From NCBI GenBank assembly GCA_950097015.1, contig CATNEN010000027.1, positions 682,001 through 746,000 on the forward strand: a stretch of DNA of 64,000 nucleotides, given 5' to 3'. Under the pieces are notes generated by a model, which saw nothing but the letters and a program-made list of their open reading frames with translations, made no database searches and was not told the origin of the DNA. Origin of the DNA: Macrostomum hystrix. Taxonomy: Eukaryota; Animalia; Platyhelminthes. A program made the translations under genes and the position numbers. Positions 1 through 64,000 of this stretch are shown here, piece after piece. How positions within the stretch are numbered: position 1 is the stretch's first letter; each line of letters begins with the position of its first letter.

Positions 1-170
1 GTCCTCCAATATTCCGCTAATCCCTTGGCCCTCCAATATTACGCTAATCCCTTGGTCCTCCAATATTCCGCTAATCCCTTGGTCCTCCAATATTCCGCTA
101 ATCCCTTGGTCCTCATATATTCCGCTAATTCCTTGGCCCTCATATATTCCGCTAATTCCTTTGGTTACTA
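1..170. repeat. 27-bp minisatellite (GTCCTCCAATATTCCGCTAATCCCTTG), in the intron upstream of the VRK exon
   Basis: Tandem units visible; ORF 25-210 is a 9-aa periodic read-through. Confidence 0.9.
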
Positions 171-261
171 CTACTACAACCTTTCTCCCTTGGTCCTCTC
201 TGATCCCTAGCTTATCTAAATTTAACCTTATTTTCCTCACTCTACGAATCCTACAACACAG

Positions 262-1926
262 TCATGGCGCGTGGGCCGAGTGATCGGCGAAGGCGGCTTC
301 GGCCTGGTGTACCTGGGCACCGGCACCGGAGCGCCGGGTAGCACAGGACCCCCAGTCGACTGCGTGATCAAGGCCGAGCCGAAGGGCAACGGGCCGCTGT
401 TCTGCGAGATGCACTTTTACCAGCGAGCCGCCGATGGCACTAAAATCAGCGACTGGGCCAACGCGCACCGGCTTGACTACGTCGGCGTGCCGCGCTTCTA
501 CGGCTGCGGCCACGTGACCCACTCCGACCACGAGCATCGCTTCTTGGCCATCGAGCGCCTTGGCGACGATCTGGAGAAGCAGTTCGACACGCAACGCGAC
601 TCTCTCGGCCGAGTGCCTCCTAGGCGAGCCTTCGCCGTAGCCGTCCGCGTGCTGGACGCCCTGAAGTTCGTGCACGACAGCGGCTACGCGCACGCCGACG
701 TTAAGGCATCCAATTTGTTGACGTCTGGCGAGCGGGTCTATCTGGCCGATTTCGGCTTGGCGTTTCGATACCACGCCGAGGGGCGCTGGCTTAAGGAGGA
801 GAAGGTGAGCAATTTTGTCTTACGGCCTTCAGCATATTTCGATACATATCGGGGATCCCGTTAAAGTGTAGCACATTTTTATATGACACGAATTTGATGT
901 CAACGTCAACATGTACTACTAATACTATTACTACTACTACTACTCTACTACTACTCTACTACTACTACTCTACTACTACTACTACTACTACTTATATTCT
1001 AGATAAGCTTGCTGCTTCTAGAGTTTTCTTCCTGTCTTAACACGGCTCACAACTCAGCCTCACCTGTCCCGCTTCTTTAGGAGGACCCGAAGCGTCGTCA
1101 CGACGGCACGTCGGAGTTTTGCAGCCGCGATGCGCACCGCGGCCTGGCGCCAACTCCGAGAGCCGATTTAGAAAATTTCGGCTGGTGCCTGCTGGCCTGG
1201 CTCACCGGCGAGTTGCCATGGCAGCCGTTTCGCGACAATCACGAGCTGGTGCAGCGCGCCAAGGAAGCCGCCGTGACCGACCTGGCTGGCTTTCTTCGCG
1301 GCTGCCAATTTGCCCGAGGTGCCGCCGACGCCGACGCTGTCGCCGAAGTGTTGCGACACGCCGATGGTCTGGGCTATCACGAGAGGCCGCAGTACGCCCG
1401 CTTGCGCGACCTGCTGCGTCGACGTGCCGACGCTCCTGACGTAGCCGGGGCAGCCGCTGCTGCAGCTTCTTCCTCTGCTACCAATGGCGCTGTCAGAACG
1501 ACAGCTAAGAAAACAGCGGCTGAGTCGATGGCAAAATCGCGACCTGGCTCCGTTGCTAAGGCGTCTCCAAGGTCGAAAGTGGTTGCTAAGGTGACTTCAC
1601 CCCAATCGGAGACCGTTGCTAAGGCGTCTCCAAGGTCGAAAGCCGTTGCTAAGGCAACTTCACCCAAATCAGAGACTGTTGCTAAGCCATCTCCAAGGTC
1701 CAAAGCCGTCGCTAAGGTAACTTCAACCTCAAAGGTTGTTGCCATGGCAGCATCTTCTTCAGGCGCTTCATCATCAAGCGTAGAGGCCTCCACCAATGGC
1801 GCCGGTGTCGCTGTGGTTGCTAACGGCGTGGCCGAAGCTACGCGCAAGAGAAAATCCGGCTGCTGCCAGACCTCGCCGCATCTGCTTAAGGAGGCCAAAC
1901 GATTGGCCCGAGCTGCTAGAAAGTGA
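262..1926 (+). CDS. VRK1: Vaccinia-related kinase (VRK/ballchen family), 3' part; exons 262-804 and 1081-1926; 5' exon(s) probably outside the window
   Basis: AG acceptor at 260-261, then SWRVGRVIGEGGFGLVY, VIKAEP..NGPLFCEMHFYQR, HADVKASNLL, LADFGLAFRY; GT donor at 805; exon 2 reads EDPKRRHDGTSEFCSRDAHRG..PRADLENFGWCLLAWLTGELPW, diagnostic of VRKs; basic C-terminal tail. Confidence 0.88.
915..992. repeat. (CTA)n microsatellite in the VRK intron
   Basis: Direct observation. Confidence 0.9.
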
Positions 1927-2559
1927 GCGCAATAATCTCGTTGTACTTTTACGCTACTGTTAGCGCAAGCCATATTTTATTCCAATGCTAATCGCAGCTT
2001 ATTTTATTTCGCTCGCCGACTCGGGTCTGTTTATTCTGCGCATTCTTTCTGAGGTCACGACCTGCTTTACCTGTATTACGAGTTTCACAATTAGGCGACA
2101 ACTTAATTATCTACGCTGAAAGCAGTTTTGGTTACTAGCTCTAGTTTGTTCTATCCACCCGGTGCAGTTGTCTCACACCAACTCCATATCATCGGCTGCT
2201 GCTCTAAATTATTACAAATTGCATTTTTCATATGAAGCAGTAAATAAATAAACCGCCATTAGAAAGTTTGGCGCGACAACACTTTGCTGTTAATGCTTAT
2301 TTTGTGCTTCAGAAATACTGAAGTACTTTACTTTGTATTTAGTGCATATTTTTCCCTAACTATTTTTCCGCTTTTGCATCAACAAACTGCAAGTATATAT
2401 ATTTTTCGCTTCAATATTCAGTTTTTTCATGTTTCGTGTTTTTTATTTCGTTCTTATTTCCTAATTTTGTAGTTGCCCACTGAAAGTTCAAGAAGTGACC
2501 ACAAAACAACCTAAATTTGGCCATCAAATGTTTGAAATGTGTCTGTAAGAAATCAAGAC

Positions 2560-3215
2560 ATGTCCACCAAAGAATCCTGAGGTGTCCACCAAATAATCAA
2601 GAATTTTCCAAAGAATCCTGAGGTGTCCACCAAAGAATCAAGAATTTTCCAAAGAATCCTGAGGTGTCCACCAAAGAATCCTGAGGTGTCCACCAAAGAA
2701 TCCTGAGGTGTCCACCAAAGAATCCTGAGGTGTCCACCAAAGAATCTATAATTTTCCAAAGAATCCTGAGGTGTCCACCAAAGAATCAAGAATTTTCCTA
2801 AGAATATTGAGGTGTCCACCAAAGAATCCTGAGGTGTCCACCAAATAATCAAGAATTTTCCAAAGAATCCTGAGGTATCCACCAAAGAATCCCGAGGTGT
2901 CCACCAAAGAATCAAGAATTTTCTAAAGAATCCTGAGGTGTCCACCAAAGAATCATGAATTTTTCAAAGAATCCTGAGGTGTCCACCAAAGAATCAAGAA
3001 TTTTCCAAAGAATCCTGAGGTGTCCACTAAATAATCAAGAATTTTCCAAAGAATCCTGAGGTGTCCACCAAAGAATCCCGAGGTGTCCACCAAAGAATCA
3101 AGAATTTTCCAAAGAATCCTGAGGTGTCCACCAAAGAATCATGAATTTTTCAAAGAATCCCGAGGTGTCCACTAAAGAATCATGAATTTTCCAAAGAATC
3201 CTGAGGTGTCCTCTA
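2560..3215. repeat. Compound minisatellite: 22-bp AAAGAATCCTGAGGTGTCCACC units alternating with about 18-19-bp AAAGAATCAAGAATTTTCC units
   Basis: Tandem units visible. Confidence 0.9.
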
Positions 3216-3520
3216 CAAAATCGAGAAATGTATATCTCGATATCAAGAGAGGTCCATTTAAGAATCGTGAGATGTCTTATAACGCATTTGAAGGGGTGTC
3301 CATTAAAGAATCGAACAGTGTCCACCCAATATATAATCAAGTGGTATCAATCAAATTACGTCCACCAAACAAATGTGATATAGGCAAATTGTCCTATGAG
3401 TTATGAGTTATCGGGAGTTGGTCAAGTGTCTCACCTTCACTCACCTGTATAATTGCAGCGCAGTCTCATTGCCTCGCCTCAACTCGCCAACTGACTGATT
3501 GACAGGGACGGAGCGCAGCT

Positions 3521-3865
3521 ATGGGCCAGACTCTGATCTCGGAGCGATTGCGTCACTCAGTTGAGAACATCCGCTCGGCAGCTGAGCGCGATGACGCTGA
3601 CGAGGATGTCAACCCGATGGGCGGGCCGCGCTGCTACGCGGCGGCACTGCAGCCGGGAGCTGGCGGCGGCGGCGGCGACTACTTCGCGCACTGGTATGCG
3701 GCTTTGTCCCGCTGCCGTCAGGAGCACTTGTCCGGGTCGGCCGGCGACTTCGCCAAATGCTCCAGCCTGCTCAGGCAGCTGGATCAGCGCCAGGCTCACG
3801 TCCGCTCGGAGCGAGAGACCCGACTAGAGATGCTGGACAGATGGCAGGCTGGCGGCAGTAGCTAG
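3521..3865 (+). CDS. Orphan 114-aa protein (or terminal exon), predicted helical
   Basis: GC-rich ORF with codon style like the bona fide exons, inside AT-rich flanks; AG acceptors just upstream; no family recognised. Confidence 0.55.
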   Translation: MGQTLISERLRHSVENIRSAAERDDADEDVNPMGGPRCYAAALQPGAGGGGGDYFAHWYAALSRCRQEHLSGSAGDFAKCSSLLRQLDQRQAHVRSERETRLEMLDRWQAGGSS

Positions 3866-4699
3866 CGAGCCTCGTGACTCAGTCGGCACTGGTGTGTGCC
3901 GATTCAAATATCAAATGCGTTTTCTGAGACACTGAACATCCTACTGCAAGTAGTGCTGCTCTAATACAAATCTTTACATTTTGCCATTTAACTTTCAAAG
4001 CAAGTTAAAATACGAACTACTGATATGCTTACTAACTCAAATGACTCGTGTCAAATCTAACTTGCTGCCTTGATCTCTGTTCCTCTCTCTCTGTGTTTGA
4101 GTACGTGTACATAGAAATGTGTAAAAAGTACAGATTTCCTGCATAGTTTTTCGTTTTTCTGATATTCTTAATAAAACCATCATGTGTTTTATCATGTGTT
4201 AACCAAAACAGAGTTTTTATCACAGTATTTTTTTATCTTTTGATGATTTGTTGTGTTTTAGTTTTTGCTTTTTCAGTTCTGTTTTTCGTATTTTGCAACT
4301 ATCGTCTGATATAATTTAATGTTGAATTATGAAATTTCCTACAAAAATTTTCCAATTACAATTACCATTATGAACTCAATAGTCAAGATCAAATTTTGAC
4401 AATGAAAACTGCTACAGTCGATAGTTAACACTCGCTGTATACAGTGCACACAGATTTCTTGTGAATAAATTATAGTTCTAATTAGTTCCTTAATTAAAGT
4501 TCCTTAAGCTTAGAATGGGTAAGGGCCTCAGCTGGGGTAGAAATATAAATGAGTGCTGCAACCAGTCCATGGACTGAACAGCTGTACTCAGTCTATGGAT
4601 GTGCCGTGCAATAGCTGCGGCTGTGCCGCCGGCTGTACATCTGGCCGAACTAATGCCGGGCGCACAACTAACAAAAAGACGGAACAGATAAGTCTACGA

Positions 4700-4810
4700 C
4701 TCTTCAGCCTAGTGGTGATGAAGAGTCGGCCCCTCAACAGGAAGGTCGGGGGTTCGATTCTCGACTCCGCTGGAACAATTTGTGTCCTTTAGCAAGACAC
4801 TTAACTCGGC
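4700..4810 (+). mobile_element. tRNA-derived SINE head with CORE-like segment
   Basis: A-box-like CAGCCTAGTGG (4705), B-box GGTTCGATTCT (about 4751), then TGTGTCCTTTAGCAAGACACTTAACTC, also present at about 6288. Confidence 0.65.
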
Positions 4811-5450
4811 AAAAAATGAGTTTAACACTTAATTCTCTTCTTCGGCGAGTCACCTGTGACTTGTTCTGTAGTCTAGAGGATTTTGTTAGAAGTGCACTCG
4901 AATCTATGCTGGTAAATCACGCTTTGCCTCGACTACAGTTTGAGAGACAATTCCAATTGACGGCAGCGTTCAGCGAAACTGCAGGTGAAACAAAATTCGG
5001 CTTTATCACGCCTTCAAGCCCTGTCCCTCCGCTTCTCGTCCCCCGTCGATCCCGTCTTCTTCTCCCGGCCGACGACATCGAGTTTCTCGTCTGTCCGCCC
5101 GCCCGTCTCCACTTGATTCGCCGAGCAGCCGATGACGCCACTCGGGTGATCGGCTCGGCTAGGGGGATGAGCGAAAAACTGCGAAGAAAAGCGGGCGCAA
5201 GGGAGCGGGGATTCTTTTCGAACTCTTTTTCTATTTCTTCCCCAATTTGTACGGCGCTGGGATGGGAATTTATTTGAGTCAGCGCTGCTGAAGCCGGATG
5301 AAGGAGGAATCGCCAAATCGGATTACCGGCCACGGAAAGGAAGACCGTGAAATAAATCTTAGTGCGATATTGAGAGGAGAAATTTTTTTAACGCCGCCAC
5401 AAACCAGAAGGGAATCGCTTCGCATTGTGGATCTCAGCCAGCCGCCTGCC

Positions 5451-8400
5451 ATGCCGCAGTTGCTGCCGCTGCCGCTGCTGCTGCCGCTGCTGCTGCTGCT
5501 GCACATGTCAGCGGCTGCCGCTGCCGGCCCAGTCGAGGTTTGGGTGCTCACTCTGGGCGACAGCTGCGGCGGGGTCGGAGTGAACGGCAGCGGCTTGAGA
5601 ATCTCCAGCCTGTTCAACACCACCGCCTCCCTTATGCTGCCCTCGAGTCTGTCGGCAGCCTCCATCGCCATCCGGTCCATGCCGCTGACCTGCGACCCAG
5701 CCACCGGACGGCCCGGTCGCGACTCGCTCGGCGCCGTAGTGGCCGCGGTGCTCGACCGTCGCGACCCGCTGGTCTGGCTGGGCTTCCCGCAGCCGGATCT
5801 GTGCCAGCTGGCCGCGGCCTGGACCGGCGTCGGGGCGGCCAACGCCACCGCCGTGTCTTGGAACTGCTTGGACCCGCCGGCGCCGGCGCTGCCGAGTCTG
5901 GCGCCTTCGCTGGCCACTCTGGTGCGCGGCATTGTGACCCTGCTGAATCGGTTCCGCTGGCAGGGCCTGGCGGTGCTGTGGCAGAGCGGCTCCGACTATT
6001 GGCAGCGGGCCGCCTACCAGTTCGGGGCGCAGCTGTCCCTGCTCGACTACGAAATCCCCGCGGCCGCCTTCCTCAGCGTTGGAGCCGACGGCAGCACCGC
6101 GTCCGACGCGCTCGCAAGACTTCGACGTGTCTCCAATGTTAAAGGTTGGCGGCCTTATTCAAATCTTCATGGCTTGTCGTGCAATTTACGCTCTTTTGGG
6201 GGCCAAACTCCAAAACACAGTGAGAGTGTACACTGCCTGACAATGAGAAAGTCGGGGGTTCAACCCCTTACTCCACTGAAACGAATTTGTGTCCTTTAGC
6301 AAGACACGTAACTCTGCATTCTTCAGCTCACCCAGCTGTTAAATTGGTTCCAGCATTAGCTGGGGTAATTGAGGTTATTTTGGCGTCCTGTTTAAAAACA
6401 GAAAACTTAGGTTAACTTGACCTAGATTGACCTAGATTAACAATATGCGCCTCTGCAAAGCACCTTTGGATGCGTTGCGCATAGCTGCGGCCGTGACCTT
6501 CAATGTTCTTTTCTGTGCTCTTTAATGAAGAATAAAGACATATACTTATATTACTAATCTAAATAGCAGTACACGTGCCATTGTGACTCAATATTGCGTT
6601 CGTGGACTCAAGGGCGATCTGAACGGCGGCTGCGTTGTAAAAAATGTTGATCTCTCACGGGCCACCGTGATAGTGGACATTGCTATCAACGCGCTGTTCT
6701 ATTGGCCAATTTCTGTCCTTCTTCCTGCAATTAGTCAGCGTCAGTAGGCAAAAGGGAGGCGCCTCCGCCTGCGATTCTGCTTCAGTTAGTCCTAGCTAGT
6801 GCTTCCTCATTCAGACCACTGGGGCCAGCTGATCTATGCGTTTTTGGGCCAAAGGCTTGCAATTTGAGCTCAGCCCGCCCACTTCCCTTAGATGCCATCA
6901 GTAATTAGCCCCGCGGGAGCCGACCTAGAGGAAGGCAACAGTTTCTCTAGTCTTCCACGCAGCTGCTGCAGGCTTAAGAAACTAGTCATAAAAGACTAAC
7001 TAATAATGCGTTAAAATGAGCTAGCGAGCCCAGCGACAAATGAGAAGGCGCGGGCCGCTTGCTGCGGAATCTGTTTCTCCGCTTCTTACTAATCATGCGA
7101 CGTTTCTGTGCCTCGGCAAGATTGGGAAAGAGAGGCAGAGAGAGGCAGAGAGAGAGAGAGAGAGGGAGAGACAGTAGCGAGAGCAGAAGGCTACAGTCGG
7201 AATCCAGTTGCCGTCCCTGTGCATGTTCAGATATCAAGATGGATTGGGCGCCATGCCGAGTCGGCGCTTTGAAACATACACTTCAACTCGTTTTCTTATT
7301 TGCCTCATCCTCCGTCCTTGCTCAAACTCTGATCTCTCTCCTGTGTTCCTTTCTTCTCATCTCGAAAGCGTCTAGCTGTGATACCCCAGGAATGATGACA
7401 TTTGAGACCGCTCGCCGTCTCTCCTTTGAAAAATGTTGCTATTCGAAGAGACTGGGCCTGAGTGGGGCGAACTGTTTTGGTCCTCAAATCTGGCCTAATT
7501 AAATTTGCTTTGCTAGGCCTAGGTAAATTAGGCTCTCATTAATTCAGGTGATTTCTTGTTGCACTGATACAGACAACTGGTCAATGCTTGCCAGTCAAAG
7601 CACTCGCGTGTCGCAATAAATCTCATGAATAGAGAGCTAGAGTAGCTATTTGAAATGTTGATGACGAGGTATATCAGACGAACAGCTTCGTTTGTGAGTT
7701 CTTATGGACGAGGTGTCGAATGTAGTCTTGGTTCATGAATGATATGGTAGTAATAGAGGTATAGAATACAGGTTTTGGTTTATGAATGGTAGTTGTTGAG
7801 GTTTCGAATGCAGGTCTTGGTTTGTGAATTTTACTTGTCGGCGTATCGAATGTAGTTGATTTGTGAATGGTGATGTAAAATAGAATTTTTACACAAAAAC
7901 TATGCACTCTCAATCGCCAACTTCTCAAAATCCGCAGTGGTCATTCTGCTGATGGAGACGCCAGTTGCAGTAGACACGATCCAGGCATCCAGGACCCTAG
8001 GATACTCAGACGCGGCCTATATTTTCCTTCTAATTAGCGAAACGGTACACCTGGCGGACCTGACGTTTGCCTGGAACAGTCTGCTGGCTGCCAAAGACGG
8101 CCTGAACTCCTCGGCAGCCGGGTCCCTGGTGATTCTGGGCGCCCTGCCCGCCGGAGCCAATGCCACGTCAGATAGCTCCGACACTCGCGTAGGACAGAGG
8201 GTCAGTCGGTGCATATTTTTGGCACAGCTAGCATTTACCATTTTTTCGCTATTATGTCTGCAAGAGAATCCAGAGCTTCCTTATTGTTTCGCATGCCAGG
8301 TGCACTTCGGCATGCAGACTGGAGTGTCCTGGGCTGCCTTGGCCAGCGCATCTCTCAGCTTTCCAGCCGCTTCCGCCTTCTTTAATCTGACGATTCCACT

Positions 8401-11400
8401 GTCCGCTGGCGACTTCAACGCCAGCAGCGGCGGCCATTTGGTTATCGGTTCAGATGGTCAGGCACGACTCGACCTTGTGCTGCTTGACTACTGGCCGTCC
8501 AGGAACCAGTTCATGCCGGTTCTGACAGTAAACTGGCCGGCCTACAACTCGGTGCAGGCCCTGGCTAACGCTCTTGGCACCGTACCTAACGAGGACTCCT
8601 GCTTCCTGTCCGTCTGCCAGGCGTCGGAAGTGACGGGTAAAACTGTCAAAGTTTTTATACGTCTCTCGGCCTCCCCTCCTCACTAATCATGATGTTTTTT
8701 CCTCACCCCTCTCGACCCTCCACCTCATTGCTCTTCGCTGCATTTTACTTACCCCTCTCGACCCTCCACCTCACTCCTCTTGGCTGTATTTTACTTACCC
8801 CTCTTGACCCTCCACCTCACTGCTCTTCGCTGTGTTTTCCTCACCCCTCTCGACCCTCCAACTCACTCCTCTTGGCTGTATTTGCCTTACCCCTCTCGAC
8901 CCTCCACCTCACTCCTCTTGGCTGTGTTTTCCTTACCCCTCTCGACCCTCCACCTCACTCCTCTTGGCTGTGTTTTCCTTACCCCTCTCGACCCTCCACC
9001 TCACTCCTCTTGGCTGTGTTTTCCTTACCCCTCTCGACCCTCCACCTCACTCCTCTTGGCTGTGTTTTCCTTACCCCTCTCGACCCTCCACCTCACTCCT
9101 CTTGGCTGTGTTTTCCTTACCCCTCTCGACCCTCCACCTCACTCCTCTTGTCTGAATTTTCCTTACCCCTCTCGACCCACCACCTCACTCCTATTCGCTA
9201 TGTTAAATTCATGATCACTAGCTTACGATTTAACTTCCATCGTGATGTAAACGAAAAATATTGCGTCTAATAAAATGTTGATTGCATAGGTGCACCCAAT
9301 TCTCACGAAAAACAGTTTTCCATCGCTGTCTCGTCCAGCGCAATCAGCTAAATTCCAACCTAGCCCCTCTATACTCTTTGATCTCCAGGTGGATTCACAG
9401 CCACGCACGGAGTAATTCTGCTGGCGTCTCTGCTCTTGGCCACCGGAGCAGGATTTTTTGTTTTTCTGCTCATCAGGTGAGGCTTGCAGCGGGGGAGGGA
9501 AGCGGGCGAGTAGGGTTTCACAGTCCTGCACGCAAATGCTGCCACACGCAGAAATCACCGACCTGAAAGGAATTTTGTGCTCTTACTAGTAAAATGAGTT
9601 TTTTATAATGCTAGCAATGGGAAGACAGTTTTTTCTTATTTTCATCAATAAATTTTGTTTTCGTTGCTTGAACTCTAGCCTCTTAAATTTACAGGCGCTA
9701 CCAAAGCCGGAAGGAACTGGCCAAAGGACCCAACAAGATGCTTCTCTACCCCATGGATGTGGAGTTCCAGAAAAACCGCGTCAACAAGAGCGTGCCGGTG
9801 AGAGTAGATTGATGGGATGGGAGGTGAGAGTATATAGATAGATGAGATGGGGCGGTAAGAGTAGATTGGTGGGATGGGCGGTGAGACTAGATAGATAAGA
9901 TAGATGGGGCGGTGAGAGTAGATAGATGAGATGGGGCGGTGAGAGTAGATTGATGGGATGGGCGGTGAGAGTATATAGATAGATGAGATGGGGCGGTGAG
10001 AGTAGATTGATGGGATGGGCGGTGAGAGTATATAGATAGATGAGATGGGGGGTGAGAGTAGATAGATGGGATGGGCGGTGAGAGTAGATAGATAGATGAG
10101 ATGGGGCGGTGAGAGTAGATTGATGGGATGGGCGGTGAGAGTAGATAGATGAGATCGGGCGGTGAGAGTAGATACATGAGATGGGACGGTGAGAGTAGAT
10201 TGATGAGATAAGGCGGTGAGAGTAGATAGATAAGATGGGACGGTGAGAGTAGATAGATGAGATGGGACAGTGAGACTAGATAGATAAGATGGACGGTGAG
10301 AGTAGATAGATAAGATGGGACGGTGAGAGTAGATAGATAAGATGGGACGGTGAGAGTAGATAGATGAGATGGGACGGTGAGAGTAGATTGATGAGATAAG
10401 GCGGTGAGAGTAGATAGATAAGATGGGACGGTGAGAGTAGATAGATAAGATGGGACGGTGAGAGTAGATAGATGAGATGGGACAGTGAGACTAGATAGAT
10501 AAGATGGACGGTGAGAGTAGATAGATAAGATGGGACGGTGAGAGTAGATAGATGAGATGGGACGGTGAGAGTAGATTGATGAGATAAGGCGGTGAGAGTA
10601 GATAGATAAGATGGGACGGTGAGAGCAGATAGATAAGATGGGTTGGTGAGAGTAGATAGATGAGATGGGACAGTGAGAGTAGATAGATAAGATTGGGCGG
10701 TGAGAGTTGAATGCAGATAGATAAGATGGATATGAAGATGGCGCAATGGAAGGCATCGATCAACAGCCAGCTCGACTGTCGTCAATTTCAGAGCCTGAAG
10801 GCCGCAGACGTGACGGTGGCCGAGGTGGCTCTGCCCGGCCTGCTGCAGAACCAGAATCACCAGGCGGAGACATTACGCAACGCTGTGGCCGAAAGGCGAT
10901 CTTTAAAGAGTCCGACTAGTGAGTCTGATGCCACTGACTCCAACACGGCCAAGTACAATGTGAGGCCAAGATCATGTTATCTACACACTATTCGACTCGT
11001 GAACAATGTGATTCAAGGATAATGTTATTCAAGGATAATGTGATTCGAGGATGATGTGATTCAAGGATAATTTTATTCAAGGATAATGTGATTCGAGGAT
11101 AATGTGATTCGAGGATAATTTTATTCAAGGATAATGTGATTCGAGGATAATGTGATTCGAGGATGATGTGTTTCAAGGATAATGTGTTTCAAAGATAGTG
11201 TGATTCGAGGATAATGTGATTCAATTATAATGTGATTCAAGGATAATGTGTTTCAAGGATAATGTGTTTCAAGGATAATGTGATTCAAGGATAATGTGAT
11301 TCAATTATAATGTGTTTCAAGGATAATGTGTTTCAAGGATAATGTGATTCAAGGATAATGTGATTCAATGATAATGTGATTCAAGGATAATGTCATTCAT

Positions 11401-14400
11401 GGAGTCTTATGACGGAGGCTGTGGTTGGAGGCATATCGGGAACTTTATGCTCATGGGTTATCATGATCACCCCATATCATGCATCCTGTGATCCGGTCAC
11501 TTTTATGTTTTTTGAAAATGAAAATCAATATTCCAGGGCGATTTCATTCACGTGAGCTACCTGCATCTGCCGGGACACTCGGTCAAGAGTCGCATGATGA
11601 CCTACATCAGGCAGCTGCGAGAGATTCGCAACGAGAATGTCAACCCGTTTGTTGGCCTTCTGGTCGACATGGAATACCTGGGCATGGTCTGGGACCACTG
11701 TACCAGGGGCAGTCTCAAGGTAACTCATTAACAGATTAGTCAGTTACATTTTCACATGCCTTTTAAATATGCCGAAAGCAAAATTAGGACCTGTGTTTCT
11801 GTTGCAATTAGATAATTAATCACCCGTTTACTGTATTTTACTTTTATCAGGACATTATCAACAATCCGTCAGTGAACCTGGACTGGGAATTCAAGCTGTC
11901 TCTACTAACGGACCTTGTCAGGGTGAGTTTAGTTCTCGTGAGAGATGGGATTCTGTGAGAGATGGGATTCTGTGAGAGATGGGATGCTGTGAGAGATGGG
12001 ATTCTGTGAGAGATGGGATTCTGTGAGAGATGGGATTCTGTGAGAGATGGGATTCTGTGAGAGATGGGATGCTGTGAGAGATGGGATTCTGTGAGAGATG
12101 GGATTCTGTGAGAGATGTGATTCTGTGAGAGATGGGATTCTGTGAGAGATGGGATTCTGTGAGAGATGGGATTCTGTGAGAGATGGGATTCTGTGAGAGA
12201 TGTGATTCTGTGAGAGATGGGATTCTGTGAGAGATGGGATTCTGTGAGAGATGGGATTCTGTGAGAGATCGGATTCTGTGAGAGATCGGATTCTGTGAGA
12301 GATGGGATTCTGTGAGAGATCGGATTCTGTGAGAGATGGGATTCTGTGAGAGATGGGATTCTGTGAGAGATGGGATTCTGTGAGAGATGGGATTCTGTGA
12401 GAGGTGGGATTCTGTGAGAGATCGGATTCTGTGAGAGATCGGATTCTGTGAGAGATGGGATTCTGTGAGAGATCGGATTCTGTGAGAGATGGGATTCTGT
12501 GAGAGATGGGATGCTGTGAGAGATGGGATTCTGTGAGAGATGGGATTCTGTGAGAGATGGGATTCTGTGAGAGATGGGATTCTGTGAGAGATCGGATTCT
12601 GTGAGAGATCGGATTCTGTGAGAGATGGGATTCTGTGAGAGATGGGATTCTGTGAGAGATCGGATTCTGTGAGAGATCGGATTCTGTGAGAGATCGGATT
12701 CTGTGAGAGATGGGATTCTGTGAGAGATGGGATTCTGTGAGAGATGGGATGCTGTGAGAGATGGGATTCTGTGAGAGATGGGGTTCTGTGAGAGATGGGA
12801 TTCTGTGAGAGATGGGATGCTGTGAGAGATGGGATTCTGTGAGAGATGGGATTCTGTGAGAGATGGGATTCTGTGAGAGATGGGATTCTGTGAGAGATGG
12901 GATGCTTTGAGAGATGGGATTCTGTGAGAGATGGGATTCTGTGAGAGATGGGATTCTGTGAGAGATGGGATTCTGTGAGAGATGGGATTCTGTGAGAGAT
13001 GGGATTCTGTGAGAGATGGGATTCTGTGAGAGATGGGATGCTTTGAGAGATGGGATTCTGTGAGAGATCGGATTCTGTGAGAGATCGGATTCTGTGAGAG
13101 ATGGGATGCTGTGAGAGATGGGATTCTGTGAGAGATGGGATGCTTTGAGAGATGGGATTCTGTGAGAGATCGGATGCTGTGAGAGATGGGATTTAAGATG
13201 CTGCATAAAGCCTCATTATTGACATTTGTCTCATCTGTGTCAGGGCCTGCGCTACCTGCACCACAGCCCGGTGTCCATTCACGGCAACCTGAACTCCAGC
13301 AACTGCGTGGTGGACGGCCGCTGGGTGCTGAAGCTGACGGACTTTGGCTTGAACTTTGTCTACAACATCTACAGCCAACGGCCGCAGTTCACGGATGAGC
13401 AGTTGCTGTGGACAGCGCCGGAGATTCTCCGAGAGCCGCCGCCGCCGACTGGCACACATCCGGGCTCGCAGAAGGGCGACGTCTACAGCTTCTCCATCGT
13501 CATGCAGGAGATCATCACCAGGGAGGCGCCATTCGGCATGATGGGCATGACGCCGGACGAGATTTTGCGCAAGGTGCGCAAGCCGCCGCCGCTGTGCCGG
13601 CCGCAGGTCACGCAGAGCGAAGCGCCGCCAGCCTACATCCAGGTGCGATGGGGTGTGGGATACGGGGGTGTGGGATAAGGAATATGCGATATGGGATATG
13701 GGATATGGGATATGGGATATGGGATATGGGATATGGGTATGGGATATGGGTTACGGGTATTGGATATGGGATATAGGACATGGGATATGGGTTACGGGTA
13801 TTGGATATGGGATATGGGATATGGGATATGGGATATGGGATATGGGATAGTGGATATGGGATATGGGATATGAAATGTGGGGATTGAGAATTCAGGATAT
13901 GGGATATTGTATTTTGGGAAGTGGTTTCAGCTCACACTCTTCAGCCTGAACTCATCCGCGCAGGTGTTGAAGCAGGCCTGGGCTGAGAGTCCTGAGATGC
14001 GGCCTGACATGGACTCCATCTACCAGACCTTCAAGGGCCTCCTGCAGGGCCGCAAGATGAACATTGTCGACCACATGTTTAAGATGATGGAGAAGTACTC
14101 GGCCGATTTAGAGGAGACTGTGAGGGACCGGACTGCCGAGCTGGAGGTCGAGAAGAAGAAGACGGAGATGCTCATTGCTCGCATGCTGCCTAAGTGAGTC
14201 GACTGCACTTTTCCAATTGATGGGTCAGGCTATTGACTGTGACTGACAGCAGAGGGCTGTGACTGACGGCTGAGAATTGTGACTGACGGCTGAGAATCAT
14301 GATTGACGGCTGATGATTGTGATTGACAGCTGATGATTGTGATTGACAGCTGATGATTGTGATTGACAGCTGAGGATTGTGACTGACAGCTGATGATTGT

Positions 14401-17400
14401 GATTGACAGCTGATGATTGTGATTGACAGCTGAGGATTGTGACTGACGGCTGAGGAGTGTGATTGACAGCTGAGGAGTGAGACTGACAGCTGAGGATTGT
14501 GATTGACAGCTGAGGATTGTGATTGACAGCTGAGGATTGTGACTGACAGCTGAGGATTGTGACAGCTGAGGGGTGTGATTGACAGCTGAGGATTGTGATT
14601 GACAGCTGAGGATTGTGACTGACAGCTGAGGATTGTGACAGCTGAGGGGTGTGATTGACAGCTGAGGATTGTGACTGACAGCTGAGGAGTGTGACAGCTG
14701 AGGGGTGTGATTGACAGCTGAGGAGTGTGATTGACAGCTGAGGAGTGTGACTGACAGCTGAGGATTGTGATTGACAGCTGAGGAGTGTGACTGACAGCTG
14801 AGGAGTGTGACTGACAGCTGAGGAGTGTGACAGCTGAGGGGTGTGATTGACAGCTGAGGAGTGTGATTGACAGCTGAGGAGTGTGACTGACAGCTGAGGA
14901 GTGTGATTGACAGCTGAGGAGTGTGACTGACAGCTGAGGAGTGTGATTGACAGCTGATGATTGTGATTGACAGCTGAGGATTGTGACTGACAGCTGATGA
15001 TTGTGAGTGATTGAGAGTCAGTTCATCAATTCATTTCTTGGAAATTTCTTTCAAACACATTTAGCATTTAATAAACCAGTTGCTCACATATTCCTCTTGC
15101 AGTCAATAATATAATAATAATTGCAGGAGGGCTGCGGGCAAAGGCACATCATTTAGTGACACTAGACCCGCAGCCAGCGAGGAGGCAATTCTGCCCATTC
15201 CGCTGACTCCTGAGCACACACGCACACAGATACCGTACGCAGGCATACGCTTACACGGGTGTGTACATCTGCCCTGACTTTCTCATCGTCAGTCAGTGTA
15301 CACTCTCATTGTGCCTTGGAGGTTGGCCCTCAAGGGCGCAAATCACGTGACAAGCTCCCAAGCCTTCTCTTCGCGGCTGCGCCCCAAATGAATGTGGCCT
15401 CGCCGCGGAATCGAACTCAGGGACCTTGGTGCCAGAGGCAAACAAGTTAACCGCCCCGCCCTCTAGCAGTTCGTCTAGCTGTAAGCTTTCTCCTATGAAA
15501 GGTGGGATGGGATGTGAGACTGCTCAGAAATTACAAATCTAAAGGCTTAAGCAGCTGAGCATGTCCCGAGTTTCTAAGAAATCTGCAGAGAAAATAACAA
15601 ACTACAAGCCCGCCTAGCACGACTAAAACAATGCAGTGGGAGTGGCTAGATACCCCTCCTTAGCAACTGCCCAGCAACACTGCAACAGAGCAGCCCCCAC
15701 TGCAGGTGAAAATAATCACCTAGAAGGACGGATGCGCGACAGACGGCATCACAAGACTGCTCACGTTTTTAATTAACACAGTTCCTATGTGCTCAAAATT
15801 TATTTGACGTTGTCGCACATTGACGAGTGTGGGAAACTGGGATGCACCAACCAGCTGGCGTGAGATACTTTTTTACCTGATTCTATCGAAATCATTGAAG
15901 ATCGAACCTGTGTCCTTTGCTTTGCTGAAGACCGTTGAAAATGTGTTCTTAGCATCTGATTTTGCTTGATGCCAGCGTTGTCGTGCGGCGGGAAAATTCA
16001 TAGATTAGAAAACTTTAAACTGTGAACCATTTTGACTCGTTAAGCTAAGGATTAAGCTAAATCTCATGCAGCACTGTCACCGACTTCTTTGTCTTCTCAA
16101 CTCAGAGCTTGCTTAATTAGCTAGGAAGGCGGCTGGGAAAAGGTTTTACGAGTTTTAGTAAGTTGGCGACTAAGGCTTAGAAGACAGGCAAAGTCGAGAG
16201 GCTGAGCAAAGCGCGGAGGTTGAAAGCTGGCTTTGAAATGCGAGACTTAAGCTTATGCAGTGGGTGAGCTGTGGAACTGATTCAGGAGCCGAGCGGGAAC
16301 CCGCTAATTACCAGCCAGCCAGGACGGCGACTTACAACTGGGCGCGCACCTCGCCCAAAAAACTCGCATTATCAGCTATTTTAACAGTTGCTAGGGTGAT
16401 CGAGTTAGTAAGCGAGTTTTCTTATATATTTTCCTATCACTGTTCTGTTTCTTTCGCAGTTGATTTCACTTTCATATACGAGCGTAGTTTCACTTTCACT
16501 TTCATCACTTTTATAATCTATATAAAAAATCCCAAATCGATGAAATCCCAAAACGAGGAAATCCCAAATCGATGAAATCCCAAATCGATGAAATCCCGAA
16601 TCGTGAAAATCACAAATTGATGCGATCCCAAATCGATGAAATCCCAAATCTATGAAATCCCAAATCTATGAAATCTCAAATCGGGGAAACCCCAAATCAG
16701 GGATATCTCAAATTGATGCAATCCCAAATCGATGATATCCTAAATCGATGAACGCAGATCGATGAAATCTTAAATTAATAAAATACTAAATCGGGGAAAT
16801 CCCAAATCGAGGAAATCCCAAATCAATATAAATTATTTACAAATGAAGGCTCAATCAATCAAATCCTATATTGATAAATAGTTAAATCAATGGAATAAAA
16901 AATCGATAAAATCACAACAGGTTGAATCTTCAAATCAAGTGACCCGCTTTGAATAACTGACCTCCACCCACTGCAGGATCGTAGCCAAGAGCCTCATGGA
17001 GGGCCAGGCCGTTGAGCCGGAGGAATTCGACGAGGTGACAATCTACTTCAGCGACATTGTCGGCTTCACAACGATCTCAGCGATGAGCTCGCCTCTGCAG
17101 GTCGTGGATCTGCTCAACGATTTGTACACCATGTTCGATGAGACACTGGAGGAATATGATGTCTATAAGGTGCGCTATCTGTTTCATTCTCAGAAATGGT
17201 TATCCAAGTCATGTAAATCCTAAAATAAGTAAATCCCAAAAAGATAAAATCCCAAATTCATGAAATCCCAAATCTATGGATTCTTAAATCGATGAAATCC
17301 CAAATCAATGAATTCCAAAATCAATGAATTCCTAAATCGATGAATTCCAAAATCGATGAAATCCCAAAGCGAGTAAATCCCAAATCGATGAAATCCCAAA

Positions 17401-20400
17401 TAGATGAATTCCTAAATCGAGTAAATCCCAAATCGATGAAATCCCAAATCGAGGAATTCCCAAATCGATTAAATCCCAAATCAATGAATTCCCAAATCGA
17501 TAAAATCCCAAATCGATGAAATCGATGAAAAAATCCAATTCCACATCGATATACAACCCCATGCGAGAAAGTACCTCCCAGCTTTCACTTCGCGACTGCG
17601 CCCCAGATTAATGCTGTCTCACTGCTGATTCGAGTTCAGGGATTTTGGTGCAAGAGTTGAATGCATCACCGTTTCTCCCACTCGTCATGCATAGGTCGAG
17701 ACCATTGGCGACGCCTACATGGTCGTGTCCGGCTTGCCGACTAGAAATGGCAACCGACACGCCGGTGAAATCTCCACGGTGGCGTTGGATCTGCTGTCAC
17801 GCTGCGGCAGCTTCACTATACGACACATGCCGGACATTCCGCTCAGACTGCGCATCGGATTGCACAGCGGCAGCTGCGTTGCTGGGGTTGTCGGCCTCAC
17901 CATGCCTCGGTAGGGGGGCGGCGGGGCTGGACTGGGGTTGTCGGCCTCACCATGCCTCGGTAGGGGGGCGGCGGGGCTGGACTGGGGTTGTCGGCCTCAC
18001 CATGCCTCGGTAGGGGGCGGCGGAGCTAGACTGGGGTTGTCGGCCTCACCATGCCTCGGTAGGGGGCGGCGGGGCTGGACTGGGGTTGTCGGCCTCACCA
18101 TGCCTCGGTAGGGGGCGGCGGGGCTGGACTGGGGTTGTCGGCCTCACCATGCCTCGGTAGGGGGCGGCGGGGCTGGACTGGGGTTGTCGGCCTCACGGTG
18201 GGGGTGGATGTTTCGGCTGGGGTTGTTGGCCTCACGGTCGGGGGTGGATGTTTGGGCTGGGGTTGTTGGCCTCACGATTGGGGGTGGATGATTGGGCTGG
18301 GGTTGTTGGCCTCCCGGTGGGGTGGTGGTTTTGGCTGGGGTTGTTGGCCCCACAATGCCCCACGTGGTTAAACGCAGCCCACAAAGCTTCTCTCCCAACC
18401 GGCCCGTCCAGCTACTGCCTGTTCGGCGACACCGTGAACACGGCCAGCCGCATGGAGTCCACCGGAGCCGCCTTCCGCATCCACGTCAGCCCGTTCACCA
18501 AGGAGATTCTGGACCAGCTGGGCGGCTATCATCTGCAGTTGCGCGGCGAGGTGGAGCTGAAGGGCCGCGGCATGGTCAAGTCCTACTGGCTGGTAGGCAA
18601 AGACAACTTCAACAAGCCGCTGCCCGAGCCGCCCGAGATTGTTGAAGGGGCCGAAAATCACGGGTGAGACTGAGATGGAGGCAATGAGATGATAGACACA
18701 TCAAGACACTAAGAGATTTAGGATAATCACACTGAGAGATTCAGGATAATCACACTGAGAGATTCAGCATAATCACACTGAGAGATTCAGGAGCATCACA
18801 CTGAGAGATTCAGCATAATCACACTGAGAGATTCAGCATGTAGTTCTGAGAGATTCAGGATGTAGTTCTCAGAGATTCAGGATGTAGTTCTGAGAGATTC
18901 AGGATGTAGTTCTAAGAGATTCAGGATGTAGTTCTGAGATATTCAGGATGTAGCTCTGAGAGATTCAGGATGTAGTTCTGAGAGATTCAGGATGTAGTTC
19001 TGAGAGATTGAGGATGTAGCTCTGAGAGATTCAGGATGTAGCTCTGAGAGATTCAGGATGTAGACACTGAGAGATTCAGGATGTAGTTCTGAGAGATTCA
19101 GGATGTAGTTCTGAGAGATTCAGCATGTAGTTCTGAGAGATTCAGGATGTAGTTCTAAGAGATTCAGGATGTAGTTCTGAGAGATTCAGGATGTAGTTCT
19201 GAGAGATTCAGGATGTAGTTCTGAGAGATTCAGGATGTAGTTCTAAGAGATTCAGGATGTAGCTCTGAGAGATTCAGGATGTAGTTCTCAGAGATTCAGG
19301 ATGTAGTTTTCAGAGATTCAGGATGTAGTTCTGAGAGATTCAGGATGTAGTTCTGAGAGATTCAGGATGTAGTTCTGAGAGATTCAGGATGTAGTTCTGA
19401 GAGATTCAGGATGTAGACACTGAGAGACTCAGGATGTAGACACTGAGAGACTCAGGGAAAGATTCAGGATGAGCACACTGAGAGACTTAGGATGTAGACA
19501 CTGAGAGACTCAGGATGTAGACACTGAGAGACTCAGGATGTAGACACTGAGAGACTCAGGATGTAGACACTGAGAGACTCAGGATGTAGACACTGAGAGA
19601 CTCAGGATGTAGACACTGAGAGACTCAGGATGTAGACACTGAGAGACTCAGGATGTAGACACTGAGAGACTCAGGATGTAGACACTGAGAGACTCAGGAT
19701 GTAGACACTGAGAGACAAAATACTTAAGGATAGTGAAATCCGGATTCTCAGGCAGTTTTGGCATTCCGCGCCCACAATGCTTGATCATAGTTGCTCAGCT
19801 TGGACTGTAACTTCCAATTAAAAGAATATGATTTCATTTTTATCATCACGCACATTCTGAGTCCTACCTGGCAACTAAACTGCCGCCCAGTTGTCTCTTA
19901 CTGATCTCTTCCTTGGCCTAGCCCTGAATCGGCTAATTGAGCACAGACGGTGCCGTGACACGGTGGGGAGGAGAGCTGGACTTTGGGAGACCGGGGGGGA
20001 AGGCAACGAGACAGACTTTAGGGAGATCGGGGCTGAGTTTCACTTCAAGAAAATCTGATTGAGCCGCGCGGTTCGCTGTTTTAAGGCCAACTGCAACTAC
20101 GAAGACTTAATTAGATTTTTTTATTCTGCCGACTTCACAGTCGCTTGCTTGCCTTTCTGAGCAGTCTCGCTCTCTGCTAAGTAAAGCTCGCCCCGTTTCT
20201 AAGGCTTAATACTGAGCACCTGACCTGTCCCCAGTTGCAATTTAGGATAACACAAGCGATGGGGATTAGCAACATTTCTGCTTTAAAAGAGCAGAAATTT
20301 AACGACGACATTTGCAAAAACCTGATTCGTAAATCATTTTCTCGACTCTCCGCCTAATGATCTTGCCTGTTCTCAGCAGTCCTGAGTAAATGAGAACGTT

Positions 20401-20908
20401 GGCCAATAAAAAAGCTAGTTATCGAAAACACAATGTAGCAGCCTTGCTCAGCTAGCTACAGCGCAAGAACTGCTCCTCAATGTCTGTCTTGTTTTTTATT
20501 AATCCCGCAGAACAAAACGTATAGCTGCACTTCAAGCAACCATTTGTTGCGAACTTTTCTTAGGAAGTAAAACGCTCATTTAATTGATGCCTTGTTGTTG
20601 GCTTATCACGGTTTCTCGGTACATTATTCTTTTCACAAAACAACCCACACAGTCTGGCCTCTCTCGGACTGAAGAAGCCGCCCCCGCCGCCAGCGCCGAA
20701 ACCGAGCGAGGCGAAGGCGGCGAAATCGGACGACGGAACTGGCGCCGAAGCCGAGACTAAAATGGCGCAGGAGGATCCCAAGAAGCGGCCGCAGGCAGCC
20801 AATATGGCCACATCGGAGAGCAGCGACTCCGGATTTGTTGGCGGGCCAACGCTGCCCAACGGCAAGGTGGCGCAGAGCTTCCTGCCGCCAATAGAAACCG
20901 ATGTCTGA
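5451..20908 (+). CDS. Receptor (membrane) guanylate cyclase, GUCY2D/2F-like; exons 5451-6144, 7938-8200, 8300-8636, 9389-9476, 9695-9797, 10792-10959, 11537-11719, 11851-11922, 13244-13642, 13964-14193, 16977-17169, 17695-17909, 18412-18663, 20653-20908
   Basis: Signal peptide [18 protein letters not shown]; about 430-aa ectodomain; TM exon [22 protein letters not shown]; juxtamembrane KGPNKMLL; kinase-homology domain ([41 protein letters not shown]); hinge [26 protein letters not shown]; cyclase core [46 protein letters not shown]. All junctions GT-AG with consistent phases. Confidence 0.95.
6219..6370 (+). mobile_element. Second, diverged copy of the same SINE family in guanylate cyclase intron 1
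   Basis: GTCGGGGGTTCAACCC B-box-like segment plus ATTTGTGTCCTTTAGCAAGACAC shared with 4779-4800. Confidence 0.6.
8700..9190. repeat. 46-bp pyrimidine-rich minisatellite in cyclase intron 3
   Basis: Unit CTCGACCCTCCACCTCACTCCTCTTGGCTGTGTTTTCCTTACCCCT. Confidence 0.9.
9798..10720. repeat. About 27-32-bp purine-rich minisatellite starting at the donor of cyclase intron 5
   Basis: Unit CGGTGAGAGTAGATAGATAAGATGGGA contains the donor CG|GTGAGAG. Confidence 0.9.
11000..11395. repeat. 16-bp minisatellite (GTGATTCAAGGATAAT) in cyclase intron 6
   Basis: Tandem units visible. Confidence 0.9.
11935..13190. repeat. 17-bp minisatellite (GATTCTGTGAGAGATGG) filling cyclase intron 8
   Basis: About 70 tandem units; explains the 425-aa periodic ORF on the - strand. 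Confidence 0.95.
13650..13875. repeat. 7-bp GGGATAT repeat in cyclase intron 9
   Basis: Tandem units visible. Confidence 0.9.
14235..15010. repeat. 20-bp minisatellite (GTGATTGACAGCTGAGGATT) in cyclase intron 10
   Basis: Tandem units visible. Confidence 0.9.
15330..15460 (-). mobile_element. Probable tRNA-derived SINE head on the - strand
   Basis: GGAATCGAACTC on + is the reverse complement of a B-box (GAGTTCGATTCC). Confidence 0.4.
16530..17530. repeat. 16-bp AAATCCCAAATCGATG repeats on both sides (16530-16860 and 17225-17530) of cyclase exon 16977-17169
   Basis: Same degenerate unit in two consecutive introns. Confidence 0.85.
17882..18362 (+). repeat. 49-50-bp tandem repeat made of the end of cyclase exon 12 plus its splice donor; 6 intact copies, then degenerate ones
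   Basis: CTGGGGTTGTCGGCCTCACCATGCCTCG|GTAGGGGG at 17882, 17932, 17982, 18031, 18080, 18129. Confidence 0.95.
18715..19715. repeat. 22-bp minisatellite (TAGTTCTGAGAGATTCAGGATG) in cyclase intron 13
   Basis: Tandem units with gradual sequence drift along the array. Confidence 0.92.
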
Positions 20909-21676
20909 CACAGTTTACTTCGCGCCTGCCCCTTTTCTTGACGCTCATTGGTTCCCGGCTGGGCGACCAATTAGAACGCGGAGTTAGGTGATGGTCGTTC
21001 AGTGTTGACAAGACGTGGGGTGGGTGCTCCAGAGGGTAAGAGATGTGCATACGGAGTGAGGTGGCTGTTCCTTCGGGGGGAATAGTACATGCGCCATTCG
21101 GGTGTGTGATTTATAAATGTTTTTTCAACAATGAATGCAAGTGATCGTTTAAAAATAGAGCGAGTCAATCTAATCTCAATGTATGCCTTTGCAAGAACCG
21201 GCTAAATCACAAAATTAATATGCAACTGCACAAAATAGCACAAATTCATGCGAAGTAGGCACCGATTGTGGCGCACAACTTGCAAAAAGTTCAACAAGCA
21301 ACATTTGCTGGCCTCAAAAATATTTTTCGCAGCTCATTTTTTTATTGTTCTAGAGTTAGGTCGCATAGTAACTGCGCTTTTCTGCACAAAATTTATCAAT
21401 TTCTGTTAAAATGCACATATGGAGCAGGGTTTGTTCAATCTGATTTGGTCAATTTAATAATCTTTCATTTGATTCTTAGCGCCTCTAGATGAACAGCGTT
21501 TGCTAGCTGTATTTTGCTCGCCAAATGTTTTACACTCTACTTGTGAGTAGAGTGTTGCGTTTTGCATAAGAAAAGTCTATTGAGGAAAATCAATGAACGA
21601 GTCATTTTTGCGGGCAATAATTAGACTGTTAGAGAGAGTTCTCTGCACCTTTGATGTCGCTTTCACAAAATTTGCC

Positions 21677-24600
21677 TCAATCCAGCTGTCTGAATGTACT
21701 TTCTACATTTTTTGCCTGCAGTGCTCATGAATGTCCGGGTTCTTTTTTAAATTATATTGAATAGTAACTAAAAGCTATTTTCAGTGTCTGCTATTTATAT
21801 CCCAACAGACTGTAACGGAACTGTGATGGATTCTTTTTAACTTTTCATTTTTTCGGGTATCACTGGATGCCTTATTTGTACTTGAAAAGAGTATGAAGAT
21901 TATTTTAGCTGTCATACTACGAATCAACAAACATACATTCAGTTCTCGAATGAAGCAAATGCAGTTCTTATCAGATGTCTTTTTTTCGAGTCACGTTTAA
22001 ATTATTAAAAACTGAAAAATTTCTAACTCAGAAGTATTGAGTACAAGACAGGAAAATTATTAAACAAAAAATGCACAAAAACCAGAAAGTCAAAGCAATT
22101 CAGCAAACTTTAGCATGCATCTCCCAGCCTGTCATCTCCCAGCCTGTCATCTCCCAGCCTGTCATCTCCCAGCCTGTCATCTCCCAGCCTGTCATCTCCC
22201 AGCCTGTCATCTCCCAGCCTGTCATCTCCCAGCCCGTCATCTCCCAGCCTGTCATCTCCCGGCATGTCATCTCCCAGCCTGTCATCTCCCAGCCTGTCAT
22301 CTCCCAGCCTGTCATCTCCCAGCCTGTCATCTCCCGGCCTGTCATCTCCCAGCCTGTCATCTCCCGGCCTGTCATCTCCCAGCCTGTCATCTCCCAGCCT
22401 GTCATCTCCCAGCCTGTCATCTCCCGGCCTGTCATCTCCCAGCCTGTCATCTCCCAGCCTGTCATCTCCCAGCCTGTCATCTCCCAGCCTGTCATCTGCC
22501 AGCCTGTCATCTCCCAGCCTGTCATCTCCCGGCCTGTCATCTCCCAGCCTGTCATCTCCCAGCCTGTCATCTCCCAGCCTGTCATCTCCCAGTCTGTCAT
22601 CTCCCGGCCTGTCATCTCCCAGCCCGTCATATCCCAGCCTGTCATCTCCCAGCCTGTCATCTCCCAGCCTTCCCTTCCAGCACCTGTTGTACCTCGAAGT
22701 CGTCATCAATGTACAGATCGTCCATTGACTTTACTGACGCAGCCGGAGCTGCTGCGGCCGCTGCTGCTGCCAATGGCGAGGAGCCGTCATCATCAGTCAT
22801 CACACCGACTGCAGAAGCAGAAGCAGTAGCAGCATATGGTTCTTCAGTGCTTTGCTGGCTCGGCCGAAAGTGGCTCGATGAGTATTGACTGCAGCAACAG
22901 CAGCAGCGGCAGCCGCTCCTCCAGCTGTCGTCATCTTGGCTGCCCTTCAGCGGTTCTAGCAGCTGCGTCAGTGCCGTCAAGGCCGTCGCCAGGTGCCGAT
23001 TCCGCTGGTCCGTCTCGGCTAACCGCAGGCGCAAATAGCGGCTCTCCTCAGTGAGGCCCTGAAATTGACTTGTTTTTGAAAAATAGCGATGCTCTTTCGT
23101 TTTAACACTACACGTTACCACAGACCTTGAGTGACAACGAGTTGCAAACAATCTGATTGGCCAGTTGGTCTGCGGTCCGACAGGCTCTCATCAAGTCACG
23201 ACGCAGTTGCCGCGTGTCCAACTCCAGACCAGCCAGTCGGCGCTCGCAGCCGGCCTGTTCGAGGCTTTCAATCCGGCTGGCCAGCTGCTCGGCCTGCGAT
23301 TGGCTGGCCTGACGGGAGAGGGTTGTGGGAGGGGATAGAGAAACGATCTCACGCATGTACGAGTACACTTACACATGTACTTAATTAGCTTATTTAGGAG
23401 CTAATCTATTTATTAGCCCAATCAATTATCTATAAATAGCATCAGAAAAATCCACTTCAGCCAATCAAAGCGAATGTTGAATCCGATAGGCTAAATTGAA
23501 ATATTGTATTGTATTCTTGGAATGCGATGCGCGCATAAATGCAACGATAAAAGTACCAAAAATTTAATTACTCGTATAAAGAAAGTGCAAATCTGAACTT
23601 ATCCGGCCTTAACGCAGATAGATTTGTATACCAATATCCCATAAGGCATGGATCAGCATTTCCGCCAGTAATTGGATATTTGAGCATAGCAGACCGATGG
23701 CAGCTCCAAATTGAGCCTCCACTATTGCGGCTACTCATTTCTTCAGCCACATGCTACATGTATGAATTGATAGCCATGTGAACACACAGGCCACTCAGCA
23801 ACTGGTCCAGCCTTCGCCTTCCTCTTCACTTCCCCCTCCTCTCTCCCTGCTCAACCAGCATCCCCAGCAGAATCCCCATTCAGTCTCAGCTCATTGCTAG
23901 GGGGAGTTTAGGCACTCTCATTTCTGCATTAAAGACAGTCAGATCGATATTAGACTTGATTTTGTTCAGGCCCAAGCTGCCTGCCCCTTCATTTCCTGAC
24001 CTACCCACTTGCTGTCGCTTTCAAATGCTGGCCTGTTCAGAAATTCCCCTGGTGCCCTGCGCTTCTGTTCTTATCTCACTGGAGTACCAAGGGCACAACT
24101 CAACTGGAGACGAAGCTTTATGGGACATGACAGGCTGGATGCGACATGACAGGCTGGATGGGACATGACAGGCTGGATGGGAGATTACAGGCTGGATGGG
24201 AGATGACAGGCTGGATGGGAGATGACAGGCTGGATGGGAGATGACAGGCTGGATGGGAGATGACAGGCAGGGAGATTACAGGCTGGGAGATGACAGGCTG
24301 AATGGGAGATGACAGGCTGGATGGGAGATGACAGGCTGGATGGGAGATGACAGGCTGGATAGGAGATGACAGGCTGGATGGGAGATGACAGGCTGGATGG
24401 GAGATGACAGGCTGGATGGGAGATGACAGGCTGGATGGGGGATGACAGGCTGGATGGGAGATGACAGGCTGGGAGATGACAGGCTGGATGGGAGATTACA
24501 GGCTGGGAGATGACAGGCTGGATGGGAGATGACAGGCTGGATGGGAGATGACAGGCTGGATGGGAGATGACAGGCTGGATGGGAGATGACAGGCTGGGAG

Positions 24601-26535
24601 ATGACAGACTTGATGATGACAAGCTGGAGATGACAGACTTGATGATGACAGGCTCGGAGATGACAGGCTTGATGATGACAGGCTGGATGGGATATGACAG
24701 GCTGGGAGATGACAGACTTGATGATGACAGGCTCGGAGATGACAGGCAAGAGATGACAGACTTGATGATGACAGGCTCGGAGATGACAGGCTTGATGATG
24801 ACAGGCTGGGAGATGACAGGCTGGGAGATGACAGGCTGGATGGGAATATGACAGCTCCTCCTGTCACCTCCCAGCCAGTCACCTCCCAGCCAGTCACCTC
24901 CCAGCCAGTCACCTCCCACCCTGTCACCTCCCAGCCTGTCTCTATGTAGCTTGTGCACAGTAAAGTGCATCTCAGCTGTGTTCAGCACTGGCCTCGCACT
25001 GCAGTTTTATAGGCGCCATATACTGCACAGAAACCTCAAAATAATGCCGCCCCTTTGAATGCGGAATTATTTTGTGGTGATCGCCAAACGCGGTACTAAA
25101 ATCTGAAAACAATTTTCGCCCGGTTCACTTTTCATCTCTACTGTTCACTGTGTCGGCAAACATCAAAGCGCTGGTCATATTGTTGCCGCAATTGCCTCCC
25201 GCCTGCTGACTGGAGTGCAGCCAATTGGGCCCAATTAATCACGACATCGCTTGCAACAGGCTGACACTGCTGCAAACTCTTTCGGGATTGGCATGCCAGC
25301 TGGCTAATGGAGGCCGACTGCTGTGACTCCTGCAGCAACACACAGGCATTCATTATTTCAGCCTTAAGTCTCACCGCTAGCGATGCCTTCATGTCTTCCG
25401 CATCCATCTCCGCTGCTTCGATTCGTCCAATGGTCTGCTCCAGGACTGCTTCCGGTCTGCGGATGTTTGCAATGATTCTCCCAGCCTGTCATCTCCCAGC
25501 CTGTCATCTCCCATCCAGCCTGTCATCTCCCATCCAGCCTGTCATCACCCATCCAGCCTGTCATCTCCCATCCAGCCTGTTATCTCCCATCCAGCCTGTC
25601 ATCTCCCATCCAGCCTGTCATCTCTCATCTAGCCTGTCATGTCCCAACCTGTCATCTCCTATCCAGCCTGTCATCTCCCATCCAGCCTGTCATCACCCAT
25701 CCAGCCTGTCATCTCCCATCCAGCCTGTTATCTCCCATCCAGCCTGTTATCTCCCAACCTGTCATCTCCCAGCCTGTCATCTCCCAGCCTGTTATCTCCC
25801 AGCCTGTCATCTCGCATCCAGCCTGTCATCTCCCAGCCTGTCATCTCCCAGCCTGTCATCTCCCAGCCTGTCATCTCCCAGCCTGTCATCTCCCATCCAG
25901 CCTGTCATCTCCCATCCAGCCTGTCATCTCCCATCCAGCCTGTCATCTCCCATCCAGCCTGTCATCTCCCATCCAGCCTGTCATCTCCCATCCAGCCTGT
26001 CATCTCCCATCCAGCCTGTCATCTCCCATCCAGCCTGTCATCTCCCATCCAGCCTGTCATCTCCCATCCAGCCTGTCATCTCCCATCCAGCCTGTCATCT
26101 CCCATCCAGCCTGTCATCTCCCATCCAGCCTGTCATCTCCCATCCAGCCTGTCATCTCCCATCCAGCCTGTCATCTCCCATCCAGCCTGTCATCTCCCAT
26201 CCAGCCTGTCATCTCCCATCCAGCCTGTTATCTCCCAACCTGTTATCTCCCAGCCTGTCATCTCGCATCCAGCCTGTCATCTCCCATCCAGTCTGTCATC
26301 TTCCAGCAGCTCACCTATCCCTTCGTACACGAGACAGTCTCGACGGCGATGCCTGGAGTGACGCAGAGCCATCGTGTCTTGCCTTCGCCTGAGGCCTTGG
26401 CCCCTTCGTCGGAGACTCCTTGCGTTTCTGTTGAAGGCGGCAGTGATGAAGCGTTGCTAGTAAATTATTAGATTTTTTAAATCTTCAAACACAAGCGGCA
26501 TTTCTTTGATGTCTCTCACCTGCAGCGCATTCATC
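21677..26535 (-). CDS. Uncharacterised coiled-coil protein; probable exons 26535-26520, 26456-26315, 25456-about 25140, about 25000-24930, 23308-23126, 23058-22693, 21715-21677 (middle junctions unresolved)
   Basis: Helical segments between splice signals: RPEAVLEQTIGRIEAAEMDAEDMKASL, ASQSQAEQLASRIESLEQ..LELDTRQLRRDLMRA, GLTEESRYLRLRLAETDQRNRHL, terminal AKNVESTFRQLD*. Confidence 0.5.
22115..22670. repeat. 15-bp minisatellite CCTGTCATCTCCCAG (family copy 1)
   Basis: About 37 near-perfect units. Confidence 0.95.
24125..24940. repeat. Same family (15/19-bp units); inverted in 24125-24855, forward in about 24860-24940
   Basis: + strand reads GATGACAGGCTGGATGGGA, the reverse complement of the other arrays. 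Confidence 0.92.
25475..26300. repeat. Same family, 19-bp CCTGTCATCTCCCATCCAG units (copy 3)
   Basis: Tandem units visible. Confidence 0.95.
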
Positions 26536-27179
26536 CTGTGTTAGATTAATTTGAACTCATTTTCAGTTTTTTTTTTACTTTAATCTGCTTGACACTGAAA
26601 GATTGCAATTTAGTGCAGATGTCTTATCCTTCGTCCTACTAATCCAACATATCCCAATTCAGCAATGCTTCCCTCTCATTGGTCCAGGAATGACTGAGAA
26701 CACCCACACCAGCTTCCTCTCGCTTCCATTCCCAACTCATTAGTATTTCACCAGTTGCTAGCAAAAGCAAAATTCCCCAGTCATCTCCCAGCGGGAGAAT
26801 GGGAGATGGGATTGGATAACTTGAGATTCCACTAATTACTCGTAAATCAGAATTTATTTAACATTCTTCATTTTCTATTAATTTACACTGAACAATTTAG
26901 TTTTAGTCAAGATAATTTTAACCGAATACTACTGAACGTTGTGCGCGTCAGTAGTTATTTAAGAAAGTGCTTCGCTTTCTACAAATAAAAAAATGAATAA
27001 TACATAAGGGGCAACAAACAAGGCAAGTGCTTCAGTTCATCCAGTAGCTGCAAAGAGAATACATCAGCTTGTCCGTGGACTGAACAGCTGTACAGAGCCC
27101 TTCAAAAGCACCACGCAACAGCTGCGGCTGTGGCACTGGCTTTAGGCCTATGGACCGAAAACTGAGAATCCAATATCTA

Positions 27180-27850
27180 ATTCTCCCAGCCTGTCACCTC
27201 CCTGTCATCTCCCAGCCTGTCATCTCCTTGCCTGTCATCTCCCAGCCTGTCATCTCCTTGCCTGTCATCTCCCAGCCTGTCATCTCCTTGCCTGTCATCT
27301 CCCAGCCTGTCATCTCCTTGCCTGTCATCTCCCAGCCTGTCATCTCCCAGCCTGTCATCTCCCAGCCTGTCATCTCCCAGCCTGTCATCTCCCAGCCTGT
27401 CATCTCCCAGCCTGTCATCTCCCAGCCTGTCATCTCCCAGCCTGTCATCTCCCAGCCTGTCACCTCCCATCTTGTCACCTCCCATCTTGTCACCTCCCAT
27501 CTGTCACCTCCCATCTTGTCACCTCCCATCTTGTCACCTCCCATCTTGTCACCTCCCATCTTGTCACCTCCCATCTTGTCGCCTCCCATCTTGTCACCTC
27601 CCATCTTGTCACCTCCCATCTTGTCACCTACCATCTTGTCATCTCCCATCTTGTCACCTCCCATCTTGTCACCTACCATCTTGTCACCTCCCATCTTGTC
27701 ACCTCCCATCTTGTCACCTACCATCTTGTCACCTCCCATCTTGTCACCTCCCATCTTGTCACCTCCAGCCTGTCACGTCCCATCTTGTCACCTCCCATCT
27801 TGTCACCTTCAGCCTGTCACGTCCCAGCCTGACACGTCCCAGCTTGTCAC
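27180..27850. repeat. Same family, 15-bp units drifting to TTGTCACCTCCCATC (copy 4)
   Basis: Tandem units visible. Confidence 0.92.
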
Positions 27851-27917
27851 GTCCCATATGCGGTAGATATTTTCAGGACTTATAAACACTTTTGAACAAA
27901 TAATATAGTTGACTCAC

Positions 27918-28300
27918 CTCAGAAAACAACAGCGGACTTCTTCCAGATTGAACTGGCTGCATTGGAAAAATATTAGTTGTTTAAAAAGTCCTGAGTCTTT
28001 GTCTAAATCAGCGTGACGCACTGAGTTTGTGAAAGCAGAATTGGCACTGAGCCAAACCTTTATCCCTGTTCTCCTGTTCTTCAGCATAGGCTTTTGCCTC
28101 AGGATTACCTTCTCCGCTTTCAGCCCCCCCACTGTTTTCCAGAAGCCCTTCCATGTGAGACACTCGACATTTTCGATGGAGAAAAGCAGTCGAGCCGGAT
28201 TGGGGGGAAAATCATTCCTTGCGCCCACACGGAAGATAGGCCTGCCTAGGATGGGATCTGGGATTTTCTTATGTACACTGCAGCCGTCAGTCGCACGTGG
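27918..28300 (-). CDS. Coding exon of unknown family, possibly upstream part of the 21677-26535 gene
   Basis: Open frame HKKIPDPILGRPIFRVGARNDF..FKQLIFFQCSQFNLEEVRCCFL ending at an AG|GTGAGT donor; 5' boundary uncertain. Confidence 0.45.
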
Positions 28301-28384
28301 ACCGTCTCTGTTCGTTAATTATCCCTGACACTGAGCAGTTTGGCTGCCATGTTTGAGCAGTGTTCTTCTAAACATTCTGCCAGT

Positions 28385-30145
28385 TTAGAAGGTCATGACT
28401 GCCTGTTTAGTAGGTCATGACTGCCAGTTTAGTAGGTCATGACTGCCAGTTTAGTAGGTCATGACTGCCAGTTTAGAAGGTCATGACTGCCAGTTTAGTA
28501 GTTCATGACTGCCAGTTTAGTAGTTCATGACTGCCAGTTTAGTAGTTCATGACTGCCAGTTTAGTGGGTCATGACTGCCAGTTTAGTAGGTTATGACTGC
28601 CAGTTTAGTAGGTTATGACTGCCAGTTTAGTAGGTAATGACTGCCAGTTTAGAAGGTCATGACTGCCAGTTTAGTGGGTCATGACTGCCAGTTTAGTAGG
28701 TCATGACTGCCAGTTTAGTAGTTCATGACTGCCAGTTTAGTAGTTCATGACTGCCAGTTTAGTAGGTCATGACTGCCAGTTTAGTAGTTCATGACTGCCA
28801 GTTTAGTGGGTCATGACTGCCAGTTTAGTAGGTTATGACTGCCAGTTTAGTAGGTTATGACTGCCAGTTTAGTAGGTAATGACTGCCAGTTTAGAAGGTT
28901 ATGACTGCCTGTTTAGTAGGTCATGACTGCCAGTTTAGTAGGTCATGACTGCCAGTTTAGAAGGTCATGACTGCCAGTTTAGTAGTTCATGACTGCCAGT
29001 TTAGTAGTTCATGACTGCCAGTTTAGTAGTTCATGACTGCCAGTTTAGTGGGTCATGACTGCCAGTTTAGTAGGTTATGACTGCCAGTTTAGTAGGTTAT
29101 GACTGCCAGTTTAGTAGGTAATGACTGCCAGTTTAGAAGGTCATGACTGCCAGTTTAGTGGGTCATGACTGCCAGTTTAGTAGGTCATGACTGCCAGTTT
29201 AGTAGTTCATGACTGCCAGTTTAGTAGTTCATGACTGCCAGTTTAGTAGGTCATGACTGCCAGTTTAGTAGTTCATGACTGCCAGTTTAGTGGGTCATGA
29301 CTGCCAGTTTAGTAGGTTATGACTGCCAGTTTAGTAGGTTATGACTGCCAGTTTAGTAGGTAATGACTGCCAGTTTAGAAGGTCATGACTGCCAGTTTAG
29401 TAGGTCATGACTGCCAGTTTAGTAGGTCATGACTGCCAGTTTAGTAGTTCATGACTGCCAGTTTAGTAGGTTATGACTGCCAGTTTAGTGGGTCATGACT
29501 GCCAGTTTAGTAGGTCATGACTGCCAGTTTAGTAGGTCATGACTGCCAGTTTAGTAGGTCATGACTGCCAGTTTAGTAGTTCATGACTGCCAGTTTAGTA
29601 GTTCATGACTGCCAGTTTAGTAGGTCATGACTGCCAGTTTAGAAGGTCATGACTGCCAGTTTAGTAGGTCATGACTGCCAGTTTAGTAGGTCATGACTGC
29701 CAGTTTAGTAGGTTATGACTGCCAGTTTAGTAGTTCATGACTGCCAGTTTAGTAGGTCATGACTGCCAGTTTAGTAGGTCATGACTGCCAGTTTAGTAGT
29801 TCATGACTGCCAGTTTAGTAGTTCATGACTGCCAGTTTAGTAGGTCATGACTGCCAGTTTAGTAGTTCATGACTGCCAGTTTAGTAGGTTATGACTGCCA
29901 GTTTAGTAGGTCATGACTGCCAGTTTAGTAGGTCATGACTGCCAGTTTAGAAGGTCATGACTGCCAGTTTAGTAGGTCATGACTGCCAGTTTAGTAGATC
30001 ATGATTAGTAGGTCATGAAGGCCAGTTTAGTAGGTCATGAAGGCCAGTTTAGTAGGCCATGACTGCCAGTTTAGTAGATCATGATTAGTAGGTCATGAAG
30101 GCCAGTTTAGTAGGTCATGAAGGCCAGTTTAGTAGGCCATGACTG
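28385..30145. repeat. 22-bp minisatellite TCATGACTGCCAGTTTAGTAGG, about 80 units, with higher-order structure
   Basis: Period 22 (28921 to 28943); variant order repeats. Confidence 0.95.
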
Positions 30146-30796
30146 TCACTTTGCCAATTAAGACATAAAGAAAATATACGTTTTCAAGCAGCCATTTATT
30201 TAGTGCACTGCCTAGTTTTTTGGTGAGAAAAAGTAAAATAATTCAGATTCTACTACTTACAGTAGAAAGTAGAATTATGATGGAAATATTTCCCCATTTC
30301 ACTTAGGGTTAAAATAAAAATATATATATTTAACGATCTCCAGCTAATTATAAAAAGTCGAATTACTTTTAGTTATACTTTTTACAAAACAAAAAATACA
30401 AATTATTAAACCACGAGAACTAATTGGCTTAAGATATTAAGGACTGTTTTGCAAAAGTACATCTCAAAGTTCAACCGACAGGTAAGGGTATAATGGTCGA
30501 TAGGGACCCTCAGAGCCCGCTTCCCTCAATCCGTCTTATTTGTCAGTTTAGAACTGCACTCCAGCCTGTACAGCTAGACAATAATAAATTAATTCCCCCA
30601 TCCCAGAGTAAAATTTCTGCACTGAAATAAAGCAGAAGATTCTCCTGTCCTGTCCACACCCTCCGCTGTGAGTGGTAGCTGCGTCAGTGGACCCAGCCTG
30701 GCGCAGACCTGTCATTGGTCGTGTTGCTCCTCCGCCAGCCAGCCAGCCAGCCACCCAGCTGCATTTATTCACTCACTGGGTGATGAAGAGGACGCA

Positions 30797-33700
30797 ATGT
30801 CCGACTTCAACGCCGTTGCTATGGGCCTGCGCCAAGACTTTGAGCTGTTCTGCTCCGGCACGTCACTTCGCGGCGTCGCCCGCACCGTCAAGGCGCCGAC
30901 GCAGACTCTCCGTTGTCTGTGGACTGTGTACGTGGCCGCAATGGCCGCCTTTCTGGCCACCTGCGTGTGCTTCATTGTCACAGACTACCTCAGCTACAAG
31001 ACAGTCATCCAGACCACCGTGGTGCTGAATGACCCCTTCGTAAGCTGGCCTGCGGTGACCATCTGCCCGCACTATCCGTTCTCAGACAGCGGTCGACGGC
31101 TGTGGCTGGACGGCCGAGTCCTGACGCCCACCAATTTCTCGCGACTGTTGCGCGCCTCGGCGCTGAAGGCATTCAACGCCGGCGATCATCTTGGCGCCGA
31201 GGAGATCTTAGCCAGCGACTCGAAGCGGATCTACTACCAGAACCTGGAGCCAGCCGACTCGGAGAGGCTCAGCCACAGCGCCCATCGGCTGTTCATCTTC
31301 TGCATCAAAAGCACGGGCTCGTTCATGGAGATGAGCGGCGGTGAGGCCTGCGCCCTGCAGCTGAAGCTGGTCAGCCTGCCGGACTATTTCAACTGCTTCC
31401 AGGTGCAGGTGAGTCTGCAGTCAGCTAATTGTTCCTAGTTTCACTGCTGTGTGTATGCTTGTGTGTGAGTGGCTGTGTGGGAGTGGCTGTGTGTGAGTGG
31501 CTGTGTGTGAGTGGCTGTGTGAGTGACTGTGTATGTGAGTGACTGTGTGTGTGAGTGACTGTGTGTGTGAGTGACTGTATGTGTGAGTGACTGTGTATGT
31601 GAGTGACTGTGTGTGTGAGTGACTGTGTGTGAGTGACTGTGTGTGTGAGTGGCTGTGTGTGAGTGGCTGTGTGTGAGTGACTGTGTGTGTGAGTGACTGT
31701 GTGTGTGAGTGGCTGTGTGTGTGAGTGACTGTGTGTGTGAGTGACTGTGTGTGTGAGTGACTGTGTGTGTGAGTGACTGTGTGTGTGAGTGACTGTGTGT
31801 GTGAGTGGCTGTGTGTGAGTGGCTGTGTGTGTGAGTGAATGTGTATGTGAGTGACTGTGTGTGTGAGTGACTGTGTGTGTGAGTGACTGTGTGTGTGAGT
31901 GACTGTGTGTGTGAGTGACTGTGTGTGTGAGTGACTGTGTGTGTGAGTGACTGTGTGTGTGAGTGGCTGTGTGTGAGTGGCTGTGTGTGAGTGACTGTGT
32001 GTGTGGATGACTGTGTGTGAGTGGCTGTGTGTGTGAGTGACTGTGTGTGTCAGTGACTGTGTGTGTGAGTGACTGTGTGTGTGAGTGGCTGTGTGTGAGT
32101 GGCTGTGTGTGAGTGACTGTGTGTGTGAGTGACTGTGTGTGAGTGGCTGTGTGTGAGTGGCTGTGTGTGAGTGGCTGTGTGTGTGAGTGACTGTGTGTGT
32201 GAGTGACTGTGTGTGTGAGTGACTGTGTGTGTGAGTGACTGTGTGTGTGAGTGGCTGTGTGTGAGTGGCTGTGTGTGAGTGACTGTGTGTGTGAGTGACT
32301 GTGTGTGAGTGACTGTGTATGTGAGTGACTGTGTGTGTGAGTGGCTGTGTGTGAGTGACTGTGTGTGTGAGTGGCTGTGTGTGAGTGGCTGTGTGTGTGA
32401 GTGACTGTGTGTGTGAGTGACTGTGTGTGTCAGTGACTGTGTGTGTGAGTGACTGTATGTGTGAGTGACTGTGTATGTGAGTGACTGTGTGTGTGAGTGA
32501 CTGTGTGTGAGTGACTGTGTGTGTGAGTGGCTGTGTGTGAGTGGCTGTGTGTGAGTGACTGTGTGTGTGAGTGACTGTGTGTGTGAGTGGCTGTGTGTGT
32601 GAGTGACTGTGTGTGTGAGTGACTGTGTGTGTGAGTGACTGTGTGTGTGAGTGACTGTGTGTGTGAGTGACTGTGTGTGTGAGTGGCTGTGTGTGAGTGG
32701 CTGTGTGTGTGAGTGACTGTGTGTGTGAGTGGCTGTGTGTGAGTGGCTGTGTGTGTGAGTGAATGTGTATGTGAGTGACTGTGTGTGTGAGTGACTGTGT
32801 GTGTGAGTGACTGTGTGTGTGAGTGACTGTGTGTGTGAGTGACTGTGTGTGTGAGTGACTGTGTGTGTGAGTGACTGTGTGTGTGAGTGACTGTGTGTGT
32901 GAGTGGCTGTGTGTGAGTGGCTGTGTGTGAGTGACTGTGTGTGTGAGTGACTGTGTGTGAGTGGCTGTGTGTGAGTGGCTGTGTGTGAGTGGCTGTGTGT
33001 GTGAGTGACTGTGTGTGTGAGTGACTGTGTGTGTGAGTGACTGTGTGTGTGAGTGACTGTGTGTGTGAGTGGCTGTGTGTGAGTGGCTGTGTGTGAGTGA
33101 CTGTGTGTGTGAGTGACTGTGTGTGAGTGGCTGTGTGTGAGTGGCTGTGTGTGAGTGGCTGTGTGTGTGAGTGACTGTGTGTGTGAGTGACTGTGTGTGT
33201 GAGTGACTGTGTGTGTGAGTGGCTGTGTGTGAGTGGCTGTGTGTGAGTGACTGTGTGTGTGAGTGACTGTGTGTGAGTGGCTGTGTGTGAGTGGCTGTGT
33301 GTGAGTGGCTGTGTGTGAGTGACTGTGTATGTGAGTTACTGTGTGTGTGAGTGGCTGTGTGTGAGTGGCTGTGTGTGAGTGACTGTGTGTGTGAGTGGCT
33401 GTGTGTGAGTGGCTGTGTGTGCATGGCTGTGTGTATGGCAGTGTGTATCTTTATCAGGGACTACTAGAAGTAACCTAGTAGTAGTCAATAGCTTTTCTTT
33501 ACTTTAATTTAGTAGTCATTGGTCAGTGTATGTGAGTTTATGTTTGTGTGTTTGTATGTGGGTGTCTGTCTGTGCATGTGACCGGATGTCAAGTTGCTTT
33601 GATTGACGCAATTTTTCTAAACTGTGTTTTTAACGGCTTCGAAATTTTCCGCCCCCCCAAAAGTGCACCGCAATGCCGAGACTCGCGAATTGCAAAATCA

Positions 33701-34779
33701 CTCATCCATTCCTGTGATTAACTTCGCTCCTCGCAGGCGGCACCCTCCATTGACTCGCTGACACTGGTGCTACGAGTCTCCGACGGTCGTCACGGGCACG
33801 CGGCCGAGCAGCTGGAGCAGGCGTTTGTGCAGGACGCCTTCCAGCAGGCCAGCGGCTTCCGAGTGCAGCTGCAGGAGCACGACCGCTATCCCGAGCCCAC
33901 TGACCGGGGCATCCATGTGGCGCCGGGCAAGATGGTGGAGATCGCCTTTCAGCCAGTCCGCTGGATCGAGGTCGGCAGCCCGAGCGACGCCTGCCTGCCC
34001 GAAAAGACCGCGGCCAGGCGCCGCGTCTTTGACCTCGGACGCAACTTCGCCTACTCGCAGGAGGGCTGCCTGCGACAGGAGCTCGGCCGGCGTGTTCTGC
34101 AGGCCTGCGGATGCCACTACGCCGACATGCTGCGAGAGACGCCGCCGAACAAGACGCACCCCTACTGCGGGGACTATCGCCGCGGTGTCGAGTCGGTCAT
34201 GCGCAGCCGCGCCTGCCTGCTGTCAATGAATTTGGACAGTTTGAAAGCGCACATTGGCAACGCTCACTGCTTGAAGCCATGCCACTACCACGACTTCGAG
34301 ATGGTCACCTCCAAGACAATCTGGAGAGCCGCCAACTGGCAGCTGCACTGGCTGACTTTGCAGGCGCGGGCCTTCAGGGAGCTGGCCACCGCCACCGACC
34401 TGCTGGCAGAGTCTGGCAGCTCGACAGAGAAAAGACGTCAGGCGGAGACGACGCTGACTGCAGCAGAGCGATTGCTGCGCGACTACCTCATGGCGAACAA
34501 CCTGACAGTCGCTCCGGAGTCGGCGCTGATGCTGGAGCCCGGCGGCGAGGACTTCGCCTATGTCACTGTGCGCCGCCAGAGCCGAAACACCATCCAAAAG
34601 GCGGAGACTCTGTCGCTGAGCTTCAGCGCCCTGATGAGCCAAGTCGGTGGCCTGTGCAGCCTCACTTTGGGCCTTACCTGCGCATTCGTGGTTGAATTGA
34701 TTGAGTTATTTATGCTCAAACGGCATCTGACTAGAGAGGCCGCTTGTCGCAATGAGGCTGTTAACAATACGCTCTTACC

Positions 34780-34862
<83 letters not shown>

Positions 34863-34885
34863 AGCTGCAGTCTAAAATGATATGA
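30797..34885 (+). CDS. DEG/ENaC/ASIC-family channel subunit; exons 30797-31408 and 33737-34885
   Basis: FCSGTSLRG N-terminal motif, TM1 LWTVYVAAMAAFLATCVCFIV, WPAVTICP, Cys-rich thumb (YSQEGCLRQ..QACGCHY..YC..CLKPCHYHDF), TM2 LMSQVGGLCSLTLGLTCAFVVELIE; phase-0 GT-AG intron. Confidence 0.9.
31450..33430. repeat. About 2-kb GT-rich compound repeat (GTGAGTGACTGTGTGT / GTGAGTGGCTGTGT) in the DEG/ENaC intron
   Basis: Direct observation; explains the 667-aa H/T/S ORF on the - strand. Confidence 0.95.
34781..34855 (+). repeat. Coding (CAG)23-CAA-CAG tract giving 25 Gln
   Basis: In frame in the DEG/ENaC C-terminus. Confidence 0.95.
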
Positions 34886-37409
34886 CTCAATATTTTCATA
34901 ATTTAAGTAAAATATTTTCAATTTTTTTTGTTTCTAAGAAACTAACGCAGTAAAAGTGCGTACTTGATAAGTCAGCAAATCTAATTGATTTCAATCTAAA
35001 AATGTGTAGTAAAATACATTTCTAGTCCTGCATAAATGTTAGCCCGATATTTTATAAGTCCGAAAGCATTGAATTTTTGCTTGAAATGCATTGAATGGGA
35101 TATATATGAAATATATTGCAACTAACTTCATTTCACTCTCCTAAGCCTCAACCGCAGTGTCAGCATCCGGTGTGACTTCTATGCAATTTGGCAGTGGGTG
35201 CAAACTGACAGCAACATACCTCCGGATACCTTTGTCATTATTCAGAATACACAATAAACTGTGGTGAGAACTGATTGTCCTCTAACACAACCAAAAATTC
35301 TTACACAGCCATCCATAAGTCTGCACATTTTCTTTGCTGACATGTTTAGAATGGTTTCTCTAGCTAGCTAGCTGTGTTGAAACAGGCTTTTATCTTTTCC
35401 GCTCTCTGCGTCCATTGTTTTTGCCTTGCCTATAGGCTTCCACGAACACATTGTGTCGCACATTGCCGCATCACAGTTGAAATGACCTTTTTGTGAGGCA
35501 CGAAAATGCAACGAGAAGCGATTGCTAGGGCAGACATTAGTAAATGGTGCACAGATGCTGCTGTGACTGCAACGCGTACTTTGATTATACTCTCTCAGGT
35601 GCAGACTTAGTTTCTTAATTAGTCCGGTAACATTTTTACAACACGGCATTTTACAGAGTGTAGAACGCCGTAAATATTATACATATTAATACATATATAC
35701 ATGGACACACAATACGAGCCTAGTACAATCCCATTCCAGCAATAATAGTAGTCCTAAAATAGATCAGTTAGCGAAAGTTAGCCGATATCACGTCGTTGTA
35801 TGACGCGTGACGAAATGACAACCCTTGTAGGGCAAGTGAACGACAAAATGACAAATCTTGCGTGATCACGTGACTCCTAAAGACAAAACCCGCAGTTATG
35901 ACACATTACTCGTTACGAACTCCATTAGTAATCTTACTATTTCACAGTTTCTTTCTAATGCATTTATAGAAACATTTGTCGGCATGTAACTAATTGCACA
36001 TGGATGAATGTGATTTCTTGGTTCACTCTTTTAAAATGTCAAAAAGATTTCACTTTATAGAAATTAGTAAAACTATTATATAGATACAAATTAAGAACAA
36101 ATTAAGAAATAACTTTCTTGTTAACGGTCTGTAGAACTTTTTTTAAAAATTGATTCTGCAATTTAATTTGTTTATACACTGACTGCACAACGTGTTAAAA
36201 GTTGTGCTGTTGTAACAAATAACTTGACATGAATTACGGCGTGTAGGGCAAATGAGTTGTGTTTATTAATTGGAAACGATAACAATAACCTTCCGCATGT
36301 TGTACATATTAGGAAACACAACCGTGCACTCATTCGGATAAAAGTAGTTTTATATAGCTCATATTTATAGTGTTTATATCAAACTATATTTAAATAGCGT
36401 GTGTATTTAAGAGTCGTAGATAGATTGCTTAATTCCGTATTTTTGAGTTTCTATTTGTTTAACTACCTTTGCTCTTTGAGTTATCGCAATCGCGGAATTT
36501 TAACATAGGTAGAAGTTTTTGTTTTTGTTTTCATGCATGCAAATTTCATGTTCGTAATAAGCGTTCGTCCGAAGTCTAACTTTGTCTGCAGGTGCATTAT
36601 TTTTGTTCTTTTTATGGTGGTTCATTCTAATTTTGTTTGTTAGACAGACTGTCGACAGTAAATAATTAATTACTGCTATTTATATTTTAGCACAATATGA
36701 ACTTACTTATAATTCTAAGTGCCTATTGATACATTTTCAAAAGTTTTATATTTTAATTGTAGATCTGTCGTTAGATTTTTGTTTATTATTAGCTTTCAGC
36801 TTTCTAGAGCAAATAATATAAGTGCATAGCTACAGAGCGATTTACTCACGCGCACTTTGATCGTCTTAAACTTTTAATTTTATGTCTACATCTTAATTCG
36901 CTGAATTCAACGGAGTTATAACATGTAATCGATATATCAAAACCTAAAATTAATCGAAAATATATTTCAATAGATAAGTAAAAGTTATATATAAATTTAA
37001 ATTAGGAGTTCTTGATCTTTGTCTGTCTTTTTGTCTATTTTGTCTATTTTAATTTTTGTCCATTGATTCTATATGAGAATGAGATATAATATTGTAATAT
37101 AAAAAAGTTAATATCTGTCATAATATTATTATCAATTGTAATTATATATCTCACAAAAATCATAGTAGTATATAGTTAGGTAGGCACATAGCGCAGGTTT
37201 AAAATGTGCCATAAAGGTTCGATTTTTTTCTGGTGCTTTTTGAACTGACTACACTTATTGTACACTTAATAAATTATATTATAGGCTTTTCAGATTTTTT
37301 CTACCATTTACTGCCCCTGACCTTCTAATTGTTTCAGCGATTCGTTTCCATCAGATTCAAACTTAAAATTTTCCAAAAGTTGCAATTATCAAGTGTCATT
37401 TGAGTTACC

Positions 37410-37721
37410 ATGGCAACCAGGTGTGGCGGCGTAAGCACCAGCCGGGAGCCGAGTGAGGCGGATGTGGCCCTGCTGGCTACTGTGCGAGCCAGCGTTGAGG
37501 CGCGGCTTGGCCGCTCGGTCGACCGGTTTGAACCGGTTCTCATTGCCAGTCAGGTGGTAGCCGGCACGAACTATTTTGCCAAGGTGCGCATCGGTGATGC
37601 AGAGTTCATCCACCTGCGCGTGTTCCAGCCGCTGCCGCACACCAAGGAGGCCGCCAGACTGTCCGGCCTGCGGATTGAGAAATCCGCTGAGGACCCAGTT
37701 GAGTACTTTGAGGCTAACTGA
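37410..37721 (+). CDS. Type-1 cystatin (stefin/cystatin-B-like), intronless, 103 aa
   Basis: N-terminal CGG, QVVAGTNYFAKV reactive loop, FIHLRVFQPLP, C-terminal DPVEYF; no signal peptide. Confidence 0.92.
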   Translation: MATRCGGVSTSREPSEADVALLATVRASVEARLGRSVDRFEPVLIASQVVAGTNYFAKVRIGDAEFIHLRVFQPLPHTKEAARLSGLRIEKSAEDPVEYFEAN

Positions 37722-38315
37722 CGCCGCGTTTACATATTCTGCGAAAAATTGGGTAAACAATTCCTAGCGGCTATGATTTTTTAAAGATTTCGAATCCGCT
37801 CGCTTATGAATTTAGTTCTTTACTTTAAGTAGTATACCGAAGTTTTCAACAATTTCCTATTTTTCTGAAGTAGTGCAATTTGTGCTATTTTTGCAAAACA
37901 ATTGTGAATTTTTCAAAATACAATTCCTTTTTTGTCTCTCGATGCAATCTTTTAATATCCTTTGACTTTCCTGTCATTTACCAAGTCTTCTTGTTGTAGG
38001 CTCTATATGCGTAGAACCTTGATTTAGTCTTCTCAATTCTATAAATTTTATAATTAGGATTTTTAGTCAATCAATTTTATTGCTTTGATTTCACAGTTTT
38101 ACAAGCTTAATTAAACACTCAGACAATGGCTGCTTCATTTTAGTAGCTAATTTTTAGATTTACCAAATTCAAATCAATCAGAACGTTTGTGCAGTAAGTT
38201 TTTTATTTAGAATCAGTTAGTTGTCTTCGTTCTTAAAAGTAAAAAAGGGACCAAAAAGATGTGTTTCTTGCACTAGTCTCTGAGATAAATTTCGCGCCTG
38301 TTGAACGTGGGCAAT

Positions 38316-40686
38316 TGAAATAGTGCGGGTCTTTTGCTAGCCGATGACCGCCCTCATGAAAGATAGGAGTGTGGAAAACGACGATAGAGTCGGAGGTCGA
38401 TCGCTGCTGCCGCGAGTTGTCGCAGAGAGGGATGACGAAGGGAGGGATGAAGGGAGAGATGAAGGGAGAGATGAGGCGGTACAAAGGATGCAAGTGAGTG
38501 GTCCTATTGGCCTCAGGCTGGCCAGTCCCACCCAACCCATAGGCCACAGGCATGACTGCCGTGCCCACCCCTAGCAGTGCTCGAAACCGGCTAAAAGTCT
38601 AAAAAGATGTCGGACTACCCGCAAGCGAATAGGACAGGGCTAGATAGTCTACTGTCATCAGTAGCATGTTCGTAACTGACTCCTAACTTTGGTAGCAGTG
38701 GTCGACTCGGCCTAGGCTCTTGTCTTAGAAATGCGGAAAGGCTATCGGCAAAGCGGATAATGATCGAAGGTAGCGCCACCACCCAATGCGCCTGCGTCGC
38801 CACCGCAGACATTTGGGAACTTGGGTCCCCGGAGCTCGCAGCTCCCAGTTTGTCACACAGATCTTAGACAAGCCGAAAAATAGAGCATTCTGTAACTTCC
38901 GTTTTAGACTAGGGTGAGAACCCCAGAATGGATCGAGTCACGCCTCACAAGGGGATTCCTGAAACTGCGCTACAGTGGTCTAGAAAGGTGGTACTCCGAA
39001 CCCGAATGAGAAATCCATAGCCAGAATCCTACTCATGAGACATTAGACACATTCCGTACATTAGACTGCAGCCTACTCATTAGATAACTAGCGAGCCGAT
39101 TCTGTGTGAGTTGAGGAGAACAGAGGCAGGAGAGATTAAGCTGAACACTGGCTGAGTGATTATGCAAGCAGGAAATTATTAGATCACACCCCTCGCTCCC
39201 ATGGCGGCGGCAGCGAGAGGCGGGGAACAGAAGGGAAACATTAATTGACAAGGGAGGTTGACACGCACTCCTTGATCTGCCAGAAAGAGAGGAAAAACCC
39301 GCCAAGGAATTCCCCCACCCCTAGCAGAGAAACACATGCTACGCTCCGCATATTACTCGCAAATCCCTAGCTCCTTATTACTTTCATGCGCGCTCACAGT
39401 TATCCTCCTGCCGCAGCTTTCAGCTAGGCATCACCAGAGCCCATCCCCCTAATAAGTTAGCCACTCATGATCGAGGGCTGTCTAACGATAAAATAAGAGA
39501 AAGTGGAATGCATAGTAAAAAGGATTTAAGTTGTTATTAAGTTGCCCAATAAGTTAGATAAGCTGTGATTTAATAGTTTTATTAGGCTAAATCAAATCCC
39601 CGCCCTTGCCCTTATTACCCACTAGCTAAATAGTAAATCCCTTAGGGATAGCAATAAAAGTCCGCTGCGCGGGTTACTTATCTGACTACGCTGGTTGACA
39701 GGCTGCAGGCCGTCGATCTCGCGGGGGAATGCAAATGAACGGGGGAAAAGGTGAGGGATTGCTGAGTACAGTTGGCAAGGGGCCAGACTGCAGGGAGCTC
39801 AAGGCTCAATTTGGAGCGCACCTAAGGAGGTGGCTTGCGCTTAAGGGCACTAGCAGGTAGTTGCCTGCTGCTATGCTCTGGAGCCTTAGGCTCAGGGACT
39901 AGGTGCTAGCCTAGAAGGGGGAGAGTCCACGGACCGAGTTCCGGGACCGGACAAGGGAAAAAGGTTGTAAGGGCGGAAAGGGTAGGTTCGGGGGAAGGTT
40001 GCCGGGAAAGGCTCCCGGAAAAAAGGAAAAGGTGTCCTGGGAAGGTTGTCCTAGGGGCAGCGCAGCGCGCTCTCTTAAATAGTCCTGCAACTCCGCCAAC
40101 CTCGCATTCATCAAAATAACCCACATGCTCGCCGGCCTGTCAGCGAGGAATCGGGTCGGCATAATGCCACCCCAATTGCCCACTGAAGCGGCGGCGAGAA
40201 TCGCCAGATGCCCCACTAGGAGCGTCTGCCGGCAGTCGGCCAATGATTGTGATCCCGCCGGGATATGGGAAGCGCAGGCGCCGACCTGCCTATAGTGTCG
40301 TTACATGTATCTAAAGGGGGAAAGGTCATAATCGAGCTTCGGCTCGGGTTACAGTAAAGAAGAGGGACATGAAGAATTAAAGCTCACTCTAAACGCATGA
40401 GTGATCCCGACAATCTGATCGCGGTTTGGAGGGGAATTATAACCTAAACTAGTCCATACAGTATTGCTATTTCCGCGATCAGTCACTCCTACAGGGGACT
40501 AGACAGATCCGAGACAAAGGGAATCGGCGGCTACTTAATTCACCTCCGCCCCAAGTCTGGCCCTAAGATTAATGATGGTGTTCTGCGGCCAGCTGCTATG
40601 TGGGTCGCGATTATTAACTTGCTAAAAATGGAAAAGTTTGGCTGGCTCACAACCCCACTCGATTCCGAAGTACACTCCACATCACA
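38316..40686 (-). repeat. 3' LTR (2371 bp)
   Basis: Six ORFs lying wholly inside the repeat translate identically in both copies at offset 6195. Confidence 0.93.
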
Positions 40687-40706
40687 CCGCCCTTGCTCAC
40701 TTTCAC
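40687..40706 (-). promoter_or_regulatory. Polypurine tract
   Basis: - strand GAAAGTGAGCAAGGGCGG immediately before the TGTGATG start of the 3' LTR. Confidence 0.7.
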
Positions 40707-43700
40707 GTAAGACACTTACGTGCTTACTGTTAGTAGTGGGGTGTCCCGCGAATCGAGGGGGCAAAAACTTACATTACCCTACTGCATACCGTAAAGAATC
40801 CTAAGAAGAAAACCGCTAGAGAAGAAATCCTAAGTTATCGTACGTAACAATACTGCTATAAATAGATTTTGTGCGAGAGTGTAAAAGGTCGGCGCCCCTA
40901 GCGACTAAGGGATAAAGTCCTGAGGGGAGGTGGGTGCGCATTCCGGCTGAGTTAAGGTTGTTCTCGTTGCCCAGGGGTGCCGTGTCCCGGCTCGCCTTCT
41001 CCTCCAGGTGGCTGCAGCTGTCCCCGTCTTTCCTTGCCCGGCTTGGTCTCGGTTGCGCAATCCCGGGAGGCTCCGGCCGTTTTCTCCTTAAGTCCGAGGG
41101 TCCGGCCGTGCTCTTCCCCAGGTGGCTCCGGGTTGGTTGGTCCGTTCGCGCCTTCCCGATTCCGTTGCCGGGCCGTGGTAGCCTCTGATTCGCCGCGCGC
41201 CCAGGTGTTTTCAGCTGGCCGGGCCCGAAAATTCTCGTCGGGCCGGTTGCCTAGCCGTTGTGCGCGGCCCAATCGGCGCTGCAGCTGGTCGCAGCTGGGG
41301 AAACCGCTGCTCAGGCCGCTTGTAATGCTGTTGCCGGCCGAGGTGTCTCCTCACCGAAAAGGTCAGGGCCCCAACAACTAAACTGTTACCATGAGCCCCC
41401 TAAACTGGTTCTGCCCGGAATTCCCACTTTGCTCCCATTGGCTGGCGGTTAGACCGCCACGTCTCCCTAAATTAGCCCTATAAAAGCAAACACTGGACGC
41501 CCCATTAACCTCAAGCCTGTTATCTCGTAAACACAAAATAAATCTGACTGCAATTGCCGCCATACTGAATCTGACATCCTTGTGAATCGCGTACGTCCTG
41601 ACTACATAATGGCCCAGCAGCAACCTGACGGAGAGAGGTGAGTTATTACTTCTACTCGGCCCCCCAAGGCCGGTTATTAAGGATTATTGCGAGGGTTATT
41701 GCATGAGAATTAGAATAACTAGAATCCCCCCCTACCCACGGCACGCCATCTATCCCGAGAATCTGAAATTGACCCCGACCCGAACTGTGACAAACCCTCC
41801 CCCAAATATAGATAGATTACATTGTGAGTTATTTGAAATGCAATTACCCGCTCTATTCCTAGATGAACATTACTGCTCAAGTTTTACAACCGCCTAGTAA
41901 CCAAAAAAACTAACTGATAGACTGTCAATGAGTTTTGAAACGTCTGGAACCTTAATTCATGCGATTTATTACTATTCCACCCCTCCAGGTACCTAGATTT
42001 GAATGCCCAGCTGCTAACTTCTGGCTCCCAAATAATGTTTTTTTTTTCTGACCCCTCTAATCCTAACAAAGGAAAAGTTATCATTTTTAAAATCTGTCGT
42101 TCATTGAAACAGCCAGATTGTTTTCCCTCCCAGAGTTTGAATACCTGATCCTACCGGCCTCTTGATTTACGACCGCCCACTCTTTAAACAAACATTAAGA
42201 AGAAAATTCCCGAAACATACCACCCCGCTCACTTTAGCGGGTTGGTATACCCCCTAAATAGAAGCCGGTATAGCTAAACTCCCGAAACCAAGCATAGAGA
42301 ACATGTAAGATAAGCAAGTTTGCGAAAAGTAAGTGCGAACCCTAGTTTGCGGCAGTTATTACGAAAACGTTTCATGCGAAAATTCTTACGAAGGGGAATT
42401 TCACCCCACTAAATATGTTTTTGGATTTTGATTAGTTTATATAAGTTTTTAAGAGGTTTTGGCGCCGAGATGGCCTTTTTTTGATTTGAACCGCCTTCCC
42501 ACCCTTAAAGAAAACATAGAATTTCCCAAGGCATACCACCCCGCTCACTTTAGCGGGTTGGTGTCCCTCCTAATTTAGAAGTTGTCCTAAATTGAACTCC
42601 CACAGACCCACCAATAAGAACAAGATAAGGCAGAGGTGCCATGCATGATGTGGTGCGATTAAAGTAAAATGCTCTTTAAGAAAAGAAGGTGCATGCCCTA
42701 GATTGCTACAATTAGATAGGCATCTCATGCGAAAAAGTACTAGGGGAATTTCACCCCACTAGGTATGTTTTTGGGTTTCTGGCTAAATTATAAGAATTTT
42801 TATGAGATTTTTGTGCCAAGGCGGCTTTGATGAAAAAGAAAAACAGTTAGTGAGAAGATGTAGCTCGCTAAGCAAAATGATTTGGAGGAGGGCTTGGTCC
42901 CCTAGCGCGACCGTGTGGGTGCGTCTGGGCCCGCGCGGCTGTGCGCTGCCTACCCTCAGTCTGGGTCAGCGTCACTCGATGTAGCCCAGGGCTCGGAGCC
43001 GATCTCGGATTCGCGGAAACGAATCCTTCTGGCATAGCCCCAGCGCTCGGGAGGTCTGATGCCTTCCCGAGGTCGCAGTTGCGTGCAGAGGCCGCCTTTC
43101 CTGGCCCCTCTCCGCGGGGACAGCCCTACCTCCAATCGGACGGGGGCGCCAATTGTCTCGACGACCTCACCCTCCTGGTCGGACATTTTCGGCCAAAAGA
43201 GGAATGAGGGTTTTGCGAATGAAAAAGAGGGGGTCTGTCGCTAATGCAACAATGGGGGAGGAGAGGAACAGGGAAGACACAGATCACGACTGGGGATCGT
43301 GCGAGGGGGAAAGAAAATGAGCCTGAGCTGTCAAGTCCAGCCCTGATTAATGATGCGGCGAATTCCCTACTCCTAGCAAGCAACCCTACCGCAAAAAGGA
43401 TCAAAGATCAATGAGAGAGAAAAAGGGCCCAGGGCCCTGGCTAGCTTTGCTTCCAGCCTTGGCTACTGACAACTGTTTGCGCGCACTTAAGTTTGGGACA
43501 TAGAAGTCTAGGTTTTAACTTAGCACTCGTTCTGCAACCCTATAGCGGACTGTTGCACTATAGGTACGGCGGGGTCAGTACTACTGCAAGCTTGCGCCTG
43601 CAACAGCCTATCACCCTACCTTGGAAAGTACACGCCTCAATAAGATACTCAGAGGAGGGATAATCCCCGACTCGTTCAGGGAGTCATCGATTCCCGGCTG

Positions 43701-44491
43701 CATTGCCGGGGGCCCCCCTCGCGATTTACGAGACTGGGAAGCCCAGGGGGGATATACCTGGGATCTCGCTCGGGTAGGAGTCCATGGCTAAAGCCTGGCT
43801 ACCCCATTTAGAAAACCCCCCAGAGAATCTCTTAGAAAAACGTGCCGACCGAATTCTAGCCCATACTTGAAGTAGGCAGCTTCGAGAGGCGGGCACGGGG
43901 GTCGCTAGACCTCCCTCAGAAGTCCCACCTCCCTAACTGTTCCCCACCAAAGTCAGACTTGGTCAAAGCTATGTGACACATTCAGAATCAGGTACACGTA
44001 AGCAGGCCCGCAAGCTGCCCAAGAGAACCAATCCCCGGTGCTCAGCGAGTCATCGATTCCCGGCTGCATTGCCGGGGGCTCCCCTCGCTCGGTTAGAAGG
44101 CCGAAAGGCGTTGCCCGGTCCCTCGTTAAGAATGGCCCCTCCCAGAACAGTCACGCAGGAAACCCCACAGACAGTCCCTGACTCCTGCAGCAGCCACATA
44201 ACCCGAAGACACTCTAGCATGAAGTCCGCTCACACAGCCTACTCTTAGTAGAAAGTCACTAATCAGAAATTTTGGAAATCCTAACAAAATCCTTACATTA
44301 AAGTCCGAATCAAATTGAAACTGTTCAAGAAAATTAATTGACAGTTACTCGAACTGAAGTCCAGTCTCTAGAGATAAGATTTAGGCATACGGAAGATGAA
44401 ATCTAGAAGAAGCCCTTACGGCTAACTACCACAGAAATCTGCGGCGCTAAACTAACAATTGAAATTCAAGTTCGTTTCGCGCCCCTTCTAG

Positions 44492-44509
44492 ATCCCACCG
44501 CTGCCACCA
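44492..44509 (-). promoter_or_regulatory. tRNA-Leu primer-binding site
   Basis: - strand TGGTGGCAGCGGTGGGAT, 1 nt after the 5' LTR; complementary to the conserved tRNA-Leu(AAG/TAG) 3' end ATCCCACCGCTGCCA-CCA. Confidence 0.92.
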
Positions 44510-44510
44510 T

Positions 44511-46881
44511 TGAAATAGTGCGGGTCTTTTGCTAGCCGATGACCGCCCTCATGAAAGATAGGAGTGTGGAAAACGACGATAGAGTCGGAGGTCGATCGCT
44601 GCTGCCGCGAGTTGTCGCAGAGAGGGATGACGAAGGGAGGGATGAAGGGAGAGATGAAGGGAGAGATGAGGCGGTACAAAGGATGCAAGTGAGTGGTCCT
44701 ATTGGCCTCAGGCTGGCCAGTCCCACCCAACCCATAGGCCACAGGCATGACTGCCGTGCCCACCCCTAGCAGTGCTCGAAACCGGCTAAAAGTCTAAAAA
44801 GATGTCGGACTACCCGCAAGCGAATAGGACAGGGCTAGATAGTCTACTGTCATCAGTAGCATGTTCGTAACTGACTCCTAACTTTGGTAGCAGTGGTCGA
44901 CTCGGCCTAGGCTCTTGTCTTAGAAATGCGGAAAGGCTATCGGCAAAGCGGATAATGATCGAAGGTAGCGCCACCACCCAATGCGCCTGCGTCGCCACCG
45001 CAGACATTTGGGAACTTGGGTCCCCGGAGCTCGCAGCTCCCAGTTTGTCACACAGATCTTAGACAAGCCGAAAAATAGAGCATTCTGTAACTTCCGTTTT
45101 AGACTAGGGTGAGAACCCCAGAATGGATCGAGTCACGCCTCACAAGGGGATTCCTGAAACTGCGCTACAGTGGTCTAGAAAGGTGGTACTCCGAACCCGA
45201 ATGAGAAATCCATAGCCAGAATCCTACTCATGAGACATTAGACACATTCCGTACATTAGACTGCAGCCTACTCATTAGATAACTAGCGAGCCGATTCTGT
45301 GTGAGTTGAGGAGAACAGAGGCAGGAGAGATTAAGCTGAACACTGGCTGAGTGATTATGCAAGCAGGAAATTATTAGATCACACCCCTCGCTCCCATGGC
45401 GGCGGCAGCGAGAGGCGGGGAACAGAAGGGAAACATTAATTGACAAGGGAGGTTGACACGCACTCCTTGATCTGCCAGAAAGAGAGGAAAAACCCGCCAA
45501 GGAATTCCCCCACCCCTAGCAGAGAAACACATGCTACGCTCCGCATATTACTCGCAAATCCCTAGCTCCTTATTACTTTCATGCGCGCTCACAGTTATCC
45601 TCCTGCCGCAGCTTTCAGCTAGGCATCACCAGAGCCCATCCCCCTAATAAGTTAGCCACTCATGATCGAGGGCTGTCTAACGATAAAATAAGAGAAAGTG
45701 GAATGCATAGTAAAAAGGATTTAAGTTGTTATTAAGTTGCCCAATAAGTTAGATAAGCTGTGATTTAATAGTTTTATTAGGCTAAATCAAATCCCCGCCC
45801 TTGCCCTTATTACCCACTAGCTAAATAGTAAATCCCTTAGGGATAGCAATAAAAGTCCGCTGCGCGGGTTACTTATCTGACTACGCTGGTTGACAGGCTG
45901 CAGGCCGTCGATCTCGCGGGGGAATGCAAATGAACGGGGGAAAAGGTGAGGGATTGCTGAGTACAGTTGGCAAGGGGCCAGACTGCAGGGAGCTCAAGGC
46001 TCAATTTGGAGCGCACCTAAGGAGGTGGCTTGCGCTTAAGGGCACTAGCAGGTAGTTGCCTGCTGCTATGCTCTGGAGCCTTAGGCTCAGGGACTAGGTG
46101 CTAGCCTAGAAGGGGGAGAGTCCACGGACCGAGTTCCGGGACCGGACAAGGGAAAAAGGTTGTAAGGGCGGAAAGGGTAGGTTCGGGGGAAGGTTGCCGG
46201 GAAAGGCTCCCGGAAAAAAGGAAAAGGTGTCCTGGGAAGGTTGTCCTAGGGGCAGCGCAGCGCGCTCTCTTAAATAGTCCTGCAACTCCGCCAACCTCGC
46301 ATTCATCAAAATAACCCACATGCTCGCCGGCCTGTCAGCGAGGAATCGGGTCGGCATAATGCCACCCCAATTGCCCACTGAAGCGGCGGCGAGAATCGCC
46401 AGATGCCCCACTAGGAGCGTCTGCCGGCAGTCGGCCAATGATTGTGATCCCGCCGGGATATGGGAAGCGCAGGCGCCGACCTGCCTATAGTGTCGTTACA
46501 TGTATCTAAAGGGGGAAAGGTCATAATCGAGCTTCGGCTCGGGTTACAGTAAAGAAGAGGGACATGAAGAATTAAAGCTCACTCTAAACGCATGAGTGAT
46601 CCCGACAATCTGATCGCGGTTTGGAGGGGAATTATAACCTAAACTAGTCCATACAGTATTGCTATTTCCGCGATCAGTCACTCCTACAGGGGACTAGACA
46701 GATCCGAGACAAAGGGAATCGGCGGCTACTTAATTCACCTCCGCCCCAAGTCTGGCCCTAAGATTAATGATGGTGTTCTGCGGCCAGCTGCTATGTGGGT
46801 CGCGATTATTAACTTGCTAAAAATGGAAAAGTTTGGCTGGCTCACAACCCCACTCGATTCCGAAGTACACTCCACATCACA
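44511..46881 (-). repeat. 5' LTR (2371 bp)
   Basis: Copy of 38316-40686; followed by the PBS. Confidence 0.93.
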
Positions 46882-47057
46882 ATAAATAATGTATTTACAC
46901 AATCAAATGAGTTTAATTTTACACATAATACGGAATACATTGACACAATCTCCACGTAAACATGCTTCATATTGGCAACTGTACATTGGAAATATGAAAC
47001 TCGCATTCAAAGTTATTTAATGTCCTTGATAAAAATCATGTGTACAAACAATCTGCG

Positions 47058-50000
47058 CTATACAGTGGCATTCCTGTTGGCCCAATCCGGGAATTCGCTT
47101 AGACCAAAAAGTGACGGCGCGTAGGACAGAGTGGCTGCAGCGACCAGGGCGTTTGACACCAGCCAGGTGATGCTGCCCGTGCGCAGCTGAAGTGAAGGAG
47201 ATTTTGGTAATTACTATTGATAATTGTACACATTTTGGGTGCACGTGATGGTATGTGTGGTTGTTACGTCAATCCGCTGGACCCGTGCAGATTTCGCAAG
47301 CTCACCATATCCCAGGGACGCAGGTAGCACCCCTGAGTACACCAGAATGTTAGCTAAGCCTCACCATATCCCAGGGACGCAGGTAGCCCCCTGAGTACAC
47401 CAGAATGATAGCTAAGCCTCACCATATCCCAGGGACGCAGGTAGCACCCCTGAGTACACCAGAATGTTAGCTAAGCCTCACCATATCCCAGGGACGCAGG
47501 TAGCCCCCTGAGTACACCAGAATGTTAGCTAAGCCTCACCATATCCCAGGGACGCAGGTAGCCCCTTGAGTACACCAGAATGTTAGCTAAGCCTCACCAT
47601 ATCCCAGGGACGCAGGTAGCCCCCTGAGTACACCAGAATGTTAGCTAAGCCTCACCATATCCCAGGGACGCAGGTAGCCCCCTGAGTACACCAGAATGAT
47701 AGCTAAGCCTCACCATATCCCAGGGACGCAGGTAGCCCCCTGAGTACACCAGAATGTTAGCTAAGCCTCACCATATCCCAGGGACGCAGGTAGCCCCTTG
47801 AGTACACCAGAATGTTAGCTAAGCCTCACCATATCCCAGGGACGCAGGTAGCCCCCTGAGTACACCAGAATGTTAGCTAAGCCTCACCATATCCCAGGGA
47901 CGCAGGTAGCCCCCTGAGTACACCAGAATGATAGCTAAGCCTCACCATATCCCAGGGACGCAGGTAGCACCCCTGAGTACACCAGAATGTTAGCTAAGCC
48001 TCACCATATCCCAGGGACGCAGGTAGCCCCCTGAGTACACCAGAATGTTAGCTAAGCCTCACCATATCCCAGGGACGCAGGTAGCCCCTTGAGTACACCA
48101 GAATGTTAGCTAAGCCTCACCATATCCCAGGGACGCAGGTAGCCCCCTGAGTACACCAGAATGTTAGCTAAGCCTCACCATATCCCAGGGACGCAGGTAG
48201 CACCCCTGAGTACACCAGAATGATAGCTAAGCCTCACCATATCCCAGGGACGCAGGTAGCCCCCTGAGTACACCAGAATGTTAGCTAAGCCTCACCATAT
48301 CCCAGGGACGCAGGTAGCCCCCTGAGTACACCAGAATGTTAGCTAAGCCTCACCATATCCCAGGGACGCAGGTAGCCCCCTGAGTACACCAGAATGTTAG
48401 CTAAGCCTCACCATATCCCAGGGACGCAGGTAGCCCCTTGAGTACACCAGAATGATAGCTAAGCCTCACCATATCCCAGGGACGCAGGTAGCACCCCTGA
48501 GTACACCAGAATGATAGCTAAGCCTCACCATATCCCAGGGACGCAGGTAGCACCCCTGAGTACACCAGAATGTTAGCTAAGCCTCACCATATCCCAGGGA
48601 CGCAGGTAGCCCCTTGAGTACACCAGAATGATAGCTAAGCCTCACCATATCCCAGGGACGCAGGTAGCACCCCTGAGTACACCAGAATGTTAGCTAAGCC
48701 TCACCATATCCCAGGGACGCAGGTAGCACCCCTGAGTACACCAGAATGTTAGCTAAGCCTCACCATATCCCAGGGACGCAGGTAGCCCCTTGAGTACACC
48801 AGAATGATAGCTAAGCGTCACCATATCCCAGGGACGCAGGTAGCACCCCTGAGTACACCAGAATGTTAGCTAAGCCTCACCATATCCCAGGGACGCAGGT
48901 AGCACCCCTGAGTACACCAGAATGTTAGCTAAGCCTCACCATATCCCAGGGACGCAGGTAGCACCCCTGAGTACACCAGAATGTTAGCTAAGCCTCACCA
49001 TATCCCAGGGACGCAGGTAGCCCCTTGAGTACACCAGAATGATAGCTAAGCCTCACCATATCCCAGGGACGCAGGTAGCCCCTTGAGTACACCAGAATGT
49101 TAGCTGGCGTGGAGATGGGCAGGATGAAAGCGAACGAACACGAGGCCGTGCAGGCCAACATGAAGTGGAACGGATGCAAGTGCAGTTTCTCGCTCTGAAA
49201 AGTAAAACCATGGTGTCAAAGGTGATTACTGGTGTTCAGTAGTATGTTATTGCTCAAGTTGAGCTAATATTAAACTTACCAGACTGGATAAGATAGGCAG
49301 CAGGATGGTGGCAGCGGTACCGTTGGAGGTCCACTCGGTTAGGAGGGCGGAGCACCAGCAGATGATGAAGATCAGAGCTGGGGCCGGCATGACATTCAGC
49401 GCCACCATTTGGCTGCCAATCCAGTCAGATAAGCCGGAGACCTGCCGGGGCCGGGGATTTGAAAGAATCAATGACTCAACGGATTTGAGCATGCTTTGGG
49501 TTCCTATCGCAAATATGTTGAGACTCACCCTGGCCAAATCGGCAAGCGCGAACCCGGCACCCAGCATGAGAACAATCTGCCAAGCCACTCGCTTCTGCAC
49601 CAGATCCCAGCTCAGCAGCCGCGTCGGCCGTCCGCGCAGACGATCCACCGAGTCACTGTCGATGCCATCAGAGCTGCCGACAGTGTCAACATCGACTACT
49701 GTGTCATCGACCTTGAACTCGATCTCGGGCTGCTGTCTGCCGTTCTCCAGGACAGCAGCAGATGCCGACGCAGCCGCTACCACAACGGCGGGGGCAGTTT
49801 TCCTCGCCGAGGCGATGGCTTTAAACGGGGCGGCAAACGGATTCGTTGAGGGCAGCAGGAAGAGCAGCAGCACGGCTAGCACTGCGGGCTGCGTGTCGCT
49901 CATCAGACTGATCGGCTTGGCGCCTTCGGAGGCACCGTTAGGTTGCTTCATGAACAAGGCCGACCAGCCCGGAGCTCCCGGCTGGCGCGAGATCCACAGG

Positions 50001-52195
50001 GCCACGGTGAGGCAGAACACGGCCAGCACGCTGCCTTCTGCGTAGCTGAGTGAGCCCAGCTGCTTGTACTGCTGCTGCAGGGACGATCGACTCCTGCGAG
50101 CCTCCGTGTCGGACACTGCGCGGCCAGCTGCAGCCATGCCACTGCAGTTTGTGGGAATCGGTGTAGCGACAATTAAAACTGCGATCGAATATGGCTACGC
50201 TTTGTTTTATTTTCCATAAAAATGTATTTACTATATTAGCCCGTAAAAAATGGCTGCGTTGCGAATGCTTAGACGAGTCGAGAATGCTCAAAAATTTTCT
50301 TTTCTTTTCTAGCATTCGCCTGACCAAGTCCGCTCAATAGTAAACAACTGACTCATGGCCGAAAGAACAGCTATTTGGATAGTGAGAGAGGAAGACAGAA
50401 TTCAACAGATTGGAAGGAAAAAGGCAAACTATAAGCAAAGTAGATAGACGGTGCCACAGTCGAAATCTTGTCATAGTCGAAATTGTTTAGTTTAAATTAA
50501 TTAATCCGGGCCATAGATCCGCCAGTAAGCGAAGTTGTAGCCCAGTGGGTATACATTCAAACACTTAGACAGGATGCCAGGTTCTAGTCTTGGCCCTACT
50601 GCAATATTTTTCACCATAAACTCGGCTATCTTCAGGACCAACTGGGCTAAGCGGAATTTCTATCTGCCGGCAATCTTTTATTGTAAGAGGAAGGTGAGAA
50701 TGCTTTGCTGAATCTAGCCATGACTCACCGGAAGCCCAGGAAGCTGATCTGGAGCCAGAGCCAGGCCAGGAGCAGGCCGAGAGCGCCCAGCGGCAGGGCA
50801 AATAACATCCAGCTATAGTAGTTCAGTCCCGTCCCGGATCCGTAGTACTCCTGCACAATGCCGTTAAGAATAACGTTTGGCGCTGTGCCTGTCAAAGTGA
50901 CAACGCCGCCGAAGACGGAGCCGTATGAGATGCCGAGGAGGAGCATGCGGCATGTGCTGGCGAAGTGTGCATTCTCCTTCTGCGCCAGATAGTCTTTTAG
51001 CGGCGTCTGATTTGCTGTCTCGGATTCGTCTCCATCGTCTCCATCGTCTCCATCGTCATCGGCGGCTGCAGTGGAAGTCCTGCTATCGTTGTCGTCGGTG
51101 TTTTCATTTGTTTGATTATGTGGTGGCAGTGGTGGGATCGAAATCTCTACAGCCGGGGCAGACAAATCGCCTGCCGAGTTCTCCATGGCGTCCTCGGCGG
51201 CAGAGACGGCGGTGGACACAACGCTTGGCGCTGCCTCCGTCGCTCTGAGTGCCTCGTGTCGCTTCTGACGGGCGTGCTGCTGCTGAAGCTGAACTAGCAT
51301 GGCCTCCACAATGGGTAGCATCATGGCCACGGTGGCTGTGTTAGATATCCACATGGAAAGCAGCCACGCCGGCGTCAGTAGGCCCAGGAGGAGCCTAGGA
51401 TATGAGGAAATGCCATTTCTCTGATTATGAGTCTGTGATTAAAAAGGTACTGAGCAACAACTAGCCCAATTCGTGCGCTGACGTGCGCCAAGTCCTGTCA
51501 CTAACCCCACTGTAGCCCGGTAACTGCTTATTAAAACGCCATAAAATGTCGTTAATCCGAAAAACACGACAGGCAATAAATCCATCGCCTCTCACCATCT
51601 GGGCTGGACGCCACACAGGATAAGAATTTTAAGTGCGATCCTCTTGTGCAGATTCCAGGCTTCGATGGACACCGCCATTATAAGGCCGCCGAGAAATAGC
51701 ATATTGGAGTCCTGTGCAGTAGATCGATTGGTGTCACTTTAAAACTCGATTTTAATTGCTCAGTCAACCGAAACGAACTTGTGGATTTCTAAGAAATGAG
51801 ATGCGATCGAATTACCTTGAAATAGCTGGGACAGATTTCGCGGCTAGGCATAATGCCCAGTAGCGGAGCCAGTATCACTGGCAGCAAGGCCGTGGCGCCA
51901 AGCGGTGCAACTTCAAAGTTCCAGTAGAACGACATGATGATAATGATGAAAGCAGCCTTGGACACCTGGGAAATCCGAGTGTGATATTTAACTTTTCTTT
52001 AACATTCGAGTTAGAAGATTATTGTAACAAATCGCGACGTACCGACGTGTTAACAACCAGAACGAGTGGCAATAGAGACAGAGGCACAGCGACCAGCACA
52101 ACAATGGCCCGATGCTTGAGCAGTAGTTTGAAAATCTTCACTAGAATGCCAGCAACGGAAGCCAGGCGTGCGACAGTTGAGTCCATCGCAATCAT
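47058..52195 (-). CDS. SLC13 Na+/dicarboxylate-citrate-sulfate cotransporter (NaDC/NaCT/Indy family); exons 52195-52043, 51965-51816, 51711-51596, 51394-50729, 50141-49529, 49441-49280, 49194-49057, 47186-47058
   Basis: [46 protein letters not shown] (SNT motif 1), [27 protein letters not shown] (motif 2), [21 protein letters not shown]; GT-AG junctions with consistent phases. Confidence 0.95.
47299..49105 (-). repeat. 58/59-bp tandem repeat, about 31 copies, made of the end of SLC13 exon 7 plus its GTGAG donor
   Basis: - strand unit GCTAACATTCTGGTGTACTCAAGGGGCTACCTGCGTCCCTGGGATATG|GTGAGGCTTA. Confidence 0.95.
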
Positions 52196-53104
52196 GAGCT
52201 TCGATTTTTATGGCTTGGTAAATTTTTGTTCACAGAATTTAATTTTTTACTCGGTTGAGAATTTTTTTGCCGTATTTATAGACAATTTGCAGAAGCTTTT
52301 CTGGCTTGCTCAGTGTTTTGCACATATTTCACATTGACCCATTCACATGGTGCACTGTGTGTGTGCGTGTGAAATCTGTAGCTCAAACAAATGCGCAGCA
52401 GCCGCATTACCTGCGCGGGGTTAAAATCAGGACTAAATGAGGACAATGGCTTCGTCATGAACTAGGAAACCCGAGTCACATTACACGTGAGGAATATAAT
52501 GTCCCGCTTTAGTTTTTTAATTTTCCAAGAATGGCCTACTTATTTTGTAACTTTCGTTATTAACAACTGTTAGGCGAAACAGTTCTACTTTCAAAACAGA
52601 GCAGAACAGGAAGGCTTTCTGTCTCCAAAAGAATTTAGTTATGTAAAATGTAATACAATTATTTCTATTAAAACATTACTAAATTGAACCCCTTCGAATG
52701 GAACTAAATTTGCAGCACAATGTCCCGCAGTGTGCGACCATCAACTCCTGTACAACAATCAGAAACTAATTTTTCCTATTTAAAGGCTTTTCTAAACTTT
52801 AATCTACTGTTTCTTCATGTTTCTCATGAAGAAAATCAATAATGTTACCAATGATTTACAAAAAAATTGGAATCCCAGTGTCTCGCGCGTCCGTATCAAA
52901 TGACGTTAAATTGTTGAGACATTGCTTGATGCTTCACAGCAGCGCTGAATTCATTGGGATAATTGGGACTCATTAGGATCTTCTCAGGTGTCTAATTTCG
53001 AGGTCATATTTTCTTCCGTGTACTTTGAATTCAGATTCGGTAAAAAAGTGACAGAACTCATCCGACAAAACATTACATTACGTTACGGCAATTGTAAAGA
53101 ATGA

Positions 53105-53545
53105 GGTGTTAGGAATTACATTATCGGGTTAGGAATTACATTATTGGGTTAGGAATGACCTTACTGGGTTAGGAATTACATTATTGGGTTAGGAATTACA
53201 TTATTGGGTTAGGAATGACCTTACTGGGTTAGGAATTACATTATTGGGTTAGGAATGACCTTATTGAGTTAGAAAGGACATTAATAGATTACGAATGACA
53301 TTATTGGATTAGGAATGACATTAATAGATTACGAATGACATGACTAGATTACGAATAACAATATTTGGTTACGAATGACATGACTACATGACTAGATTAC
53401 GAATGACAATATTGGGTTACGAATGACATGACTAGATTACGAATTACATGATTAGGCTAGGAATGACATGACTAGTTTTCTAATTACATGATTGGCTTAG
53501 GAATGACATGACTAGATTACGAATGACATCATTGGACTGTGAACG
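53105..53545. repeat. 20-bp degenerate minisatellite (GTTAGGAATTACATTATTGG)
   Basis: Tandem units visible. Confidence 0.85.
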
Positions 53546-54336
53546 ACGCAATTAGATTTAAGACTGGGAAGAAAGGAAATGGAGGAAATGGGTGAGTTAT
53601 TTACTTATGAACTGACTTAGCTTTCATAAAATTCGTTACAATTTTTGTTACATTACGTTATTAGGTGCAGCATCTGTGAAATCAACTCTAGAGACAACAG
53701 GAACAATGCCCTGGAAAACTCAAATTCTGAGTGCAGATGACTCACTGGCATTGCGCATTTCAGTTAGGAATTTCAGGTGACCCTATGTGAAACAGGCAAC
53801 AGGCTGCTGCCCAGGGCGAATGTTTGTGTGAAACTTGCTGAAAAAATTAGAAGACTGTCATGAAGGCCATACCTGTGGGACCGTCTGCAACTTCTCAAGC
53901 AACTTTCACTCCTCCGACATAGGTGAAAAGTTAAGTCAGCAACTATGTGTCAATTATTTAAAAACCAAGTCTCTCGGTTGTCAAGTTATTCCCTCAGTTG
54001 AAAAATTATCCCCACAAATGGCAAATCATTCCCTCAGTAAAAATATTATCCCCAAAAATGGCAAATCATTCCCTCAGTTGACAAACTATTCCCCTCATTT
54101 CACGAATTATCAACAAGTTAATCCTTACATTCCCTCCAGTTAACAATTAATCTAGTCACTGCAAGCTTTCAGCGCAGACAATACAAGAATCGGCCTAAGT
54201 CTGAGTGTCTCAACGTGAATCTATTTCAGGCAGGAACATGAGTGAGTATGCAAGGTAAAAAAATAACGATCTATTATTCTGTTTGCAGGATTAGGAATCC
54301 TAGGCATGGCATGATTCAACTGAGCGCACAGCGAAC

Positions 54337-54900
54337 TCAGAAGGCAGAGGAGAAGAAGGAGGAGGGGGCGGCGCCGGAAGGGTTGCCTCGGCCAGCGTCG
54401 CCAGTCTCCGAGTTGCCGAAGCCCCTCCCGGCCTGTCGCTGAGGTGCGCCAGACCGCCCGTGCTGATGCCGCTGCTGCTGCTGCTGCTGCTGCTGTCCTG
54501 TCTGCTGACGCTGAGAATCCCGACGCTGCTGCTGTTGTTGTTGCTGGTCGTTGCGCCGATTGAAACCCCGCATTGCCAGCGAGATTCCTCCGGCTTTGCC
54601 ACCGGTGCCGAACGGACCCGACGATCCGGCGGCGGCCGCAATGGCAGCCGAGCCGTTGTTGGCGCCGCCTCCACTGATTCCGCCGCCGCCGCTGCCTCCG
54701 CCGGCCCGACCCTGACGCCGGCGGATCCGGTAGCGGGCGAAGGAGCCGATGAGGAAGGCGACGAACGCCACCCCGATGGCCACGTGCGCCAGCCACAGCG
54801 GGGGCGTCAAGGCGGTTTGGGTTGTGACGACAGCCGAAGGATCGACGCTGGACGCTGGCATTGAGGTGGCTTCGGAAGTCTCGGCGGCTGCCGGGTGCAT
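54337..54900 (-). CDS. Orphan single-pass membrane protein, about 187 aa (S/T-rich N-terminus, TM, Gly/Gln-rich tail)
   Basis: GC-rich ORF; hydrophobic LWLAHVAIGVAFVAFLIGSFA followed by basic RYRIRRR (positive-inside); AG acceptor about 20 nt upstream of the ATG. Confidence 0.65.
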   Translation of the reverse strand: MHPAAAETSEATSMPASSVDPSAVVTTQTALTPPLWLAHVAIGVAFVAFLIGSFARYRIRRRQGRAGGGSGGGGISGGGANNGSAAIAAAAGSSGPFGTGGKAGGISLAMRGFNRRNDQQQQQQQRRDSQRQQTGQQQQQQQQRHQHGRSGAPQRQAGRGFGNSETGDAGRGNPSGAAPSSFFSSAF

Positions 54901-55774
54901 CGAGGACAGCCGCTTGATGACTTTCAATGAAATCAGAAGCGGATGATTAGGAAGGCCAGTCTAGTGTCATCAGGACTAATTAGCTGACTGGGGATTTTAA
55001 CCCATTTCTATTCTAGGGGATATCTAACCATTTGGTAGTGAGCCTTGGACCGCTGACAAGTAGCTTTGAGCTGGTTTCATAGGTAGCCACCCGGTAGCCA
55101 CCCGGCCAATCATAGAAGTCCCTTGGGAGATTCAAACTGAAATCCCCAAGCCAGGCTTTCAGCCACCAACCCCCGGTGCTCAAGTGGGACTCATTGACTT
55201 AGCATCGAAATGGTCCAAAATCCCTCACAGCATGTTGCCTCTTAATAATATTCGAATATGCTCACATTAGGTGAGCAGCCTGCAGTTATCCCCTGCTGAT
55301 CCGGTGGCTTAATCCGCAAAGCCAGCACTCTCTTTGCCACTTGCCAGGTTGGTCGTCTAACAAAAAAACTAGAAACCTGCGAGGATGAAATTCATGGAAA
55401 GTCCATTTCAAAAGCGTGCCATTTCTCCTCCCCCTAACCTACCAGTAAAACGGATTTCACACGGAAGCAAAGTAGCCATGAATAAAACAAGGCGTGACTC
55501 TCAACTCATCTACTCTGCTGGTGTGTTGATTGATTGGCCTTTTAGTGCGAGAAGCGAGATGCACAGTTAGAAAAGTGCAATACTTAATTTGTAGCCCATT
55601 ATACAGGCTTAAAATTGCATTGGGAGTCAAGGCTAAAATAAAGTCAATTGTTAATTTGATACTATTTAACTCCGATCACCACGAACACATTTGGAAGCTT
55701 TGTGTAGTACAGCGGTGGGTAATTCATACTAGTCAATCCAAAAGATGACAGCGGGCCGCATTGAACGTGGAGAG

Positions 55775-56430
55775 ATGAGACACGAAAGAGATTTGACACA
55801 GGAGAGATGAGACACGGGAGAGATAAGACACAAGAGAGATGAGACAGAAGAGATGAGACAGAGGAGAGATGAGGCAGAGGAGAGATGAGACACAAGAGAG
55901 ATGAGACAGAAGAGATGAGATAGAGGAGAGAGATGAGATAGAGGAGAGAGATGAGATAGAGGAGAGAGATGAGACAGGAGAGATGGGACAGGAGAGATGA
56001 GACAGAGGAGAGATGAGACACGAAAGAGATTTGACACAGGAGAGATGAGACACGGGAGAGATTAGACACTTAAGAGATAAGACACTTGAATGATGAGACA
56101 CGGGAGAGATAAGACACAAGAGAGATGAGACAGAAGAGATGAGATAGAGGAGAGAGATGAGACAGGAGAGATGAGACAGAGGAGAGATGAGGCAGAGGAG
56201 AGATGAGGCAGAGGAGAGATGAGGCAGAGGAGAGATGAGGCAGAGGAGAGATGAGGCAGAGGAGAGATGAGACACAAGAGAGATGAGACACAAGAGAGAT
56301 GAGACAGAGGAGAGATGAGACACAAGAGAGATGAGACACAAGAGAGATGAGACAGAGGAGAGATGAGACACAAGAGAGATGAGACACAAGAGAGATGAGG
56401 CAGAGGAGAGATAAGAAAGAGAAGAGATGA
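55775..56430. repeat. Purine-rich compound repeat (GAGAGATGAGACA-type)
   Basis: Direct observation. Confidence 0.9.
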
Positions 56431-57223
56431 GACAGGATAGCCTAGTTGTTGGAAGGGGCCAGGGTCGGATTCTGTATAATCTCGGGCCGCATCTGGAAAA
56501 GTACAATTTGGGAATTGCCCCCCTCAATACTACTTCAGACAGGCAATCAGTAGTGTTGTATGATAAAAGCTCCTATTTTTAGTCTACCTACGAGTAGTTG
56601 CTGAAGCTAAAGTAAATGTTTAACAGAGGATTTCTATCTACTTCGTGGACCTACTATAAAATCGAGAAGGTCGGGGCGGAAAGCGAGAATCGGGAGCCGG
56701 GGGTGGGGTGGGTGAGCCGCTTGCCCCGCGCCTCCGGGGCACAGTCGGGCCCTGTCGCACTACTAATTGAACGGAAGCGAGCGCAACTTTGAAGTCCCTG
56801 CTTCTGCGTGTCTGTTCCGAGTTCTCTCCTTTACTTTTCATCTCGTCCATCTATCTAAACTTTCCAGTTTTGCATTCTAGTAATCCAAGTAATCCCAGAG
56901 CTGTAAAAGTAAGCACAAGAGTGTCAAGCTTTGCTGCGGGCCCCTTCCACTCGCGCTGTTCTGAGAATAGCTGGGATTATTTCTTATCACATTCCGTGAG
57001 CTTGCCAGACAGTCTATGAAATTCTGATGCTAAATTCTGATTAAGTCTTTGCTGTTAAGAAAATCCTCAACCTCATGGTTCTTGGATTACTAAATTAGAG
57101 TGAGATGCTCATGCATTTTTACAAGCGTACCTCCGTCAGCGACCTGATCTCACCATTATTGTGTGGGACAATTTGGTCGCTTTATTGTGTACAGGCTGTT
57201 GCTGTTGCTGCTGTTGCTGCCGC

Positions 57224-57483
57224 CTAAATGCCTCGCATCTCTTCTGCGTCAACCCGTCTCTTTTTCTTTCTCTCTATCGAGTCTGTTTGCGAACAGAAAT
57301 TGCAGTTTCCAACAATGTGCTCACATGACTTGTACTCGCTTGAGTTCACTGCTCTGGATGGGGGGGGTAGTTTTTCTTCACTCTTCTCTCGCACTGCCTC
57401 TGCCTCTCCATCTTTACTGAGCCTCTGCTGCTGCTGCTGCTGGTACGCCTCGTTGGCTTGAATTAAGATACTATCAAGGCAGA
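57224..57483 (-). CDS. Putative terminal coding exon of an unidentified - strand gene
   Basis: Acceptor CTCCTGTCAG at 57484; ATG-less frame CLDSILIQANEAYQQQQQQRLSKD..SCEHIVGNCNFCSQ..RKKKRRVDAEEMRGI*; AATAAA on - at 57186-57181. Confidence 0.45.
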
Positions 57484-57590
57484 CTGACAGGAGTCTGCAT
57501 TATTTAGGAAAGTCGGAGACCAGCAAAGTTCCGCAAACTTTCTATTCCAGTAAAATTGTCAATCTGTCCGGGAAGATTAGAGTCTAAAGA

Positions 57591-59257
57591 ATGGCAGGGC
57601 GAATGTCTTTGCAAGAAATCAACCAGCCGGACGCGGCCATTGTGCAGCAATTGTTTGGCGACGAGTTTGACAGCAGTCAGCAGTTGCTGCTGGATCGCCT
57701 GAAACGGCTCAGGGAGCGCCGGCCGAACGGCCTGCCCAACCTGCGGGTCTGTCAGGTGGTGGGCAGCAAGGTCTGTCTGCGCTGCTGCGATCCGTTCGGC
57801 TTGGACGCCGAAGGAGCCGACGAGCTCATGTCACTCGGTGTGCGATCCATCATCGATCTGAGATCCGATCACGAACGCGTGGAGTCGCCGGACGCACCGC
57901 TGTACAGGTGGACAGAATTCAAGTATTGGCCACAATACTTGTTCGTAGTTTCATTGCTTAACCAAAGGGATCGGAATTTACCAGCAAAATCTAATCTAAT
58001 CTAAAAACTCACTCGCAGTCACCTGTGCGTCCTGCGCTGGCAGCCGGAGCCCAACACTTCCATCCTGCCCGCGTGCGACGGCTTCCTCCTGGAGACTCCG
58101 CTGACAGACGTCGACAACGACAAATTCACCGCCGTCGTCTACCGCGTCGACTGCCTCCGCTCACCGCAGTCGCAGCTGCGACGGTTCCTGGCCGACTATG
58201 CCGGACCCTGCCGACTGTGCGTGCCCGATGTCAGCGCCTACCTCCTGCCTGCCAGCGCAGGCCGAACCACCCTGCGTCTGCTGCTCGATGTGCTGGACTG
58301 CTTCCCTGACGCCCTGGCAGCTGCCATGCGGGTGCTGGCCCGCCGTGACGCCTATCCGGCCCTGCTGGTCAGCCGCGACGGTCAGCAGGTCGCCGCAGTG
58401 GTCGCGTGCCTCATGCAGCTGCTCCTCGGCGAGGATCCGAGCATCTTGGCTGACATGCACGCCGCCTCCGAGGTGAGCAGGGCTCTACTTAAACTGGCTG
58501 TTGCTACCCAACCTATTCCCACTGGTTGTCCACCTGCATCGCTGGTGTGTTGTTTGTGACCCCTCACTGGTGTGTTGGTTGTCAACCTCCCTCACTGGTG
58601 TGTTGGTTGTCAACCTCCCTCACTGGTGTGTTGGTTGTCAAACTCCCTCACTGGTGTGTTGGTTGTCAACCTCCCTCACTGGTGTGTTGGTTGTCAACTT
58701 CCCTCACTGGTGTGTTGGTTGTCAACCTCCCTCACTGGTGTGTTGGTTGTCAAACTCCCTCACTGGTGTGTTGGTTGTCAACCTCCCTCACTGGTGTGTT
58801 GGTTGTCAACCTCCCTCACTGGTGTGTTGGTTGTCAACCTCCCTCACTGGTGTGTTGGTTGTCAACCTCCCTCACTGGTGTGTTGGTTGTCAACCTCCCT
58901 CACTGGTTTGTAAATCTTCAGCGAAAACTCTCATTGTACAAAAATTTTTGCCCCCAATGGCGTAAATCGCTTTGATGATGTAAGAACCTTGATGCTCTTG
59001 GCCACTAAACACAACTTGGAAGATCCAAGAAAAAAAGAAAGAAAACTCCAAAATCCCCACCGTTTCCCGTTCAGACGGAGTTCGTCAGAGCTCAAGGTGA
59101 GTACTCGGAAGCGGACCACGCCGCCAGGATGAAAGAGTCCCGCTCAATCATGCTGCAGCTTGTTGATTACATCCGCGACACCTACCGCAGTGCTGAGAAC
59201 TACCTGCTCAGAGCCGGGCTCACTCAACAAGAGATTCGACAACTCAAAACTGTCTGA
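57591..59257 (+). CDS. PtpB/Y_phosphatase3-like tyrosine phosphatase fold, probably catalytically inactive; exons 57591-57907, 58019-58472, 59075-59257
   Basis: LGVRSIIDLRSDHER motif; YPALLVSRDGQQV in the P-loop position; C-terminal LVDYIRDTYRSAENYLLRAGLTQQEIRQLK typical of the family; GT-AG junctions in phase. Confidence 0.8.
58530..58910. repeat. 28-bp minisatellite (CCTCCCTCACTGGTGTGTTGGTTGTCAA) in phosphatase intron 2
   Basis: Period 28 (58563 to 58591). Confidence 0.92.
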
Positions 59258-59317
59258 AGACACGCATTCCAGGATGCAGCTTCGGTGTACAAATTACAGC
59301 GACCAAAGCAGGCTTGT

Positions 59318-61561
59318 TTGAGGACTGAAAGCCAGTTGTTTCTTAGAAAGAGATTGAAATTCTACTGACTACCTAGATTCTATCCCTTATAACTGATTCG
59401 AATGAGATTGAGGACTGAAAGCCAGTTGTTTCTTAGAAAGAGATTGAAATTCTACTGACTACCTAGATTCTATCCCTTATAACTGATTCGAATGAGATTG
59501 AGGACTGAAAGCCAGTTGTTTCTTAGAAAGAGATTGAAATTCTACTGACTACCTAGATTCTATCCCTTATAACTGATTCGAATGAGATTGAGGACTGAAA
59601 GCCAGTTGTTTCTTAGAAAGAGATTGAAATTCTACTGACTACCTAGATTCTATCCCTTATAACTGATTCGAATGAGATTGAGGACTGAAAGCCAGTTGTT
59701 TCTTAGAAAGAGATTGAAATTCTACTGACTACCTAGATTCTATCCCTTATAACTGATTCGAATGAGATTGAGGACTGAAAGCCAGTTGTTTCTTAGAAAG
59801 AGATTGAAATTCTACTGACTACCTAGATTCTATCCCTTATAACTGATTCGAATGAGATTGAGGACTGAAAGCCAGTTGTTTCTTAGAAAGAGATTGAAAT
59901 TCTACTGACTACCTAGATTCTATCCCTTATAACTGATTCGAATGAGATTGAGGACTGAAAGCCAGTTGTTTCTTAGAAAGAGATTGAAATTCTACTGACT
60001 ACCTAGATTCTATCCCTTATAACTGATTCGAATGAGATTGAGGACTGAAAGCCAGTTGTTTCTTAGAAAGAGATTGAAATTCTACTGACTACCTAGATTC
60101 TATCCCTTATAACTGATTCGAATGAGATTGAGGACTGAAAGCCAGTTGTTTCTTAGAAAGAGATTGAAATTCTACTGACTACCTAGATTCTATCCCTTAT
60201 AACTGATTCGAATGAGATTGAGGACTGAAAGCCAGTTGTTTCTTAGAAAGAGATTGAAATTCTACTGACTACCTAGATTCTATCCCTTATAACTGATTCG
60301 AATGAGATTGAGGACTGAAAGCCAGTTGTTTCTTAGAAAGAGATTGAAATTCTACTGACTACCTAGATTCTATCCCTTATAACTGATTCGAATGAGATTG
60401 AGGACTGAAAGCCAGTTGTTTCTTAGAAAGAGATTGAAATTCTACTGACTACCTAGATTCTATCCCTTATAACTGATTCGAATGAGATTGAGGACTGAAA
60501 GCCAGTTGTTTCTTAGAAAGAGATTGAAATTCTACTGACTACCTAGATTCTATCCCTTATAACTGATTCGAATGAGATTGAGGACTGAAAGCCAGTTGTT
60601 TCTTAGAAAGAGATTGAAATTCTACTGACTACCTAGATTCTATCCCTTATAACTGATTCGAATGAGATTGAGGACTGAAAGCCAGTTGTTTCTTAGAAAG
60701 AGATTGAAATTCTACTGACTACCTAGATTCTATCCCTTATAACTGATTCGAATGAGATTGAGGACTGAAAGCCAGTTGTTTCTTAGAAAGAGATTGAAAT
60801 TCTACTGACTAACTAGATTCTATCCCTTATAACTGATTCGAATGAGATTGAGGACTGAAAGCCAGTTGTTTCTTAGAAAGAGATTGAAATTCTACTGACT
60901 ACCTAGATTCTATCCCTTATAACTGATTCGAATGAGATTGAGGACTGAAAGCCAGTTGTTTCTTAGAAAGAGATTGAAATTCTACTGACTACCTAGATTC
61001 TATCCCTTATAACTGATTCGAATGAGATTGAGGACTGAAAGCCAGTTGTTTCTTAGAAAGAGATTGAAATTCTACTGACTACCTAGATTCTATCCCTTAT
61101 AACTGATTCGAATGAGATTGAGGACTGAAAGCCAGTTGTTTCTTAGAAAGAGATTGAAATTCTACTGACTACCTAGATTCTATCCCTTATAACTGATTCG
61201 AATGAGATTGAGGACTGAAAGCCAGTTGTTTCTTAGAAAGAGATTGAAATTCTACTGACTACCTAGATTCTATCCCTTATAACTGATTCGAATGAGATTG
61301 AGGACTGAAAGCCAGTTGTTTCTTAGAAAGAGATTGAAATTCTACTGACTACCTAGATTCTATCCCTTATAACTGATTCGAATGAGATTGAGGACTGAAA
61401 GCCAGTTGTTTCTTAGAAAGAGATTGAAATTCTACTGACTACCTAGATTCTATCCCTTATAACTGATTCGAATGAGATTGAGGACTGAAAGCCAGTTGTT
61501 TCTTAGAAAGAGATTGAAATTCTACTGACTAACTAGATTCTATCCCTTATAACTGATTCGA
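59318..61561. repeat. Near-perfect 90-bp tandem array, about 25 copies
   Basis: Lines recur with period 90; the only variants seen are C>A at 60812 and 61532. Confidence 0.97.
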
Positions 61562-62299
61562 AAAAACTATCTGTAGATATGGTTTCTCATTTATTTAGTT
61601 GAATAAACAGTAAATTTGAGCAAAATAAAAAATAAAGTAATATACCTCGTTTTTGCGCATCTTTACATAAAAGTTGTAACAAAACAGGACTTGCACTTTT
61701 ATTTCCATCTAGCCGAGCGGGTCACATCTCATAATATAACGCGCCAACTTTTGCTGTGTAGATGCTAACGCGATAAGTGGCTACCGCAAAGAGAGACTTG
61801 TCGTTGGGACGGGAACTAAAAAAAAATCCAACGTGACCAAATCAATAATGCACGCGCGAGCTTCAGTCAGGTTATGGCCTCTATAGCTACTCACAATCAA
61901 ATCTATCGAATTGTGCCTCATGCATAACATTCTCCATTCCCTTCCCATGCAATGCGTAAAAGCTACTTTCTCATGCCTGGCAACTGCTCGCTGCTAGCCA
62001 ATGAGTGCTCGAACGGTGGAGGGTTTTAGTCCACTGGCGATGTGATAAAAGCGAGGGTTACAAATGGAAGTCGCTAGTTGACTCAATGACACTTTTTATT
62101 CCGCAACAAATCCAATCGGAGTGCAACGGCAAACATTCAGCAGGGAATGCGACCTATTGAGTCAACATTGTCTTATCTGTGCTTGGCGATGGCTGCACTC
62201 GTTCTGAGATTCGTCAAAGGTAAAACTGGGGGCACTACTGGTTGCTCAGCCTCAGACTAGCACGTCTGAATACTCACCCTGACTACCCTGCTTTGTCTT

Positions 62300-63375
62300 G
62301 CTACCTACCTACCTCCTACTGTCTACCTCCTACTGTCTACCTCCTACTGTCTACCTCCTACTGTCTACCTCCTACTGTCTACCTCCTACTGTCTACCTCC
62401 TACTGTCTACCTCCTACTGTCTACCTCCTACTGTCTACCTCCTACTGTCTACATCCTACTGTCTACCTCCTACTGTCTACCCCCTACTGTCTACCTCCTA
62501 CTGTCTACCTCCTACTGTCTACCTCCTACTGTCTACCTCCTACTGTCTAACTCCTACTGTCTAACTCCTACTGTCTACCTCCTACTGTCTACCTCCTACT
62601 GTCTACCTCCTACTGTCTAACTCCTACTGTCTAACTCCTACTGTCTACCTCCTACTGTCTACCTCCTACTGTCTACCTCCTACTGTCTAACTCCTACTGT
62701 CTACCTCCTACTGTCTACCTCCTACTGTCTACCCCCTACTGTCTACCCCCTACTGTCTACCTCCTACTGTCTACCTCCTACTGTCTACATCCTACTGTCT
62801 ACATCCTACTGTCTACATCCTACTGTCTACCTCCTACTGTCTACCTCCTACTGTCTACCTCCTACTGTCTACCTCCTACTGTCTACCTCCTACTGTCTAC
62901 CTCCTACTGTCTACCTCCTACTGTCTACCTCCTACTGTCTACCTCCTACTGTCTACCCCCTACTGTCTACCTCCTACTGTCTACCCCTACTGTCTACCCC
63001 CTACTGTCTACCCCCTACTGTCTACCCCCTACTGTCTACCCCCTACTGTCTACCCCCTACTGTCTACCCCCTACTGTCTACATCCTACTGTCTACATCCT
63101 ACTGTCTACATCCTACTGTCTACCTCCTACTGTCTACATCCTACTGTCTACCTCCTACTGTCTACATCCTACTGTCTACCTCCTACTGTCTACCTCCTAC
63201 TGTCTACCTCCTACTGTCTACCTCCTACTGTCTACCTCCTACTGTCTACATCCTACTGTCTACATCCTTCTGTCTACCCCCTACTGTCTACATCCTACTG
63301 TCTACATCCTTCTGTCTACCCCCTACTGTCTACCCCCTACTGTCTACCTCCAACTGTCTACCCTACTGTCTACCT
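62300..63375. repeat. 14-bp minisatellite (CTCCTACTGTCTAC)
   Basis: Tandem units; 14-aa periodic ORFs. Confidence 0.95.
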
Positions 63376-64000
63376 CCGTCTGACTCATTCAAATTAGCTC
63401 GCCGAATTTAATTAGTTTTTGAAAAGATTCATTTCAAAGTGTTCAATGTACCACTGGAAAGCCTCTAAGAATTTAAAAGATAGAAACTTAAAAAAAGTAC
63501 GAGTATGCGATCCACATGTAAATTAACATCGATTCTATATTCTAGACTTGAGAATTGAGAGCACGGCAGCTCAAACCCAGCTCACACCGAACATGAAAGG
63601 ATTGGAAAATTTCACCCACTCGCTATTCAGAACCAGTTGGTCTCTCGCAGGCATTATCAGTCACTGTCGGCTCAATGATTTCCTAGAATTTTTATGAGCC
63701 CAAATGCGGCCAGTGGAGTGTAAAGTTATTGCCTACTTTTGCTCGATTATTTTTTTCTTTGATTGGCTTTGGCTAATTCAGTGGATTTTATCTAAGCTAC
63801 ATCGGTTTTTGGGAAATTGTATTTTTGACATCGTCTGCTTGAATTCCCATTTGGAAAGTAAAACTGTCTTTCTATGCCACTTTTGGCTTAAAATTATCGT
63901 ATACTACTGGTAGTATTGGTACAAAAAATTTTTTGCGAGTAACTTACGCCGTGCTAACCGTATTTGTAACAAGCTACTGTAAGTAGCTTTGAAGGAAAGA

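Follow-up and report, generated by a model that had tools for sequence, protein, structure and literature searches.

The question raised by this locus, which lies in a 64,000-nucleotide window of the Macrostomum hystrix genome, is how an element bounded by long terminal repeats (LTRs) but devoid of recognisable genes arose and by what it is copied. The original prediction was of a LARD-like element with a separate structured non-coding core and an unidentified partner. The element, which lies on the minus strand, a point left unstated in the prediction, and spans 8564 bp between its outer LTR ends, is non-autonomous and very probably arose by internal deletion (class D in what follows) from a young Ty3/gypsy-type family present in many copies. 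All of its cis-acting parts have been kept: both LTRs, the purine tract, the tRNA-Leu-type primer site, the leader and the 3' non-coding region.

Regarding the anatomy of the element (Table 1), an exact direct repeat of 2373 bp without mismatches (38314-40686 and 44509-46881) encloses LTRs of 2369 bp, since comparison of 17 family copies revealed that the 2 nt ahead of TGATGTGG vary at the 5' LTRs; the 2+2 additional identical bases outside the LTRs are present because the 4-bp target duplication matches the bases adjoining the inner LTR ends. The predicted TG...CA ends, the absence of LTR differences and the very young age were thus borne out (the two LTRs are 100% identical), while the length had been given as 2371 bp. 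In the sense direction the 5' LTR is followed by an A and then by TGGTGGCAGCGGTGGGATC (window 44509-44491), and the purine tract GAAAGTGAGCAAGGGCGG of 18 nt (40704-40687), also predicted, is located 2 nt ahead of the 3' LTR. Paired TG...CA LTRs, primer site, purine tract and target duplication, the structural hallmarks of an LTR retrotransposon, are therefore all present. No TATA box was detected in the LTR of the window element and AATAAA occurs in it once; a heat-shock promoter was considered and rejected, with no arrays of heat-shock elements and single matches at chance level. Since the left flank occurs nowhere else in the genome, neither a second allele nor a duplicate (empty-site paralogue) is available for comparison. 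The nearest SLC13-like exon is found a few hundred bp from the element.

Eighteen of the 19 nt of the primer site are complementary to a tRNA 3' end of the sequence ...ATCCCACCGCTGCCA plus CCA, in line with the predicted 18-nt site. The T-arm/acceptor string TCGAATCCCACCGCTGCCA, which corresponds to that of vertebrate tRNA-Leu(AAG/UAG), was found at 11 other genomic sites and at none in a reversed control; on that correspondence and these 11 matches the primer site is described as tRNA-Leu-type. No tRNA genes against which the primer could be compared directly were found within the window.

Table 1. Features of the element in the window, in the order of its sense strand.
Feature	Position in window	Strand	Details
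Upstream target-site duplication (element sense)	46880-46883	-	ATTG in sense, CAAT on + strand
5' LTR, 2369 bp, TG...CA	44511-46879	-	100% identical to 3' LTR; boundary from 17 copies
Primer binding site, 19 nt, 1 nt past LTR	44491-44509	-	18 nt complementary to tRNA 3' end
1.3-kb 5' leader, common to all family classes	43187-44490	-	17-copy alignment
Leader hairpin copy 1, stem CCCGGC/GCCGGG, loop AAUGCA	44042-44088	-	z -1.9; core invariant in 17 copies
Leader hairpin copy 2	43676-43722	-	z -1.2; missing in some sister copies
76-aa remnant ORF	42956-43186	-	Gag-like ORF start fused to last ~40 codons of integrase tail
Deletion junction, 7-nt microhomology CCTCGGG	43066-43072	-	3.9 kb of class A coding sequence absent
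3' non-coding region, about 2.2 kb, common to all classes	40705-42955	-	Comparison with sister copies
3' region hairpin copy 1	42520-42573	-	z -2.2
3' region hairpin copy 2	42204-42257	-	z -2.6
Polypurine tract, then TG, then LTR	40687-40704	-	Sequence read and family comparison
3' LTR, 2369 bp	38316-40684	-	Identical to 5' LTR
Downstream target-site duplication (element sense)	38312-38315	-	Matches upstream copy

A genome-wide search for copies and for a gag-pol partner, as the prediction had proposed, returned both. With the 20-mer at the LTR start, 16 LTR pairs were recovered (4 of class A, 7 of class B, 4 of class C and 1 of class D), so the family has at least 16 paired-LTR copies in the 220-Mb genome, which have the LTRs, the primer site, the 1.3-kb leader and the 3' non-coding region of about 2.2 kb in common; genome matches numbered at least 40 to the LTR and 72 to the interior. 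Class A comprises 4-5 copies with an ORF of ~1400 aa encoding Gag-like, RT, RNase H and integrase regions. In copies L025-L028 the ORFs are 1397-1429 aa long and have the domains RVT_1, RT_RNaseH, Integrase_H2C2 and rve in gypsy order; dN/dS is 0.11 and the nearest database relatives are Ty3/gypsy polyproteins, with up to 46% identity. The Ty3/gypsy domain order of RT, RNase H and integrase is thus found in class A and not in the domain-less window copy, which was placed in Ty3/gypsy by 95-97% DNA identity in its LTRs and leader. The partner that had been called unidentified is represented by these coding sisters, with the same LTRs, primer site, leader and 3' region.

One class A copy examined has LTRs that are 100% identical and a target duplication of its own; similarly, in 12 other copies outside class A the LTR pairs are 99.5-100% identical, and the three non-class-A copies with both outer flanks readable each have a different 4-bp duplication. 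The duplications in four other family copies are TTAA, CTGG, TAGG and ATTA. To judge by its sequences, the family is a young, multi-copy and currently active LTR retrotransposon of the Ty3/gypsy type. In the LTR tree the classes are mixed throughout, with 9 changes of label where shuffling gave a mean of 9.0, and L027 (class A) and L031 (class B) are nearly identical; along the window copy, a mosaic, the best-matching copy per 300-bp window switches class from one window to the next. Since the LTRs are not grouped by class and the window copy is mosaic, all classes seem to replicate and recombine in a single pool.

Regarding the enzymes available to this pool, the aspartic protease that in Ty3/gypsy elements lies between Gag and RT was not detected in class A, which lacks a D[TS]G motif and gave no protease match in permissive Pfam scans even at E = 10; in its relatives P0001 and P0004 the protease sits upstream of the aligned part. 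Within the family the protease is confined to class B, which has Gag, protease and a conserved third ORF (no Pfam family and no atlas lead) and is without RT or integrase, while class C has a Gag stump and likewise neither RT nor integrase. The Gag-like proteins of classes A and B show marginal homology (BLASTP E = 0.11), and the class A N-terminus resembles Retrotrans_gag/Ty3_capsid by language-model features only (score 0.91), a pointer that falls short of a test. As class A has no protease, it may be insufficient as the sole helper. One possible reading, tentatively advanced, is that the family is a split two-part retrotransposon in which class A (Gag-like/RT/RNase H/integrase without protease) and class B (Gag, protease and third protein without RT or integrase) each require the other, with the window copy and class C riding on the pair. 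Both parts are under purifying selection and draw on a common set of LTR, leader and 3' sequences that recombines; no copy combining the class A and class B cassettes was present among the copies found, and a narrow literature search did not turn up any natural LTR retrotransposon described as divided reciprocally in this way.

Concerning the interior of the window element, the longest ORF in its 3.8 kb is 134 aa and there is no protein domain, which agrees with the predicted lack of gag, RT, RNase H and integrase motifs and with mobilisation in trans, as the element must be copied by proteins made elsewhere. A remnant had been missed, however: ~40 codons from each end of the family's long ORF survive, now as a 76-aa ORF, and the remainder of the interior is non-coding sequence of the family. 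In nearly all 300-bp windows of the interior, one or other of the protein-coding sisters matches with 98-100% identity, and sequence specific to class D is limited to ~300 bp around the junction. On this comparison, the interior consists of the family's ordinary 1.3-kb leader and ~2.2-kb 3' non-coding region, brought together where 3.9 kb has been deleted. In 17 aligned copies the leader has a mean column conservation of 0.94 and an invariant start-codon context, and is a candidate packaging and dimerisation region. The two predicted pairs of duplicated hairpin segments are present, with fold z-scores of -1.2 to -2.6, and are invariant in coding and non-coding copies alike; because they never vary, no covariation is obtainable and RNA structure is neither supported nor refuted, and the hairpins are not outstanding in a leader whose overall conservation is 94%. 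No Rfam family matched the element at E <= 0.1.

Large retrotransposon derivatives (LARDs) were first described in Triticeae grasses. It is improbable that the element belongs to a true LARD lineage, with a selected structured non-coding core of its own that evolves apart from coding elements and shares the enzymes of a partner. Its size exceeds the 4 kb of the LARD definition (as quoted in PMC13570524) and, together with the absence of coding, matches the label; the invariant hairpins would also suit such a lineage, as would a junction common to copies that differ by 12-18% elsewhere, by which the deleted form is not brand new. Against it stand the near-identity of the interior to coding sisters, the leader and hairpins that are alike in all classes and show no covariation, and the short extent of class D-specific sequence. 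The copies sampled also point to class D having no clade of its own for leader or 3' region. The LARD-like designation is thus retained for size and lack of coding capacity and abandoned for a separate structured non-coding lineage.

The junction itself was located by alignment to the class A copy L025, which the window copy follows up to position 4483 and again from 8391, with CCYCGGG at both breakpoints; by this alignment the window copy corresponds to class A with 3.9 kb removed, the two sides meeting at a 7-nt microhomology. A 161-bp stretch across the junction was found with 97-98% identity at four other places (C39:13382657, C39:13376384, C18:205864 and C18:62281), five including the window. 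The two C39 sites, each with a primer site, form a tandem pair 6273 bp apart and the two C18 sites are both on one small contig, so that some of these copies may be DNA-level duplicates and not separate insertions. Beyond the junction, identity between these four copies and the window copy falls to 82-88%, a difference that calls for recombination as an explanation. That the insertion here was of a full-length class A element, which then lost 3.9 kb by chromosomal deletion at the microhomology, is very unlikely: the junction would suit DNA repair and template switching equally well, but it recurs at the four other places, the absence of LTR differences leaves little time, and the junction stretch reaches only 70-87% identity with the class A copies sampled. 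Least credible of all is a collapsed or mis-joined repeat creating a false LTR-interior-LTR unit, since, difficult as perfect 2.4-kb repeats and many near-identical family pieces are to assemble, the 4-bp duplication is clean, the left flank is unique and the same architecture with identical LTRs recurs in 13 other copies on many contigs.

For the internal-deletion derivative, the missing 3.9 kb comprised nearly all of the Gag-like/RT/RNase H/integrase ORF and lay between two 7-nt microhomologies, a pattern that fits a jump of reverse transcriptase between templates. Transcription of the element RNA would be driven by the 5' LTR, the RNA would be packaged by Gag from sister elements, probably alongside sister RNAs, and reverse transcription would be primed by tRNA-Leu and use the class A reverse transcriptase, after which the class A integrase would insert the copy with a 4-bp duplication; insertion of the window copy was presumably very recent.

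With LARDs the element has in common a length above 4 kb, long LTRs, primer site, purine tract, no coding capacity and copying in trans. It differs in that a conserved structured domain of its own is absent, its interior consisting of the partner's leader and 3' non-coding region on either side of a deletion, and in that the partner has been found; its host is an animal, yet annotation pipelines already apply the LARD label outside plants. BARE2 with BARE1 and Dasheng with RIRE2 exemplify LTR elements that carry an internal deletion and depend on a helper. In sugar beet, coding-remnant families combine shared LTRs and cis signals, coding loss, tandem arrangements and recombination with a partner (PMC13570524). 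As in all of these, LTRs and cis signals are common with a coding partner and coding has been lost, and tandem copies and apparent recombination with the partner occur here too; in contrast to systems of the BARE2/BARE1 type, one LTR set here accompanies four interiors and is not sorted by them. TR-GAG and GAG/protease-only elements are found in Coffea, Arabidopsis, Triticeae and sugar beet (PMC13570524), and sister classes B (Gag and protease) and C (Gag stump) resemble them in having neither RT nor integrase; the window copy, however, does not encode Gag (only ~40 Gag-like codons remain), and class B adds the conserved third ORF. At 8.56 kb the element is also outside the size of TRIMs (up to about 1 kb).

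Taken by itself the window element is of minor importance, as LTR retrotransposons commonly give rise to deletion derivatives that depend on coding relatives, and its value is that of a clean animal example in which helper, breakpoint and microhomology are all visible. Four interior types with LTRs unsorted by type are what is expected if different RNAs are co-packaged and recombine during reverse transcription. The division of protease from RT and integrase over two selected element types, if true, would be a retrotransposon counterpart of the multipartite viruses.

The direct repeat that bounds the element, spaced at 6195 bp in the window, is exact over 2373 bp (38314-40686 and 44509-46881), with no mismatch between its two copies. 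Comparison of the ends of 17 copies of this Ty3/gypsy-type family, namely the window copy and 16 sister copies (L025-L040), revealed that the two nucleotides ahead of TGATGTGG vary at every 5' LTR, and that the LTR ends in ATTTCA in all copies but one, which has AGTTCA. Because of these variable bases and common ends, the LTR of the window copy is 2369 bp long with TG...CA termini, and the long undiverged duplication of the original prediction is upheld with its length amended from 2371 bp; the excess of 4 nt in the exact repeat arises because the target duplication matches, by chance, the sequence adjoining the inner LTR ends. Just before 44511 the plus strand carries the 3'-terminal sequence of a tRNA in sense, which places the element on the minus strand. 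Read in its own direction, the element has A and then the primer site TGGTGGCAGCGGTGGGATC after the 5' LTR, and GAAAGTGAGCAAGGGCGG followed by TG ahead of the 3' LTR. An ORF scan of the interior detected no frame longer than 134 aa.

Searches of the 220-Mb assembly (42 contigs), in which the window spans C27:682001-746000, gave dozens of matches each for the LTR and the interior of the window copy. Across the 17 copies read, on which the class comparison rests, four components recur throughout: the LTRs, the primer site, a 3' non-coding region of approximately 2.2 kb and a 1.3-kb leader whose start-codon context does not vary. The part between leader and 3' region differs, defining four classes (see table). 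Reverse transcriptase (RT) and integrase are present within the family in class A only, where a part of approximately 350 aa, resembling Gag by language-model features only, precedes the RT. The autonomous partner, previously described as unidentified, can be replaced by these class A copies, which encode RT, RNase H and integrase and have the same LTRs, primer site and leader. ORF3 of class B matched no known family in Pfam or the atlas. At least 16 LTR pairs, located genome-wide with a 20-mer from the LTR start, were sorted by spacing into classes A (four), B (seven), C (four) and D (one). Among the matches listed, the coding cassette of class A has about five close copies and that of class B at least 12, plus about 20 at 70-83% identity; none of the matches listed for the two cassettes placed both at one site.

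Features of the window copy, its surroundings and its family (plain coordinates, window positions; L, sister copies; C, contigs of the same assembly)
Feature	Location	Strand	Remarks
Amiloride-sensitive sodium channel gene, part	33767-34885	+	upstream of window copy
LTRs of window copy	38316-40684 and 44511-46879		2369 bp each, TG...CA; 17-copy end comparison
Target duplication, 4 bp	38312-38315 and 46880-46883		CAAT on + strand; flanks window copy
Remnant ORF	42956-43186	-	76 aa; remainder of long ORF
Short open frame	47061-47210	-	ends FPDWAN
Tandem array, 58 bp x 31	47301-49105		97% identity; ~420 bp from window copy
SLC13-type sodium:sulfate/carboxylate symporter exons	49247-51354 and 48991-49215	-	
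Other junction places	C39:13382657, C39:13376384, C18:205864, C18:62281		
Class A	L025-L028		ORF 1397-1429 aa: RVT_1, RT_RNaseH, Integrase_H2C2, rve; gypsy order
Class A long ORF	L025:4362-8504 (C18); likewise L026, L027, L028		single ORF: Gag-like, RT, RNase H, integrase
Class B	L029-L034		distinct Gag-like ORF ~340 aa, frame-shifted aspartic protease (LIDTGS), ORF3 ~200 aa
Class B ORF3	L030:6006-6611, L031:6051-6695, L032:5911-6651		after protease
Class B copy	C29:6419282-6429479		10,198 bp
Class C	L035-L040		first ~480 bp of B-like cassette only; 201-aa ORF
Class D	window copy		no coding interior

Alignment of the window copy with class A runs from the 5' LTR to position 4483 of L025 and resumes at 8391, the 3.9 kb of missing class A sequence comprising nearly the whole ORF. 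The motif CCYCGGG is present at both class A breakpoints and a single copy is kept in the window (43066-43072), which is the pattern that a reverse-transcriptase template jump or microhomology-mediated repair would leave. The remnant ORF starts with MSDQEGEVVE, as in every class, and its end shows a clear relationship to the C-terminal ~40 residues encoded by the class A ORF. The 161 bp spanning the junction were found at four other genomic places with 97-98% identity, but around the junction their identity to the window copy drops to 82-88%. The two places on contig C39 are 6273 bp apart, head to tail, and in both of these class D units the 25-mer joining LTR end and primer site occurs at the distance expected; they therefore form a tandem LTR-interior-LTR-interior arrangement (C39:13374000-13387000).

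Regarding protein functions, a motif scan of the class A ORF detected neither a D[TS]G motif nor a zinc knuckle, and Pfam gave no protease match even at E = 10. The closest relatives of this ORF in the databases, with identities of at most 46%, are polyproteins of Ty3/gypsy elements; two of these have their protease 150-230 residues ahead of the start of homology to class A, a position taken in class A by the Gag-like part. The protease-less class A may thus rely on a protease from class B or another family, and class B may rely on the RT and integrase of class A or another family. Any of these proteins could come from other gypsy families of the genome, and a reciprocal two-part element, in which classes A and B each need the other, is a tentative and rather doubtful reading of these sequences. 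Between L025 and L027 (class A), dN/dS was 0.11 for the long ORF overall, 0.05 for the RT/RNase H part and 0.15 for the Gag-like part; between L030 and L031 (class B, dS ~1.4) it was 0.15 for Gag, 0.22 for the protease and 0.18 for ORF3. Both cassettes therefore encode working proteins; ORF3 stays intact between lineages with dS ~1.4, and the RT-less design of class B is old.

Within each of the 14 copies tested, with every class represented, the two LTRs share 99.5-100% identity, and each copy whose two outer flanks were read has its own 4-bp duplication; between copies, LTR divergence is 3-10%. A maximum likelihood tree to which each copy contributed one LTR shows the four classes fully interleaved (nine label changes vs. 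a shuffled mean of 9.0) and, with full support, a pair of one class A and one class B copy whose LTRs hardly differ. Nearly all 300-bp windows of the window copy match some sampled copy at 98-100%, the best-matching copy and its class switching from one to the next; the junction stretch departs most clearly from this pattern, and the best match falls to ~91-92% in two further windows, located in the LTR and the 3' non-coding region, respectively. Packaging of different family RNAs together, with frequent template switching, would give both the interleaved LTRs and the mosaic window copy. The stretch 45780-46280 (LTR positions ~800-1100) is far more variable between copies, with best matches of 87-91% vs. 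98-100% in the rest of the LTR.

Both hairpin-bearing duplications predicted for the interior were recovered by repeat search and folding. The leader hairpin, of which some copies have one instead of two, has the stem CCCGGC/GCCGGG and the loop AAUGCA, and in the 3' hairpin ACCAACCCGC pairs with GCGGGGUGGU. The predicted folds of the two are modestly more stable than those of shuffled sequences (z -1.2 to -2.6). As the hairpin cores do not vary among the 17 copies, there is no covariation to assess, and the hairpins do not stand out because the whole leader is 94% conserved. They are plausible candidate packaging or dimerisation elements; Rfam gave no match in the window copy. A string composed of a canonical T-arm and the complement of the primer site was found at 11 further sites in the genome, probably host tRNA genes, and at none in the reversed control; the tRNA is presumably tRNA-Leu, judging from vertebrate tRNA-Leu(AAG/UAG). 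A second primer-site variant, TGGTGGCATCGAGGTGGGAT, follows the 5' LTR in L028-L035 and L039, occurring in classes A, B and C beside the perfect Leu-type site without following class. At C38:8388794-8389639, at least 27 tandem units, mostly 29 bp apart, each contain the Leu-type primer-site sequence preceded by an LTR end of another kind (TTACAC), which looks like a satellite derived from an LTR-end/primer-site junction.

The left flank of the insertion is unique in the genome. The unit of the 58-bp array is a duplicate of the terminal part of one of the SLC13 exons together with its splice donor. The FPDWAN ending of the short frame is what we take to be the SLC13 C-terminus, for which Pfam gave no support; if this is right, ~180 bp separate the stop codon from the window copy, which lies downstream of it and shares the orientation of the gene. 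Beside the sodium channel fragment, a 667-aa open frame (31421-33424, minus strand) has no Pfam family.

The proposed label of a LARD-like element (large retrotransposon derivative) holds in size and non-coding content, and the window copy is a LARD under the definition by size and content that PMC13570524 quotes, but the label does not hold for origin, by which, as read from the alignment, it derives simply by deletion from a coding family that has been identified. As PMC13570524 shows, plants commonly harbour such deletion derivatives, GAG/protease-only families and tandem copies, and the categories are commonly blurred; LARD is already in use as an annotation class outside plants; the window copy is therefore not new in kind. 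The Gag-plus-protease-only class B is now tied to RT- and integrase-bearing relatives in class A.
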